Shown: one piece after another, positions 1-64,000 of the stretch | Numbering within the stretch: position 1 is the first letter of the stretch | How the letters are laid out: each line of letters starts with the position of its first letter | Position numbers and translations under genes: made by a program | Assembly (NCBI RefSeq): GCF_003044305.1 | Contig: NZ_PZOX01000005.1 | Location: forward strand, 515,493-579,492 | From: Vitiosangium sp. GDMCC 1.1324 | Lineage (GTDB): Bacteria > Myxococcota > Myxococcia > Myxococcales > Myxococcaceae | Length of the DNA stretch: 64,000 bases | Direction of reading: 5' to 3' | The notes under the pieces: generated by a model | What the model was told of the DNA's origin: nothing | What the model saw: only the letters and a program-made list of their open reading frames with translations | Databases searched by the model: none

Positions 1-3000
1 CCCGCCGAAGTAGTCCTTCGCCGGGGTGTAGGTCAGGTTCGGCGCAGTGCCAGAAAGCGTGCCGTGCGCGGGCGGAGCGACCACGGAGAAGGTCAGCGGA
101 GCCCCCAGGCGGCTCGAGGCCACCAGCGTCACCGCCACGGGCATATCCTCGTCCGTGGAGGCCACGGCGTCCGGAGCCGTCACCGTGCCGGGCTGGAGCC
201 GCACCACGCGCCCGCCCGGAATGCCGTTCACCGTGACGGACAGCAGATAGTGCCCCGGCGCGAGCCCGGGCGTGATGGCGCTCACCGAGGTGCTCGAGAA
301 CGCCGTGGGCGTCACCCGCGTGACAGCGCCCCCTCCCACGGGCATGAGCGACACCCAGGCGGGGAAGTCCGTGCCGGGAGAACTGGCCTTGCCACCACCC
401 GCCTCGGAGATCCCCCGGAAGCGGCTGCCACTCGCGACGAAGGGCGAGCCCTGGAAGAGGTCCGTGGGCAGGGTGACGGACGGGCGCCAGGCATCGCTCG
501 CGCCCACCGCGTCGTAGACCTCGTTCGCGGCGAGCGGAGTGGTTCCCCCACCGCCCAGCAGCAGCACGCGGCCCGAGGGCAGCGGCACGGCCACATGCGC
601 GTGCCGGCCCGCCGCCAGGGACACGGTGCCCACCGTCCAGCCGTTCGTCCGGGGCTCGTAGACCTCCAGCGAGGTGAGTCCGGCCCCCGAGGTGTCGCTC
701 CGGCCACCGGCCACCAGCGCCTGGCCCGACGGCAGCAGCGTGGCCGTGGCGGAGTCACGCGCCGTCGTGAGGTTGCCCGCGGCGCTCCAGGTGCCCGTGG
801 CCGGGTCATACCGCTCCGCCGAGGCGAGGAAGCTCCCCGAGGTGGTCCGGCCCCCGACCACCAGCACCTGCCCCGCGGCCAGGAGCACGCCGCCCGCTCC
901 CACGCGCGCCGTCGCGAGGCTCCCCGTGGGGCTCCAGGTGCCCGTGGCCGGGTCGTACACCTCCGCCGAGGCGAGCGCTCCCGCCGTCCCATTGCCCGCG
1001 GCCACCAGCACCTTGCCATTGGGCAGCGACAGGGCGATGTGCCCCTCGCGCGCCACGCTCAGGGCCCCCGTGGGGCTCCAGGTGCCCGTGCCCGGGTCAT
1101 ACACCTCCGCCGAGGCGAGCGGGACTCCCGCGTCATCCACGCCGCCGGTGACCAGGACCCGGCCATCGCGCAGGAGCGTCGCCGTCTGCCGCGAGCGCGG
1201 CACGCCCAGACTGCCCGTGGCGCTCCACGCATTGGCCTCGGGATCGTACTGCTCCACCACGGCGCTCGAGACGCCGGAGGCACTTCCCCCGGCCACCAGC
1301 ACCCGTCCGTTGGGCAGCAGCGTGACCGTGGCGCCCGTGCGCGGCACCGCCGGCCCGGCCACGGTGCTCGCGCTGGACGTCTCGGGCACGAACAGCTCCG
1401 TGGGGGCAACGGCCCCGCTGGAGGTCAAGCCCCCGACCACGAGCACCTTGCCCGAGGGCAGCAGGGTCGCGCTGGGGATGGAGCGGGCCGTCAGCAGGGC
1501 CCCCGACACGAGCCGGGTGGCGTTGGAGGGCTCGTAGATCTCCGCGCTGGTGGCGGTTTTGGAGCCTCCCATGATGAGCACCCGCCCATCGGGGAGCAGG
1601 AGCGAAGAGTGGGAGTAGCGCGCCACGGACATGAGCGGAGTCACGGTCCAGAGGGCCGCGGTGGGGTCGTAGACCTCGCCGCTGTTGGTGGCCATGAAAT
1701 AGAGGTACCCGTCGAAGCCGCCCACGAGCAGCACCTTGCCGTTGGGCAGCAGGGTCGCCGTGGCGAGGGCTCGCTTGTAGATGGTGTTCTTGGTGGTGGA
1801 CCAGGTGCCCGTGGCCGGGTCGTACAGCTCGCAGCTGGTGAGGGCCTGGTAGGTATCCGTGCCGAGCCCGCCCGCAACCAGGACCTTGCCATCGGGCAGC
1901 AACGTCGCCGTGGACATGCGCCGGGCCGTGGCGAGTCTGCCGGTGGCCGACCAGGTGGACGTGCTCGGATCGTACACGGTGGCCAGGGCGCTCACCGCGC
2001 CGTTGACGTCACCTCCCGCGACGAGCACCTTGCCATTGGCCAGCAGGACGGCCACGTGTCCGCTGTGCCGCTGGGGCATGTAGCCCGTGGAGGTCCAGGT
2101 CCCCGTGGCCGGGTCATACAGCTCAGCGATGTCCAGGCTGACGCTGACGATGCCTCCGGCGACGAGCACCCGGCCATCGGTGAGGACGGTCGCCGTGTGA
2201 TAGGTGCGGCTGGCCGTCATCGGGCTCGTGAGGGACCAGGTGCCCGTGGCGGGGTCATACAGCTCGGCGGTGGGCGTGCCCGTCGAGGGCGTATAGCCGC
2301 CGGTGACCAGGACCTTGCCGTTGGACAGCGTGGTCATCGTGTGCGCGAACCGCACCACGTTCATCGAACCGGTGGAGGACCAGGTGCCCGTGGCGGGGTC
2401 ATACAGCTCCGCCGCGGCGGAGGCGCCCGAGCCGGCGCGTCCGCCAACGGCGAGGACCTTGCCCCCAGGCAGCAGCGCCGTCGTGAACTCCGGGCGGCTG
2501 ACCGCCATGGTGCCGGTCGAGGACCAGCCCGGATCCACCACGAGGGGACCCGTCATTCCCTCCAGCCCGAGCACCAGTTCCACCGCCAGTGTGCGCTCCA
2601 CGAGCGCATAGCGCGCGGGCTCGCGGTGGGTGGCCACCACGCCCCGCAGCCGCGTCTCGCCCTGGCGCGCGAGGCCCCGGACATCCCGGACCACGCCGTA
2701 GTGCATGCGCAGCACCGGCACCTCCCGGGCATCGAGGAACTCGAGGTAGGACCCCGCGTCCCGCACCGCCACGACCCCCTCTGGCACCGTCACCTCGTAG
2801 CGGACGCGGTGCTCCCGGGTGCCCTCGGGCAGCACCACGTACTCCTCCACGCGCTGACTTCCCTGCCCCGCCATGCTCCACAGGTGCCCGGAGCCATAGA
2901 AGACGGCGCCCTCGAAGGTGCGCCGGGGAGCGCGCGCCCCACGGGTGTCCGCCTTCACCTGGAAGACGTGGCCCCGGGTGGACAGCGTCATCGCCTCCCC

Positions 3001-3309
3001 CTCGGCTGCGGGCCACTCCACCTTCAAGGCGGCCTCTGGAGGGACGAAGGCCGTGCCCTCTCCCTCGAAGAACTCGGGGTAGTACGCCCGGGCGAACCCG
3101 AGCGCCGTGGACTCCTCGCCCTCGCCCGTCTTCACCACCTTGGGGGGAGCGGAGAGACCCTGAGGAAGCTCACCAGGGTGTCCGAGCCGCACCCAGTCCC
3201 GGGCCACGCCAGGCGAAGAGGAGGACTCGACCGCGGACGGACTTGAATCCTGGCAGGCCACCAGGGCCAGGGCCGCGACAAGAAAGACTCGCAATGAAGT
3301 GGATGTCAT
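1..3309 (-). CDS. Kelch-repeat lipoprotein; start codon at 3309, 3' end beyond window start
   Basis: Reverse-strand translation from ATG at 3309 gives MTSTSLRVFLVAALALVAC (lipobox LVAC), followed by many approx. 47-aa repeats with ELYDPATGTWS...LPNGKVLVAGG, a Kelch/galactose-oxidase-like beta-propeller pattern. The frame is open to position 1. The ORF track omits it, probably because it runs off the edge, and the 64..3246 (+) ORF is its antisense shadow. Confidence 0.8.
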   Translation of the reverse strand, partial: MTSTSLRVFLVAALALVACQDSSPSAVESSSSPGVARDWVRLGHPGELPQGLSAPPKVVKTGEGEESTALGFARAYYPEFFEGEGTAFVPPEAALKVEWPAAEGEAMTLSTRGHVFQVKADTRGARAPRRTFEGAVFYGSGHLWSMAGQGSQRVEEYVVLPEGTREHRVRYEVTVPEGVVAVRDAGSYLEFLDAREVPVLRMHYGVVRDVRGLARQGETRLRGVVATHREPARYALVERTLAVELVLGLEGMTGPLVVDPGWSSTGTMAVSRPEFTTALLPGGKVLAVGGRAGSGASAAAELYDPATGTWSSTGSMNVVRFAHTMTTLSNGKVLVTGGYTPSTGTPTAELYDPATGTWSLTSPMTASRTYHTATVLTDGRVLVAGGIVSVSLDIAELYDPATGTWTSTGYMPQRHSGHVAVLLANGKVLVAGGDVNGAVSALATVYDPSTSTWSATGRLATARRMSTATLLPDGKVLVAGGLGTDTYQALTSCELYDPATGTWSTTKNTIYKRALATATLLPNGKVLLVGGFDGYLYFMATNSGEVYDPTAALWTVTPLMSVARYSHSSLLLPDGRVLIMGGSKTATSAEIYEPSNATRLVSGALLTARSIPSATLLPSGKVLVVGGLTSSGAVAPTELFVPETSSASTVAGPAVPRTGATVTLLPNGRVLVAGGSASGVSSAVVEQYDPEANAWSATGSLGVPRSRQTATLLRDGRVLVTGGVDDAGVPLASAEVYDPGTGTWSPTGALSVAREGHIALSLPNGKVLVAAGNGTAGALASAEVYDPATGTWSPTGSLATARVGAGGVLLAAGQVLVVGGRTTSGSFLASAERYDPATGTWSAAGNLTTARDSATATLLPSGQALVAGGRSDTSGAGLTSLEVYEPRTNGWTVGTVSLAAGRHAHVAVPLPSGRVLLLGGGGTTPLAANEVYDAVGASDAWRPSVTLPTDLFQGSPFVASGSRFRGISEAGGGKASSPGTDFPAWVSLMPVGGGAVTRVTPTAFSSTSVSAITPGLAPGHYLLSVTVNGIPGGRVVRLQPGTVTAPDAVASTDEDMPVAVTLVASSRLGAPLTFSVVAPPAHGTLSGTAPNLTYTPAKDYFGG

Positions 3310-3564
3310 GAATGTGCCGGTGAAAGAGATTCAGGAGCCGTTCACGGGTATCGGTCCGGCTCGCCTCGGTCTTGGTCTGGGTAAGCTTGTAGCGGGGCAC
3401 CAGCAAGCGGCGTACCAGCACGACGAACGGACCGGGCTCGCGGCGCTCGCGGATTCTGTCCCTGAGACGTAGACGGACGGTGCGCTGGAACGCCTCAGCG
3501 CTGGTTCGCAGCACGTGGGCTCCCATGAGGGGCGCCTCTGCGCCGGAAGGTTGCGTAGTGCCGT

Positions 3565-3597
3565 AACGCCGATGCGTGTTGAGGACACGCATCGGCG
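3565..3597. other. Perfect 13-bp inverted repeat (CGCCGATGCGTGT-tgagg-ACACGCATCGGCG) in the intergenic region
   Basis: Read directly from the sequence. It has no flanking T/U tract, so it is a stem-loop or protein-binding palindrome rather than a canonical intrinsic terminator. Confidence 0.6.
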
Positions 3598-3709
3598 CGG
3601 GGCGCCGCCCTTCGCCAGAGCCCTCGCAATCACTGATGCGCCTTGCCGCCGCCCGACGCGGTGAACGGTTACTTTCCCCTTTGGAGGCGGAACGAGGCGT
3701 TGTCTGGTT

Positions 3710-4141
3710 TCACGGTGACTGCCGAGCCCTCTTCCTTTGCGCTCCAATCGCTCCAGACGCGGCGGCACGCAGGATGCGGCGGAAGGTGGGGCATTCCATG
3801 TGACTCGGCGCGGGGCAGGCAGCGGCGTGCCGTAGGCCGTCGCGCATGGCGCTGAGTTCGCGGATCGTCCTGTCCAGCTCCTCCGCCTTGGCCGCGAGCA
3901 TCTGTCGGTCGATGCGCGGCCGCCCGTCCGGCGCGAACATCAGCGCGATCTCATCGAGCGAGAAGCCGGCTGCGCGCCCCAGCGCGATCATCGCCAGCCG
4001 TTCCAGCACGCCAGGATCGAACAGACGGCGCAGGCCTCGCCTGCCGGTAGAGGCGATCAGCCCCTTTTCCTCATAGAACCGCAGCGTCGAGGCAGGAACG
4101 CCGGATCGCTGCGCCACCTCAGTGATGTCCAGGTCTCTCAC
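3710..4141 (-). CDS. MerR-family transcriptional regulator
   Basis: N-terminal HTH MRDLDITEVAQRSGVPASTLRFYEEKGLI is typical of MerR, and a C-terminal Cys/His region could bind an effector. Confidence 0.85.
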   Translation of the reverse strand: MRDLDITEVAQRSGVPASTLRFYEEKGLIASTGRRGLRRLFDPGVLERLAMIALGRAAGFSLDEIALMFAPDGRPRIDRQMLAAKAEELDRTIRELSAMRDGLRHAAACPAPSHMECPTFRRILRAAASGAIGAQRKRARQSP

Positions 4142-4144
4142 CCT

Positions 4145-4170
4145 CTTGACCTCAAGTCGACTTGAACTGG
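4145..4170 (+). promoter_or_regulatory. MerR-type operator/promoter candidate: TTGACC -35 followed by perfect 14-bp palindrome TCAAGTCGACTTGA within the spacer
   Basis: The palindrome at 4151-4164 sits immediately after the -35-like hexamer, between the divergent MerR and methyltransferase genes. This matches the classic MerR dyad-in-long-spacer architecture. Confidence 0.45.
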
Positions 4171-4216
4171 CACAGTACGGCTTTCAATTCTCGAAGGCAC
4201 GCAAAAGGAGACGCTC

Positions 4217-5080
4217 ATGAATGTCGCGAGCCAGACCGATGACGAGCAGATGGCGCTTTGGAATGGCCCCGCTGGACGCGCCTGGGTCGAGACGCAGGAG
4301 TTGCTCGACCAGATGTTCAAGCCGATTGAAGACCTGCTCGTCGAAGCGGTTTTCGCCAGCTCCGGGCGCCGGGTGCTCGACGTCGGCTGCGGTACGGGCA
4401 GCACGACGCTCGCCGTCGCGCGGCTGCTCGGCGAGAAGGGCCGCTGCACCGGCATCGACATTTCGGAGCCAATGCTCACCGCCGCCCAGGCCCGCGCCGA
4501 ACGGCAGAGCACGCCGGCAAGCTTCATCCGCGCCAACGCGCAAAACCACGCCTTCGAGCCTGCAAGCTTCGACATGCTCATTTCGCGCTTCGGCGTCATG
4601 TTCTTCGACGACCCCGTCCGGGCCTTTGCGAACCTGAGGCGTGCAGCAAAGGACGACGCCCAAATGCGGTTCCTCGCCTGGCGGAGTCCTTCGGAGAATC
4701 CGTTCATGACGACGGCCGAGCGCGCCGCGGCACCGCTCCTGCCGAACATCCCCGCCCGCCGGCCGGACGCGCCGGGGCAGTTCGCCTTCGCGGATCAGCG
4801 CCGGGTCCACCGCATTCTGGAGGAAAGCGGCTGGACCGAGATCGACATCCGGCCGATCGATGTTGCCTGCACCCTGCCCGAGAAGGAGTTGGTCCGTTAC
4901 CTGACCCGGCTCGGTCCCCTCGGCCGGATTCTTCACGAGGTGGACGACCGGACTCGCACCCAGGTCATCGAAACGGTCCGCGCCGCTTTTGAGCCCTATG
5001 TGCACGGAGCGGAAGTCCGCTTCACCGCCGCATGCTGGATGATCGGCGCCCGAGCGCCATCCGCGACAGCCGCGCCGTGA
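4217..5080 (+). CDS. Class I SAM-dependent methyltransferase
   Basis: Motif I VLDVGCGTGSTT, with acidic post-I and motif II regions. Confidence 0.85.
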   Translation: MNVASQTDDEQMALWNGPAGRAWVETQELLDQMFKPIEDLLVEAVFASSGRRVLDVGCGTGSTTLAVARLLGEKGRCTGIDISEPMLTAAQARAERQSTPASFIRANAQNHAFEPASFDMLISRFGVMFFDDPVRAFANLRRAAKDDAQMRFLAWRSPSENPFMTTAERAAAPLLPNIPARRPDAPGQFAFADQRRVHRILEESGWTEIDIRPIDVACTLPEKELVRYLTRLGPLGRILHEVDDRTRTQVIETVRAAFEPYVHGAEVRFTAACWMIGARAPSATAAP

Positions 5081-5093
5081 GGAGGGAGCGAGT

Positions 5094-5226
5094 GCCTGAG
5101 GTGGTGGACGCTCCTCTGACTCGAGTAGCCCCAGCCGAAACGAAGGCACTGCAAATCACCGGCTTCGGGGAGATGGCGTACCATCAGGGCTTCTCCATCC
5201 TCCGCGAGATGCTGGTGCGGCTGTGA
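5094..5226 (+). CDS. Small hypothetical ORF (about 44 aa, GTG start) directly upstream of the next gene
   Basis: VPEVVDAPLTRVAPAETKALQITGFGEMAYHQGFSILREMLVRL. It ends 13 bp before a perfect AGGAGG Shine-Dalgarno for the 5240 gene. Weak. Confidence 0.2.
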
Positions 5227-5239
5227 TGCAGGAGGCTTC

Positions 5240-6106
5240 ATGAGTGTCGCGGACGCATTCCTCACGTTTCATGGCCAGGTGTACGGGCTCTGGCCGTATG
5301 AGGCCTCCTCTGAGGCCCATCACTTCCTCTTCGAGGCGGACCCGCGTCGGCTCGCGGCGCTGGTCGGAGCCGTTCACGCCTTCGAGCGCACGGCCGAGGC
5401 GGCGACCCTGGTCGACTTCCTCGCCCGGGAGCGCCCCGGCTTCGACCTCGCGCTCGACGCAGTGCGGGGGCATGTGCTCGCGTCCGAGCTCGAGGCCGTA
5501 CTGCGCGAGGACGGCGACGCGCGCGCGGCGTGGCTGGACGCTCGGGAGGACGCGGGAGGTGTGCGGACGCACCGCTACCGGACGCTCCAGTTTGGTCTGC
5601 GGCGACTCCGCCAGCTCGAGGAACTGGGGGCGGCCCGGGAGATCATTCAGTTCGAGAGGGACGAGCTGCATCGGCTCGTGCGGGAGCCACCCGCTCCGGG
5701 GGCGCTCGTCCAGGCGGCCCGGGAGCGCGCCGAGGCAGGCTATCTGCACGAGGTCTTCGGGCTCTGCCTGCAGACGGCGCTGCTCCCGGAGGCGCGTGAT
5801 TGGGGGTATGGCGTTCTTCCGAGCCTCGACGTGGACGCGGGGCCGTGCCCGCTGCCTCGGACGCTCATCTCCGACGCGTCCGAGGCCCATGCCGCCCTGC
5901 TCTCGGACGGCCTCTACGAAAGCATGGGGGCCATCACCTGGGGCGCAGCGGAGGACCTCGAGCGGACGGCTCGCGGCCTCCAGACTTCGGACCTGGCGGA
6001 CAAGGGCTGGTATGGCTCGGCGGAGCTGGCGCCGGCGCTGGCCCGGATGGGTGCACGCGGCTCCTGCGCGGTGTCGTTCACGGCCATGCACGACACGGAG
6101 GATTGA
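5240..6106 (+). CDS. Hypothetical protein
   Basis: Protein-like composition, preceded by an AGGAGG RBS. The overlapping 5244..6128 frame is Arg/Ser-rich and was rejected. Confidence 0.55.
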   Translation: MSVADAFLTFHGQVYGLWPYEASSEAHHFLFEADPRRLAALVGAVHAFERTAEAATLVDFLARERPGFDLALDAVRGHVLASELEAVLREDGDARAAWLDAREDAGGVRTHRYRTLQFGLRRLRQLEELGAAREIIQFERDELHRLVREPPAPGALVQAARERAEAGYLHEVFGLCLQTALLPEARDWGYGVLPSLDVDAGPCPLPRTLISDASEAHAALLSDGLYESMGAITWGAAEDLERTARGLQTSDLADKGWYGSAELAPALARMGARGSCAVSFTAMHDTED

Positions 6107-6113
6107 GTGGGAA

Positions 6114-6431
6114 TCATTCCCGAGGTGAAGCGGAAGCGGCCTTGCCCCGCTCCTTGAGCGTCTTCATGAAGTCACGGAAGTGCGGCTGGAGCTGCTGGAA
6201 CAGCGGGTGCTCCCGGTTGCGCAGCATCACCTCGCTGAACAGCTTGAGACCCACCGCGAGCTCCCGTTGGTCTCCCTCGCTGAGGCCTTCCTGCCGCCGC
6301 ATGCGCGAGATGATCTCGAAGAGGTCATCGTGGTTCTCGAACTCGAAGACGACAGGCTCGGAGTGGAGTGTCTCGCCTTCCCGGCGGGTGGCCAGGTGCT
6401 CCAGGCTTCGGCTCCGCCCTCGCCGCTGCAT
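6114..6431 (-). CDS. Small hypothetical protein (about 105 aa from an internal Met)
   Basis: The C-terminal two thirds (VVFEFENHDDLFEIISRMRRQEGLSEGDQRELAVGLKLFSEVMLRNREHPLF...) look like real protein. The N-terminal extension of the listed 158-aa ORF is Arg-rich and likely spurious. Confidence 0.3.
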   Translation of the reverse strand: MQRRGRSRSLEHLATRREGETLHSEPVVFEFENHDDLFEIISRMRRQEGLSEGDQRELAVGLKLFSEVMLRNREHPLFQQLQPHFRDFMKTLKERGKAASASPRE

Positions 6432-6459
6432 CAGGTGGAGAGGAGAAGAACGAGGGGGT

Positions 6460-7083
6460 CTACCCGGCTCCGGTGGACGCTTTCTGAGCCAGTACCTCCG
6501 AGAGACTGCGGGCGCGCAGGGCCTGCTCGAACCAGAGGTCGAGCGTGGCCAGGTCGGTGCAGCCCAGAATGCGCTGACGGGACTCGTCATTCACGCGCAC
6601 ACCCCGGGAGGCAAGGATCCGAAGTATCCCCTCGGCCAGTCCTTCAGCCCGCCCCTCGGCCAGTCCTTTCCGGCGTCCCTCTGCCCTGAGTCGCTGTCCC
6701 ACCGTCCACATCAGTGCCTCCACTCGCTGCTCCCGCATCAAGCAACCTAACACCTGCTGGGTGACTTCACCAGTCACCTCCGTTCCACACTCCCGGAGGT
6801 AACAGACGACCGCCTCCAGCTCCCGCGCCCCTTGGGGTGAAGTGTAGACTTCCCTGAACAGGTCTACCTGCTGCGTCAGCCGCGCATTCAACTCCCGGGC
6901 GCTCGCCAGGCGCAGCAACACCAGGGCCAGCCTCACCAGGGGTGGGCAGGCGAGCGCCTTCAGTTCCCGTTCGCTGTGGGTCATCAGGTCGTACAGGACG
7001 TACTCCAGGCGTAACAGGTACTGGAGCCACACTGGCACAGAGGAAATCCGCGCCCACGCACCATCCACGCGGCTGGAAACCAT
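6460..7083 (-). pseudogene. DUF4351-type (Rpn/YhgA-like recombination-promoting nuclease family C-terminal module) protein, apparently N-terminally truncated
   Basis: The C-terminus AEGRRKGLAEGRAEGLAEGILRILASRGVRVNDESRQRILGCTDLATLDLWFEQALRARSLSEVL matches the characteristic DUF4351 tail. No PD-(D/E)XK N-terminal motifs are present. The upstream part of the listed ORF (7084-7221) is not protein-like. Confidence 0.5.
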
Positions 7084-7167
7084 CTCGGCACGAGTCGGCG
7101 TCGCCCAACGACGGTGGCGTATGCAGGCCTCTTCACGACTTCGAGGACTGGAGCGTCTCCAGGAGGT

Positions 7168-7305
7168 ATGTCCCTTCAATCCATCCTGAGCTTCCTGGCC
7201 CTGATGATTGCCCTCTTCCATGTGCTCACTGGAAGGGTGCCACTCTGGCTCGCCGTCATCCTGCTGGCGCTGGCGGTGCTTCTGCCCTCGTGGACACTAC
7301 GGTAG
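7168..7305 (+). CDS. Possible small two-TM membrane protein (45 aa)
   Basis: MSLQSILSFLALMIALFHVLTGRVPLWLAVILLALAVLLPSWTLR has two hydrophobic helices. It sits between minus-strand genes, and support is weak. Confidence 0.2.
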   Translation: MSLQSILSFLALMIALFHVLTGRVPLWLAVILLALAVLLPSWTLR

Positions 7306-7352
7306 CCCTCCGAGCCCGAGGGCCGAGCCGCCGTTTCTCGGAAGGCGGCCGT

Positions 7353-8600
7353 CTACGGGCCCTGCTGGAGTCGGCGAAGCAGCAGCATGCCCACCACCGC
7401 CACGAAGACCGAGGCGGACACGGCGAGCGAGATGTGGGTGTTGGTCACGCTTCCCAGGAGCCCCACCGTCACTCCGCTGAACGCCCTCAGGCCGGAGGCC
7501 GACATGCTGAAAAGCCCCAGGACGCGGCCCCGGATGGTGTCCGGCGCATTCAACTGCACGAGCGCCTGGGTCATGCTGCTGAAGGAGAGCTCGAGGAACC
7601 CGGCCAGGAACAGCACGCAGATCGCCGCCGGATACCAGCGCATGAACGAGAACGTGAAGAGCGAGCATCCCCACAGGAACGCAATCTTCAACGCGGAAGC
7701 CGCTGTCGTCGGCAGCCACGTACCGCGCGTCTCGAGCAGGACGCCCGCGAGCAGCGCACCGGCCGCATCCGCTCCCAGCAGGAGCGTATAGGCCATGCCG
7801 GGGTCTCCATGGCCCAGATCATGGGCGAAGCCCGGCATCTGCGCCTGGTAGCTATTGCCAATGAAGAAAGAGGCTGCCCCCGCCAGCAACACCATGGCAG
7901 AGACCACGGGCATCCCGCGCACGTCACGGAGGGTCTGGACGATGTCGGCGAGTCCCCGGACGGCACGCTTGGGGCCCGTCGTCCCCCCGCGAAAGTGCCG
8001 GCCATAGGGTGCGCTCACCAGCCAGAGGAGGAGGGGCAGATAGAACAGCGTGTTGACGAAGATGCCCCGGGTCGGCCCGAGCATCTGCATGATGATGCTG
8101 CCCACACCGGGGCCCACCAGGACGCCGAGGTAACGGGCCGTCGCGTTCAGGCGCACCGCGCTGGCCAGGAAACCCGGGCCCACGATGTCGTAGAGCAACA
8201 TCTGGCTGGAGGTGCCCCAGAGAACCCCCGCGCAGCCGTGGATGGTGAGGAGGACCATCGCGTGCCACATCTGCAAGGAGTCCGTGACGAAGAAGTATCC
8301 CCACCCCACGGAAGCGGTGATGAAGAGCACCATGCCGGCCTGAATGAGGCGCCTGGAATCGAACCGGTCATTGAGCGCGCCCACCGGCACCGAGAACATC
8401 AAGAAGGGGAGCCAGTGGGACACCACCGCGAACCCACCCAGCGCCGCCGAGTGGAACTTCTGGAACGCCACCCAGTAGCTGATCACGTGCTCGATGTTGT
8501 CGGCCATCATCGCCAACATGAACGTGATGAGAAAGGTCCGGTATCCAGGGGTGCGGAGCGCGCTCGATTCAGCGGGGGTGGAGGCCACGGTGGAGGTCAT
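7353..8600 (-). CDS. MFS transporter (EntS/enterobactin-exporter-like family)
   Basis: 415 aa with about 12 predicted TM segments and MFS signature loops. Confidence 0.85.
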   Translation of the reverse strand: MTSTVASTPAESSALRTPGYRTFLITFMLAMMADNIEHVISYWVAFQKFHSAALGGFAVVSHWLPFLMFSVPVGALNDRFDSRRLIQAGMVLFITASVGWGYFFVTDSLQMWHAMVLLTIHGCAGVLWGTSSQMLLYDIVGPGFLASAVRLNATARYLGVLVGPGVGSIIMQMLGPTRGIFVNTLFYLPLLLWLVSAPYGRHFRGGTTGPKRAVRGLADIVQTLRDVRGMPVVSAMVLLAGAASFFIGNSYQAQMPGFAHDLGHGDPGMAYTLLLGADAAGALLAGVLLETRGTWLPTTAASALKIAFLWGCSLFTFSFMRWYPAAICVLFLAGFLELSFSSMTQALVQLNAPDTIRGRVLGLFSMSASGLRAFSGVTVGLLGSVTNTHISLAVSASVFVAVVGMLLLRRLQQGP

Positions 8601-8724
8601 CGGTGATCACGGCACAGGGTAGTGGGGGGACCACCTTACCTCAGGCCTCCTCGGAGGGCCGGGTGTCCTGCCGCAGACCATCCGAAAGGGGCCCTTGGGC
8701 CGTGCCTCCCGTCTCCTGGATGCG

Positions 8725-9699
8725 TCAGTGGATCCGCAGCGCGAGCTTGCCCAGGTGGTGCTTGAGCACCTCCTGCTGCGCCCTGACGGCCTCCTCCATC
8801 GAATAGAGATGGCCGATCTCCAGATGGAAGGGACCTGCTTCGATCAGTTCGTTGAGCCGCTCGAGGATCTCCGGGCTGGGGATGCCATCGTAGGCAATGA
8901 CCTCGACCCCCTTGGGGCCGCGCGGGCGCGGATCCACGCCGTTCGGGTGAGCGATGCGGCCGCCCTGGCGAACGTGCTTCAACGCTGTCTGGCAGGTGTC
9001 ACCGCACGCCAGCACCAGCGCCGCGTCGAGTCCGTCCGGTGCGAAGTCGCGACAAACCTTCTCCACGTCACCGTGGTGGCCCTCGACGACTGCGTCCGCG
9101 CCGAGGCGACGGGCCAGTTCCACCCCGTCCTCGCCCGAGGCGCTTGCCAGCACCTTCGCCCCCAGCCGCCTGGCGAGCTGCAGCGCGATGTGGCCCACTC
9201 CGCCGCTGGCGCCGAAGATGAGCAGGCGTTGCCCCTTCTCGAGCTTGAGGTGCTCCTCGAGCCCGCGAAGCGCGGTGATGCCGTCCGCCGCGAGTGCCGC
9301 CGCCTGCTCCACCTTCATTCCCTTGGGAATCCGTGCCGTGTGCTTCGCCTTCACCGCGGCGAACTCCGCGTAGAAGCCTCCCTTGGGGTTTCCGAACGCG
9401 TAAGCATAGACGCGGTCATGCTCCTTGAAGCCCTGAACGTTCTTGCCCACCGCGAACACCTCACCCGCGCCATCGGAGCCAGGCACATAGGGGAACCGCG
9501 GCCCCCCTTCGATCATCTTGGCCATCACGCCTTCCCGCTCCCAGGGATCCCAGACCCCCACCCCGGCCGCCTCGACGCGGATGAGGATCTCGTCATCACC
9601 GCATTGGGGAACAGGCAACGTCTTGATGCTGAGGACCTCCGGGCCGCCGAAGCGGTCGAGCGCCGCGGCTTTCATCGTGCCAGGAATGGATGTGGCCAT
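8725..9699 (-). CDS. NADPH:quinone oxidoreductase / Zn-dependent alcohol dehydrogenase superfamily (MDR) protein
   Basis: Contains GASGGVGHIALQLARRLGAKV, a Rossmann fold of the quinone-oxidoreductase type. Confidence 0.85.
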   Translation of the reverse strand: MATSIPGTMKAAALDRFGGPEVLSIKTLPVPQCGDDEILIRVEAAGVGVWDPWEREGVMAKMIEGGPRFPYVPGSDGAGEVFAVGKNVQGFKEHDRVYAYAFGNPKGGFYAEFAAVKAKHTARIPKGMKVEQAAALAADGITALRGLEEHLKLEKGQRLLIFGASGGVGHIALQLARRLGAKVLASASGEDGVELARRLGADAVVEGHHGDVEKVCRDFAPDGLDAALVLACGDTCQTALKHVRQGGRIAHPNGVDPRPRGPKGVEVIAYDGIPSPEILERLNELIEAGPFHLEIGHLYSMEEAVRAQQEVLKHHLGKLALRIH

Positions 9700-9998
9700 G
9701 TCGATACTCCTCCTCGGGTGAATCCAACTCCCGAGAAGATGGGCACGCCCCGAGCAACCAGCAGTGCCCGTCCCTCCGAAGCCCGAGCATGGAATGCATG
9801 GGAGGGTACTTCGGCTGACGCAGGGCAGGAGTGGGAAGCAGGCCTCGGCCAGGTCGGCTGCACCGCGACGCCGCGCTGGAGCGGCAACTGCTGGCTCGGG
9901 TCTCCCAGCTGGCGCTGGTAGCCGCCCTGGAGCTGGACGACCCTACCCGAGCGGCTCCGATGTGTCGCTCATCGACCGCGCGGACCTGCTGCTGCCCA

Positions 9999-10445
9999 TC
10001 ATCCAGCGGTCACCGTTCGGCCGGCCGGGGCCTCCTCGGCCGAGGCGGCGGGCTCCACGCGAGCGCGCAGCATCGGCGCGAAGGCGGCGCGGTAGCTCCA
10101 CGCGAGGTACAGCTCCAGCGCGAGGAGGACGATGGGCATTGCAGGCGCCGGGGCGAGCACGAAGTGGAAGCCCGCGATGTTGATGAGGATGGGCGCGAGC
10201 ACGGTCAGCGCCAGGGGGACGAAGCGGTTCGCCAGCAGCGCGAGGCCCGCGGCAATCTCAATCGCCTTGATGAGCGGGAAGACGTAGCCCGTCACCATGA
10301 GCCCTTCGATGAACACGCCTGCCTCCTTGGGAGGCGGAGGCGGCTGCGGCAGGAAGTGGAGGAAGAAGTTGAGGCCGAACACGAAGAACACGAGGCCGAG
10401 CAGCGTGCGAGCCACGCGCGGGCCCCACCTGGCAACGAGAGACAT
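9999..10445 (-). CDS. DoxX-family membrane protein
   Basis: 148 aa with 4 TM helices. The DoxX-like pattern and its pairing with a LysR regulator and an oxidoreductase are typical. Confidence 0.8.
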   Translation of the reverse strand: MSLVARWGPRVARTLLGLVFFVFGLNFFLHFLPQPPPPPKEAGVFIEGLMVTGYVFPLIKAIEIAAGLALLANRFVPLALTVLAPILINIAGFHFVLAPAPAMPIVLLALELYLAWSYRAAFAPMLRARVEPAASAEEAPAGRTVTAG

Positions 10446-10525
10446 GGGGAATGCTCCTGTGAAGTTCTCGCCCCCAAGCTAACGGCCACCCCCGGGCTGC
10501 ACTAGTATGCCGGCGGGCAACGTAT

Positions 10526-10542
10526 TATTGCTGTGGGAGCAA
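10526..10542 (+). promoter_or_regulatory. Inverted repeat ATTGCT-gtggg-AGCAAT overlapping the LysR start codon (LTTR-box-like)
   Basis: A perfect 6-bp inverted repeat with a 5-bp spacer, read from the sequence. It lies in the DoxX/LysR divergent region. Confidence 0.3.
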
Positions 10543-11456
10543 TGGACCTGAACCGCGTCGCCACCTTCCTCCGCGTCGTCGAGGCCGGCTCCTTCACTGC
10601 CGCCGCGACGCGCCTCCAACTGCCCACGTCGTCCGTCAGCCGCAGCGTCGCGAAGCTGGAGGAGGACCTCGGCATCGTGCTGCTGGAGCGCACGACGCGG
10701 AAGATTTCCCTCACCGACGCCGGCCGCGCCTACTACGAGCGAGCCCGCGAGGCCGTCGCCGGGCTCGACGAGGCGACGCTGCTGGCGGGGGATGCCGCGC
10801 GCGAGCCGAGCGGTGTGGTGCGCCTCGCCGCGCCGCCCGAGCTGTCAGGGAAGCTCGCGCACACCCTGGGCGCGTTCGTCCGCCAGCACCCGAAGATTCA
10901 TGTCGACGTCATCCACACGGCGCGCGGCACGGAGCTCGTCGGAGGCCAGGTGGACATCGCCATCGTGGCCGGGCAACTCCAGGACTCGGACCTCATCGTG
11001 CGCAAGCTCGGGGTGAGCGTGCACCGGATGTACGCCTCCGCGACGTACCTCGAGCGACGCGGGATGCCCCGCACGGTGGCCGACCTGGCCCGCCACGAGG
11101 CGGTGCTGTACCGGGGCAACTCCGGGCAGGCGACATGGGAGCTCATCGGCCCGCGTGGCTCGGAGAGCGTCAAGGTCCAGGGCGCGCTGAGCGCGGACAG
11201 CGTGCAGTTCGTCTTCGAGGCGGTGATGGGAGGCCACGGTATCGGCCTGCTGCCCGAGCAGCTCCTCTCGTGCATCTCCGCGTCGAGCACGCTCCTCCAG
11301 CCTGTCCTGCCGAAGTACGTCTCCACCGGCACGCTGCAGTCGCTCGTGCACGCCTCCCGGCACCTGCCCAAGCGCGTGACGCTGCTGCGCGACTTCCTCT
11401 CCCAGCACCTCGTGTCCTGCGAGCGGGCCTTCGAGCGGCCCAGCCGGCCCGCGTGA
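10542..11456 (+). CDS. LysR-family transcriptional regulator
   Basis: N-terminal HTH MDLNRVATFLRVVEAGSFTAAATRLQLPTSSVSRSVAKLEEDLG with an LTTR substrate-binding domain. An alternative GTG start at 10533 is possible. Confidence 0.85.
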   Translation: MDLNRVATFLRVVEAGSFTAAATRLQLPTSSVSRSVAKLEEDLGIVLLERTTRKISLTDAGRAYYERAREAVAGLDEATLLAGDAAREPSGVVRLAAPPELSGKLAHTLGAFVRQHPKIHVDVIHTARGTELVGGQVDIAIVAGQLQDSDLIVRKLGVSVHRMYASATYLERRGMPRTVADLARHEAVLYRGNSGQATWELIGPRGSESVKVQGALSADSVQFVFEAVMGGHGIGLLPEQLLSCISASSTLLQPVLPKYVSTGTLQSLVHASRHLPKRVTLLRDFLSQHLVSCERAFERPSRPA

Positions 11457-11557
11457 CACCGTGGCCCAGCGGGACCCGGGCCACGGGCACGCTGCCCTCA
11501 AAGCACGAACGAGCGGGAGCGCCACTGGAGCCACACGGCAACGGAAGCGGCGCCACC

Positions 11558-12232
11558 TCAGAAAGACTCGAGGAACGGTAGGTCCAGCCGTCCAGGCCCA
11601 GTCTCGTTCTCTCTCGAATCCGGCGTTTCGAATCCTGTAACACCTGCTCCAGGTCCGGGCCTCGGGCAGTTCACCGGCTGATAGGCCCCTCCATTCCCTG
11701 TGTACGCGTAGGTGTCCATGGTCCCGTGCCCATCGACGAAGCCAAAGAACCCGCTGCCGGACTTGGCGATCGCCAGGTACGTGCCGGGAGGCACGAACAG
11801 CGCGTCGTACCAGCCGAACCCATGCTTCCTGCAGACATGAGTGAAGGGAACCTGCGCCGGGAAGGAGGCTTGCACCGAGGCCACGTCCTCTTGCGTGATG
11901 CTGGCGAGCTGGTCGGGAGTGCACTTGCCACGATTCTGGCAGAGCGCCGAGTCCGGTCCGATGCGGATGACGATGAAGCCCGTGCCCACGCAGGAGATGC
12001 CGAGCCGTAAGCGGCCCACATCAGGCATGGAGATGACGCGCGTGTCGGGGTTGGTGCGGTGGTAGTCCGAGGCCAGGTACACCGGCGTGCCCGGCACGGT
12101 CGTTTCTCCCTGGCAGGGCCCGGGATAATCCCTGCTGCTGGCTGCCTGGGACGCGCTGCCTCCCAAGAGGGCGAGGACGCTCAGCCCTACCCGCGTGAGC
12201 TCCCTCCGCTTGGATGTCATGTTGGCTTTCAT
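11558..12232 (-). CDS. Secreted hypothetical protein (signal peptide, Cys-rich)
   Basis: MKANMTSKRRELTRVGLSVLALLGGSASQA is a signal peptide. Its N-terminal 75 aa, promoter and stop-region motif are duplicated at 16289-16828. Confidence 0.7.
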   Translation of the reverse strand: MKANMTSKRRELTRVGLSVLALLGGSASQAASSRDYPGPCQGETTVPGTPVYLASDYHRTNPDTRVISMPDVGRLRLGISCVGTGFIVIRIGPDSALCQNRGKCTPDQLASITQEDVASVQASFPAQVPFTHVCRKHGFGWYDALFVPPGTYLAIAKSGSGFFGFVDGHGTMDTYAYTGNGGAYQPVNCPRPGPGAGVTGFETPDSRENETGPGRLDLPFLESF

Positions 12233-12381
12233 TGGATCGACGCTCTCCTTTCGGCAGCGGGTGCTGCACTACCGTGGGTACGAGAGCGAGCAAGAATTGG
12301 ATGAAGGCCTTCTCACGGGCCGCGGAAGCAGCACGAAGAGCAGAGGAGGAAGCTCGGCTGCCATGTTGCGTGGAGGTCCGC
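12005..12381. repeat. Direct repeat copy 1 (about 377 bp; 5' end plus upstream region of secreted-protein gene)
   Basis: About 95% identical to 16451-16828 by manual alignment, with one 1-bp indel. Confidence 0.8.
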
Positions 12382-12410
12382 GTCCCACGGCACCGCCCCT
12401 TGTTCGGCGT

Positions 12411-12494
12411 ATCGGCGGCTGTCGCCGACAAATCGGCGGCTGTCGCCGACAAATCGGCGGCTGTCGCCGACAAATCGGCGACTGTCGCCGACAA
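12411..12494. repeat. Tandem array of four 21-bp units (ATCGGCGGCTGTCGCCGACAA)
   Basis: Four head-to-tail copies, the 4th with one G>A change. The array contains alternating half-sites TCGGCG / CGCCGA forming overlapping palindromes at about 10.5-bp spacing, in a divergent promoter region. Confidence 0.85.
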
Positions 12495-12753
12495 ATTGTG
12501 GCGGGTCACCGGATTGGGGCTGGCGCCGGTTCATTGGACAGCTCGAGCAAGCTGCTGGCTGTGCCCGTCGAGGCGGCGAGCTCGAATCCCGCCGAGCTGA
12601 GAGAGCCCGGCTTCGGCTCTGCCCCCAGTCAGCCCGGCGCGAGTCCACTGGCGCGCCCCGTGCAATGACTGGATTTCGCGCCGGCTGGCGCAGGGAGCAG
12701 TCCCCCCGGCAGTCACGCCCTCCACGTCGGCACCCTCTACACGGGAGAAATCA

Positions 12754-14415
12754 ATGTCGCGAGAACACAATCGTCCAGGAGTCCCGAGGTCTTCGAGGTT
12801 CGTGCGCTGGTCGTCGGCGCTGTGTGTCTTCCTTGGCGCATGCACCACTCAGGACGGTCTACCTGAAGCGAATCTCCAATCCTCGACCCAGGAGATCATC
12901 AACGGCACTCCGTACGAGGCGGAGAACAGCGGCTTCGTCATGATGGTCAGCAATGGCTCGCTCTGCAGCGCCACGTTGCTCAACAACGAGTGGGTGCTCA
13001 CCGCGAAGCATTGCAACGTCGTCGCGGGAGCGACGGCGTATATGGGCTCGCAGTCCCGCGGGGTGATTCAGGTGGTCAACCACCCGAACCTGGATGTCAC
13101 CCTGGCGCACCTGCAGAGCCCGATGAGCATGCGGAACTCGAGCAACGCATACGCCAGGGCGCTGCGCACCACGCCGCTCGCGGTGGGGGAAGCGGTGCAG
13201 TGCTTTGGCTACGGCCTCAACACCTTCGACGCGGGTGCTGGCACGCTGCGCACGGCGGCCCTGAGCCTCAGCAGCCTGACGGCGACCGAATACAACTTCG
13301 ACCGGAACGGCTCGGGCCAGGTGCAGTGGAAGGGGGACTCTGGCGGCCCCTGCATCGACAGCGAGGGCAGGGTCGTCAGCGTCGCGTCCTACTGCTGGTA
13401 CGGGAACAACGAGGTGTATTCCTGTGCCGTGGTGCGCTCCGATGTGTTCGCGAGCTGGGCGAATGACTACACCAACCTCCGGACCGGTGCCAGCTATCGC
13501 ATCCAGGTGAAGGCGGATGGCCGCTTCCTCCACGAGGATGGATGGGGTGACAAGTTGCTCAGCACGCGCTACCAGCCCAACGACGACTACACCCAGTTCA
13601 TCCTGGAGCCCAATGGCGAAGGCTGGCGGATCAAGGTGAAGGCGGATGGCCGCTTCCTCCACGAGGATGGATGGGGTGACAGGTTGGTCAGCACGCGCGT
13701 CCAACCCAACGATGATTTCACCGTGTTCATGTTCACTCCGTCCGGAGATGGGAGCTGGCGCATCTCTGTCAAGGCAGACGGCCTCTTCCTCCACGAGGAT
13801 GGATGGGGTGACAAGTTGCTCAGCACGCGCTACCAGCCCAACGATGACTTCACCCGGTTCTATCTGACGCGGGTCGACATCCCGGTGAACTTCGAGTTCG
13901 GGGATGCGCGCCGTACCACCTCCACCGGCGACTGGGCCGCCTTCAGCTACAAGTCCGAGTGCGCCAGCGGTGAGATGGTGGCCGGCCTGTCCCTCAACCC
14001 CACCTCGCGCAATACCCGCGTCGCGCTGTGCCGCGCCAGCGGTGACTCCCGCTTCCCGCACAACGGCTGCTACACCCGGCACTTCTCCTCCGGCGACAGC
14101 CGCGGAACCCTCGCCACCGGCGACTGGGATAACGGGTACTACAAGGGGGAGTGCGGCACGAACGAGTTCGTCGCCGGTGTAGCCCAGGACGCCGCCCATG
14201 GAATCACCGCCATGCTCTGCTGCCCCGGCACGGTGGCCCACAACTCCTGCGTCGCCCGCGTCTTCGACGGCCAGAATGGAGGCTGGAACCCCGCCTCGGG
14301 CGACTGGGACCCCGGGAATTGGAAGGGCGAGTGCGGTCCCGGCAGCTACACCGCGGGCCTCTCCCGCAACACCTCCACCGGCACGCCCCACGCGCTGCTC
14401 TGCTGCAATCCTTAA
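12754..14415 (+). CDS. Secreted trypsin-like (S1) serine protease lipoprotein with beta-trefoil (ricin-B-like) triple repeat and a novel C-terminal 3x Cys-rich repeat domain
   Basis: Lipobox FLGAC; catalytic His in TAKHC and Ser in GDSGGP. Three approx. 45-aa repeats (ADGRFLHEDGWGDKLLSTRYQPNDD...W) follow, then three repeats of GDW..G.ECG....AG.......LCC. Confidence 0.85.
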   Translation: MSREHNRPGVPRSSRFVRWSSALCVFLGACTTQDGLPEANLQSSTQEIINGTPYEAENSGFVMMVSNGSLCSATLLNNEWVLTAKHCNVVAGATAYMGSQSRGVIQVVNHPNLDVTLAHLQSPMSMRNSSNAYARALRTTPLAVGEAVQCFGYGLNTFDAGAGTLRTAALSLSSLTATEYNFDRNGSGQVQWKGDSGGPCIDSEGRVVSVASYCWYGNNEVYSCAVVRSDVFASWANDYTNLRTGASYRIQVKADGRFLHEDGWGDKLLSTRYQPNDDYTQFILEPNGEGWRIKVKADGRFLHEDGWGDRLVSTRVQPNDDFTVFMFTPSGDGSWRISVKADGLFLHEDGWGDKLLSTRYQPNDDFTRFYLTRVDIPVNFEFGDARRTTSTGDWAAFSYKSECASGEMVAGLSLNPTSRNTRVALCRASGDSRFPHNGCYTRHFSSGDSRGTLATGDWDNGYYKGECGTNEFVAGVAQDAAHGITAMLCCPGTVAHNSCVARVFDGQNGGWNPASGDWDPGNWKGECGPGSYTAGLSRNTSTGTPHALLCCNP

Positions 14416-14493
14416 CAACACATCCGTATCGAGGAACCCAATCCCCATTCCGGCTCAGATGAGCCCGGCACATCGAAACTCACGAGGAGACCC

Positions 14494-16317
14494 ATGAACG
14501 TTTCCCCCTTCTGTTCGATTCGAGCATCCCTCGCGGCGGCCTTGCTGCTCCTGTCCGCCTGTCAGCCCCCCGAGTCCCCCGAGCCCGGCGTCGAGTCCGC
14601 GCTGCCTGGGACGGGCGGGGCCAGCGGCACGAGCGAGGAGGTGCGCACCGTGGTCCAGGCCGTCGACATCCCCTCCAACTACGACTCCGGCATCTGGGCC
14701 ATTCCCAGCGAGGGAAACCTCTACGCGGACCGGCTGTATGGCGTGAGCGCCCAGTCCTGCGCCGATCTGTGCAGCGCGAGGCAGGACTGCACCGGCTTCT
14801 ACGCCTTCACCGATTGGGATACCTGCCAGCTCTATGGCGCGCAGGCCGAGACCGCCGGCCGTATCGGGCCCTGGAACAACATCAAGATGTACTGGAAGCG
14901 CAAGAGCGTGAATGCGCAGCAGTACGCCTCGGGCATCTGGGCCGTCCCCAACGAGGGGTACATCTCGGACACGCTGTATGGGTACACGCCCGCCCAGTGC
15001 TCGCAGCTCTGCGAGTCCAAGGCCGATTGCACCGGTTTCTACGCGTTCACCGACAGGCTGCAGTGCCGCCTCCACGGCCCGGCCTCCGAGAAGTCCGCCA
15101 CCAACGGCCCGTGGACGAACCTCATGGAGTACCAGCGCAAGCGCGCGACCCGGGCATTCCTCGTGGATTTGAAGGTCCTCACCACCTCCAGCGGCGGGAA
15201 CGAGTTCTGGAGCGAGGCGCATGCCCGCAACGTGCTCGCCGAGGCGACGAAGCTGATGCAGGGCGAGGTGGCCTTCAGCCTGGCGACCTACACGCGCGTC
15301 GTCGATGACGCGCGTTACAACGGCAACTCGCAGTACGACATCCTCCTGGCCTATGGGAACACGACGCAGAGCGGCCGGATGACCGTCTACGTCTCCAGCC
15401 CAAATACCTACGACTCCGCCGGTGTGGCCTGGCAGGGCGCGCAGTTCGCGCCGTACTTCGTGATGCGCTCGCGGCAGAACAATGGCAGCGCGAGCGACCT
15501 CGACGAGACGGCCCGCATCTTCCTGCATGAGTTCGGGCACAACCTGAACTTCTCGCACGGGGCCGCCACCGAGCAGGACCCCTTCCACACGGACTGGTAC
15601 TGGAACGTCGCCCAGGCCCGGCAGGTCGTCACCCGGCTCGCGGACTGGTCCCGGCTCTACCTCATGGGGACCAGCCCGAACATCAAGACCGACAGCCTCG
15701 ACTGTGGTTGGGGCTGGGGTGTCCCCACCCAAGGAGCCCTGACGGAGCCGCAGTTCTACGCGCCCACGGCGCTGGCGTGTGCCGCGCGATGCGCCCAGAC
15801 CTCGGAATGCGCGAGCTCCCACTGGCGTGATGATGGGGCATGCGTCCTCTATGGCGCAGACAGCATCGGCCATACCGGCATGGGCTGGTCCAACGTGGAG
15901 GTGTGCTGGAAGAAGTCCGATGGGACGGACCTGGCGCTCGCGCGCCCCACGCTCCAGTCCAGCACCGATTGGGGCGGCGCCGCGTCGCGCGCCGTGGACG
16001 GCAACATGGATGGCAACTTCAACGCGGGCTCCGTCACCCACACCGCCACCGAGTCCCAGCCCTGGTGGCAGGTCGACCTCCAGAGCTCCCGGTTCATCAA
16101 CAAGGTCGTGGTCCGCAACCGCACCGACTGCTGCTCCGACCGGCTGAACAACTTCAAGGTCCTGGTCTCGGAGGATGGGAGCACCTGGCAGGCGTACAGC
16201 TTCCCGAACGTGGCGCCGCAGCAGACCGAGTTCCCGGTGGGGAGGACCGGCCGCTTCGTGAAGGTGCAGCTCGACGGCTCGGGCGTCCTCAGCCTGGCCG
16301 AAGTGAAGGTGCTCTAG
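14494..16317 (+). CDS. Secreted zinc metalloprotease lipoprotein with PAN/apple-like domains and C-terminal F5/8 type C (discoidin) domain
   Basis: Lipobox LLSAC, a repeated Cys pattern C..C..DCTGFYAF.....C (PAN-like, about 3 copies), HEFGHNLNFSH (HExxH), and a C-terminal discoidin-like segment WWQVDL...RFVKV. Confidence 0.85.
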   Translation: MNVSPFCSIRASLAAALLLLSACQPPESPEPGVESALPGTGGASGTSEEVRTVVQAVDIPSNYDSGIWAIPSEGNLYADRLYGVSAQSCADLCSARQDCTGFYAFTDWDTCQLYGAQAETAGRIGPWNNIKMYWKRKSVNAQQYASGIWAVPNEGYISDTLYGYTPAQCSQLCESKADCTGFYAFTDRLQCRLHGPASEKSATNGPWTNLMEYQRKRATRAFLVDLKVLTTSSGGNEFWSEAHARNVLAEATKLMQGEVAFSLATYTRVVDDARYNGNSQYDILLAYGNTTQSGRMTVYVSSPNTYDSAGVAWQGAQFAPYFVMRSRQNNGSASDLDETARIFLHEFGHNLNFSHGAATEQDPFHTDWYWNVAQARQVVTRLADWSRLYLMGTSPNIKTDSLDCGWGWGVPTQGALTEPQFYAPTALACAARCAQTSECASSHWRDDGACVLYGADSIGHTGMGWSNVEVCWKKSDGTDLALARPTLQSSTDWGGAASRAVDGNMDGNFNAGSVTHTATESQPWWQVDLQSSRFINKVVVRNRTDCCSDRLNNFKVLVSEDGSTWQAYSFPNVAPQQTEFPVGRTGRFVKVQLDGSGVLSLAEVKVL

Positions 16318-16678
16318 GCGGGCCCCGCGGCTCCAGAGCCCGGGCGGCGCGGTGGGGGCCGCCCGGGAGCTCGAAGCGCGCGTCCACCTTCTCCACCTCG
16401 TGGTTGTCTCCGGGTTGGACGGATTGCGACGGTAGGTCCAACCGTCCAGGCCGTAAGCGGCCGACATCAGGCATGGAGATGACGCGCGTGTCGGGGTTGG
16501 TGCGGTGGTAGTCCGAGGCCAGGTACACCGGCGTGCCCGGCACGGTCGTTTCTCCCTGGCAGGGCCCGGGATAATCCCTGCTGCTGGCTGCCTGGGACGC
16601 GCTGCCTCCCAAGAGGGCGAGGACGCTCAGCGCTACCCGCGTGAGCTCCCTCCGCCTGGATGTCATGTTGGCTTTCAT
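16289..16678 (-). pseudogene. Truncated paralog of the 11558-12232 secreted-protein gene (internal-deletion derivative)
   Basis: The first 75 aa are almost identical to gene 11558-12232 (one K>R change). It then joins to a 23-bp motif matching the stop region of the full-length gene (CGGTAGGTCCA(A/G)CCGTCCAGGCC) and reads through antisense to the 3' end of the metalloprotease gene. Confidence 0.5.
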
Positions 16679-16828
16679 TGGATCGACGCTCTCCTTTTGG
16701 CAGCGGGTGCTGCACTACCGCGGGTACGAGAGCGAGCAGGAATTGGATGAAGGGCTTCTCAAGGACCGTGGAAGCAGCACGGAGAGCAGAGGAGGAAGCT
16801 CGACTTGCCATGTTGCGTGGAGGTCCGC
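16451..16828. repeat. Direct repeat copy 2 (about 378 bp)
   Basis: Matches 12005-12381. It lacks the 21-bp tandem array found beyond copy 1. Confidence 0.8.
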
Positions 16829-17055
16829 ACGAGCAGCAAGACTCCGAGTGAGAGCCCGCGGCAACCGCGTCCAGACCCGCATCAGTCCGGGGACACTATT
16901 ATTTCTGGAATGAACTCGATTCCTGATTGATTCGGAAAAGCTGGTTTTCGTTTGACGGAGCGTGAAAACATTGGGAATCCTCTTCTCGGCCACTGCTCCG
17001 TGGTCTGTGCGCCACCGTGGTGCGCTCACCCCCCAAAGAAACCGAGGACAATCCC

Positions 17056-17484
17056 ATGAAGAGCTTCCGCCTCCTGAGCACGCTGTGCGTTCTGTTCCCC
17101 GCCCTGGCGTGGAGCGGCCCGGTCCACAACGTCTGGTCGACGTCGCCGTTCTTCATCAAGGACGGGAACAACACCTACAACGCCACCTCCGGCAACAGCG
17201 CGTTGAGCTGGAACGAGTCCACCGGCTATGCGTTCGCCAATGCCCGCGCCACCAGCAGCCTCGGTGACGTCTACGAGTTCCAGCTCGTCTCCACGACGGC
17301 CACCACGACGAGCTACGAGATCGTCGGCACCTGGAACGTCACCAAGAACGGCAGCCCGCTGTGCACCAACTGCACGGGCTCGGCCTACGGGCTGAACATG
17401 GGGGTTGGCAGCTACTTCAAGATCTACGTCAGCGGTGAGACCTATGGCCTCAGCGCTTACGTCACGAGCGTCTTCAACTACTGA
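17056..17484 (+). CDS. Small secreted protein (hypothetical)
   Basis: MKSFRLLSTLCVLFPALAWSGP is a signal peptide, followed by a Ser/Thr/Asn-rich mature part. A GAGGA RBS and an upstream AT-rich region are present. Confidence 0.65.
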   Translation: MKSFRLLSTLCVLFPALAWSGPVHNVWSTSPFFIKDGNNTYNATSGNSALSWNESTGYAFANARATSSLGDVYEFQLVSTTATTTSYEIVGTWNVTKNGSPLCTNCTGSAYGLNMGVGSYFKIYVSGETYGLSAYVTSVFNY

Positions 17485-17561
17485 GACGGGCTCCTCGGCG
17501 GTGCGCGCGTGGGCCGGGACGCGCGCACCCGCTCGCGCGTGCTGTATAAATGCGCTCCGAC

Positions 17562-18542
17562 ATGAGCACGTCCACCTCGCCTCTCCTGCCCCCCGCGAAG
17601 CTGCCCGGTCCCAACGAACCCTGCTGGTGCGGAAGTGGGACGAAGTACAAGAAGTGCCACCGGGGCGAGGACTCGCAGGCCCGCGCACCCGTGCCCGCCT
17701 CGCGGCGTGTGCAACCCGGAGTGGTGAGCCCGCGCCGCCCGGTGCCTGCTCACATCCCTCGGCCCGACTACGCGGAGACAGGCCGTCCCGGTCCCGGAGT
17801 CCTGGGCGATCCGACGACCCGCCTGACGCGGATGCGGAGGGCCTGCCGCGCCGCCGCCGAGGTCCTCCAGGTGACGGGCGCCGCCGCACAGCCGGGCATC
17901 ACGACGGACGCGCTCGATGCCCTCGCGCACGAGGAGTACATCCGCCGCGGAGGCTACCCGAGCACGCTGGGCTACCACGGGTTCCCCAAGTCCCTCTGCA
18001 CCTCGGTCAACGAGGTCATCCTCCACGGCATCCCGGACAGCCGGGCCCTGGAGGATGGGGACATTGTCAACCTCGACATCACCATCTACCTCGATGGGAT
18101 GCACGGCGACTGCTCAGCGACCTTCCCCGTGGGGAAGATCGACGCGGCCTCCGAGCAGCTGCTCCGGGTGACCCGCGAGTGCCTGATGCTGGGCATCGAG
18201 GCGGTACGTCCGGGCCTCCCCATCAACGTCATCGGCCGGGCCATCGAGGCCCACGCCAAACGTCATGGCTATGGCGTGGTGAACGCATACTGCGGGCACG
18301 GCATCGGCGAGGTGTTCCACCGCTCGCCGCAGGTCTGCCATGCGTTCGATCCCCACGCGACCGACATCATCGAGGAGGGCATGTTCTTCACCATCGAGCC
18401 CATGCTCACGATGGGCGCCATCCACCATCGGGATTGGGATGATGGGTGGACGGTGGTCACCGCGGATGGCAGGCGCTCGGCGCAGTTCGAGCACACCATC
18501 TTCGTGACGCGCGATGGCGCGGAGATCCTGACCCAGGTGTAA
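17562..18542 (+). CDS. map: Type I methionine aminopeptidase with N-terminal SEC-C-like zinc-binding motif
   Basis: Conserved MetAP metal ligands (D..D..H..E..E), and an N-terminal CWCGSGTKYKKCH. The ATG at 17550 overlaps a TATAAA box, so the 17562 start is preferred. Confidence 0.9.
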   Translation: MSTSTSPLLPPAKLPGPNEPCWCGSGTKYKKCHRGEDSQARAPVPASRRVQPGVVSPRRPVPAHIPRPDYAETGRPGPGVLGDPTTRLTRMRRACRAAAEVLQVTGAAAQPGITTDALDALAHEEYIRRGGYPSTLGYHGFPKSLCTSVNEVILHGIPDSRALEDGDIVNLDITIYLDGMHGDCSATFPVGKIDAASEQLLRVTRECLMLGIEAVRPGLPINVIGRAIEAHAKRHGYGVVNAYCGHGIGEVFHRSPQVCHAFDPHATDIIEEGMFFTIEPMLTMGAIHHRDWDDGWTVVTADGRRSAQFEHTIFVTRDGAEILTQV

Positions 18543-18551
18543 CGCCTGGCG

Positions 18552-18815
18552 TCAGTTCAGGGGCTCTGTCCCTCCTGGCCGACGCAGCCTGTAGAGCTCT
18601 TTCACGAAGGAGACGAAGCTGCGGGGCCCCTCGCACACGAGTGTGGCGATCAAGAAGAACCCCAGAGCGATAAACGGGCCTGAGTGGTACCCGATGAAGC
18701 CGCCCGCGAAGAATCCTCCCACACTCATCAGAGGGTGGAAGGAGAACCCGAGCGTGGCTCCGACAACAGCGCCGACAAGCGTGCAAAGCAACGCCATGAA
18801 TTCAAAGACGTTCAT
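18552..18815 (-). CDS. Small membrane protein (hypothetical)
   Basis: MNVFEFMALLCTLVGAVVGATLGF... has three hydrophobic helices. It lies downstream of and co-oriented with the flotillin gene. Confidence 0.45.
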   Translation of the reverse strand: MNVFEFMALLCTLVGAVVGATLGFSFHPLMSVGGFFAGGFIGYHSGPFIALGFFLIATLVCEGPRSFVSFVKELYRLRRPGGTEPLN

Positions 18816-18948
18816 GGCGCGGTGCCTTTCAAGATGCACGCCATGACGTGCGCTCCTCCCGAGAAGCAGCAAGAGTCGAGGAGCGCGCCGCCAGACTGAC
18901 ATCCGACAGCGCGTCGAGGCGACACGCTGTCACTCCCGCCAGCGAGGG

Positions 18949-20703
18949 CTACGCGGCCGGGTCCTTCTTCGGCGCCGTGGGCACCTGCAGGCCCGCCGAG
19001 CGCGCCAGGCCCATCACGCCCTCCACCGCCGCCGCGATGTAGCCGAACGGATTGGCTCCATCCACGGCCGTCACGTGCACCTCGCCCATCTTCTGCTGGA
19101 ACGCCGCCGCCACCTGCGGCAACTGCTGCGCCAGCACCAGTTGGATCGACTCCGGCGACAGCGTGTTGTCGATCTCCCGCAGCGCCCTCGCCCTCGCCAG
19201 CTCCGGGTCCTGCGTGATGCGGGCCTTGCGCGCATCCATCTCCGCCATCGCCAGTTCCGCCTCGGCAATGGCACACCGCGCCTCCGCCACCTTCGCCTGC
19301 GCCCTCGCCCGCTCCGCCTCCTGCTGCAACACCGCCATCATCGCCGCGTGCCGCGCCGTCTGCGCCTGCTGCTCCTGGTGCAGCTTCTCCAGATCCGCCT
19401 CCGCCTTCACCACCGCCATCTGCCGCTCATGCGCCAGGCGCGCCGCCTCCGCCTCCTGCTCCAGCTTCAGCCTCTCCAGCTCCGCCTGCGCCTTCGCCAC
19501 CGACAGCGCCCGCTCATTCGTCAGCTTCGCCGTCTGCGCATGCTGCTCCAGCTTCAGCCTCTCCAGCTCCGCCTGGGACCTCGACGCCGCCAGCCCCCGC
19601 TCCTGCGCCAGCTTCGCCTCCGCCATCCGCCGCTCGGCCTCGAGCTGCGCCAGCTTCTGCGCCTCCTCCGCCTTCGTCTTCTGCTCCCTCACCTCCAGCT
19701 CGGCGTTCAGCTTCGCCAGCGCCGTCTCGCGCTCCAGCGTCACCTGCGCCTGCCGCGTGCTCCGCTCCTTCGCGACCCGCGCCTCCTCCACGCGCGACTC
19801 GATCGCCAGCGCCTCCAGCTTCGCCTGCTCCTCCGCCTCCTGCCGCTTGTGCCGGACCTCCTCCTCCGTCGCCAGCCGCGTCAGCGAAATCTGCCGCTCC
19901 GCCTCCGCCTCCTCCTTCCGGATGAAGCGCTCCTTGGCCAGCTCCGCCTCGCGCGCCACCCGCTCCTGCTCCTCCCGGAAGCGCGCCTGCATGTTCGCGA
20001 ACACCGTCTCCGACAGCACCCGCACGTCCTGGATCTCAATCGTGTCCAGGACCACGCCCCACCCCGTGGCCGCCCGGTCCTCCGGCCTCCCCTTCCCCGA
20101 CACCACCGGCGCGATCTCCCGCATCAGCTCCGTGGCGATTCCCTCCTTGCGCTTGGAGAGGCACTCCTCCACCGACAGGTTCGCCACCAGCCGCCGCACC
20201 GCTCCCACGAACATCTCCCGCAGCAGCTCCGCCAGCTTCTGCTGCGCCCGCTCCGGGAAGGAGAAGTTCAGCATCCGGAAGGCCACCAGCGGATCGACAA
20301 TCCGGTACACCGCCAGGCCCGTCACCTGCACGCCCACCTTCTCGCTCGTCACCTGGTCCGCGGTGAACTGCAGCCGCTGCACGCTCGTGGGGACGATCGC
20401 CACCGCGTCCCCCGGCAGCTTGAAGCACGAGGCCCCCTGCCCGCTCACCTCGCGCACCCGGCCCCGGCGCATGTGGATGAGGAACTCGCTCGGCCTCGCG
20501 GTGACCAGGCCCCACTTCTTCATCTTCTCCGGGTCCTCCTCCGGCTTGCCCGCCCTCCACCCGCCCTGGTACCGCCGCAGGTCCTCCCCGCCCCCCTGCG
20601 GCTCGCCCCCGCCACTGCGCACCAGCTCCGACCGCCCTCCCACCGACAGCTCCATGGCCCCCACGGCGTTCAGCTTCATTGCCCGCTTCTCATTCGTGCT
20701 CAT
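18949..20703 (-). CDS. Flotillin-like SPFH/Band-7 domain protein
   Basis: An SPFH domain followed by a long EA-rich coiled coil. The start is taken at MSTNEKRAMKLNAV, since the upstream extension of the listed ORF is not protein-like. Confidence 0.85.
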   Translation of the reverse strand: MSTNEKRAMKLNAVGAMELSVGGRSELVRSGGGEPQGGGEDLRRYQGGWRAGKPEEDPEKMKKWGLVTARPSEFLIHMRRGRVREVSGQGASCFKLPGDAVAIVPTSVQRLQFTADQVTSEKVGVQVTGLAVYRIVDPLVAFRMLNFSFPERAQQKLAELLREMFVGAVRRLVANLSVEECLSKRKEGIATELMREIAPVVSGKGRPEDRAATGWGVVLDTIEIQDVRVLSETVFANMQARFREEQERVAREAELAKERFIRKEEAEAERQISLTRLATEEEVRHKRQEAEEQAKLEALAIESRVEEARVAKERSTRQAQVTLERETALAKLNAELEVREQKTKAEEAQKLAQLEAERRMAEAKLAQERGLAASRSQAELERLKLEQHAQTAKLTNERALSVAKAQAELERLKLEQEAEAARLAHERQMAVVKAEADLEKLHQEQQAQTARHAAMMAVLQQEAERARAQAKVAEARCAIAEAELAMAEMDARKARITQDPELARARALREIDNTLSPESIQLVLAQQLPQVAAAFQQKMGEVHVTAVDGANPFGYIAAAVEGVMGLARSAGLQVPTAPKKDPAA

Positions 20704-20938
20704 TGGCGCACCCTCCGGAAGTCCCGGACTCCCGGAATTGCAGCCTGCTGGCCAACGCCCCGCTGCCCTGAAATCGCGCACTTGGCCACTCGGGGTGTTC
20801 CAGGCTGGCGCACCTGCTCCAGAGTGGAGCGCTCCGCTCCGGTACAACCCGTGATAGAGGACTGAATCGGTCTGATTCGCGGTTGATACAGCCTGGGGCG
20901 CCCCGCCCTTATGTCAGCTTGACCGGGAGGGTCCCGAT

Positions 20939-20965
20939 TTTATAATTGACCGGTCCAGTCCACAT
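20939..20965 (+). promoter_or_regulatory. Palindromic element (TTGACCGGTCCAGTC core, contains GACCGGTC palindrome) upstream of iscS; loose resemblance to IscR type-1 site
   Basis: Sequence reads ATAATTGACCGGTCCAGTCCACAT, about 17/25 matches to the ATASYYGACTRwwwYAGTCRRSTAT consensus. It lies about 90 bp upstream of the iscS start. Confidence 0.25.
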
Positions 20966-21055
20966 TAGGTGTGCCCAGGTAGGACATCCTAGGACCTCGC
21001 GGGGTTACCGGCACCCGCGGCGAGGGGACGAACAGTTGCCCGGAAGGTTTACCGA

Positions 21056-22421
<1,366 letters not shown>

Positions 22422-22531
22422 CCCCGTCCCGGGCCCTCCCCTGGTTGGAGGGCAGGCGGGCACCCGACCCCGGCACGGTTGCCGGGCAACGGACCCGGTG
22501 ACAAGCGTTCATAAGGGAGTAGCGAGTACCC

Positions 22532-22930
22532 ATGGCCTACAGCGACAAAGTCATCGACCACTACGAGAACCCCCGCAATGTCGGCACGCTCGACAAGGCC
22601 GACCCCAACGTGGGCACCGGTCTGGTGGGGGCTCCCGCGTGCGGCGACGTGATGCGCCTGCAGCTGAAGATCACCGACGAGGGCATCATCGAGGATGCCA
22701 AGTTCAAGACCTTCGGGTGCGGCTCGGCCATCGCCTCCAGCTCGCTGGTGACCGAGTGGGTCAAGGGCAAGACGGTGGACGAGGCGATGACCATCTCCAA
22801 CAAGGACGTGGCCCGCGAGCTGGCGCTGCCGCCGGTGAAGATCCACTGCTCGGTGCTGGCCGAGGACGCCATCAAGGCCGCCATCGACGACTTCAAGAAG
22901 AAGCGCGCGGCGCGGCAGCAGAAGGCCTGA
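22532..22930 (+). CDS. iscU: Fe-S cluster assembly scaffold IscU
   Basis: MAYSDKVIDHYENPRNVG...GAPACGDVM...CGSAIASSSL is canonical IscU. Confidence 0.95.
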   Translation: MAYSDKVIDHYENPRNVGTLDKADPNVGTGLVGAPACGDVMRLQLKITDEGIIEDAKFKTFGCGSAIASSSLVTEWVKGKTVDEAMTISNKDVARELALPPVKIHCSVLAEDAIKAAIDDFKKKRAARQQKA

Positions 22931-22952
22931 GCAGGACCGAAGGAGGAGGCGC

Positions 22953-23357
22953 GTGATGAGCGAGCAGGCGACAACCCAGACGAGCCAGACGCAGACGGCG
23001 CCTGCCCCCACGGCCGCGAAGCCGGCGGCACGGGGCATCACGCTGCACGACACCGCGGTGGAGCAGCTCAAGAAGCTGCTGGCCGAGCGGCAGACGCCCG
23101 AGGCGGGCTTGCGCGTCGCGGTGCGCGGCGGCGGGTGCTCGGGGCTGGCGTACGTGATGGAGTGGGCGGAGAAGCCGCGCGAGAAGGACAAGATCTTCGA
23201 GCGGGATGGCGTGCGCGTGTTCGTGGACCCGAAGAGCTACCTGTACCTGCTCGGCACGGAGATCGCGTACGAGTCCACGCTGATGGCCTCCGGCTTCAAG
23301 CTGAACAACCCCAACGTGAAGAGCGCGTGCGGCTGCGGCGAGAGCTTCTCCGTCTGA
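22953..23357 (+). CDS. iscA: Fe-S cluster insertion protein IscA/HesB family
   Basis: C-terminal CGCGESFSV and an internal GGGCSG motif. Confidence 0.9.
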   Translation: MMSEQATTQTSQTQTAPAPTAAKPAARGITLHDTAVEQLKKLLAERQTPEAGLRVAVRGGGCSGLAYVMEWAEKPREKDKIFERDGVRVFVDPKSYLYLLGTEIAYESTLMASGFKLNNPNVKSACGCGESFSV

Positions 23358-23441
23358 GGGGCTCGCTCATCCCAGGTTGGCTCCGGGGCTCGGCCGAGGA
23401 AAGCCGAGCCCCTTCGTTTTGCCCCGGAAAGGGGACCCGAA

Positions 23442-24067
23442 GTGAAGTGCTGGAACTGTGAGAAGGACACGGCCGGGCGCCCCTTCTGCCCGGCGTGTGG
23501 AAAGATCGCGGCCCGTCCCCCGGGAGCCACCCACTTCGACGTGTTCGGCCTGCCCCGGGCGTACGACGTGGACCTGCCCGCGCTGGAGAAGCAGTACCGG
23601 GAGCTGTCGCTGCAGCTCCACCCGGACCGGTTCGCCCAGGCGGAGGCACGCGAGCGCCGGCTGTCCCTGGAGCAGACCACGGCGCTCAACGAGGCCTTCA
23701 AGACGCTCAAGGACGGCACGAAGCGGGCCTTCTACCTGCTCAAGCTGCTCGGGGTGGACCTGGAGCGGGAGGACGCCGGCACGCAGAAGGACATGCCCCT
23801 CGAGTTCCTCGAGGAGGTGATGGAGCTGCGCGAGGCGCTCGACGAGGCCATGGAGGCCCGGGACACCGAGCGGGCCCGGAAGATGGCCTCGGACGTGGCG
23901 AGCCGCCGCAAGGCCGCCCTCCAAGAGGCCGTGGACACGCTGCGCACCCTGGAAAAGGGCGTGCCGGTCGAATCGTCGGTGAAAAAGGCATCGCACGCCC
24001 TGGGACGGGTGCGGTACTTCACGCGCTTCCTCGAACAGGTCGACGCGTTCGAGGAGGAGATGCTGTC

Positions 24068-24071
<4 letters not shown>
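23442..24071 (+). CDS. hscB: Co-chaperone HscB (J-domain) with N-terminal tetracysteine zinc-finger
   Basis: [32 protein letters not shown] is a J-domain with an HPD tripeptide. N-terminal CWNC-x11-CPAC. Confidence 0.85.
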
Positions 24072-25912
<1,841 letters not shown>

Positions 25913-25913
25913 C

Positions 25914-26291
25914 GTGCCCAAGGTCCACTTCAAGAGCCCCCTGGATGACGTCACCGTGGAGGTGACGACGGGGACCACCCTGCTGGACGCCGCCGAGAAG
26001 GCCGGCGCCCAGGTGGGTCACTCCTGCGGCGGAGTCTGCGCCTGCTCCACCTGCCATATCTGGGTGCGCAAGGGCCTCGAGTCGCTCTCCGAGCAGACGG
26101 ACCAGGAGATGGACCGGCTGGACATGGGCTTCGACGTGCGCCCGTACTCCCGCCTGTCCTGCCAGAGCGAGATCGGGAATGAGGACATCCTCGTGGAGAT
26201 TACCGAGGAGTCCCTCTCGGCCTTCATGGACGAGAACCCCGCCGTCCGGCGCCGGCTCGAGTCCGAAGGGAAATGGCCGTTGAAGAAGTGA
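25914..26291 (+). CDS. fdx: [2Fe-2S] ferredoxin Fdx (ISC type)
   Basis: Cys ligands at CGGVCACSTCH ... LSCQ. Confidence 0.9.
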   Translation: MPKVHFKSPLDDVTVEVTTGTTLLDAAEKAGAQVGHSCGGVCACSTCHIWVRKGLESLSEQTDQEMDRLDMGFDVRPYSRLSCQSEIGNEDILVEITEESLSAFMDENPAVRRRLESEGKWPLKK

Positions 26292-26376
26292 GGTTGAAAC
26301 AACTGCTTGACGGGGACGGTTCAGGCATCTATACACCGCACCCGTCGACGCAACGCACCGCCGAGACGCACCGCCT

Positions 26377-26460
26377 GCCCAGGTGGTGGAATTGGTAGAC
26401 ACACTAGATTCAGGGTCTAGCGCCTGCAAGGGCATGGAGGTTCGAGTCCTCTCCTGGGCA
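26377..26460 (+). tRNA. tRNA-Leu (anticodon CAG), long variable arm; no encoded CCA
   Basis: Acceptor stem GCCCAGG/CCTGGGC, T-loop GGTTCGAGTCC, and anticodon loop TTCAGGG by manual folding. Confidence 0.9.
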
Positions 26461-26468
26461 CTGAAAAA

Positions 26469-26504
26469 GGCTCCGACTGAAAAGTCGGGGCCTTTTTCTT
26501 TTTC
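26469..26504. terminator. Rho-independent, probably bidirectional, terminator
   Basis: GGCUCCGAC-ugaaaa-GUCGGGGCC hairpin followed by UUUUUCUUUUU. The reverse strand also has a T-run, and convergent genes lie on both sides. Confidence 0.6.
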
Positions 26505-26527
26505 AGCACTCCGCTGTCCCCTCGGCC

Positions 26528-27610
26528 TCAGCTCGGGGCGTGAACGGGCTCCACCGCCTCGTGGGCCACGTGGCTCGCCGCCTCCCGAGCCAGGCTGCCG
26601 CCCTTGCGGAGATCCTTGATGCGGATGCCGCGCAGCCGCACGGAGAGTGCCCCCAGCAGTACCTGACTCAACACCGTGCCCAGATGGGTGAGCGTGGAGA
26701 AGGCCGCCGCGTCCTCGGCCGAGGCTCCCAGGTTCCGCGCCGCCCAGCTCGTGACGAAGTAGTAGATGCCCATGCCCGCCGGAATCCCGGGAAGCGACTG
26801 GCCCAGCGCGATGGCCCCCAGCACCACGGTACCGGCGAAGAGGCCTCCCCGCACCCCGATGCCCCGCAGGGCCAGCCCATAGGCCAGCGCGGGGGCCAGC
26901 ACCGACGGGATGGAGAACACCAGCGCCTTCGCCATGCCTCGGAAGCTGCGCGCGGTGCCCAGCCCCTCGGAGATGTGCCCCAGCAGGTGCTGCAACCGCG
27001 GCAGCTTCTTCTTGCGCTCCAGCAGGCGCGCCAGCGGCAGCGAGTAGTGGGCCAGCAGCACCACCAGCACCACCAGCCCCACGCACACCCCCACGGCGAT
27101 CCGCAGAGGACCGGCGAAGTGGGACATCGTCGCGCCGAACGGCCCCGCGAAGGACAGGGCCACCAGCCCCATCAGCACGGCGAACTCCAACAGCTTGCAT
27201 ACCGCCACCGAGCCCAAGGCCTGGAGGAACGGAATGCGCTGGGTGCGCGACAACAGAAAGGACCGGATGAAGTCCCCCAGCTTCCCGGGCAGCGCGTTGT
27301 GCGTGAAGGCGCCGATCGCCACCAGGTGGTAGCGCTCGCGGAAGGGCACCGGCTTGCTCAGCGTCGTCTGCCACTGCACCGCCCTCGCCGGGAGGATGGA
27401 CGCGGACAGCAACAGGAAGGGAATGAACCAGTGCAGGTGGCCCGGTAGCGCCCGGACGAACTTCCGCAGCGAGAAGCGCGGACTGACCAGGGGCCCTTCC
27501 CTGAACAGGTTCCACTTGAAGAAGGCACTGGAGATGAGGAGGACGGTCAGCACCACCCCCAACAGCACCAGCAGTGCCTTGAGATACGCCCAGCCCGCCG
27601 GCCGCCTCAT
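26528..27610 (-). CDS. Lysylphosphatidylglycerol-synthase-TM-region-like (UPF0104 / flippase-like) membrane protein
   Basis: About 8 TM helices in an MprF-N-terminal-like pattern. The start is taken at MRRPAGWAYLK, which overlaps the upstream gene stop by ATGA. Confidence 0.7.
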   Translation of the reverse strand: MRRPAGWAYLKALLVLLGVVLTVLLISSAFFKWNLFREGPLVSPRFSLRKFVRALPGHLHWFIPFLLLSASILPARAVQWQTTLSKPVPFRERYHLVAIGAFTHNALPGKLGDFIRSFLLSRTQRIPFLQALGSVAVCKLLEFAVLMGLVALSFAGPFGATMSHFAGPLRIAVGVCVGLVVLVVLLAHYSLPLARLLERKKKLPRLQHLLGHISEGLGTARSFRGMAKALVFSIPSVLAPALAYGLALRGIGVRGGLFAGTVVLGAIALGQSLPGIPAGMGIYYFVTSWAARNLGASAEDAAAFSTLTHLGTVLSQVLLGALSVRLRGIRIKDLRKGGSLAREAASHVAHEAVEPVHAPS

Positions 27611-29212
27611 GTCGCCTCCGCCCACCTCGTCTCCGGGATGATCAACGGCTTCGCCCCGTCGCGGTACACCTCGGACAGCCGCTCGTGCAGTTGCGTGCAG
27701 TGGCTCAGCGCCGACAGGTCCACCGGAAGCTCTCTCGGCCAGCAGATGAGGCTGGAGGTCTCCGTGCGCGTGAGCCCACCGTGCGAGCCGAACTCCCACG
27801 CGAAGCCCACCGTGCCACCCCGAGGCACCGCCTGGCCAAAGAGCACCAGGTCTCCCGCCGTGGACATGTAGGGCAGCTCGCGCAGGAAGTCCGCCACCGC
27901 CCGGCGCGAGAACTCCGCATCCAGTGGCGCGCTGTCGATTTCGCCCGGCCCGTACACTCCTCCGTTGATGACGGCCACCGCCGAGTCACCCCGGCGCACC
28001 GCCACGATGGCGATGTCCGGATGGCGCGCGGCCCTCGCGATCACCTCCGGGTGGCGCGCCACCAGCTGCGCCGCCTCGAGCGGCTTCTGCTCCCGCGTCA
28101 GGTAGACGTGGGAGAAGTTGCCGGACTCGACGACCACCGGCTCCTCCGGAGCCCCTGCCAGTCCGACCACCGGATGCGGGCGGCCATCGAGCAGCCCCCG
28201 TGCCACGTCCTCGGAGAGCGGCAGGGGCTCGCCTCGCAGGAGGATGTCCTCGAGCCGCTGGCCCCCGCGCTGCTCGATGGGGTGGCTGTCCACGTGACCG
28301 TGGTCCGTGAGGAAGATGAGATCGTACCCGGGCTCCACCACCTGGGCCACCGCGTAGAGCTCCGCGAGGTAGGCGTCCACACGCTGCAACTCCGCGAGCG
28401 CCTGCGCCGAGTGCGGGCCGCGGCGGTGGGCCACCTCGTCATAGTTGCCGTAGACGAGGTAGACGATGGGCACGCCGCGAACCATGTCCAGCAGGCTCTT
28501 GGAGTGGACGAAGCTCCACCCGAGCCGCTGCAACACCACCCGGCTCATGAGGAAGCCGCTCTCATGGCGCCAGTCCCGGAGCGCGCGGGCCCAGCCGTAC
28601 ACCTCGGTGAAGGCCTTCCACGCGTCGCGGCCGAGCGAGCGCAGATAGGAGAGCGGCGTCTGCGTGCGCGCCGCGAGAATGCCCGCCATCTCGTACTTGA
28701 AGTTCTTCGCCATCAATCTGTAGCTGCCCAGCGTGCTCATGCACATGCGATTGCTGGCGTCCGCCTTGAAGAGCGAGAAGTACGTGTGCCCGCCACTCGA
28801 CAGAAGGCTCCCGCCGGGGCAGCTCCGCAGCCGGGCCTCGACCGCGAGCGTGTCGCTCGGCATGTTCATCTGGACCTTGCGGCCGAGCTCCCGGTCGAAC
28901 CAGCTGTAGGCCGGCAGGTTGGGATGGCGCAGGCCATAGAGAAAACCCGCCTGGAAGAAGGGCGTGGAGGCAGGCGAGCCCCAGAACGCATCATCCATGG
29001 AGTAGGCGCCGGAGCGCATGAGCTTCGAGAAGAAGGGCATCCGCCCGGTGCGAACGGCATCCTCGAGATGTGACTTGGGGACCCCGTCCAGGTGGACGAC
29101 GAGCAGCTTGCGTCGACGAGAAGTCGACAGCGGGGCGACCTTCGCCCCCACGCGCCGCACGTACTCTCGAGCCCAGGCCTGCAACTGTGGGTTGATGACT
29201 TCGTTCACGGTC
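27607..29212 (-). CDS. Alkaline-phosphatase-superfamily phosphoesterase (type I phosphodiesterase/nucleotide pyrophosphatase-like)
   Basis: LVVHLDGVP ... LTDHGHV metal-ligand motifs. The start is a GTG near 29212, and the upstream part of the listed ORF is Arg-rich. Confidence 0.7.
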
Positions 29213-29360
29213 TCGCCTCCCCTCCCCCCGCGCCGAAGATGCGCACGGAGGAGGCCGCCAGCCGTGCGGTGCGAGTCAGGTCCGCCGGAGGGCAGCCGGA
29301 CGGACGCGGGCCCCAAACGTCAACGTGGTCCAGCCCCTCCGCGGCATGGCACCTTGAAGA

Positions 29361-30566
29361 TTGATGCTCACGACCGCGCTGCTGTTGACAACGCTGGCCA
29401 CTGCCCCCACCGCGCCCCCGAGCGCCCTCTCCACCACCACGGACTCGGCCTCGAGTCCGGCCCCGGCGGAACAATCCTCGAAGAAGGAGCGGGGCGTGGA
29501 CGCCATCGTCCTGCCCCTGGTGAGCTACAACTCGGACCTGGGCTTCACCTATGGCGGTGTGGCCGGCGCCTACGTGTACGCGCCGGGACATAAGCCGTAC
29601 CGGCATGGCATCGCCGTCCAGGCCATGTTCACCAGCCGCGGCCAGCAGAACCACTACCTGCGCTACGACGGGCCCCAGCTCATCGGCCCCTTACGGTTGG
29701 AGGCGCGCCTGGAGTACCGGCGCGAGCTGCACAGCCCCTTCTATGGGCCGGGCAACGTGTCCGCTCAAGGCTTCAACGGCGACGAGAGCCAGGAGTTCTA
29801 CAACTACAAGAAGGGCTCGCCGAGCGCGTTCGTGCGCCTGCGCGGCCATCCCTGGGGAGAGGACCACCCGCTCCAGACCTACGTGGGCTACTCGTGGCGG
29901 TACACGCAGGTGGATCCCTTCGAGGTCTCGGCGCTGGCGCAGCTCAAGCCGGTGGGCATCGAGGGAGGGCCCACGGGGCAGATCATGGCGGGCGTGCTCT
30001 GGGACACTCGGGACAACGAGTCGGATCCCGTGCGCGGCGGTGTGGAGGAGCTGGCCCTGCGGGTGTCGGGGAGCGCCACGGGCAGCCGCTACCAGTACGC
30101 GGGCGTGACGCTGAGCGAGCGGCGCTTCTGGCAGCTGGGCCCGCGCTTCGTCCTGGCGCAGCGGCTGACGCTGGACGCGCTGTTCGGCGAGGTGCCCTTC
30201 TTCGAGTGGGTGAACACGGGCGGCGTGAGCAGCTCCGAGGGCATTGGCGGCATGAGCACCGTGCGCGGCATCGAGCGCAACCGGTTCGCGGGCAACATCA
30301 AGGCGTTCTCGAACACGGAGCTGCGCGTCCGGGCCTTCGACTTCAAGCTGTTCGGCTCACCGGTGATCGTCGGCGGCGTGGCCTTCGTGGACCTGGGACG
30401 CGTGTGGCACCCGAACGTGGCGGACGGTCCGTGGTGGATGTGGCACCCGGGCCTGGGCGCCGGTCTGCGGCTCACCCGGCGCGCCGCGGTGGTGCGGTTC
30501 GATTGGGCCATGTCCCCGGAGTCGGGCCGCAGCCGCATCTACCTGAACTTCGGCCACATGTTCTGA
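29361..30566 (+). CDS. Outer-membrane beta-barrel protein (Omp85/bacterial surface antigen-like)
   Basis: A signal peptide, alternating beta-strand pattern, and a C-terminal ...YLNFGHMF aromatic terminus. Confidence 0.65.
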   Translation: MMLTTALLLTTLATAPTAPPSALSTTTDSASSPAPAEQSSKKERGVDAIVLPLVSYNSDLGFTYGGVAGAYVYAPGHKPYRHGIAVQAMFTSRGQQNHYLRYDGPQLIGPLRLEARLEYRRELHSPFYGPGNVSAQGFNGDESQEFYNYKKGSPSAFVRLRGHPWGEDHPLQTYVGYSWRYTQVDPFEVSALAQLKPVGIEGGPTGQIMAGVLWDTRDNESDPVRGGVEELALRVSGSATGSRYQYAGVTLSERRFWQLGPRFVLAQRLTLDALFGEVPFFEWVNTGGVSSSEGIGGMSTVRGIERNRFAGNIKAFSNTELRVRAFDFKLFGSPVIVGGVAFVDLGRVWHPNVADGPWWMWHPGLGAGLRLTRRAAVVRFDWAMSPESGRSRIYLNFGHMF

Positions 30567-30577
30567 GGGCCCGGGCC

Positions 30578-31894
30578 TCACGGATGGGCGTCGGCCGTCT
30601 GCTCCGCCAGGGCCAGGCTGAACGAGAAGGTCGAGCCCTTCCCCTCCTCGCTCTCGAACCAGATACGGCCGCCGTGGCGCTGGAGGATCTGCTCGCTCAG
30701 GTGGAGACCGATCCCCATTCCGCCGCGGTCACTCCCGAGCCCGGCATGGGCGCGGTAGAAGCGCTCGAAGACCTGGCCCTGCCGCTCCCGGGGAATCCCC
30801 ATTCCCTGATCCCGGATCGACACTTCCGCCAAGGAGCCCCGGCTCCTCACCCAGACCTCGATGTCTCCGCCCCCGGGCGAGTATTTGATGGCGTTGTCGA
30901 CCAGGTTGGTCAGCACCTGCTCGATCCGGTCCCGGTCCGCGTCGACGAACACGGGACCCTCCCGGTGGAGCACGAGCCGGTGCCGGGATGAAACGCCCTC
31001 CATCCGATCGAGCACCTCGCTCACCAGCTCGCCCAGCTCGAAACGCTGGCGCCGCAGCTCCAACCGGCCCAGCTGGAGCCGGGAGACCTCGAGCAGTTCC
31101 TGCACCAGCTCGCTGAGCCGATCACTCTGGCGGCTGAGGATCTGAAAGGCCTTGCCCTCTCGAGGCTCGTGCCCGCCCGGCGTCCAGCGGTCCAGGAGCT
31201 GCGCATACCCCTTGATGGTGGTGATGGGCGTCCTCAGTTCGTGGGCGGCGATGGAGAGGAACTCGTCCCGCATCCGCTCCAGGCGCTTGAGCTCGGTCAC
31301 GTCGCGGACCATCACCACCGCCAGCATGGGCGATGGATCCGCCTCGGAGACGACCGGGGAGGCAGTCACATGGATGTAGTGCAGCTCTCCGTCCTGGCGC
31401 CGGAATTGGAACTCCTCCTCGAGCACCGTCTCACCCCTCAAAGCCCTCCGGCTGGGCGTCTCGTCCCTCGGCACCCGGCTCCCATCCGGACGGCGGATGT
31501 CGAACAGTTCGACCAGGTGCTGGACATCCTCCGGCACCCTGCCCCCCTCCAGCTTGAACAACGTCCGCATGGCCCTGTTCGCCTCCACGATCCGCCCCTG
31601 GGAGTCGATCAGATAGAGCGCGTCGGCCATGCACTCCAGACTCGCCCGGTGACGAGCCTCGGATCGACGCAGGGCCAGGGTGTCCCGCCGGATGAGGGCG
31701 TACAGCAGGCCCGAGGTGGCGGCGACGAACACCCAGCCCTTGAGGATCTCCACCAGGGTGAAGTGGCCCACGCCCCCCACCACCAACGCGGTGAGCATGT
31801 CCGAGAACGTGATCCACAGCACGGCGACCACGGCATAGACGACAACGGGCCGCCAGGGGGTACGGAGCCGCCCTGCTTTCGCCGCATGGGACAT
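30578..31894 (-). CDS. Sensor histidine kinase (TM + PAS + HisKA + HATPase)
   Basis: H-box SIAAHELRTP; N, G1 and G2 boxes present. Confidence 0.85.
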   Translation of the reverse strand: MSHAAKAGRLRTPWRPVVVYAVVAVLWITFSDMLTALVVGGVGHFTLVEILKGWVFVAATSGLLYALIRRDTLALRRSEARHRASLECMADALYLIDSQGRIVEANRAMRTLFKLEGGRVPEDVQHLVELFDIRRPDGSRVPRDETPSRRALRGETVLEEEFQFRRQDGELHYIHVTASPVVSEADPSPMLAVVMVRDVTELKRLERMRDEFLSIAAHELRTPITTIKGYAQLLDRWTPGGHEPREGKAFQILSRQSDRLSELVQELLEVSRLQLGRLELRRQRFELGELVSEVLDRMEGVSSRHRLVLHREGPVFVDADRDRIEQVLTNLVDNAIKYSPGGGDIEVWVRSRGSLAEVSIRDQGMGIPRERQGQVFERFYRAHAGLGSDRGGMGIGLHLSEQILQRHGGRIWFESEEGKGSTFSFSLALAEQTADAHP

Positions 31895-32030
31895 GACAAT
31901 CTCCAACCTAAACGAGAGGCCGGTGCGGGAGCAGACTGTGAGCCAGGACCGCCCGTAGGGGATACGAGCGGGCGGGAAGGTAGGGGGTGGACAGTGCACT
32001 GGAGCACAGGGCACCGGGCCCGGCGCCGCC

Positions 32031-33389
32031 CTACTCCGCCTCTCCCTCGTGCACCAGGCCGTACTTCTTCAGCTTGTCGTGCAGGGTGGCTCGGCCGATG
32101 TCCAGCAGCCGCGCCGCCTCGCTGCGGTTGCCGTGCGCCTCCTCCAGCGCGGCGACGACGAGCGCCCGCTCGTAGGCCTCCACCTTCTCCTTGAGGCCCG
32201 CTCGCGGCGCTCCCTCGCGGCGCTCCTGCTCCGGCCCTCCTGGCAGCAGCGACAGGTCCAATGTCCCGTCCGGGCTCATGGCCACCGCGCTCTCCAGGGC
32301 GTTCTCCAGCTCACGCACGTTGCCCGGCCACCTCCACGCCGTCAGCCGCGCCATCAACTCCGGCGTCACCTGCACCGCCGGCACGTGGAAGCGCTCGGCG
32401 AAGCGCGTGAGGAAGTGCTTCGCCAGCGCGGCGAGATCCTCCGGCCGCTCCCTCAGGGGCGGCACGTGCAGGTTCACCACCTTCAGCCGGTAGAAGAGAT
32501 CCTCTCGGAAGCGCCCTTCCTTCACCCGCTGCGCGAGGTCCCGGTGCGTGGCCGCCAGGATGCGCACGTCCACCGGCCAGGCCCGATCCTCCCCCACCGG
32601 CCGCACCTCGCCCTCCTGCAGCACGCGCAGCAGCTTCGCCTGGGTGGCCGGCTCCAGCTCGCCCACCTCGTCCAGCAGCAGCGTGCCGCCGTCCGCCTCG
32701 CGGAACAGGCCCTGCCGCGCACGCACCGCCCCGGTGAAGGCTCCCCGGGCGTGGCCGAACAACTCCGCATCCGCGAGCTCGGGGGTGAGGGCGGCGCAGT
32801 TGAAGCGCACGAAGGGCCGGTCCGCCCGGGGAGAGGCGCGCACCAGCGCCTCGGCGATGCGCTCCTTGCCCGTGCCGCTCTCGCCGGTGATGAGCACCGT
32901 CACGTCGCGCGGCCCCACCCGCTTCACCAGCAGCGCCAGCCGGCTCATCGCCTCCGAGACGAAGACGAGCGAGCGCAGCAGGTTCACCTCCCCCGCCAAC
33001 TGCTCGTTCTTCGCCTCCAGCGCGAGGGTGCCCAGCACCCGGCGCACCACCACCAGCACGTCGTCCACCTCGAAGGGCTTGCGGAAGTAGTCCAGCGCGC
33101 CGAGCTTCATCGCCTCCACCGCGTGCCTCTCGCTGCCGTGCGCGGTGATGAGGATGACGCGCGGAACGGGCGAGAGCGCACGCCCCCGGCGCAGCAGTTC
33201 TATTCCGTCCACCTTCGGCATCCGCAGGTCGCTGATGACCAGGTCCACCGGGGGCTCCGCGGCCAGCCGCCGCAGCGCGGCCTCTCCGTCCCCCACCTCC
33301 TCCACCTCGAGCCCGTCGTCCTCGAGCAGCCCACGCAGCGTGTAGCGCACGCCCGCGTCGTCGTCCGCCACCAGCACTCGCGCCTTCAT
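32031..33389 (-). CDS. Sigma54-dependent response regulator (NtrC family: REC-AAA+-Fis HTH)
   Basis: The DDD...K REC domain, Walker A GESGTGKE, the GAFTGA motif, and a C-terminal HTH. Confidence 0.9.
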   Translation of the reverse strand: MKARVLVADDDAGVRYTLRGLLEDDGLEVEEVGDGEAALRRLAAEPPVDLVISDLRMPKVDGIELLRRGRALSPVPRVILITAHGSERHAVEAMKLGALDYFRKPFEVDDVLVVVRRVLGTLALEAKNEQLAGEVNLLRSLVFVSEAMSRLALLVKRVGPRDVTVLITGESGTGKERIAEALVRASPRADRPFVRFNCAALTPELADAELFGHARGAFTGAVRARQGLFREADGGTLLLDEVGELEPATQAKLLRVLQEGEVRPVGEDRAWPVDVRILAATHRDLAQRVKEGRFREDLFYRLKVVNLHVPPLRERPEDLAALAKHFLTRFAERFHVPAVQVTPELMARLTAWRWPGNVRELENALESAVAMSPDGTLDLSLLPGGPEQERREGAPRAGLKEKVEAYERALVVAALEEAHGNRSEAARLLDIGRATLHDKLKKYGLVHEGEAE

Positions 33390-34768
33390 GCCACGGCCTC
33401 CGTCCTCGCCTGCTGAGGCACCAGCTCCGCGGGCAGCACCAGCTCGGCCACACAGCCGCCGCCCTCTCGCGGGTGGAGCTCCAGCTCGCCGCCGTGCTGC
33501 CGCGCCAGCGCCCGCGCCAGGGCCAGCCCCAGCCCGTTGCCCTGGGGCTTCGTGGTGACACCCGGCTCAAAGACGCGCTCGCGCACCTCGGGCGCGATCC
33601 CCGGCCCCCGGTCACGCACCTCCACCCGTCCGCCTCCCTCGGGCGTGGGCAGGACCACCAGTTCCACCTCGCTCCCGCGTGGCGCGGCCTCCAGCGCGTT
33701 CTGCACCAGGTTGATGAGCAGTTGCTTCACTTTGCGTGGATCGCACCGGACAGCCACCGGCCGCTCGGCGAAGAGGCGCAGGCCCATGCCCCGCTCGCTC
33801 GCCATGCCCTCATGCAGCTCCACCACCTGCCGGCACAACCCCTCCAGCGAGGTGCGCTGCTCGTTGAGCGGGAGCAGGGGCCGGGAGAAGTTGAGGAAAC
33901 CCTCCAGAATCTCCTGCATCCGGTCCACCTCGCGCCGCAGCACCGCCAGGCGCTCGGCCGGCTTGCCCTCCACGTCTCGCGCCACCATGGCGGCCAGGCC
34001 CTTCACACTGGCCAACGGGTTCTTCAGCTCGTGGGCAATCTCCCCGCTGAGCAGGGTGAGCGCGTTGAGGGCCTCGGTGTGGGTGCGCAGCGTCTCGTCG
34101 CGCGCGTCCAGCGCGTCCTTCGCCATGCCCTGGAAGACGCCCCGCAGGAGGGAGCCAACGCCGGCAGAGAACGCCACCAGCACGCTCAGCACCGTCACGT
34201 AGGACAGCAGCAGGGCGTTATTGTGCCCGGCCCGTGCACCGCCCCCGTAGAGCTGCGGCAGCAGGTCCGGCACCACTCCGGTGAAGGAGACCACGGCCAG
34301 CCCCCACAGCGTCGCCACATACAAGAGCGCGAGAACCCATGCACCTCGAGTGGTGGTGAAGAGGGTGATGAAGAAGCTCACGAGGAGCAGCACCGGCGTG
34401 AGCGGCCCCTCGAGCCCGCCCGTCACCAGGAGCAGGCACCCATGAATCGGGAGGCCGACGCCGATGGCGTAGGTGAACTGGAATTCCTGGCGCGGCGTGC
34501 GGCGCAGGTAGTGGTAAAGCTCGATGCCCTCGACCACCACGAAGAGTCCCAGCAGCCCCCCGAGCAGCCACTTGCGCCAGACCGCCGGCTCTTGCACGAG
34601 GAAATAGAGGAGGAGGAAGAGGGACGGCGGCGTCATGTAGATGCGGACGCGCCCCATGCGCATGAAGAGGCGGGCGAAGGCCTCGCGCGACACCTGATCG
34701 AGGCCGCTCAGTGGCGGGGAGGCGGGGGAGGGTTTCACGGCGTCTCCTCGGGGGACGGACTTCTTCAT
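33386..34768 (-). CDS. Sensor histidine kinase (polytopic membrane sensor + HisKA + HATPase)
   Basis: H-box EIAHELKNPL. The stop overlaps the response-regulator start (ATGA). The listed 1003-aa ORF is an upstream read-through artefact. Confidence 0.85.
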   Translation of the reverse strand: MKKSVPRGDAVKPSPASPPLSGLDQVSREAFARLFMRMGRVRIYMTPPSLFLLLYFLVQEPAVWRKWLLGGLLGLFVVVEGIELYHYLRRTPRQEFQFTYAIGVGLPIHGCLLLVTGGLEGPLTPVLLLVSFFITLFTTTRGAWVLALLYVATLWGLAVVSFTGVVPDLLPQLYGGGARAGHNNALLLSYVTVLSVLVAFSAGVGSLLRGVFQGMAKDALDARDETLRTHTEALNALTLLSGEIAHELKNPLASVKGLAAMVARDVEGKPAERLAVLRREVDRMQEILEGFLNFSRPLLPLNEQRTSLEGLCRQVVELHEGMASERGMGLRLFAERPVAVRCDPRKVKQLLINLVQNALEAAPRGSEVELVVLPTPEGGGRVEVRDRGPGIAPEVRERVFEPGVTTKPQGNGLGLALARALARQHGGELELHPREGGGCVAELVLPAELVPQQARTEAVA

Positions 34769-34943
34769 CCTACGTCCGAGCTGCAAGTCGGATGCACGCC
34801 CTTCGTGCCCCCTCGCCCGGATGGGCCCGCTCGCTCGTACGAGGGCGCTGTCCGGAAACCCGGCACCCCGCCCCCCAGGGGGTGACGGAGGTCCGGACAG
34901 CCAGTTCCCCCACCCCGTTCCATTCCCAGAGGGAGAGAGGCGT

Positions 34944-34959
34944 TGGCATGTGAGGTGCT
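34944..34959 (+). promoter_or_regulatory. Candidate sigma54 promoter (TGGCAT-N6-GTGCT; GG and GC correctly spaced)
   Basis: TGGCATGTGAGGTGCT lies about 58 bp upstream of the FtsX permease start, divergent from the sigma54 activator operon. Confidence 0.45.
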
Positions 34960-35017
34960 CATGGGGTGGCCCAGGTCGCCAGCGACGGTGCGCTGGCCAG
35001 CCCTCCTGGAGCACTCG

Positions 35018-36229
35018 ATGTGGCCCCTCTTCCGCATTGCCCTTCGCAACGTCGCCCGTAATCGCCGCCGGACCCTCATCACCCTCGCGGCCCTCCTGGT
35101 GGGCGTGGGGGCGGCCGTGCTCACCCGCGCCATGATGAACGGGCTGCAGCGGGCCATGGTGACGAACATCACCGCCAGCGCCACCGGAGCCTTGCAGGTG
35201 CACCGGGCGGGCTACCTCGACAACGTCCTCTCCACCCCGCTGACCATGGACTTCGCCATCGACGAGGCCTTCCTCGCACGGGTGCGCGCCGTCGAGGGCG
35301 TCAAGGCGGTGTCCCCGCGCATCCAGTTCGCCGGCTCCCTCAACGCCAACGACGAGAGCCTCTTCCTCGCCGCCACCGCCATGGACCCCACCGCCGAGAG
35401 CACGGTGTGCCCCAGCCGCGCGAGCACATTCGTGCCGGGCTCGCGCTTCGACTCCACCGACGGCGTCCTGCTCGGCGAGGCGGTGGCCAACGCACTCGGC
35501 ACACAACAGGGCAGCGAGGCGGTGTTCCTCGCTCCGGATCGCGACGGCACCCTCAACGGCGAGCTGGTGCACGTCACCGGCGCCACCCGCTCGGTGATGC
35601 CCGGCGAGCCGAAGGCGGCCGTGGTTCCGCTGGCGCTCGCCCAGCGTCTGCTGCGCATGGAGGGGCGCGCCACCGAGCTCGCCGTGGCGGTGCACCAGCT
35701 GGAGGAGGCCCCCCAGGTGGCCGCCCGCCTGCGTGAGGCGCTCGGCCCCGAGTACGAGGTCCACACCTGGGACGACATCTTCGTTCAGGTAAAGGAGAGC
35801 CAGGCGCGCAACGACGCCTCCATGGGCCTCATCGCCGCCGTCTTCCTGGTGCTGATGCTGCTCGGTGTGGCCAACACCATGTTGATGAGTGCGCTCGAGC
35901 GCACGCGCGAAATCGGCACCATGATGGCGGTGGGCCTCCGGCGCGGGAAGGTGATGGGCCTCTTCGTCGCGGAGGCGGTGGTCCTGGGGGCGCTGGGGAG
36001 CACGGTGGGCGCGCTGCTCGGCGCCGGCCTCAGCGCGTGGCTGAACCACCGCGGCATCATCTTCAACGCCCCCACGATCAGCGTCCCGTTCGACATCCGC
36101 CCCTACGTGGACGTGGGTTACCTGGTGCGCATCGTCCTGCTCGCCACTGCCGGCGCGGCCGTCTTCTCCCTCTATCCCGCCTGGCGCGCCAGCCGCCTGC
36201 GCCCCATTGAGGCGCTCGCCGGCCGCTGA
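35018..36229 (+). CDS. ABC transporter permease, FtsX/LolE/MacB-like
   Basis: N- and C-terminal TM segments with a large periplasmic loop; conserved ...LERTREIGTMMAVG... motif. Confidence 0.85.
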   Translation: MWPLFRIALRNVARNRRRTLITLAALLVGVGAAVLTRAMMNGLQRAMVTNITASATGALQVHRAGYLDNVLSTPLTMDFAIDEAFLARVRAVEGVKAVSPRIQFAGSLNANDESLFLAATAMDPTAESTVCPSRASTFVPGSRFDSTDGVLLGEAVANALGTQQGSEAVFLAPDRDGTLNGELVHVTGATRSVMPGEPKAAVVPLALAQRLLRMEGRATELAVAVHQLEEAPQVAARLREALGPEYEVHTWDDIFVQVKESQARNDASMGLIAAVFLVLMLLGVANTMLMSALERTREIGTMMAVGLRRGKVMGLFVAEAVVLGALGSTVGALLGAGLSAWLNHRGIIFNAPTISVPFDIRPYVDVGYLVRIVLLATAGAAVFSLYPAWRASRLRPIEALAGR

Positions 36230-36269
36230 CCCGCCCCTCCCCCTGGAAACCTGGAAACCTGGAGACCCC

Positions 36270-37487
36270 ATGACTCCGCTCCTGATGCTCGCCGTGCGCA
36301 ACGTGGCCCGCAGCAAGGCCCGAAGCGCCCTCACCACCGGCGCCGTCACCTTCGGCATCCTGATGACGCTGCTGATCGGCGCCTTCATCCACGGCACGCA
36401 GCGCTACCTCATCGACGAAACGGTGAAGTCCTCCGTGGGCGCCTTGCAGGTGCACCACAAGGGCTACTTCGAGCAGCGCGACCGCCAACCGCTCAAGCTG
36501 GACCTCGAGGAGGGGGGCGCCTTGGAAGACGCCATGCGCCGCGTCCCCGGCATGGCCGCCGTCACTCCGCGGCTCGTCTTCTCCGGCCTGGTGAGCAACG
36601 GCAGCTCCGCCACCATCTTCATGGCCCAGGGCATCGACCCGGAGCGCGAGAAGCAGGTGCTGCCGTGGGCCACCCAGCAGGTGCGCGGCACCCGCCTTTC
36701 CGCCGACACCCCCCGCAGCGCCCTGATGGGCAGCGAGCTGGCCACGGCCCTCGGCGCCGATCCGGGCGCCTCCCTCACCCTGCAGGCCACCACGAAGGGA
36801 GGCAAGGAGAACGTCCTGGACGTGGACGTGGCCGGCACGCTGTCGGGCAACCTGCTCGCCCAGAGCAAGCGCGTCCTCTACGTGCCCCTCCCCTTCGCGC
36901 AGGAGCTGCTGCGCATGCGGGGCCGGGCCACCGAGTACGTGGTGGCCGTGGAGGAGGGCGCGGACGTGGATCAGGTGGCCGTCGGCCTGCGCGCGGCGCT
37001 CGGTGCGGACTACGAGGTGCGCACCTGGCGCGAGCTGCAGCCCGCCGTGGGCGAGACCATCCGCATCCAGCGCACCATCCTGCTGGCCATCGGCGCGCTC
37101 TTCCTCATCATCGCCATCTTCGGCGTGGCCAACACGCTGCTGATGAGCGTGCTGGAGCGCACCCGCGAGATTGGAACCATGATGGCGGTGGGCGTGCGGC
37201 GCGGGAGGATTGCCCTCCTCTTCGTCCTGGAGGCCGTGATGCAGGCGCTGCTCGGCGCCGTGCTCGGCGTGGGGGGAGCCTACGGACTGGTGGCCCTCGC
37301 GGTGGCGAAGGGCGGGCTCACCCTGCCCATCGACAAGACGCAGACCTTCACGCTGATCCCCGAGGTGGCCGGCTACCAGGTGGCCATCGCGGTGGTGGCC
37401 ACCACCGTGGGCGCCATCCTCGCCGCCGTCTCGCCCGCCCTGCGCGCCGCGCGCCTGCGCCCCGTGGAGGCCCTGCGCGGAGCGTGA
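36270..37487 (+). CDS. ABC transporter permease, FtsX/LolE/MacB-like (second copy)
   Basis: Paralogous to the previous gene, with the same LERTREIGTMMAVG motif. Confidence 0.85.
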   Translation: MTPLLMLAVRNVARSKARSALTTGAVTFGILMTLLIGAFIHGTQRYLIDETVKSSVGALQVHHKGYFEQRDRQPLKLDLEEGGALEDAMRRVPGMAAVTPRLVFSGLVSNGSSATIFMAQGIDPEREKQVLPWATQQVRGTRLSADTPRSALMGSELATALGADPGASLTLQATTKGGKENVLDVDVAGTLSGNLLAQSKRVLYVPLPFAQELLRMRGRATEYVVAVEEGADVDQVAVGLRAALGADYEVRTWRELQPAVGETIRIQRTILLAIGALFLIIAIFGVANTLLMSVLERTREIGTMMAVGVRRGRIALLFVLEAVMQALLGAVLGVGGAYGLVALAVAKGGLTLPIDKTQTFTLIPEVAGYQVAIAVVATTVGAILAAVSPALRAARLRPVEALRGA

Positions 37488-37522
37488 CGTTTCCCCTCCC
37501 AGGTTTCCCGAGGAACAAGACC

Positions 37523-38251
37523 ATGAAGACACACCTGAAGCTGCTGTCCCTGCTCATCCTGCTGCCCCTGGCCGCCGGCGCGGCCACCCCGAGCGCGGAG
37601 GAGCTCCTCCAGAAGTACGACGCCATCATGGGGCCCACCGACTTCGAGGCCACCATGACGATGGTGGCCCACCGCGATGACGGCTCCACCCGCGCCTACA
37701 AGATGCGGATGCTGAAGGCCGGCGACGACAAGGCTCGCATCTGGTTCCAGGAGCCGGCCGCCGCGCGAGGGCAGGAGATCCTGCGCCAGGGCGACAACGC
37801 ATGGCTGTACATGCCCAACCTCAAGCGCGCGGTGCGCATGGCCAACCGCGACTCCTTCCAGGGCGGCGACTTCAACAACGCCGATGTCCTGCGCACCAAC
37901 TACGCCCGCGACTACTCCGCCCAGGTGGTGGAGGACCCGTCCATGCCGGAGGCGTACCTGCTCGAGCTCAAGGCGAAGACGGAGGACGCCGCCTATGACC
38001 GCATCAAGCTGTGGGTGGCGAAGAAGGACGTCATGCCCCTCAAGGGCGAGTTCTACACCGCGAGCGCCAAGCTGCTGCGCGCCGCCGAGTTCCTCGAAGT
38101 GAAGAGCTTCAACGGCGTCAGGCGCCCCTCGCGCGTGGTGATGAAGAACATGATCGCCATCAAGCGCTTCAGCGAGCTGGCCGTCGACGCCTTCGACGTG
38201 CGCGTGCAGCCCGCCGCCGGCCGCTTCGTCCTCGACGACCTGGGCCGCTGA
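37523..38251 (+). CDS. LolA-like outer-membrane lipoprotein-sorting / carrier protein
   Basis: Signal peptide MKTHLKLLSLLILLPLAAGAA, about 240 aa, and a LolA-fold family pattern. Confidence 0.7.
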   Translation: MKTHLKLLSLLILLPLAAGAATPSAEELLQKYDAIMGPTDFEATMTMVAHRDDGSTRAYKMRMLKAGDDKARIWFQEPAAARGQEILRQGDNAWLYMPNLKRAVRMANRDSFQGGDFNNADVLRTNYARDYSAQVVEDPSMPEAYLLELKAKTEDAAYDRIKLWVAKKDVMPLKGEFYTASAKLLRAAEFLEVKSFNGVRRPSRVVMKNMIAIKRFSELAVDAFDVRVQPAAGRFVLDDLGR

Positions 38252-38287
38252 TCCCTCTCCCCGCCCCCACTCTCCCGGAGTCCCACC

Positions 38288-39829
38288 ATGAACGCCCTGC
38301 TCACCCTGCTGCTGCTGGCCACCGTCCCCCAGGAGACGGCGGCCCCCGAGGCCGAGGCGCCCGATGCGCAGGAGGAGGCCGCTCCGGAGGCGGAGCCGGA
38401 GACGAAGCTGGAGGCCACCACCACGGGCTACCTGGACACGCGCTTCACCGGCTCACACGTATCCTCCGCGGGACTGGTGCCCACCACCGGAGTGCCCGCG
38501 CTGGCCAACCTCAGCGAGGGCAACATGCAGGTGAAGCTGCGCTACGGCCCGGGGCTGTCGGCCGGCGCGGACCTGTCCCTCTACTGGCAGTGGGCGGGCC
38601 TCTTCCGCGGCGTGGATACGCGGGGCGAGGAAGTGGTGCTGTCCGAGCAGGACGTTCCGCTCTACCGGCCCTCGGCCGTGGTGAGCGAGTTGTTCGCCGC
38701 CTGGGAGGCCGCGCCCCACCTGCACCTCACCCTGGGCAAGAAGCGCGTGGTGTGGGGCAGCGGTATGGCCTTCAACCCCACGGACCTGCTCAACCCACCC
38801 AAGGATCCCACCGACCCGGCCGGGCAGCGCGCGGGCGCGTGGCTGGCGCGAGTGGAGATGCCCTTCGAGCGCTTCACCGTGTCGCTGGTGGGCGCGGCAA
38901 AGGTGCTGCGCCAGTACGCGGGCCTGCCCACCTCGCTGCTCGTCTACCCGGACTACCCCACCTCCGAGGCGGTGCAGAACCCGGCGCTGGACGACCGCGA
39001 CAACGAGGCGCACTGGGCCGCGGCCGCGCGTCTCTACGCCCTGGTGGCGGACACGGACGTCACGCTCACCTACCACTTCACCCACCTCTACAACGATCCC
39101 TTCCGGGAGAAGAGCCGGGTGGGCCTGTCCCTCTCGCGCGTCTTCGGCGCCACCGAGGTGCACCTGGAGGCGCTGGCTCAGACGGGCTCCTCCCGGCTGT
39201 ATGCGGCCCCCGCGTGCACGACGAGCACCGAGGCGCTCCTCGGATGCACGGTGTCCGGCACGCCGCCTCTGGCACGCACGCACGTGGATGACCGCGGCGT
39301 GCGCGCCAAGGTGCTGGTGGGGGCGCGCTATCTCTTCGAGGACAACGCCATGCTGTCCGCCGAGTATTACTTCAACGGCGAGGGCTACAGCGCTCGCGAG
39401 TTCGCCGACTACGTGGGGCTGCTGGGCCAGGGACGGCAGTTGCTGGCGCAGCTCACGCCCGAGCAGGCCGAGGCGCTCACCGCCCGCCTCAGTCCCACGG
39501 GCGCCGCCGCGGACCCCGGCTCGCCGCAAAAGTTCACCTTCGAGCCGCTGCGCCGCCACTACCTCCTGCTGCAATACAGCAAGCCCCAGGTGGCGGATGA
39601 CTTTGTCCTCGGCGCCTCGGCGGTGGTGAACCTCGGAGACCTCTCCGGCCAGCTCATCCCGCAGGTGTCCTGGAGCGCGCGCGAGTGGCTCACCCTCTCC
39701 GCCTCCGCCTTCATCCCCCTGCCCGGCGTGAAGTCCCTCGCCGCCGAGGTGGCCGGCCAGCGCATCACCGAGGCCAGTCTCTCCGCCTCCGACTGGCGTG
39801 CCCTGCTGAGCGCCCGCCTCTTCTTCTGA
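38288..39829 (+). CDS. Secreted protein, probably outer-membrane beta-barrel (C-terminal ...SARLFF)
   Basis: A signal peptide, an acidic Glu/Ala-rich linker, and a C-terminal aromatic residue. Confidence 0.6.
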   Translation: MNALLTLLLLATVPQETAAPEAEAPDAQEEAAPEAEPETKLEATTTGYLDTRFTGSHVSSAGLVPTTGVPALANLSEGNMQVKLRYGPGLSAGADLSLYWQWAGLFRGVDTRGEEVVLSEQDVPLYRPSAVVSELFAAWEAAPHLHLTLGKKRVVWGSGMAFNPTDLLNPPKDPTDPAGQRAGAWLARVEMPFERFTVSLVGAAKVLRQYAGLPTSLLVYPDYPTSEAVQNPALDDRDNEAHWAAAARLYALVADTDVTLTYHFTHLYNDPFREKSRVGLSLSRVFGATEVHLEALAQTGSSRLYAAPACTTSTEALLGCTVSGTPPLARTHVDDRGVRAKVLVGARYLFEDNAMLSAEYYFNGEGYSAREFADYVGLLGQGRQLLAQLTPEQAEALTARLSPTGAAADPGSPQKFTFEPLRRHYLLLQYSKPQVADDFVLGASAVVNLGDLSGQLIPQVSWSAREWLTLSASAFIPLPGVKSLAAEVAGQRITEASLSASDWRALLSARLFF

Positions 39830-39854
39830 CCCGCATTCCCCCAAGGAGCCAACC

Positions 39855-40571
39855 ATGGCCCTCATTCAGCTGAAAAACATCCACAAGGCGTACGAGCTGG
39901 GCAAGACCACCGTCACCGCGCTGCGCGGTGTGGACCTCGAGGTGCAGAGCGGCGAGTTCACCGTCGTGATGGGCCCCTCCGGGTCCGGCAAGACGACGCT
40001 GCTCAACATCATCGGACTGCTCGACCGAGCCTCCTCCGGCTCGTACCGGCTGGAGGGCGAGGAGGTGGGGGACCGCGACTTCAACGACCTGGCCGAGCTG
40101 CGCAACCGGAAGATCGGCTTCATCTTCCAGTCCTTCAACCTCATCCCCGTGCTGAACGTGCTGGAGAACATCGAGTTCCCCTGCCTCATCGCCGGCGAGC
40201 CGAGGCGGACGCTGCGCGAGCGCACCGAGCGCGTGGCCGCGGACGTGGGGCTGTCGCAGTTCCTGCACCACCGCCCGGACGAGCTGTCCGGCGGCCAGCG
40301 GCAGCGCGTGGCCATCGCGCGGGCGCTCGTCACCCAGCCGCAGCTGGTGCTCGCCGACGAGCCCACCGCGAACCTGGACTCCGCCACCAGCGAGCAGATC
40401 CTGGACCTGATGGAGGAGCTCAACCGCACCCGGCGCGTCACCTTCCTCTTCTCCACGCACGACCCTCGGGTGATGCGCCGCGCCCGCCGGGTGGTGCGGA
40501 TCGCCGATGGAGTGCTGGTGGACGGCACCGCCGAGGGCCGGCACGAGGCGCGGTCACTGGAGCTGGCCTGA
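39855..40571 (+). CDS. ABC transporter ATP-binding protein (LolD/MacB-type)
   Basis: Walker A GPSGSGKTT, signature LSGGQRQRVAIARAL, and Walker B LVLADEPT. Confidence 0.9.
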   Translation: MALIQLKNIHKAYELGKTTVTALRGVDLEVQSGEFTVVMGPSGSGKTTLLNIIGLLDRASSGSYRLEGEEVGDRDFNDLAELRNRKIGFIFQSFNLIPVLNVLENIEFPCLIAGEPRRTLRERTERVAADVGLSQFLHHRPDELSGGQRQRVAIARALVTQPQLVLADEPTANLDSATSEQILDLMEELNRTRRVTFLFSTHDPRVMRRARRVVRIADGVLVDGTAEGRHEARSLELA

Positions 40572-40598
40572 CCCCGCCTGAACCGGTCGTGGCGCCCC

Positions 40599-41477
40599 CT
40601 AGAACCGGCGGAGCGCGGACCAGGGGAAGGGCTTCCAGAAGGGCGTCGCCACCTCGTTGCCCTCCAGGGAGAACCACGGGCCGTCCTCGCCCGGGGAGAG
40701 CACGTGGAAGTCCTGCGCCGGGATGAACCCCTGGCCGAGCAGCGCCACCCGCTTGCCCTCCGCGTTGCGCGCCACGTCGAGCACCAGCACCGCATGCCCC
40801 GGGCTTCCTCCCAACACGAAGAAGTCCCCGGGGCGCACGTCCTCGCGCTTGGGGCGCTGCGCCTCAGCGGCCAGGGACAGCGTGCCCGCGTAGGTGAAGA
40901 CCAGGTCCAGGTATCCACGGAACGCGACGCGCGAGCCATCCACCGGCCCGCTCTTCACCCACGTCACCTTGGAGCCGGATACCCGGGCACGCTCTCCGGC
41001 CGCGTAGCGGGTCCACGAGGCCAGGTGCCCACTGGTGAAGTGGTACGCAATGCGATCCTTCTGGCTTCGCGACCACAGCCACTCGGCATGCAGACGGATG
41101 ATGGAATCCGCGCACTGCTGGATGTTCGCCGAGCCCACATCGAGCTCGGCCACCGCCGCGAGCGCGTCAGCATCCCCCGCCAGCACCTGCCCTCCCTGGA
41201 AGTCCCGCACCGGGGTGCCAGCCGGACGCAGGGGCAGGCCCCGCAGCCACGCCCCGAAGGAACCGTCCTCGACCGCCACCCGCGTGTAGCCGGACGGAGG
41301 AGGAATCGCCTCGGCGAGCGGGCGGATGGAGCGCTCCGCGGAGAGCCACGGGTAACGGGCCCGCTCCTCTTTCGTGGGCGCGCGGGGTTCAGCGGAGGCC
41401 TTCGCCACTCCTCCTGGAAGTCCCATGAGGGCGGCGAGCGACACGAGCAGAAACAGGGAAGGAGTCCTCTGACGCAT
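40599..41477 (-). CDS. Secreted hypothetical protein (DUF4846-like)
   Basis: A signal peptide after MRQRTPSLFLLVSLAALMG. The upstream extension of the listed ORF is probably not translated. Confidence 0.55.
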   Translation of the reverse strand: MRQRTPSLFLLVSLAALMGLPGGVAKASAEPRAPTKEERARYPWLSAERSIRPLAEAIPPPSGYTRVAVEDGSFGAWLRGLPLRPAGTPVRDFQGGQVLAGDADALAAVAELDVGSANIQQCADSIIRLHAEWLWSRSQKDRIAYHFTSGHLASWTRYAAGERARVSGSKVTWVKSGPVDGSRVAFRGYLDLVFTYAGTLSLAAEAQRPKREDVRPGDFFVLGGSPGHAVLVLDVARNAEGKRVALLGQGFIPAQDFHVLSPGEDGPWFSLEGNEVATPFWKPFPWSALRRF

Positions 41478-41619
41478 TCCCGCATCCAAGCAGAGATGGC
41501 GCGCGAACGCTCCCTCGAGTCCTTCCTCACCAGGAGAGAGCCCACCAGGCGCATGGGCTCGCTCGCGAGGTGTCCCGTGCCGCACCTTTCAGGCACGTCA
41601 TCGCCACAAGGAGGCCGTC

Positions 41620-41961
41620 ATGAGGGCCCGCTGGTTGAACCTTCTGTTGTCCGCCTGGCTCGTCGTCGCACCGTTGATCCTCGGCTTCGACTCGCCAGCG
41701 GCACGGGCCAACACCGTCACCGTGGGCCTCTGCCTCTTCCTCTTCGTGCTGGTGGCCGACTCCATTCCGGCCTTCCGCTTCGTCGACACCGCACTCGGCT
41801 TGTGGCTCGTGGTCTCGCCATTCCTGCTCGGCTACAGCCGTGAGGGGGGATCCACCGTGAACAGCATCATCGTGGGACTCGTCGTGGCGGCCCTGTCGCT
41901 CCTGCCCGCCAGGAGAGCCGGGCAGCTCTCCCTGCGCTCCTGGCGCGCAACCCACGTATAG
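41620..41961 (+). CDS. Small membrane protein (SPW-repeat-like)
   Basis: Four TM helices with repeated VSPFLLGY / APLILGF motifs. Confidence 0.55.
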   Translation: MRARWLNLLLSAWLVVAPLILGFDSPAARANTVTVGLCLFLFVLVADSIPAFRFVDTALGLWLVVSPFLLGYSREGGSTVNSIIVGLVVAALSLLPARRAGQLSLRSWRATHV

Positions 41962-42057
41962 CGATTCGAACCTGACAACCTCCCAGGGGACGGGCCGCTC
42001 CGCCGTCCTCCTGGCGACCGGCCACACAGAGTGGGGGTCAGACCCTCGCGCCGCGGC

Positions 42058-43137
42058 TCACCGCAGGGCGTCGAGCCAGGAGCGCAGCCGCGCGTCAGGC
42101 TGGGCCTCCCCACGCACGCCTGGCTCCACTTCGAGCTCCAGCGTGTGGAAGCCCCGCGCACGGATGCCCTCCAGCAGCGCGGCCCGCTTCTCCGCGTCCG
42201 GGGCGAACAGGATGCACCCGTCTCCGCCTCCGGCGCCGGACTGCTTGCCCACGCACCCGTACGCCGACGCCATGCCGAGCACCCGCCGCATCGGCTCGGT
42301 CTCCAGCGGGCCCAGCTCCTGGAGCAGCGCGTGCTGCTCGCGCACGGCCTCGGAGAAGGCGCGGAAGTCCCCTCCGCCGAGGCCCACTTCGATCTCATGT
42401 CCCAGCGCGTCCGAGCGCTCCACGAAGGCCCGGCGCCCCGCCTCGCCCATCTTCGCCTCCACCTGCGAGATGAGCACCCGCGTCGAGGCGCTCTCCCCGG
42501 TGAAGGCATACCCCAGGGACACCCGGGGCACGGGCAGCCGCCACACGTCCACCGTGGGGGCCACATCCAGCGCCGCGCGGTAGCCGCCAGCGCTCGAGGC
42601 CTCGATGAGCCCCGCCACCTCATAGCGCCGGTAGCGCACCACACCGCCCGCGAAGCTCGCGGCCACGTCGCCGCCACTGCCCTTCCCACCCTGAGCCGCC
42701 GCGTGGGAGACGAGCGCCACCTTCAGCGCGTCGAACTTCTCCTCCAGCACGAAGCGCACCGCGTCCGCCGCGAGCACCGTGGCGCACGCGCTGCCGCCCA
42801 TGCCCAGCTTGCGCCCGTTGGGCCCCACCGCCGACGGAGACACCGCCAGGTCGAAGCCCACGGACTCGCGCCCGTGCAGGCGCAGCGCCTCGTCCAACGT
42901 GCGCGCCACGAAGGAGAAACCCGGAGGCACCTCGCGCTCCCACTTCACGCCCCGAGGCGTCGTGCGCCCCGACAGCGTCCCCTCCTCCACGCACACGTGC
43001 ACCTGGCTGTCCGAGCGCCGCCGCACCAGCGCCGACGTCCGCGGGCCCACCGCCGCCACGCGCGACACGCCGCCCCACAGCACCGCGTACTCGCCTGAGA
43101 CGAACAGCTTCCCCGGGGCCGAGAGCGCGCGTTCCAT
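42058..43137 (-). CDS. Phosphomevalonate kinase (GHMP kinase family)
   Basis: GHMP motif GMGGSACATV, and it is the last gene of the mevalonate operon. Confidence 0.75.
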   Translation of the reverse strand: MERALSAPGKLFVSGEYAVLWGGVSRVAAVGPRTSALVRRRSDSQVHVCVEEGTLSGRTTPRGVKWEREVPPGFSFVARTLDEALRLHGRESVGFDLAVSPSAVGPNGRKLGMGGSACATVLAADAVRFVLEEKFDALKVALVSHAAAQGGKGSGGDVAASFAGGVVRYRRYEVAGLIEASSAGGYRAALDVAPTVDVWRLPVPRVSLGYAFTGESASTRVLISQVEAKMGEAGRRAFVERSDALGHEIEVGLGGGDFRAFSEAVREQHALLQELGPLETEPMRRVLGMASAYGCVGKQSGAGGGDGCILFAPDAEKRAALLEGIRARGFHTLELEVEPGVRGEAQPDARLRSWLDALR

Positions 43138-44129
43138 CAGAAGAGGTGCTCCGCCAGCAGCGCCGCGTCACCGCCCGGCACGCACCGCACCACCTCGGTG
43201 GCCCCGCACGCCCTCGCCACCGCCTCCGCCGCCACCTCGTTCGCCGCGTCCGTCAGGATGCAGGGGTTGGGCCCCGCGTCCAGCGTGAACCACACCGGCA
43301 CGCCCTTCTTCCGCTGCTCGCGCAGCGAGTGGATCAGCTCCAGCGTCTTCGGCATCAGGTAGCAGAGCGGAGGATCCGCCGCGAGCGACGTGGCATGCAT
43401 CCGCCACGCGTTGCGCTCGCACAGGTCCCCGAGCGCCTGCAGGTCCTTCCGGGCGATCAGCTCACGGGCGCGGACGACCTCGGCCTCGGCATCCTTCACC
43501 CACGCCGGGTAGTACGGGCTGGTCTCCACCGCGTTCTTCATGCCGTCGCGCGACTTCACTTCCTTCTCGTCACGGCTGACGATGGCCACCACCATGCGCA
43601 GCTCCGGCCAGTGCTTCTCGTCGAAGCGCTGCACCGCGTAGCTGTCCGTGCCATCCGGGCGCTCGCCCCGCATCCACTCGCAGAAGCCACCCTGGACGCT
43701 GCGGCACGCCGAGCCGCTGCCCAACCGGGACAGGATGCTCGCCGCCTTCGGATCCGCCGGCAGCCCCGCCGCGGCGCGAGCCGCCACCGCCAGGGCCGCG
43801 AAGCCCGCCGCACTGCTCGCCAGGCCCGCGGAGGCTGGGAAGTCCCCGCGCGACACCATCCTCGCCGGGCCGAGCTTCGCGTCCTTCGCCTCGGCGCGCA
43901 CCGCGTCCAGCACGCGCAGCACACGGTCGCGCTCGCTGCCCTTGGCCACGTAGCCGTTGAGCTCCACCTCGTCGGCCGAGCCCACGCCGAAGGCCACCGT
44001 CGTCCGCACCGACAGCGGCGACAGCGTCATCGACAGGCTGGACTGGTGCGGGAGGATGAGCGCGTCGTCGCGCTTGCCCCAGTACTTCACCAGCGCGAGG
44101 TTCGGATGAGCCCGGGCGGTCGCCTTCAT
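43137..44129 (-). CDS. mvaD: Diphosphomevalonate decarboxylase
   Basis: MKATARAHPNLALVKYWGKRD ... SAGLASSAAGFAAL. The true start is internal to the listed 598-aa ORF and overlaps the mvk stop (ATGA). Confidence 0.85.
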   Translation of the reverse strand: MKATARAHPNLALVKYWGKRDDALILPHQSSLSMTLSPLSVRTTVAFGVGSADEVELNGYVAKGSERDRVLRVLDAVRAEAKDAKLGPARMVSRGDFPASAGLASSAAGFAALAVAARAAAGLPADPKAASILSRLGSGSACRSVQGGFCEWMRGERPDGTDSYAVQRFDEKHWPELRMVVAIVSRDEKEVKSRDGMKNAVETSPYYPAWVKDAEAEVVRARELIARKDLQALGDLCERNAWRMHATSLAADPPLCYLMPKTLELIHSLREQRKKGVPVWFTLDAGPNPCILTDAANEVAAEAVARACGATEVVRCVPGGDAALLAEHLF

Positions 44130-45079
44130 GCCGCCCCCCGGGCGCCATCTGTGCGCGGTCCCGCGAGCTGGCTGTCGAAGCACCGGATGCCGAGCCGCGT
44201 GAGCTCGTGCACCACCGGCCCCGTGTCCTGGAAGAGGCCGATGACGGCGCCACCATCCCCTCCGGCCCCGGTCAGCTTGGCGCCCAGCGCGCCCATGTTG
44301 CGCAGCCGGTGCACCATGTCGTCCAGGCCCGGCGAGGACAGGCCCAGCGCCGCGAGCAGGCCGTGGTTGACGTTCATCACGTCCCCGAGCGCCTCCACGT
44401 CCCCCTCCTCCACGGCCTCGGCGCCCTCGGAGGCCAGCAGGCCGATCTCCCGGAAGATGCGCTGGTAGCGCTCCGACCAGCGCTTCTGCCGCTCGCGCAG
44501 CGCACCCACCGTCTGCTTCGTCGGGCTGCGCGCGCCCGCCATCACCACCACCAGCTTCACCGGCTTGGGGCTCTCCACCACCTTCGCCTTCCCCTGATCC
44601 GTGCCCGGCTTGCGGCGGTAGAGGATGAGCTGCTCCATGGCGCTCGTGGTGTGATCCACCCCCGACGGCGTCCCGTGGAACTCCTGCTCCATCTCCCACG
44701 CTACGGCCGCCACCTCGGTGGCCGTCGCCTTGCGTCCCGCCGCCTGCAGCAGCACCCGCGCGCACGCCACCGACAGCGCTCCGGAGCTGCCCAGGCCCAT
44801 GGACAGCGGGAGCTCCGTGTCGAACGACACCTTCACTCCGGGCTCGCCGCACGCCGCCATCGCCCGCCCGAAGGCCGCCTTCAGTACCTTGCGCTGCTCG
44901 CCCGTCAGCGCTTCCGGAATGACGAGCTGGCACCGGGCCGCCGGCTCACCGCGCGCCGTCACTCCGCGCGACAGCGGACCGGCCAGCGCCGGGTAGCCAT
45001 ACACCACGCTGTGCTCGCCCAGCAGGATGACCTTGCCAGCGCCGAAGCCGGTCAGGGGAGCAGTGTTGTTCGTTTCCAT
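44126..45079 (-). CDS. mvk: Mevalonate kinase
   Basis: GKVILLGEHSVVYG ... MGLGSSGALSVA, the GHMP motif. Confidence 0.85.
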   Translation of the reverse strand: METNNTAPLTGFGAGKVILLGEHSVVYGYPALAGPLSRGVTARGEPAARCQLVIPEALTGEQRKVLKAAFGRAMAACGEPGVKVSFDTELPLSMGLGSSGALSVACARVLLQAAGRKATATEVAAVAWEMEQEFHGTPSGVDHTTSAMEQLILYRRKPGTDQGKAKVVESPKPVKLVVVMAGARSPTKQTVGALRERQKRWSERYQRIFREIGLLASEGAEAVEEGDVEALGDVMNVNHGLLAALGLSSPGLDDMVHRLRNMGALGAKLTGAGGDGGAVIGLFQDTGPVVHELTRLGIRCFDSQLAGPRTDGARGAA

Positions 45080-45128
45080 GAATGTCCTTGGCCCTCACCC
45101 TGGCCCTCTCCCGAAGGAGAGGGGGGTT

Positions 45129-46457
45129 TCAGCTCTCGGTGCCGGTGGCCGCGCGGAAGTCCTCGGCCGACAGCGAGGCAATGATTTCCCGCGCCTTCTC
45201 CACCTTCACGTGACCCGCCGTCACCAGCAGCTCGGCGATCTTCTCCACCCAGTCGCCCCGCGCTCCCGCCGTCACCGCCACGCACCGCGCATGCAGCGCC
45301 ATGTGGCCCTTCTGGATGCCGATGGAGCCCAGTGCCCGCACCGCCGCGAAGTTCTGCGCCAGCCCCACCGCGGCGAACACCATCGACAGCTCGCGCGCGG
45401 ACTCCACGCGAAGAATCTTCATGGCCACCTGCACGCCCGGGTGCACCTTGATGGGGCCTCCCACCATGCCCAGCGCCATGGGCAGCTCGATGCGGCCCAC
45501 CAGGTGCCCATCATCCACGTGCCACGTCGACAGCGGCCGGTACTGCCCATCCCGGCAGGCGAAGGCGTGCGCACCCGCCTCGATGGCCCGCCAGTCCTGG
45601 CCCGCGGCGATGGCCGCCGAGTCGATGCCGTTCATGATGCCTTTATTGTGCGTGGCCGCCCGGTATGGATCGGCCAGCGCGAAACGGCTCGCCTGGTAGA
45701 TGCCCTCGGCGATGAGATCGCCCGGCAGGTCGAAGTCCGCCAGCGCCCCCACCGGGATGCGGCACGTGGCGCGCGCCAGCCGCCGATCCGCCAGGTTGGA
45801 GAGAATGCGCAGGAACACCTTGCCGCCGGTGAGCTGCTCCAGCAGCGGGGCCACGCCCTCGGCCATGGTGTTGATGAGGTTGGCCCCCATGGCGTCCTGC
45901 GTGTCGATGATCAAGTGGACGACGAGCAGCGGCTCGCCCCGAGGGCCTTCCGGGGCCGGGAGCACGCGCACCTCGATGTCCCTGCACCCACCGCCGCGCT
46001 TCACCATCGACGGGTGGAAGCTGTTGGCCAGCGCGAGCAGGGCCTCCTTGGCCGCGAGGATCTTCTTCGTCGCCTCGGTGGGATCCCCGTAGCGGGTGAG
46101 CTGCACCTGGCCAATCATGATGGGGCCATCCGCCTCGGCGGTGAAACCACCCGCCTCGCGGACGATCTTCGAGGCGAAGGACACCGCGGCCACCACCGAC
46201 GGCTCCTCCACCGCCATGGGCACCAGGTAGTCCCGCTCGTTGATCCGCAGGTTGAGCCCGAGCCCCAGCGGCAGCGAGAACGTGCCCACGGCGTTCTCGA
46301 TCATCTGGTTCGCCAGGCCCGGCTGGAGCGCACTGATGCCCTGGAGCTGCGCCAGGTCCATCTCATCCAGCCCCAGCATCTGAGCGAGCTTCTCGTGGCG
46401 CTCGACCATCGACAGCTTGTGGAAGCCAGACAACCGGGACGTCAGCGTTTCAGACAT
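45129..46457 (-). CDS. mvaA: Hydroxymethylglutaryl-CoA reductase (class II)
   Basis: Class II HMGR motifs ENAVGTFSLPLG and DAMGANLIN. Confidence 0.9.
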   Translation of the reverse strand: MSETLTSRLSGFHKLSMVERHEKLAQMLGLDEMDLAQLQGISALQPGLANQMIENAVGTFSLPLGLGLNLRINERDYLVPMAVEEPSVVAAVSFASKIVREAGGFTAEADGPIMIGQVQLTRYGDPTEATKKILAAKEALLALANSFHPSMVKRGGGCRDIEVRVLPAPEGPRGEPLLVVHLIIDTQDAMGANLINTMAEGVAPLLEQLTGGKVFLRILSNLADRRLARATCRIPVGALADFDLPGDLIAEGIYQASRFALADPYRAATHNKGIMNGIDSAAIAAGQDWRAIEAGAHAFACRDGQYRPLSTWHVDDGHLVGRIELPMALGMVGGPIKVHPGVQVAMKILRVESARELSMVFAAVGLAQNFAAVRALGSIGIQKGHMALHARCVAVTAGARGDWVEKIAELLVTAGHVKVEKAREIIASLSAEDFRAATGTES

Positions 46458-46505
46458 TCGTATCTCCGCTACGGAAGGGCGAATTCGGGGTCGCGGGAAT
46501 AATCC

Positions 46506-47594
46506 CTACAGCGCCGAGAGCCAGTCCTTCAACTGGCCCATGATGACGCGGGGTTTCTGCCTCAGTTCCCCACAGTTCCGGCTGCCTGTCAGCACGAGAG
46601 CCTGGCGAAGGCCGGAGAGGATGATGGCGAGCGCCTGCTCGGCCCCTTCCAGCCCGCCTGCCTGCTGGGCCCGGAAGAGAGGCAGCGCCATCCCGGCCAG
46701 ATCCGCTCCCAGTGCGAGCACCTTCGCCGCATCCAGTCCAGTGCGCAGCCCACCCGAGGCCACCAGACGCGGCTCCGGACCCACGGCCCTGCGCACGGAG
46801 GCGATGGCCGCCGCGGTGGGGATGCCCCAGCTCGAGAACTCGGCGCCCACCTGGGCCTGCACGCCCGTGGCGCGCAGCTGCTCCACCCGCACCCACGAAG
46901 TGCCGCCCAACCCCGACACGTCCACGTTGCGCACGCCCAGGTCCACCAGCCGGCGCGCCACCTCGGGGCCGATGCCGCACCCCGTCTCCTTCACCAGCAG
47001 GCGCGAGCCGAAGGCGCGCACCAGCCCCTCCACCACGTTGTACCCACCGCGGAAGTCCCGATCGCCCTCGGGCTGGGTCAGCTCCTGGCCCGCGTTGAGG
47101 TGCAGCGCCATGCCGTCCGCGCCAATGGCATCCGCCAGCCGCCGCACCCCGTCCACGCCCAGCTCTATCGCCTGGTACAGGCCGATGTTGCCCAGCAGCG
47201 GCACCGTGGGCGCCACGTGACGCACGGCATAGGACTCCGCTGCCTTCGGGTTCTCCGCCATGGCTCGCTGGCTGCCTACCCCGAAGGCCAGCCCGTGCCG
47301 CTCGGCCAGCAGCGCCAGGTCCCGGTTCACCACCCCGGCCCGCTCCGTGCCGCCCGTCATGCCGGTGATGAGCAGCGGGTAGCGAATCTTCTTGCCTAGG
47401 AACTCCGTGGAGAGGTCCACCTCTTCCACGGCCAGCTCCGGCATCGCGCAGTGCACCAGCCGCACGTACTCCAGCAGCGTGCTGTTCTCCGCCGGCTCGA
47501 CGTCTCCGGTCGCGCACAGGTCGAGGTGGGCGTCCTTGCGCTTCGCGGTCGCCTCCTCACCCGTCACATCCCGCCTGCCCTGTTTAGGAACCAT
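46506..47594 (-). CDS. fni: Type 2 isopentenyl-diphosphate delta-isomerase (FMN-dependent)
   Basis: TIM-barrel IDI-2 pattern, including motifs such as ITGMTGG and SGGLRTG. Confidence 0.9.
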   Translation of the reverse strand: MVPKQGRRDVTGEEATAKRKDAHLDLCATGDVEPAENSTLLEYVRLVHCAMPELAVEEVDLSTEFLGKKIRYPLLITGMTGGTERAGVVNRDLALLAERHGLAFGVGSQRAMAENPKAAESYAVRHVAPTVPLLGNIGLYQAIELGVDGVRRLADAIGADGMALHLNAGQELTQPEGDRDFRGGYNVVEGLVRAFGSRLLVKETGCGIGPEVARRLVDLGVRNVDVSGLGGTSWVRVEQLRATGVQAQVGAEFSSWGIPTAAAIASVRRAVGPEPRLVASGGLRTGLDAAKVLALGADLAGMALPLFRAQQAGGLEGAEQALAIILSGLRQALVLTGSRNCGELRQKPRVIMGQLKDWLSAL

Positions 47595-47733
47595 GTGCCT
47601 GGAAAATTACAAGAACGACGAGAGTGTCCGATATCCTCGAATCCCTAGCAAGTAGGGCAGGCAGGCGCAAGCCACGCCTGTTCAACGGAGCCCTACACCG
47701 GGTGCGGGTGGACGGTTGGAGAGAGCGGACGGT

Positions 47734-48156
47734 ATGAGGGCGGGCGTGAGCACGCCCGCGTCCAAGGTGGCGGTCTTCCTGCACAGTGGAGACTATGACC
47801 GAGTGCACCAGGGGTTGGCCATCGCCGCGGCCGCGGTGGCGTCGGGCCGGCGCGCGGAGGTGTACCTCTTCTGGTGGGCGCTCGAGCGCTTCCTCCAGGG
47901 TCGCCTGGACGAGCCGGACTTCCACCCTCCGCGAGAAGACGTGGTGGACCGCTTCGAGTCGCGCCGCATCCCCACCCTGCGCCAGTTGCTGGAGCACCTG
48001 CGTGAGTCCGGGCTGTGCACGGTGCAGGGGTGCACGGGCTCGCTGGGCGCGCTGGGGGCCGAGTCCCTGGCCGACAAGGGTCCGCTCGACGGCTGGGTCG
48101 GCTGGAGCGCCATCCTCCAGAGGACCGCGGGCGTGGTGGACCGCTTCTACCTCTAG
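47734..48156 (+). CDS. Hypothetical protein, DsrE/DsrF-like fold suspected
   Basis: KVAVFLHSGDYDRVHQGLAIAAAAVASGRRAEVYLFWWALERF. The family assignment is tentative. Confidence 0.4.
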   Translation: MRAGVSTPASKVAVFLHSGDYDRVHQGLAIAAAAVASGRRAEVYLFWWALERFLQGRLDEPDFHPPREDVVDRFESRRIPTLRQLLEHLRESGLCTVQGCTGSLGALGAESLADKGPLDGWVGWSAILQRTAGVVDRFYL

Positions 48157-48242
48157 CCCCACCCGGCACGTTTGACGCGTCCCGCCGCCTGCTTACGTTG
48201 TTCCCGACCCCGAGAGAGGGAAAGGAAAGGCAAGGCAACGTC

Positions 48243-49202
48243 ATGAGTGCTGGCGCGAGGTATGGATCGTCAATGCCCCAAGAGGGCCTGCGCGGGAGCG
48301 GCTGGGGACACCGGCTGAGCAACGCGCTGAAGACGACGGTGCTGCTGGCGGGACTCACGGCGCTCCTGTTGTGGGTAGGCGAGCGCCTGGGCGGCCCGCA
48401 GGGGCTCGTTGTCGCGGGCTTCTTCGTCGTGGTGATGAACTTCGTGTCGTACTGGTTCAGCGATCGGATCGCCCTGGCCATGCACGGGGCGCAACCCCTG
48501 GAGTACGCCGAGGCACCGTGGCTGCACCAGATGGTGGAGCGGCTGGCCGCGCGTGCGGGCCTCCCCAAGCCGAAGCTGTACCTGCTGCCCACCCGGACGC
48601 CCAATGCGTTCGCCACGGGCCGCAACCCGGAGCACGCCGCCGTGGCGGTGACGGCCGGTATCGTGGACCTGCTGGATCAGCGGGAGCTGGAGGGCGTGCT
48701 CGCGCACGAACTGTCGCACGTGAAGAACCGCGACACCCTCATCGGCACCGTGGCGGCCACGCTGGCGGGCGTCATCAGCTACGCGGCGCAGATGCTCTTC
48801 TGGTTCGGCGGCTCGATGCTCAGCCGCGATGACGACGAGGACGGGCTCGGCCACGCGCTCGGCAACCTGGGCGTGCTGCTGGTGGCGCCCATCGCCGCCA
48901 CCCTGCTGCAGCTCGCGGTGAGCCGCTCGCGCGAGTACGGCGCGGATGCCACCGGCGCGGAGCTGGTGGGAGACCCGGATGCCCTGGCCAGTGCGCTGAT
49001 GAAGCTGGAGCAGGGCGTGCACCTGATGCCCTATGACCGGGCGCCGGCCACCTCGCACCTCTTCATCGTCAACCCGCTGTCGGGCGGTGCCATCATGCAC
49101 CTCTTCTCCACGCACCCGCCCATCGCCGAGCGGGTGCGCCGCCTGCGCGAGATGAGGGGCCGCCTGAGCTCCTCGCGCGGCTGGAGCAACGCCTGGGCTT
49201 GA
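48243..49202 (+). CDS. htpX: M48-family zinc metalloprotease HtpX
   Basis: HELSH (HExxH), four TM segments and a ...EYGAD motif. The upstream part of the listed ORF is antisense-derived. Confidence 0.85.
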   Translation: MSAGARYGSSMPQEGLRGSGWGHRLSNALKTTVLLAGLTALLLWVGERLGGPQGLVVAGFFVVVMNFVSYWFSDRIALAMHGAQPLEYAEAPWLHQMVERLAARAGLPKPKLYLLPTRTPNAFATGRNPEHAAVAVTAGIVDLLDQRELEGVLAHELSHVKNRDTLIGTVAATLAGVISYAAQMLFWFGGSMLSRDDDEDGLGHALGNLGVLLVAPIAATLLQLAVSRSREYGADATGAELVGDPDALASALMKLEQGVHLMPYDRAPATSHLFIVNPLSGGAIMHLFSTHPPIAERVRRLREMRGRLSSSRGWSNAWA

Positions 49203-49248
49203 GGCTCCGGACGTGACGGGGCCCCGCCCATCCGGCCGGGTGGGGCTC

Positions 49249-50136
49249 CTACCCCGCGGCCGAGGCCGGTGGTGGCGGGGTCTCGGCCGGCAGCGCGGGG
49301 GCCACCTCGTCGAGCTTGTCGAAGTGCGCGAAGGGGTTCTCCAGCATCTCGCGCAGCGTGTTGGCCAGGATGCCGGCGTGGAAGCCGTCGATGAAGCGGT
49401 GATCGAACGAGGCGTTCACGTTCATGACCTTCCCCGGCACCACCTTCCCGTCCTCCACCACCGCCGCGTCCTTGATGGCGCCCGGGGCGATGAAGATGGG
49501 CACGCGCGTGTAGGGCACCAGCGGCACGTACGCCGTGTCCAGCCCCAGCGAGCCCACGTTGGTGATGATGGCCGAGCCAAACGCGTCCCGGGGCATGCCC
49601 GCCCACGTCATGTCCCAGTTCAGCGTGTACATGAAGAAGGACATCAACCAGGTGAAGACGTTGAGGAACATGTAGGGGATCTTCTGGATGCTCCCCTTGC
49701 CCTTCTCCATCATCTCGTCCTTGCGCTGGCGGACCCGCTGCACCGCCGCCTCCATCTCGGCGGCGATCTCCCGCAGCGACTTCTGCTCCGCGTCGTCGAG
49801 CTTCGCCGAGGTCAGGTCCACCTTCCCGCCATCCGTCTGCACCACCAGCGTGGAGACGGTCACCCGCTTGCGCAGGTAGATCTTGTTGAAGCGCAGGATG
49901 GCGTTGGCGTCCGGGCAACGGCGCAGCGCCTCGGCCATGGCCTTGACCAGCAGGTGCGTCACCGTGAGGCGGATGCCCGTCTTCTGGCGGAAGGCCTCGA
50001 TGTAGGCCAACGCCTTGTCCATCCGCAGCGTCATCGTCCCGTAGACGGTCGGGTCGTACGCGGTCTTCCAGCTTCCGATGGCGAGCTTGCGGAAGCTGGA
50101 GATGTTGTCCTTGGGAATGAGCTCCAGATGCGCCAT
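49249..50136 (-). CDS. 2-oxo-acid dehydrogenase acyltransferase (E2) catalytic-domain protein, standalone (no lipoyl domain)
   Basis: The C-terminal SFDHRFIDG catalytic motif, with the start taken at MAHLELIP. Confidence 0.7.
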   Translation of the reverse strand: MAHLELIPKDNISSFRKLAIGSWKTAYDPTVYGTMTLRMDKALAYIEAFRQKTGIRLTVTHLLVKAMAEALRRCPDANAILRFNKIYLRKRVTVSTLVVQTDGGKVDLTSAKLDDAEQKSLREIAAEMEAAVQRVRQRKDEMMEKGKGSIQKIPYMFLNVFTWLMSFFMYTLNWDMTWAGMPRDAFGSAIITNVGSLGLDTAYVPLVPYTRVPIFIAPGAIKDAAVVEDGKVVPGKVMNVNASFDHRFIDGFHAGILANTLREMLENPFAHFDKLDEVAPALPAETPPPPASAAG

Positions 50137-50417
50137 GACGCGGGGGTCCCTCCAGAAGGTGCGCGCGAGCCCTCCAGCATTACCTTTTTTCCAGTGCTTG
50201 GAGAAAGCCCCCCTGCCCCACTCACCGCCATCCGGGCCCTTCGAGCACTCCGCCACCCAGACTCCTAACTTGAGCAGCGGATCGCAGCTCTGCAGGGGTG
50301 GACGGGCGAGGTGGGGCCAGGTCCGCTGGACGATGGGCGAGCGACGAGACCTATTGACGTCCCGCCTCCGAACGTTAGGCTGCGCCGCTTTTTGCATCAT
50401 CCCCGGAGGTTTCCCTC

Positions 50418-51491
50418 GTGCTGGTAGCACTCCTCATCGTCGTCTCGCTGGGCTTCCTCATCACGCTCAGCATGCTGCTCTTTGGCTCGAAGCAGGCCGC
50501 GGCGCTCCCCTCCTCGACGCACCCCGTCAAGGCCGAGCTGGAGTCCGACACCAAGGCGCGCGCGCGTCTGGAGGCCGACCTGGAGCGCAAGCGCAAGGAG
50601 CTGGATGAACAGCGTACGCAGCTCCAGGATGTGAAGGAGCAGCTCAAGCAGGCCAAGCGGAAGATCTACGAGCAGAAGGAATCGGAGAAGGGCGAGAAGG
50701 ACCTGGTCAAGGCCCGCCTCGAGGTGGAGCGCACCGCCTCCACGCAGCTCGAGGTCGTCCGGGGCGAGTTGGCCCAGGCCGAGGCGGAGATTGCTCGGCT
50801 GAAGGCCGAGACCGAGATGGGCCGGGGTGGCCGCCGGGGTGGCGCTCCCGCCGCCGCACCTGCTCCTGCTCCTGCTCCCGCTCCCGCCGTGGCCGCCACG
50901 CCGGCGCCGCAGCAGCAGCTGTCCGCCCCCGCGCAGCCGGAGGAGCGGGTGGTGACCGCGACCACGACCGTGGTGCCCGCCGCCGCCGAGCCCGCGGCCG
51001 AGAAGGGGCAGCGCCGCTACCGTGATCTGAACGACGCCGACCGCGAGAAGATGGAGCGGCTGGAGGCGACGGCGAACAAGGAGCGCAGCCGGTCCGCCGA
51101 GCTGGAGCGCGAGCTCAAGCGCGTCAAGGGCCGTGCCGACTCGCAGCAGCGCATCTTCACCGCCAGCAAGAACGATCTGGAGCTGGTGAAGGACAAGTAC
51201 AAAGCGCTGGAGAAGCGCCTGAACCGCACGCTGCTGGAGCGTGATCTGCTGCGCCGGGCCATCAAGGACCTGGAGAAGAAGACGGGCATGCTGGCCGAGC
51301 GCACGGAGCTGACGCCGGACGAGATGGCCGCCAGCGATCGGAAGGTGGAGGAGGCCGCACAGGCCCGCACCGCCGCCGAGGCCGCGCAGCAGCAGGCCGT
51401 CGCCGCCGCCGAGCAGTCCAGCACCCCTGCCGAGCAACCCGCGACGGGCGAGTCCCAGCAGGACGAGAAGCCCTCGGCGCCGACCGCGTAG
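50418..51491 (+). CDS. Membrane-anchored coiled-coil protein (hypothetical)
   Basis: An N-terminal TM helix, long coiled coil, and an APAPAPAPA low-complexity linker. Confidence 0.6.
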   Translation: MLVALLIVVSLGFLITLSMLLFGSKQAAALPSSTHPVKAELESDTKARARLEADLERKRKELDEQRTQLQDVKEQLKQAKRKIYEQKESEKGEKDLVKARLEVERTASTQLEVVRGELAQAEAEIARLKAETEMGRGGRRGGAPAAAPAPAPAPAPAVAATPAPQQQLSAPAQPEERVVTATTTVVPAAAEPAAEKGQRRYRDLNDADREKMERLEATANKERSRSAELERELKRVKGRADSQQRIFTASKNDLELVKDKYKALEKRLNRTLLERDLLRRAIKDLEKKTGMLAERTELTPDEMAASDRKVEEAAQARTAAEAAQQQAVAAAEQSSTPAEQPATGESQQDEKPSAPTA

Positions 51492-51559
51492 TGGCGCGCT
51501 GGGAGGAGTGGGGTTCCACTCCTCCCACGCCGCGCTCAGCGTCGAGGCGGGTTTGAGTC

Positions 51560-52864
51560 TCAGCTGCCCAACATGCGCAGGAAGGGAGATGCCGACAGAC
51601 GTCCGCGCATCTCCCGGGCCTGCACCAGCCCGGTATGCTGGAGCTGCGTGAAGGCCCGCGTCTGGAGCTGACACGCCCCCTGACTGCGGAGGGAGAGCTC
51701 CAACGCGAGCACGTGCCGTCGCCGCATGGGGCCCTGCTCCAGTTCCTCCAGCAGGCCGTCCAGACTGAACGCGCGCCCGCGCAGGTAGCGGGTGCCACGG
51801 GCGAAGTCCTTCCGAGATTCCGACCACCACGCGGCCACCGCCTCTCTTGCCGGTACCGGTAGCGCATCCTCCGGCCGAGGCTCCAGATCCCGCGAAAGGT
51901 CCTCCACGAGCGGGGGCAACGGCTCTTCTTCTTTCCCCTCCCTCGCGTAGGCGCCTTCCAGCTTCAGCCCGGTGATGGCACTGAAGGCTTCGCCCGCCAG
52001 GGCCGCCACGGGTCCCGGCCCCATGAGCTCCAGGCACGCCTCGGCGGCCTCCACTCGGCCACTGAAACCCAGCGCCCAGAGGGCGTTCTCGCGCATCGCC
52101 TCCGCCCCGGTGCACGCCGACAGCCGCACCAGGTCACGCTCGTCGCCACCGAGCGCCAGCATTACCAGCGACATCCGATCCACCTTCGTGCGCGAATCCA
52201 CCGCCTTGCGGCACGCCTCCCAGGCGGCATGCACTCCAGACATCATCCCCGCCGCGATGGCGGCTTCCCGCACGCCAGGACGCGAGTCCGCCAGCAATCG
52301 GGGCAGCTCGCGCGAGGCCACGTCCCGGGGCAAGGACGGCATACCGCGGAGCACGGCCACCACCACCCGGGCGTCCGGGTGCCCGAGCAACTCCACCTCG
52401 ACACCGCGAGGGAGCTGACCCCTGGAAGCGAGGACCTCGAGGGCCCAGGCCTGGAGCACGGGCTCCGGGGTCTTCAGCAATGACAGCAGGGCCTCGCCCA
52501 CCTCCGGCCGTCCGTTCAGCTCCAGCGCCCGCCCGAGGGGGGCGAGCGGCCCTTCGGGAGCGGCGGCCTGTACCCGCTTCACCAGTTCGGCCAGTTCCAG
52601 GCGTCCGGGCTCGGCCAACAGCGCCCAGAGCGCAGCGGAGATGCGCGGCGGGTCCTCCGAGTCCAACGCGGGCAACAGCAACTCCCTGGCCACGGCCTCG
52701 CCGCCCACCACCAGCCCGTCCAGGTGAGCCAGCAGCCGCTCCTCCAGCGAGGCCACGTCCTCCAGGGAATAGTCTGGCGCCACCAGGGCGCGATTCCACT
52801 GCACCCAGAGGAAGCTCGCCTCGTCCAGGTGCTCCTCGTAGATGTCCATCAGCGGGGATGCCAT
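51560..52864 (-). CDS. Alpha-helical repeat (HEAT-like) protein, TIGR02270-like family
   Basis: Repeated LL..PD.RV..A.L.G units. The family assignment is from memory of myxobacterial paralog families and is tentative. Confidence 0.6.
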   Translation of the reverse strand: MASPLMDIYEEHLDEASFLWVQWNRALVAPDYSLEDVASLEERLLAHLDGLVVGGEAVARELLLPALDSEDPPRISAALWALLAEPGRLELAELVKRVQAAAPEGPLAPLGRALELNGRPEVGEALLSLLKTPEPVLQAWALEVLASRGQLPRGVEVELLGHPDARVVVAVLRGMPSLPRDVASRELPRLLADSRPGVREAAIAAGMMSGVHAAWEACRKAVDSRTKVDRMSLVMLALGGDERDLVRLSACTGAEAMRENALWALGFSGRVEAAEACLELMGPGPVAALAGEAFSAITGLKLEGAYAREGKEEEPLPPLVEDLSRDLEPRPEDALPVPAREAVAAWWSESRKDFARGTRYLRGRAFSLDGLLEELEQGPMRRRHVLALELSLRSQGACQLQTRAFTQLQHTGLVQAREMRGRLSASPFLRMLGS

Positions 52865-52867
52865 GGA

Positions 52868-53391
52868 TCAGTTCACCTGCACCGAGCCACCCTTGATGCG
52901 GTGGGTGCCCGAGGCGTGGCTTTCGATCTGGGTCCCCTTGATGACAACCCGGCCATTGCGCCGCAGGGTGATGCTGGCCTGGCCGCATCGCAAAACAATC
53001 TCATCCTGGCCCTCGATGACGACTCGTTTGCCATCGACATGAGCCTCCACGGGCTGCTCCTCGATGGGCGCGGACTGCGCAAGGACTGCGTCCAGCAACG
53101 GCGTGGAACTGGGTGTCTGCTCCAGCCCCACCACCAATGGCATCAAGGGATCTCCATTTTCGAAGAGCAATACCGCCCGCTGACGGGTAGCAATGGCATC
53201 CCGCAGCGCCTCGGGCTCCAACGGAACCGTGCGCCGGGCAGCCAACGGACGGCCGGTGCGATTTCCCTCGAAGTCCACCAGCAGCATTCCCGCCTCATCC
53301 GTCCCAACGACCCACCCCAACTTGCTTCCCCAGATGGGCTCGCGCGTTTCATCGTCCGACCCTGTTCCCAACGAATGCATGGGTACCTTCA
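52868..53391 (-). CDS. Hypothetical protein with C-terminal beta-strand repeat (DUF6484-like, tentative); co-transcribed with the TIGR02270-like gene
   Basis: A GGAGAC RBS then MKVPMHS. The C-terminus VDGKRVVIEGQDEIVLRCGQASITLRRNGRVVIKGTQIESHASGTHRIKGGSVQVN resembles beta-helix/spike-like repeats. Confidence 0.5.
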
Positions 53392-53536
53392 TCCGGTGTC
53401 TCCTCTGATTGTGCTGGGTCCCAGCCCTGCCCCCCCATGGGTAGGAATAGTCTATCAGGTGGAACACCTTCTCCAGGAGTCCCTACCAGTCGCTATCAGA
53501 GCAACGAGAGTGCTGGATGGCAAACACCTACAACGT

Positions 53537-53565
53537 TTGACATATGCATCTGAATTTATCTAACG
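53537..53565 (+). promoter_or_regulatory. AT-rich promoter candidate (TTGACA -35-like hexamer, TATCTA/TCTAAC -10-like) for the DUF2169 operon
   Basis: The only strongly AT-rich stretch in the 53.4-53.6 kb divergent region. Hexamer spacing is suboptimal. Confidence 0.25.
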
Positions 53566-53595
53566 TCACTCCTCCGAAGTAGGGGGGATTAAACA

Positions 53596-54606
53596 ATGTG
53601 GGGGCTGAAGAATCGCACGGCCTACGCCGCAGAACGGAACTGGACGCGCGACAAGGACGGAGTCCATTGGTGGCTCGTCGCAGTCAAGGCAACGTTCGAC
53701 ATCGCTCCCGGGGGACGGCTCATGCTGGCGGACGAGCAACCGCCCCCGGTGCTGGCACCAGAGTATTTCGGCGAACCAGGCCGGTCGAGCTTGCGCTACG
53801 ACTCCGATCTCCTCGCGGCGAAGCCGGGCACGGACGTGCTGGTCGCCGCGCACGCGCACGCGCCGCATGGAAAACCTGCTCCCACGGTGCCGGTCTCGCT
53901 CCGTATCGAACGGCTCCACAAGGAGATACTCATACACGGGGAACGCCTCTACGACCGGGGGTTGCTCGGCGTGACGGTGACCCGGCCGCAGCCGTTCACC
54001 ACGCGCCCGATTCGATACGAATTCGCATTCGGTGGCAGCGACCTGTCCAACCCCGATCCCCAGAAGCAGCGTATCGATGAGCGGAACCCGATCGGACGCG
54101 GCTTCGCGCGGCGAACAACTGACGTCGTTGGGGAACTGGCCCACGCGATAGAGTATCCACGTGGCGCTCCAGCGGAGATGGGACCGGCGGGGTTCGGCCC
54201 GATCGATTCCTCCTGGATGCCGCGGCGCAAGCTCGCGGGGACATATGACGCACGGTGGGAACAATCGAAGAAGCCGCTGCTGCCTGATGACTTCGATCCC
54301 GCCTTCGCGCTGAGTGCCCCCACGGACCAGCGGACCGAGAAGCCCATCGTCGGCGAAGAGCGTGTCGAGCTCTTGAACATGACCCCCGACGGTGTCCTGC
54401 GCTTCGAGCTCCCGCGCATTTCGCTCGGCTTCACCACGCGCATCGGCACGCGGCGCGAGCAGCACGGCTCGCGACTGGTAACGGTGCTCGTGGAGCCCGA
54501 GGAGAGGCACCTCTCCCTGGTGTGGCAGAGCGTGCTGCGCGTTCCCGTCCCTGACGCGGACTATCTCGACGAAACGGAAATCGTCGAACAAAGGAGTACG
54601 ATGTGA
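53596..54606 (+). CDS. DUF2169-domain protein (T6SS effector adaptor family)
   Basis: MWGLKNRTAYAAE...WLVAVKATFDI is the characteristic DUF2169 N-terminus. A GGGGGG RBS precedes it. Confidence 0.8.
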   Translation: MWGLKNRTAYAAERNWTRDKDGVHWWLVAVKATFDIAPGGRLMLADEQPPPVLAPEYFGEPGRSSLRYDSDLLAAKPGTDVLVAAHAHAPHGKPAPTVPVSLRIERLHKEILIHGERLYDRGLLGVTVTRPQPFTTRPIRYEFAFGGSDLSNPDPQKQRIDERNPIGRGFARRTTDVVGELAHAIEYPRGAPAEMGPAGFGPIDSSWMPRRKLAGTYDARWEQSKKPLLPDDFDPAFALSAPTDQRTEKPIVGEERVELLNMTPDGVLRFELPRISLGFTTRIGTRREQHGSRLVTVLVEPEERHLSLVWQSVLRVPVPDADYLDETEIVEQRSTM

Positions 54607-55652
54607 ACGCCCAGGTCGAGGTGGTGGCCGTCGGCGCGCGAACCCCTGTCGGCCTCACCGCCGAGAGCAGTGCGGCGGCCGTGCGCGCTGGCATCACGCG
54701 GTACGCCGAGTATCCCTTCATCGACCCTCGCGGCGAACCGGTCGTGGTCGCCGCCGACCGGCTGCTCGAACCCAAGTTCGAGGGACGAGACCGTCTGGCG
54801 CCCATGGCCGAGAGTGTTCTCGAGGAGATTGAAGCCAAGATCGATCAGAAGATCCTCTACGGGGGCAGGCTCAGCGTGTTGCTCGCGCTTCCAGAAACCC
54901 GCCCGGGGTTCTCCGAGGACGACGCGGCCTGGGTGGCGAACGCCCTGGCTGCTCGGTTCCGAGCAAAAACGTCCAACGCGCACGTCGAGATCGCCGGGCG
55001 AGGGCACGCCGGAGCGATTCGGGCCGTCGAGCAGGTGGTGAGGGAGTGCTCCGAAAGCAGGGACAATCTGTTCCTGGTCGTTGGAGTCGACAGCTACCAC
55101 CACGCAGATACGTTCGCATGGTTGGAGCGCAGCCGCCGGTTCGCACAACCGGGGATTCGCAACGGGTTCACCCCGGGCGAGGGAGCTGGATGCCTCGCAC
55201 TGATGAGCGCGGGACTGCGCCGTCGCTTGCGCCTCCCCCAACTGGCCATCATGCGAGGGGCGAGCACCGCACAGGAGCGACTGCTGCGCGACAGTGACAC
55301 GGGCTCGTTCGGCGTCGGAATGACCCAGGCGCTCCAAGGCGCCATCGCTGGCCTCGACCGTCCCCGCGAGGGCGTCGACGCCGTGTACACGGATATCAAT
55401 GGTGAACGTTACCGCAGTGAGGAGTGGGGCTTCGTCGCGTTGCGTGCACCGTCGGTCTGGAAGACGCCCGGGTACAAGGCCCCGAGCGACTGCTGGGGTG
55501 ACGTGGGCGCTGCATTTGGGACGCTCGGGAGCATCCTGGCGGTCCAGGCGTTCGCGCGGAGCTACGCGCGAGGCCCGAGGGCTCTGGTGATGGCAGGCTC
55601 AGATGGCGGGCTGAGAGGGGCTATGCTCCTGCAAGCTCCCCAGGTGTCATGA
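54603..55652 (+). CDS. Ketosynthase (thiolase-fold)-like protein lacking the catalytic Cys (putative pseudoenzyme)
   Basis: VEVVAVGARTPVG / NGFTPGEGAGCLAL / GDVGAAFGTLGSILAVQAF parallel KAS I/II conserved blocks. The position equivalent to the active-site Cys reads IAGRGHAG. It overlaps the DUF2169 stop. Confidence 0.55.
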   Translation: MNAQVEVVAVGARTPVGLTAESSAAAVRAGITRYAEYPFIDPRGEPVVVAADRLLEPKFEGRDRLAPMAESVLEEIEAKIDQKILYGGRLSVLLALPETRPGFSEDDAAWVANALAARFRAKTSNAHVEIAGRGHAGAIRAVEQVVRECSESRDNLFLVVGVDSYHHADTFAWLERSRRFAQPGIRNGFTPGEGAGCLALMSAGLRRRLRLPQLAIMRGASTAQERLLRDSDTGSFGVGMTQALQGAIAGLDRPREGVDAVYTDINGERYRSEEWGFVALRAPSVWKTPGYKAPSDCWGDVGAAFGTLGSILAVQAFARSYARGPRALVMAGSDGGLRGAMLLQAPQVS

Positions 55653-55665
55653 GGAGGCAATCCGA

Positions 55666-56802
55666 ATGTCGAAAGTCTCTGTGAATACTCCGAAGACCCC
55701 GGTGACCGAAGGGACCAACGGGGTCGCCGCGGCGACGTTGCCCAACGTGTGCAAGATGCCGGGGCCGCCAGCTCCGTTTGTCCCGACCCCTCTGCCCAAC
55801 ATCGGCAAGAGCGGAACAGACCCGAAGAACTACTCCAAGAGCGTCACAATCGAAGGGAAGAAGGTGGCGATCAGGGGCGCCACCTTCGGTTCCATGGGTG
55901 ACGTGGCCAGCAAGGGGACCGGAGGCGGAATCGTCTCCTCCAACGTGGAAGGACCCACGAGCTTCGTGGGACCCGGGTCCATGGACGTGAAGATCGAGGG
56001 GAAGAACGTCCAACTGCTCGGCGACCCGATGCTCAACAACTGCGGGCCGAGCGGCAGCCCGGCGAACGCGGCGACAATGATGGGCGTGCTCCAAACGACC
56101 GGGTTCGTCACGGTCGTCAATGGGGAGGACAAATGCCCTTTGTGCAGGCAGCGACACGGTGAAGACGCTACTCTGAAAGAGGCTCCGTCGACGAAGGTCA
56201 ATGCCGGGCGACTAGCGCAGAGAGTCGCCAGGAAGGTGCGCTCTGGCGAATCTCCCCCTCTCGCGACAATGCTGGGGGTAGTCCAGTGCAAGTGTGGAAA
56301 AAAGAAAACCTATGCAGACCACTCGGGGGATACACTCCAATGTGTTTGCGACAGTATCGCGGAGCTAAAATGGGTGGGCCCCACGACTGCAACCAGTCCT
56401 GACATCAAAAAGAAAAAGGTCAAGAGTTTCCTTGAAGGTCGTTTCAGCCAACGAGGGGCAGACTTAGACAAGACGTGGCAGAAACTCACTCACCGCGCCC
56501 AAAAGAGCAAGCGCGGTGAGACCTCGTCTGCGGCCTACCCTCCGGGCTCTTGTGCTGGCCCAAGGGCACTCGTGCTCGCTCTAGAAGATAAAGCCTATCC
56601 GGCTGGCCTCACCGAACGATGGTTCCACAGCGGAAAGCAGCCGGTTGAGGCGAAGATCAGGTTCCGCGATGCGGAGAGCGGTGAAGAGGTCGAAGCTTAC
56701 TTCGACCATGGAAAGACCGTCCCGCCGTGTTTGACCTGCAATGTCATCATTCCTTCAATGCTCTGCCCCGAAGACAAGGAAATCGAATGTCAGCACCCTT
56801 AA
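55666..56802 (+). CDS. DUF4150 (PAAR-like) domain polymorphic toxin with Cys-rich C-terminal domain of unknown type
   Basis: N-terminus LPNVCKMPGPPAPFVPTPLPNIG ... IEGKKVAIRG ... IEGKNVQLLGDPMLNNCG is a typical DUF4150. The C-terminal approx. 220 aa carry CPLC, QCKCG, QCVC, SC, PPCLTC and C..C motifs, with GC content visibly lower than the flanks. Confidence 0.8.
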   Translation: MSKVSVNTPKTPVTEGTNGVAAATLPNVCKMPGPPAPFVPTPLPNIGKSGTDPKNYSKSVTIEGKKVAIRGATFGSMGDVASKGTGGGIVSSNVEGPTSFVGPGSMDVKIEGKNVQLLGDPMLNNCGPSGSPANAATMMGVLQTTGFVTVVNGEDKCPLCRQRHGEDATLKEAPSTKVNAGRLAQRVARKVRSGESPPLATMLGVVQCKCGKKKTYADHSGDTLQCVCDSIAELKWVGPTTATSPDIKKKKVKSFLEGRFSQRGADLDKTWQKLTHRAQKSKRGETSSAAYPPGSCAGPRALVLALEDKAYPAGLTERWFHSGKQPVEAKIRFRDAESGEEVEAYFDHGKTVPPCLTCNVIIPSMLCPEDKEIECQHP

Positions 56803-57542
56803 TGGAACTCGAGATGGAAGAACTGCTCCTGAGAATCGAGCCAGAACTCGCGGACCAGTGGCAGGGGGCGACTCCCGACATGATCGAGAAGATCGAGCGG
56901 CTTGCTGGTCACCCTTTGCCTCCATTCTATCGCTGGTTCCTAAGTCGCATGGGTAAGAGCATGGGGGCTCTGGCCTATCCGACTGTAGACTTCTCAGCGC
57001 AACGCGTGCTCGCCTGCTACGCCGAGAAGTTGGTCATGCCCGACCCCCGATTCTTGCTCATCGGATATGAATCCAATGAGATGATGCCTCTGCATGTCTT
57101 TTACGATTTCGATGCGCCGGCTCGAGAGGACGCCCTGGTGACGGAACGTTACGCCAAGGGAGGTGAACTTTACGACAGCTTCGAGACTTTGCGCGAAATG
57201 TTAGCATGGGGTGCGCTCTTGAAGTTCAGGGTCAACAAGATGCCGCAACAGTGTGAGGGCGTTCTCTCCAGCGATGATCCAGATCTCCTCTCACACCTCG
57301 ATCCGCTGATGAGTAGTCTTGGGTTCACCAAGCCGATTCCCACCGGGCCTCGCTGTGGCCTTTACGAGCGGCACGATTCGGTCCTGATATGCTCGCGTAC
57401 GCCGAGGGAAGAACTTATCGGCAATCAGGCCTTCACGCTCGGTGGACGCGACTCGGGAGTTCTCAGAAAGATTCTGGGCAGGATCACAACCGAGTCCTCG
57501 CTAGAGGTCGAAGTCGACGAGTGGACGCCAGCGCTCCGATGA
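56787..57542 (+). CDS. Immunity protein candidate (SUKH / SMI1-KNR4-like)
   Basis: It overlaps the toxin 3' end by 16 bp. DMIEKIERLAGHPLPPFYRWFLSRMG resembles the SMI1/KNR4 N-terminal signature, and GC content is lower. Confidence 0.65.
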   Translation: MSAPLMELEMEELLLRIEPELADQWQGATPDMIEKIERLAGHPLPPFYRWFLSRMGKSMGALAYPTVDFSAQRVLACYAEKLVMPDPRFLLIGYESNEMMPLHVFYDFDAPAREDALVTERYAKGGELYDSFETLREMLAWGALLKFRVNKMPQQCEGVLSSDDPDLLSHLDPLMSSLGFTKPIPTGPRCGLYERHDSVLICSRTPREELIGNQAFTLGGRDSGVLRKILGRITTESSLEVEVDEWTPALR

Positions 57543-57788
57543 AACGTCAGCTGTGCCCATGTTCCAGGGTTTATAAATCACCCGGCAGCAACGCTCGAAA
57601 ATCCACTTGATTTCGGGCATTTGGCCAATGCCAACGGTTGGTGACTTACGTTCTCTGGAACATTGCAAACCGCTGGCGCGGTGGAGAAAACCAGCGGCGG
57701 AAGGAAACGCCCAAGAATTCCAAGCGCTGACTCTGGGACCGAACGCAGCTCCGGGCATCGACCCTCCCCAAGAGGTGAAGAGGACCTG

Positions 57789-59357
57789 TCAGTCCAGCGG
57801 TACTGGCGTGTAGATGAACAGGTCCCCCAGTGTCGTCTGCCGGACCCCGTTGTCGTCCAGGCCGCCCACCACGAGCACCGAGCCGTCCTCCAGCACCGTG
57901 CACGTGTGCTGGTGACGCTCCCGCTCCAGCGGCTTCAACCCGAGCAGCGCCGTCGGGCCACCTTCCTTCCCGGGGACGAGCATCTCCACATGCGGGTCAC
58001 TCACGAGCCCACTCGTGCTGGACCCCAGCCCTCCCAGGGTCATCACCCGCCCATCCGGCAGCGCCACCGCGCACAGGTTGCTCCGGGCGAACACCTGGGG
58101 CCCCGCCGTCACCTGTGAGTCGCTCGCGGAAATGATCTCCGAGGAGGCCAGGAGCCTCACGTCCTCCACGCGGCCGGGCGAGTCGTAGCCCCCCAGGTAC
58201 GCCAGCCGCTCCGGCCCACCGAATGGCACGAGCGCCCCGTCGCGCCGGGGCTCCCGCAGCCGTGCGCCCTCGCCCACCGGAACGAAGCTGCCTCCCTCGT
58301 ACCCGAAGAACAGCACCTCCGGGCGCAACTCCGTCCCATCCCAGCCCCCCACCACGGCGATGCGCCGCCCCTCCTGCACCGCCATCACCCCCATGCCCAC
58401 CCGGGGCACCCGCGTGCTCACGGAGAACCCCTGGCCCGTCGTGCTGTCGTAGCCCTCGGCCTCCGACACCACCGCCCCCCCCTCCCCCACTCCCCCGACG
58501 AGCAGCACCCGCCCGCCCGAGTCCACCGCCGCCGCGTGGTGGCTGCGCGCCACCTTCAACTCCACCGCCGTGGACGTCCCCTGGGCCACGTCCAGCACCC
58601 GGGCATTCCGCATGGGCAACGTCCCCTCCGCCGACACCGCCTCGCCTCCCGCCACCAGCACCTTGCCTCCCGGCAGCCGCGTCGCGGTGTGGAATGCCCT
58701 CGGCGAGCCCAACCCCAGCCCCTGCTCCAGCGCGCCCGTCACCGGATCGAAGAGCTCCGTCGAGGACAGCGTCGTGCTGTCCCCGTTCAGGTCGAGCTGG
58801 ATGCCTCCGGCCAGCAGCACCCGCCCGTCCTCCAGCAGCGTCGCGGTGTGCCCCGCCCGGGGCTCCGCGAGCGTCACGCACGCATCATTCGCCCCGCCCG
58901 GCCTCACATACTCGTCCACACGGCGCACCGCGACGCGCACCGTCGGGCGGCCCTCGTCCGCCGACTCCGGCACGTCGAAGGGATGCGAGCGCCCCACGGA
59001 CACCACGCGGCCTCCCGCTCCAGGCAGGTCCGTGTAGCCGCGCACCTCCAGCACCCGACCCTTCCCCGAGGGGACCTCCGGCGGCTCCACCCGGCCCGGC
59101 TCCACCAGGACGTAGCGCTCCACGGGCTCCATCCCCACGCCGGTGACTCGGAAGCGCAGGTAACGCACCCCCTCCAGGGCCGGCGTCCCCGAGCACGCCT
59201 CCGTGCGGAGTTCCACCCCGTAGAGCCCCTCCCTCGGCCCACAGCCAGCGAGGAGCCCCATCGCCACCACCCAGGCCTTCCAGCCTGGCGACCGGGCCCT
59301 GCCCTGTCCGATGCCCCACCCGGCGGGCAAGGTCCACCCGTTGATACTCCGCCCCAT
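57789..59357 (-). CDS. Kelch-repeat lipoprotein
   Basis: ...AMGLLAGC lipobox, then repeated GRVLLAGG / GKVLVAGG / GRVLLVGG beta-propeller blades. The listed 862-aa ORF upstream extension was rejected. Confidence 0.7.
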   Translation of the reverse strand: MGRSINGWTLPAGWGIGQGRARSPGWKAWVVAMGLLAGCGPREGLYGVELRTEACSGTPALEGVRYLRFRVTGVGMEPVERYVLVEPGRVEPPEVPSGKGRVLEVRGYTDLPGAGGRVVSVGRSHPFDVPESADEGRPTVRVAVRRVDEYVRPGGANDACVTLAEPRAGHTATLLEDGRVLLAGGIQLDLNGDSTTLSSTELFDPVTGALEQGLGLGSPRAFHTATRLPGGKVLVAGGEAVSAEGTLPMRNARVLDVAQGTSTAVELKVARSHHAAAVDSGGRVLLVGGVGEGGAVVSEAEGYDSTTGQGFSVSTRVPRVGMGVMAVQEGRRIAVVGGWDGTELRPEVLFFGYEGGSFVPVGEGARLREPRRDGALVPFGGPERLAYLGGYDSPGRVEDVRLLASSEIISASDSQVTAGPQVFARSNLCAVALPDGRVMTLGGLGSSTSGLVSDPHVEMLVPGKEGGPTALLGLKPLERERHQHTCTVLEDGSVLVVGGLDDNGVRQTTLGDLFIYTPVPLD

Positions 59358-59471
59358 GGCGTTCCCCTTTTGCGGTTTCCGGCCACGGCTCAGCCAAAGA
59401 TGGCTTGCGCTCGGACCGCCGCGAGCGTAGCGATGCCCTCTGGCCGTGGTCAACGCGGCCCCTGTCCCCGA

Positions 59472-61013
59472 ATGAAGCTCTCGCTCGCCACCCGCATCTT
59501 CCTCGGTTACGCGGTGGTGCTCGTCACCTTCGGCGCCGTGTCCCTGTTCAGCGTGGCCGAGCTCCATCGCAACCGCCTGGAGATCCGCTTGGTGAGCCAG
59601 GGCTACCTGCAGCTCTCCCAGGACGCCGCCACGCTCGAGTCCATCCACGCCAATCAGGAGCGGGACACCGAGCGGTTGCTCGAGGAGGGCAGCGTGGAGA
59701 CGCGGCGGGCCCTCATCCGGCTCGCCCGGGTGTACCTGCCTACCCCCATGGAGCGGTTGCGGGCCGCCCAGGAACGGACCCGCGAGATGCGCGCCCTGGT
59801 CCCCGCGGGCGAGGTGCAGATCGTCATCCAGGAGCTGGAGTCGCGCTTCGGCGAGCTCGCCAACCGCTACCAGTCCTACGGCCGGGCGGCCGAGGCCGTC
59901 TTCACGGTGCTCTCCAGCGAGAGCCCCGCCACGGAGGAGGTGTCCCGCGCCACCGCCGAGCTGCGTCAGCATCAGGCCTCCATCGGCAGCGACATCCACC
60001 GCCTGCGCGCCGCCCTCAGCAACCGCATCCGCGAGCGCGTGGACGGGGCCGAGGACCGCGAGCGGCGCACGGGCCTGGCCATCATCACCCTGTCCGTGCT
60101 GGCCATCGGCGTGGGTCTGGGCGCCACCGCCTGGTCCGCCCGCACGCTGCGCCCGGTGCGCACCCTCATCGAGGGCGTGTCGCGCATCGGCCGCGGCGAC
60201 TACAGCGCGCAGCTCGGCGTGCGCGGCGACGACGAGGTGGCGGTGCTCGCCCGCAGCTTCGATGCCATGGCCCGCTCGCTCCAGGCGCGCGAGGCCCAGC
60301 TGAAGGCCCAGGCCGAGGCCCTCATGCGCGCCGAGCAGCTCGCCGCCGTGGGCCGCATCTCCGCCCAGGTCGCCCACGAGGTACGCAACCCCCTATCCTC
60401 CATCGGCCTCAACGTGGAGCTGATGCAGGACGCCTTCGAGCGCGCCACCTTCGAGTCCCCGGCCGATGCCCGCGAGGCGCGCGAGCTGCTCGCCGCCGTC
60501 ACCCGCGAGGTGGACCGGCTCACCGAGGTGACGGAGCAGTACCTGCGCATGGCCCGCCCGCCCAGGCCCAGCCTCGAGCCCACCGACGTCACCGAGGTGC
60601 TCGCCAGCGTGCTGGACTTCTCTCGCGAGGAGCTGGAGCGCGCCCACGTGGAGGTGGTGCGCGAGCTCACCCCGGACACGCCTCGCGCCCTGGCCGACGA
60701 GGGCCAGCTGCGCCAGGTGTTCCTCAACCTGCTGCGCAACGCCCGCGAGGCCATGCCCGACGGCGGCCGGCTCACCATCGCCACGCGCGTCCTCGAGCGC
60801 GAGCTGGAGGTCGCCCTCCAGGACACCGGCCGCGGCATGAGCGAGGCCGTGCGCTCGCGCATCTTCGAACCCTTCTTCTCCACCAAGGAAGACGGCACGG
60901 GGCTGGGCCTCGCCGTCTGCCAGCAGATCCTCAAGGCCCATGGCGGCGAGCTCTCGTGTCAGAGCGAGTCCGGCCAGGGCACCACCTTCTTCGTCAGGCT
61001 TCCCCGCGCATGA
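59472..61013 (+). CDS. HAMP-domain sensor histidine kinase
   Basis: An N-terminal TM, periplasmic region, second TM, HAMP domain, H-box AQVAHEVRNPL, and HATPase domain. Confidence 0.85.
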   Translation: MKLSLATRIFLGYAVVLVTFGAVSLFSVAELHRNRLEIRLVSQGYLQLSQDAATLESIHANQERDTERLLEEGSVETRRALIRLARVYLPTPMERLRAAQERTREMRALVPAGEVQIVIQELESRFGELANRYQSYGRAAEAVFTVLSSESPATEEVSRATAELRQHQASIGSDIHRLRAALSNRIRERVDGAEDRERRTGLAIITLSVLAIGVGLGATAWSARTLRPVRTLIEGVSRIGRGDYSAQLGVRGDDEVAVLARSFDAMARSLQAREAQLKAQAEALMRAEQLAAVGRISAQVAHEVRNPLSSIGLNVELMQDAFERATFESPADAREARELLAAVTREVDRLTEVTEQYLRMARPPRPSLEPTDVTEVLASVLDFSREELERAHVEVVRELTPDTPRALADEGQLRQVFLNLLRNAREAMPDGGRLTIATRVLERELEVALQDTGRGMSEAVRSRIFEPFFSTKEDGTGLGLAVCQQILKAHGGELSCQSESGQGTTFFVRLPRA

Positions 61014-62302
61014 GCTTCACCTACCACCGCGACGTCCTGCCCAACGGCCTGCGCGTCGTCACCGTCGAGACCCCGCACCTGCACACCGCCCTGCTCGCGG
61101 TGTACGTGCGCACCGGCAGCCGCCACGAGACGGCCGCCAACAACGGCGTCAGCCACTTCCTGGAGCACCTCTTCTTCCGCGGCACCGAGGGCTGGCCGGA
61201 TACCGTCAAGATGAACACCGCCGTGGAGGAGGTGGGCGGCAACCTCAACGGCGTCACCACCCGGGACCACGGCTACTACTACACCCCCCTGCACCCGGCG
61301 CACCTGGACGTGGGCCTGGCCATCATCGGCGACATGCTCACCCGACCCCGCCTCACCGACATGGAGGTGGAGCGCAACATCATCCTCGAGGAGATGCTCG
61401 ACGAGGTGGACGAGAAGGGCCGGGACATCGACATCGACAACCTGTCCAAGCGCGTGCTCTTCCCCGAGCACCCCCTGGCCTTCAAGATCGCCGGCACGAG
61501 CGAGTCCGTCTCGCGCCTCACCCACGAGCAGATTCGCGAGCACTTCGCTCGCCACTACGTCACCGGCAACCTGGTGGTGACGGCCGCGGGCCGGGTGAAG
61601 CGCGACGAGGTGCTCGCGATGGTGGAGCGCCACTTCGCGCGGCTGCCCCAGGGACCCGAGAGCCTCGACATCCCACCGCCCTCCACCCCCGCCGGGCCCC
61701 GCCTCCACATCGTCACCCATGACGAGTCCCAGACGGAGTTCCGCCTGAGCTTCCGCACCGTCCCCGAGCACCACGAGGACTGGCCCGCCCTGCAACTGCT
61801 GCGGCGCTTCCTGGATGACGGGCTGTCCTCGCGGCTGCCGTTTGAAATCGTGGAGAAGCGCGGGCTCGCCTATTCGGTGCATGCCTCGCTGGAGGCCTTC
61901 CACGACGCGGGCATCTTCGAGATCGAAGCCGCGAGCGCCCCGGAGCGGGCCTCGCTGGTGGTGGCGGAGACGTTCCGCGTGCTGGGCGAGCTGTGCGGCA
62001 CGGAGGTGAGCGAGGAGGAGCTGAACCGCGCCAAGCGGCGGCACCGGATGTTGCTGGAGTTCTCCCAGGACTCGCCGGGCGAGCTGGCCGGATGGTTCGG
62101 CGGCACGGAGCTGTTCCGCCGGCCCGAGTCCTTCGGCCTGCGCGCGGACCTGGTGGACGCAACGAGCGCGGCCCGGGTGCGCGAGGTGGCCCGGCGCTAC
62201 TTCGCCCGGGAGAACCTCACCGTGGTGGCCGTGGGCCAGCGCAAGGGCATCAAGGCCCTGGAGAAGGTGGTCGACACCGCCGAGGGGCTCCCGACCCGCT
62301 GA
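61010..62302 (+). CDS. M16-family (pitrilysin-like) zinc peptidase
   Basis: HFLEH inverted zincin motif. The start overlaps the kinase stop (ATGA). Confidence 0.85.
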   Translation: MSFTYHRDVLPNGLRVVTVETPHLHTALLAVYVRTGSRHETAANNGVSHFLEHLFFRGTEGWPDTVKMNTAVEEVGGNLNGVTTRDHGYYYTPLHPAHLDVGLAIIGDMLTRPRLTDMEVERNIILEEMLDEVDEKGRDIDIDNLSKRVLFPEHPLAFKIAGTSESVSRLTHEQIREHFARHYVTGNLVVTAAGRVKRDEVLAMVERHFARLPQGPESLDIPPPSTPAGPRLHIVTHDESQTEFRLSFRTVPEHHEDWPALQLLRRFLDDGLSSRLPFEIVEKRGLAYSVHASLEAFHDAGIFEIEAASAPERASLVVAETFRVLGELCGTEVSEEELNRAKRRHRMLLEFSQDSPGELAGWFGGTELFRRPESFGLRADLVDATSAARVREVARRYFARENLTVVAVGQRKGIKALEKVVDTAEGLPTR

Positions 62303-62540
62303 CTTCCACTTTCTCAAACTCAAAGAACACATCGTTGACAGGGAGATCCCCGCTCATCGAGGCTCTCCCCGAGACGTCGTCCGGGAGGCACGAGAAGAAC
62401 CCACCTCGGGAGTCAACTTCCGAGGCATCAAATGCCCGGAGAAGGTGATAGATGCCCATCGCCGAGGGGCGACCCAGCCCCGACGCTCGTCGCGGACGAT
62501 GGGGCTCCGAGCGGAGCCTCCTTCGCTCCAGGGATGCTCG

Positions 62541-63149
62541 ATGATGACCGCTGTCGCACCCCGGAAGGAACCCGTCATCTTCAGCCAGGTGGTGGAAGCG
62601 CTCTTCAAGCACGCCATCAAGAGGGAACGGTTCGACGAGAGCACCCGGAAGCGCCTCAAGACGATCGGCATCGACCTGGACCAGCCCTTCCTGGTCGCCT
62701 ACTCCATTCCCACCTGGTTCGCCGCCATCAACGTCTGTGCCGAGGTCCTCCACCCGGACCTCCCCAGCGAACAGGCCCGCTACCGGCTCGGCCGCCAGCT
62801 GGTGGATGGCTACGGGCAGACCACCATGGGCCGGGCCGTGTTCGCGATGCTCCGGATGCTCGGCTGGGAGCGGTCGCTGACGCGCATCTCCCGAGGGCTC
62901 CAGTCCGGGACCAACTACCTGGCGGCCCGGACCCGCTTCCTGGATGAAAACACCCTCGAGATGATCTTCGAGGTCATCCCCGAGTTCCACACCGCCCTCG
63001 GTCCGCAGCCTGGGATCGATCCGTACTTCATGAACGGCACGATGGACGGGATGATGGCACTGGTCGGCGCGCCGTTCGCGGGAGGCGAGCTGCAGCCCCT
63101 CGAGCCCGGCGCCCAGCACGTCGTCTACGTCCTGCGCCGCAAGGGCTGA
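62541..63149 (+). CDS. DUF2378/TIGR02265-like myxobacterial paralog-family protein
   Basis: Start taken at MMTAVAPRKEP. The family call is from memory and tentative. Confidence 0.6.
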   Translation: MMTAVAPRKEPVIFSQVVEALFKHAIKRERFDESTRKRLKTIGIDLDQPFLVAYSIPTWFAAINVCAEVLHPDLPSEQARYRLGRQLVDGYGQTTMGRAVFAMLRMLGWERSLTRISRGLQSGTNYLAARTRFLDENTLEMIFEVIPEFHTALGPQPGIDPYFMNGTMDGMMALVGAPFAGGELQPLEPGAQHVVYVLRRKG

Positions 63150-63159
63150 GCCTACGGGC

Positions 63160-63336
63160 TCACGCGTCCAGGGGCTCGAAGTCGGCCTTGGTCGCGCCGC
63201 ACTGGGGGCAGTACCAGTTGTCCGGAATCTTCTCGAAGGGAGTTCCCGGCGGGATGCCAGAGTCGGGATCGCCCTCGGCCGGGTCGTAGATGTGCTCGCA
63301 GACGGTGCAGCGGTAACGCTTGTTCATACCGTTCAT
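63160..63336 (-). CDS. Rubredoxin (58 aa)
   Basis: Manual reverse translation gives [58 protein letters not shown], with CxxC...CPxCG. It is below the length cutoff of the ORF track. Confidence 0.8.
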
Positions 63337-63392
63337 CTACCCTGTTCCCACCGGCCCCGCCCACCCTCTTGCGTCCATTGGAGCCCCAACGC

Positions 63393-64000
63393 TCAGCGCT
63401 CGCTCGCGTTCAGGTAACGGGTGATGCGCAGCTTCAGCGCCAACGGCGTGAGCGGCATGAACCAGGCGCCCAGCCGGTTGATGACGCCGGGCACCACCAC
63501 CGCCTTGCCTCGTACCAGGGCCCGGTAGCCCGCCTCGGCCACGTGCCGCGCGTCCCCACTCCCGAGCGGTCCACTGAAGAGACGGGGCCGCTGGTGCTCG
63601 GCCGCCCGCGCGGCGAACTCCGTCTCGGTGTACCCCGGACACAGGGCCGTCACCGTCACCCCCCGGCCCCTCAGCTCCTCGTGGAGTGCGGCGGAGAAGG
63701 ACAACACGTATGCCTTGGTGGCGTAGTACACGGACATGAACGGGCCAGGCTGGAAGGCCGCCGTCGACGCCACGTTGAGCACGTACCCGCGCCGCCTCGC
63801 CACCATCCCCGGGATGACCTCGCGGGTCAGCGAGGTGAGCGCCCGGATGTTGAGATCGAGCATCTCCAACTGCTGTCCGGCCGGTAGCTCGTCGAAGGGC
63901 CCCGCCAACCCGAAGCCGGCGTTGTTCACCAGCACCTCGACGTCGAGCTGGCGCTCCTTCACCTCGCGCATCACCGTGGCCACGCCCTCGGGCGCACCGA
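63393..64000 (-). CDS. Short-chain dehydrogenase/reductase (SDR), C-terminal part; N-terminus beyond window end
   Basis: LVNNAG, a YxxxK motif in YYATKAYV, and the frame stays open past 64000. Confidence 0.8.
   Translation of the reverse strand, partial: GAPEGVATVMREVKERQLDVEVLVNNAGFGLAGPFDELPAGQQLEMLDLNIRALTSLTREVIPGMVARRRGYVLNVASTAAFQPGPFMSVYYATKAYVLSFSAALHEELRGRGVTVTALCPGYTETEFAARAAEHQRPRLFSGPLGSGDARHVAEAGYRALVRGKAVVVPGVINRLGAWFMPLTPLALKLRITRYLNASER

What the first reader, a model, noticed from the sequence alone, without database searches (positions are those of the whole stretch)
56150..56802. Unclassified Cys-rich C-terminal toxin domain with depressed GC content
Downstream of the DUF4150 module the protein carries CPLC(x37)QCKCGKKK..ADH..(x8)QCVC ... 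SC ... PPCLTC ... C..C. That is at least seven Cys pairs or singletons plus His residues, suggestive of a zinc-ribbon or HNH-like (beta-beta-alpha-metal) nuclease, although the order of motifs does not cleanly match HNH or a deaminase. The DNA here contains runs such as aaaaaagaaaacc and aaaaagaaaaagg, atypical for a high-GC genome, consistent with a horizontally shuffled polymorphic-toxin tip.
Basis: seen in the sequence. Interest (0 to 1): 0.5.

Follow-up and report, generated by a model that had tools for sequence, protein, structure and literature searches.

The report
Glutamate-less deaminase-fold T6SS toxin tip
The Cys-rich, low-GC tail is the swappable toxin tip of a myxobacterial type VI secretion effector, from an uncurated family that most resembles a zinc cytidine-deaminase fold but lacks the usual catalytic glutamate, and it is always followed by its own immunity gene.

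Summary
Bases 56150-56802 are 56.0% GC against 68.6% for the window, in the lowest 1% of equal-sized windows. Third-codon-position GC falls from 0.84 to 0.63. The low-GC tract (about 56100-57650) also covers the next gene.

The ORF 55666-56802 has a Tox-PAAR-like N-domain (aa 1-143) fused to a 235-aa C-terminal domain. That domain matches nothing in Pfam, NCBIfam, PADLOC or PDB sequences. It defines a family of at least 209 clusters at 50% identity, almost all from Myxococcota.

In 40 of 41 loci examined, a co-diverging SUKH-type immunity gene follows directly. Near-identical N-domains carry other tips such as Ntox16. DUF2169, PRK06147 and TIGR02270 accessory genes flank the effector. This is a type VI secretion (T6SS) polymorphic toxin-immunity cassette.

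HNH nuclease is not supported. The activity is unresolved.

The parts
51560..52864 (-). TIGR02270-family HEAT-repeat protein, a T6SS-effector-associated accessory gene
   Evidence: NCBIfam TIGR02270 at E 2.3e-101, above the curated cutoff. Pfam HEAT_2. A HEAT gene sits directly upstream of DUF2169 in L001 and L002, and just downstream of the immunity gene in L003.
52868..53467 (-). DUF6484 protein with a weak VgrG C-terminal (DUF2345) resemblance
   Evidence: Pfam DUF6484 at E 3.1e-20; DUF2345 at E 0.0012, below the cutoff. Its role was not examined.
53596..54606 (+). DUF2169 T6SS adaptor/chaperone gene
   Evidence: Pfam DUF2169 at E 3.6e-86. It overlaps the next gene by 4 nt. DUF2169 is a known adaptor class (PMC7714669).
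54603..55652 (+). PRK06147 (ketosynthase-like) putative T6SS adaptor
   Evidence: NCBIfam PRK06147 at E 1e-59, below the equivalog cutoff. It is proposed as an adaptor that usually precedes PAAR effectors (PMC7714669). It is syntenic in L001-L003.
55666..56094 (+). Tox-PAAR-like (DUF4150) delivery domain, aa 1-143, ending in the junction peptide ATMMGVLQ
   Evidence: Pfam PF13665 at E 2.4e-17. It is 84-99% identical across homologues. Similarity to an Ntox16-bearing protein ends at aa 143.
56095..56802 (+). C-terminal toxin domain, aa 144-378: an uncurated family with a predicted deaminase-like zinc fold
56134..56157 (+). C157-P-L-C160-x3-H164 knuckle, an inferred accessory zinc site
   Evidence: C157 and C160 are present in 97% of 66 diverse members. 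A His lies 4-10 aa after the first Cys in 66 of 66.
56269..56325 (+). Core strands 1-2: M202-LGVVQ-C208-K-C210 ... YADH-S220
   Evidence: Conservation across 66 members: M202 98%, C208 82%, S220 94%. These are strands 61-69 and 76-80 in the model. S220 lies at the end of strand 2, where deaminases bind the ribose (inference).
56545..56565 (+). G294-S-C296-A-G298-P-R300 at the start of helix 2: first putative zinc ligand, with Gly at the position of the catalytic Glu
   Evidence: The helix starts right after C296. hhalign pairs C296 with C53 of B. subtilis cytidine deaminase and G298 with E55. The position is Ala in 97, Gly in 29, Ile in 1, Thr in 1 and Glu in 0 members.
56611..56616 (+). T316-E317 on strand 3: a family-invariant glutamate, candidate substitute catalytic residue
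   Evidence: E317 is present in 65 of 66 sequences and Thr/Ser at 316 in 57 of 66. It is retained in the stand-alone homologues as 'MSEVM'.
56722..56739 (+). P353-P-C355-L-T-C358 at the start of helix 3 (PCxxC motif)
   Evidence: C355 and C358 are 100% conserved. The helix spans residues 219-226 of the model, which is aa 358-365. hhalign pairs these cysteines with C86 and C89 of cytidine deaminase.
56764..56796 (+). C-terminal tail C367-x7-C375-x-H377, with further putative metal ligands
   Evidence: C367 is 98% and C375 88% conserved. C375 co-occurs with, and is co-lost with, the C208/C210 cysteines: 56 and 6 concordant against 4 discordant, Fisher p 6e-6.
56802..57542 (+). Cognate immunity gene of the SUKH/SMI1-KNR4 superfamily. 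Its ATG overlaps the toxin stop (TAATG); an alternative in-frame ATG lies at 56787.
   Evidence: Weak SMI1_KNR4 and SUKH_5 hits at E 0.005, below the cutoffs. It is 29% identical (E 2e-13) to the L003 gene, which is annotated PF09346. A homologue lies immediately downstream of the toxin in 40 of 41 loci. It co-diverges with the toxin.
56100..57650 (.). Low-GC cassette (about 56% GC) holding the toxin tip and the immunity gene
   Evidence: The 5' edge coincides with the aa-143 junction.

Best explanation
The finding is the C-terminal toxin domain of a T6SS polymorphic effector.

Delivery and immunity. The conserved PAAR-like N-domain caps the VgrG spike, helped by the upstream DUF2169, PRK06147 and TIGR02270 accessory proteins. 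It carries the tip into a neighbouring cell. The producer is protected by the translationally coupled SUKH-type immunity protein encoded at 56802-57542. The tip and immunity gene form a 1.5-kb low-GC cassette that recombines at the ATMMGV(L/V)Q junction.

The tip itself. It belongs to an uncurated, Myxococcota-centred family. Its core is most likely a divergent, C-terminally truncated cytidine-deaminase-like fold. It has helical inserts after strand 2 and a hairpin insert before the PCxxC motif, as described for the YwqJ clade.

Inferred active site. C296, C355 and C358 would hold a zinc ion with one open coordination position. The other eight conserved Cys/His residues would form one or two structural metal sites. 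Candidates are C157, C160, H164 and C367 for one site, and C208, C210, C375 and H377 for the other.

Inferred mechanism. The canonical helix-2 glutamate is replaced by Ala or Gly throughout the family, so the enzyme cannot use the textbook deaminase mechanism. I propose that it still attacks a nucleobase or nucleotide in the target cytoplasm at this zinc pocket. The invariant E317, or less likely E172, would act as the relocated general acid/base, and S220 would help bind the substrate.

Shown versus inferred. Shown: the architecture, the family, the immunity linkage, the GC anomaly, the motif conservation and the absence of the Glu. Inferred: the fold homology, the zinc sites, the substrate and the catalytic role of E317.

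Confidence by layer: about 0.9 for the T6SS toxin-immunity cassette, about 0.65 for the deaminase-like fold, and about 0.3 for an active base- or nucleotide-modifying enzyme with a relocated catalytic residue.
For: - Toxin module. Tox-PAAR-like and DUF2169 in Pfam; PRK06147; TIGR02270. The genes overlap or are tightly spaced. Adaptor literature: PMC7714669.
- Polymorphism. N-domains are 84-99% identical and tips 34-89%. An alternative Ntox16 tip sits on a 76%-identical N-domain, with the break at aa 143.
- Immunity. A homologue lies directly downstream in 40 of 41 loci. It co-diverges with the toxin: 80%, 65% and 29% identity. The L003 copy is annotated SMI1_KNR4. Orphan second immunity genes occur in several loci.
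- Motif register. hhalign against B. subtilis cytidine deaminase gives P 8.6e-4 and places all three zinc ligands in register. The score is 27.4 against a maximum of 17.7 in 60 column shuffles.
- YwqJ-clade traits described in PMC3239186 fit, apart from the Glu.
- Conservation of the putative active-site residues.
Against: - The defining catalytic Glu is absent in all 128 sequences checked.
- No curated deaminase profile matches any member, even at E up to 10.
- Foldseek against PDB finds nothing.
- hhalign probability is only 24%. Blasticidin-S deaminase and TadA align only at the PCxxC motif.
- The elements after helix 3 (strands 4-5) are missing.
- No experiment bears on toxicity or activity.
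Confidence: 0.55

Rival explanations
1. The domain has a deaminase-like scaffold but a different chemistry. It keeps the zinc pocket, or uses C296 as a nucleophile, and catalyses something other than hydrolytic deamination. Candidates are another nucleotide, NAD or ADP-ribose reaction, or a peptidase-type reaction, as seen elsewhere in the deaminase-like fold (JAB, AICAR transformylase, FdhD).
For: The canonical Glu is lost in every member, while other polar residues are invariant: E317, S220 and a His after CPxC. The deaminase-like fold is known to host several chemistries (abstract of PMC3239186). Strands 4-5 are missing.
Against: No sequence or fold match to JAB, FdhD or the other non-deaminase branches was seen. 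The closest matches are true Cys3 deaminases.
Confidence: 0.22
2. The domain is a new zinc-stabilised fold unrelated to deaminases. The resemblance would then be convergent: a Cys at a helix start followed by a CxxC at the next helix start. The toxin could act as a nuclease or by binding and blocking a target.
Against: Three deaminases recur among the top hits for two independent models. They have the longest alignments at low rmsd. The hhalign register places all three ligands correctly and beats 60 of 60 shuffles. The pattern of inserts matches a described deaminase clade.
Confidence: 0.15
3. The domain is an HNH-like (beta-beta-alpha-metal) or zinc-ribbon nuclease.
For: Many Cys and some His residues are present. 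The CPLC knuckle gives stray sub-threshold hits to zinc-ribbon families.
Confidence: 0.03
4. The domain is a non-toxic, catalytically dead deaminase-like module. It would serve as a binding or adaptor extension of the PAAR spike, comparable to inactive deaminase domains such as Tad3.
Against: A dedicated, co-diverging SUKH immunity gene follows in 40 of 41 loci, and orphan immunity copies exist. The tip diverges fast on a conserved N-domain. It occupies the same position as a recognised toxin, Ntox16. Conservation is strong at the putative pocket.
Confidence: 0.05

Closest known systems
YwqJ-like deaminase clade of polymorphic toxins (Iyer, Zhang, Rogozin and Aravind 2011, PMC3239186; Pfam YwqJ-deaminase)
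   Same: - C-terminal toxin tip on a secretion module with SUKH-type immunity.
- G-x-[CH] at the start of helix 2.
[quoted passage not shown]
- Insert between strand 3 and the CxxC motif.
- Truncation after helix 3.

   Different: The Glu of Gx[CH]xE is Ala or Gly in all members. No Pfam deaminase profile matches. No conserved His was seen in the insert after strand 2. Extra CPxC-His and tail Cys clusters are present. The family is delivered on a DUF4150 PAAR-like domain and is almost confined to Myxococcota.
Tetrameric Cys3-zinc cytidine deaminase and blasticidin-S deaminase (PDB 1jtk, 3b8f, 3oj6)
   Different: The known enzymes are housekeeping or resistance proteins of about 130 aa, with the catalytic Glu and strands 4-5. 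The domain here lacks all three features. It also has about 60 aa of helical insert, a hairpin insert and an N-terminal zinc knuckle.
T6SS deaminase toxins SsdA (PDB 9c63) and DddA
   Different: The known toxins have the HxE catalytic motif and demonstrated DNA cytosine deaminase activity (PMC7901873, abstract). The family here has no Glu at that position.
DUF4150/PAAR-like fused effectors loaded by a DUF2169 adaptor (for example Agrobacterium Tde2 with Ntox15)
   Same: The delivery architecture is the same: adaptor gene(s), a PAAR-like N-domain, a C-terminal toxin and a downstream immunity gene.
   Different: The toxin domain is unrelated. Tde toxins are Ntox15 DNases (PMC4096383, abstract).

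Membership tests
Zinc-dependent nucleoside/nucleic-acid deaminase superfamily (CDA fold) | [H/C]-x-E motif at the N-terminus of helix 2, with the catalytic glutamate | tested here: not met
   The Cys is present (C296, 97%). The Glu position is Ala in 97, Gly in 29, Ile in 1, Thr in 1 and Glu in 0 of 128 sequences. hhalign puts G298 opposite E55 of B. subtilis cytidine deaminase.
Zinc-dependent nucleoside/nucleic-acid deaminase superfamily (CDA fold) | P-C-x-x-C motif at the N-terminus of helix 3 | tested here: met
   V-P-[PS]-C355-x-x-C358 is 100% conserved. The helix starts at C358 in the model.
Zinc-dependent nucleoside/nucleic-acid deaminase superfamily (CDA fold) | Three-layer alpha/beta/alpha fold with strand order 2-1-3-4-5 | tested here: inconclusive
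Zinc-dependent nucleoside/nucleic-acid deaminase superfamily (CDA fold) | Significant match to a curated deaminase sequence profile | tested here: not met
   No deaminase family in Pfam at E up to 10 for 25 diverse members, nor at E<=1 or E<=0.01 for 94 others. No NCBIfam match. No PDB sequence match.
Zinc-dependent nucleoside/nucleic-acid deaminase superfamily (CDA fold) | Bound catalytic zinc and deaminase activity | not testable with these tools
   Needs metal analysis and enzyme assays.
YwqJ-like deaminase clade | [quoted passage not shown] | tested here: met
   [quoted passage not shown] Only 13 residues follow helix 3. SUKH immunity. Clade description: PMC3239186.
YwqJ-like deaminase clade | Gx[CH]xE signature and a match to the Pfam YwqJ-deaminase profile | tested here: not met
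   G-x-C is present, but the Glu is absent. There is no Pfam hit.
T6SS PAAR-fused polymorphic toxin with cognate immunity | N-terminal PAAR or PAAR-like spike domain with adaptor genes nearby | tested here: met
   PF13665 at E 2.4e-17 and DUF2169 at E 3.6e-86. PRK06147. TIGR02270.
T6SS PAAR-fused polymorphic toxin with cognate immunity | Conserved N-terminus carrying alternative, fast-diverging C-terminal domains | tested here: met
   N-domains are 84-99% and tips 34-89% identical. An Ntox16 tip sits on a 76%-identical N-domain, with the break at aa 143.
T6SS PAAR-fused polymorphic toxin with cognate immunity | Immunity gene immediately downstream that co-varies with the toxin | tested here: met
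   Present in 40 of 41 loci. Identities track those of the toxin.
T6SS PAAR-fused polymorphic toxin with cognate immunity | T6SS-dependent delivery and toxicity | not testable with these tools
   No core T6SS genes lie in the 64-kb window. The neighbours examined are housekeeping genes. PAAR toxin loci lying apart from the T6SS cluster are reported for M. xanthus (PMC12077131).
HNH / beta-beta-alpha-metal nucleases | HNH-type motif, profile match and beta-beta-alpha fold | tested here: not met
SUKH (SMI1/KNR4) immunity superfamily, for the gene at 56802-57542 | Match to a SUKH profile | tested here: inconclusive
   The window protein scores below the cutoffs: SMI1_KNR4 18 bits against 25.4, SUKH_5 17.1 against 27. 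It is homologous (E 2e-13) to the L003 neighbour, which carries a PF09346 hit on record.

The most novel reading that the evidence does not exclude
This is an active interbacterial toxin family that runs a new catalytic solution on the deaminase scaffold. It would use a Cys3 zinc site whose proton shuttle has moved from helix 2 to strand 3 (E317), or a non-deaminase modification of a nucleobase or nucleotide. In either case it would be a distinct enzyme class within the deaminase fold and a possible source of new base-modifying tools.
Probability: 0.3. Interest if true: 0.75.

Novelty: new variant of a known kind. Interest (0 to 1): 0.55.

Why it matters
Deaminase-fold toxins from polymorphic toxin systems gave rise to DddA-type base editors and explain the origin of eukaryotic editing deaminases.

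This family has at least 209 clusters at 50% identity, a strictly linked immunity gene and strong conservation around a deaminase-like zinc pocket. Yet it never has the glutamate considered indispensable for the reaction.

If the domain is active, it shows either a relocated catalytic residue or a new chemistry on this scaffold. If it is not a deaminase at all, it is still an uncurated toxin domain with its own immunity family. Either way it enlarges the known arsenal of myxobacterial kin discrimination, and it would merit a domain model in Pfam or NCBIfam.

Tried and rejected
- Sequence libraries. Pfam, NCBIfam and PADLOC scans of the window protein gave nothing for the C-terminal domain. Pfam scans of 119 family members also gave nothing.
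- PDB by sequence, with a single sequence and three profiles: only chance hits to EF-P and the RAD50 zinc hook.
- Foldseek against PDB: no hit at E<=0.001.
- The afdb50 library was not available.
- A profile search of the 5.8-billion-protein database at E<=10, meant to find annotated distant relatives, returned only family members.
- hhalign against DddA (sequence from memory), blasticidin-S deaminase and TadA: not significant, or limited to the PCxxC motif.
- The exact window protein is not on record in the contig index. The best genome match is 76% identical, so the source species was not identified beyond Myxococcota (Archangium- or Myxococcus-like).
- The search for related loci with the diverse alignment A4 failed for lack of a conserved stretch.
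- No Rfam family, no sigma-70-like promoter and no convincing terminator in 53000-58500.
- A papain-like Cys-His reading (Cys at a helix start followed by strands) was considered and dropped, because H321 is not conserved across the family.

Full report
**Observation**

The region lies inside a 378-aa ORF at 55666-56802 on the + strand. The Cys/His-rich sequence is as described. Cys residues lie at 157, 160, 208, 210, 226, 228, 296, 355, 358, 367 and 375. His residues include 164 and 377. Two details need correcting. The CPLC-to-QCKC spacing is 46 residues, not 37. C226 and C228 are not conserved in homologues.

Both A-rich runs are real, at 56298 and 56407. Three of the window's seven runs of five or more A fall in this domain.

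The GC anomaly is confirmed:
- The finding is 56.0% GC against 68.6% for the window, in the lowest 0.9% of equal-sized windows.
- GC3 drops from 0.84 in the PAAR part of the same ORF to 0.63.
- AAA supplies 9 of 23 Lys codons, against 0-1 AAA codons in each of the seven other genes or gene parts counted.
- The tract runs from about 56100 to 57650, so it also covers the next gene.
- In 32 related loci the tip averages 8 points, and the next 750 bp 7 points, below upstream DNA. The low GC is therefore a property of the cassette family, not an accident of this window.

**Context**

The N-terminal 143 residues are a Tox-PAAR-like (DUF4150) domain (E 2.4e-17). Directly upstream, overlapping or tightly spaced, lie a DUF2169 gene (E 3.6e-86) and a PRK06147 ketosynthase-like gene (E 1e-59). 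Both are known or proposed T6SS adaptor classes that typically precede PAAR effectors (PMC7714669). Divergently transcribed are a DUF6484 protein and a TIGR02270 HEAT protein (E 2.3e-101). The other neighbours examined are mostly housekeeping genes, including mevalonate-pathway enzymes, plus a Kelch-repeat protein. This is an orphan effector island, as reported for M. xanthus PAAR toxin loci (PMC12077131).

**Polymorphic-toxin behaviour**

- Among homologues the N-domain stays 84-99% identical while the tip ranges from 34% to 89%.
- N-domains 76% identical to this one carry a different recognised tip, Ntox16, and the similarity stops exactly at aa 143...ATMMGV. That position (about nt 56095) coincides with the start of the GC drop.
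- The downstream gene starts in a TAATG overlap with the toxin stop.
- A homologue of that gene lies immediately after the toxin in 40 of 41 fetched loci. It diverges in step with the toxin:

| Locus | Immunity identity | Toxin identity |
|---|---|---|
| L002 | 80% | 70% |
| L001 | 65% | about 47% |
| L003 | 29% (E 2e-13) | 27% |

- The L003 copy has a recorded SMI1_KNR4 (SUKH) hit. The window copy has only sub-threshold SUKH hits.
- Several loci carry a second, orphan immunity paralogue.

**The C-terminal domain as a family**

The domain matches nothing in Pfam, NCBIfam, PADLOC or PDB sequences, whether searched alone, as 119 individual members or as profiles.

An exhaustive profile search finds 209 representative clusters at E<=1e-3, most of them on PAAR-like N-domains. 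In reference genomes the family is almost confined to Myxococcota: Myxococcus, Archangium, Corallococcus, Cystobacter, Pyxidicoccus, Nannocystis and Enhygromyxa, often with several paralogues per genome. The exceptions are a few MAGs labelled as other phyla and one stand-alone copy in Caballeronia.

Family-wide conservation in 66 diverse sequences:
- Near-invariant (94-100%): C157, C160, M202, S220, C296, E317, C355, C358 and C367; A297 is 92%.
- C375 is 88%, C208 82% and E172 79% conserved.
- A His follows CPxC within 4-10 residues in 66 of 66.
- The C208/C210 cysteines and the tail Cys are present together or lost together: 56 and 6 concordant against 4 discordant, Fisher p 6e-6. Relatedness inflates this figure.

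**Fold**

AlphaFold on a 25-sequence alignment gives a confident model (pLDDT 84.6, pTM 0.86). Its order of elements, in model numbering (add 139 for ORF numbering), is:
- helix 35-53;
- strands 61-69 and 76-80;
- a helical insert spanning 86-143;
- helix 158-168, starting right after C296;
- strands 173-182 (bearing E317), 192-195 and 202-205;
- helix 219-226, starting at the PCxxC motif;
- a 13-residue Cys-containing tail.

hhalign of the family profile against B. subtilis cytidine deaminase gives P 8.6e-4 (probability 24%). The deaminase sequence was verified against 1jtk. The register is biologically correct: C296 pairs with C53, and C355/C358 pair with C86/C89. The score of 27.4 exceeds all 60 column-shuffled controls, whose maximum is 17.7. 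Blasticidin-S deaminase and TadA align only at the PCxxC motif.

The insert pattern matches the published description of the YwqJ toxin-deaminase clade, which is also paired with SUKH immunity (PMC3239186). That pattern has an insert after strand 2, an insert between strand 3 and CxxC, and truncation after helix 3.

I judge a deaminase-like fold to be likely, at about 0.65, but not proven.

**What does not fit**

The residue aligned with the catalytic Glu of [HC]xE is Gly here. Across 128 family sequences it is Ala (97), Gly (29), Ile (1) or Thr (1), and never Glu. That is a defining feature, tested and not met, so the domain should not be filed as a deaminase.

Yet the family behaves as a toxin. 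It has dedicated, co-evolving immunity, fast divergence and the same position as Ntox16. It also conserves residues where a deaminase pocket would lie.

The eleven Cys/His residues that are invariant or nearly so in the close family divide neatly into 4 + 4 + 3:
- C157, C160, H164 and C367;
- C208, C210, C375 and H377;
- C296, C355 and C358.

This would leave the deaminase-like site with an open coordination position. The grouping is an inference, because no coordinates could be read.

**Mechanism proposed**

Shown: a T6SS PAAR-like effector with a cognate SUKH immunity protein, on a mobile low-GC tip-plus-immunity cassette.

Inferred: the tip is a zinc enzyme on a truncated deaminase scaffold that acts on a nucleobase or nucleotide in the target cytoplasm. 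Invariant E317, or E172, would replace the lost helix-2 glutamate. Alternatively the scaffold supports a different chemistry.

Rivals:
- a new chemistry on the same scaffold (0.22);
- an unrelated zinc-stabilised fold (0.15);
- an inactive binding module (0.05);
- an HNH or zinc-ribbon nuclease (0.03).

**Novelty and verdict**

The module type is ordinary for myxobacteria. The tip is an uncurated and apparently undescribed family, and its consistent lack of the catalytic Glu on a deaminase-like frame is unusual. I rate it a new variant of a known kind, with interest 0.55.

Noticed in passing
window 56071-56093 and 56263-56285: A 23-nt direct repeat, 83% identical. It encodes the junction peptide ATMMGVLQ (aa 136-143), where similarity to Ntox16-bearing proteins ends. 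It appears again as ATMLGVVQ (aa 200-207), the first core strand of the toxin domain, whose M202 and G204 are conserved across the family. It could be chance, or a trace of how tips are joined to the PAAR module.
   Followed up: partly
L002 8044-8754; also L004, L005, L031, L038: A second immunity paralogue lies in tandem downstream of the cognate one. The L002 copy is 83% identical to the cognate immunity of the different toxin variant at the same chromosomal site in L001. This is an orphan immunity gene of the kind left by tip displacement.
   Followed up: partly
L041 3995-4678 (Caballeronia catudaia): A stand-alone 227-aa homologue with no PAAR domain and no SUKH gene next to it, beside urea carboxylase and allophanate hydrolase genes. 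It keeps CPxC-His, SG, GxCAA, SE and CxxC...C but lacks the C208 and C375 cysteines. It may represent a non-T6SS or non-toxin branch of the family.
   Followed up: no
window 57559-57582 and 57640-57663: An imperfect 24-nt inverted repeat (75% complementary, 57 nt apart) lies just after the immunity stop codon, where GC returns to genome level. It could be a transcript end or a cassette boundary.
   Followed up: no
window 52868-53467 (-): A DUF6484 protein with a weak, sub-threshold resemblance to the VgrG C-terminal DUF2345 region. It is divergently transcribed from the effector operon, next to the TIGR02270 HEAT gene. In L001 and L002 the HEAT gene instead sits on the same strand, directly upstream of DUF2169.
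   Followed up: no
P0090 (Archangium violaceum, 722 aa): In this protein the PRK06147 ketosynthase-like adaptor is fused in one polypeptide to the PAAR-like domain and the toxin tip. This supports a direct functional link between that adaptor and these effectors.
   Followed up: no
window 56198-56489 (-): Antisense ORFs of 59-64 aa overlap the toxin domain. They have no support and are taken as spurious.
   Followed up: no
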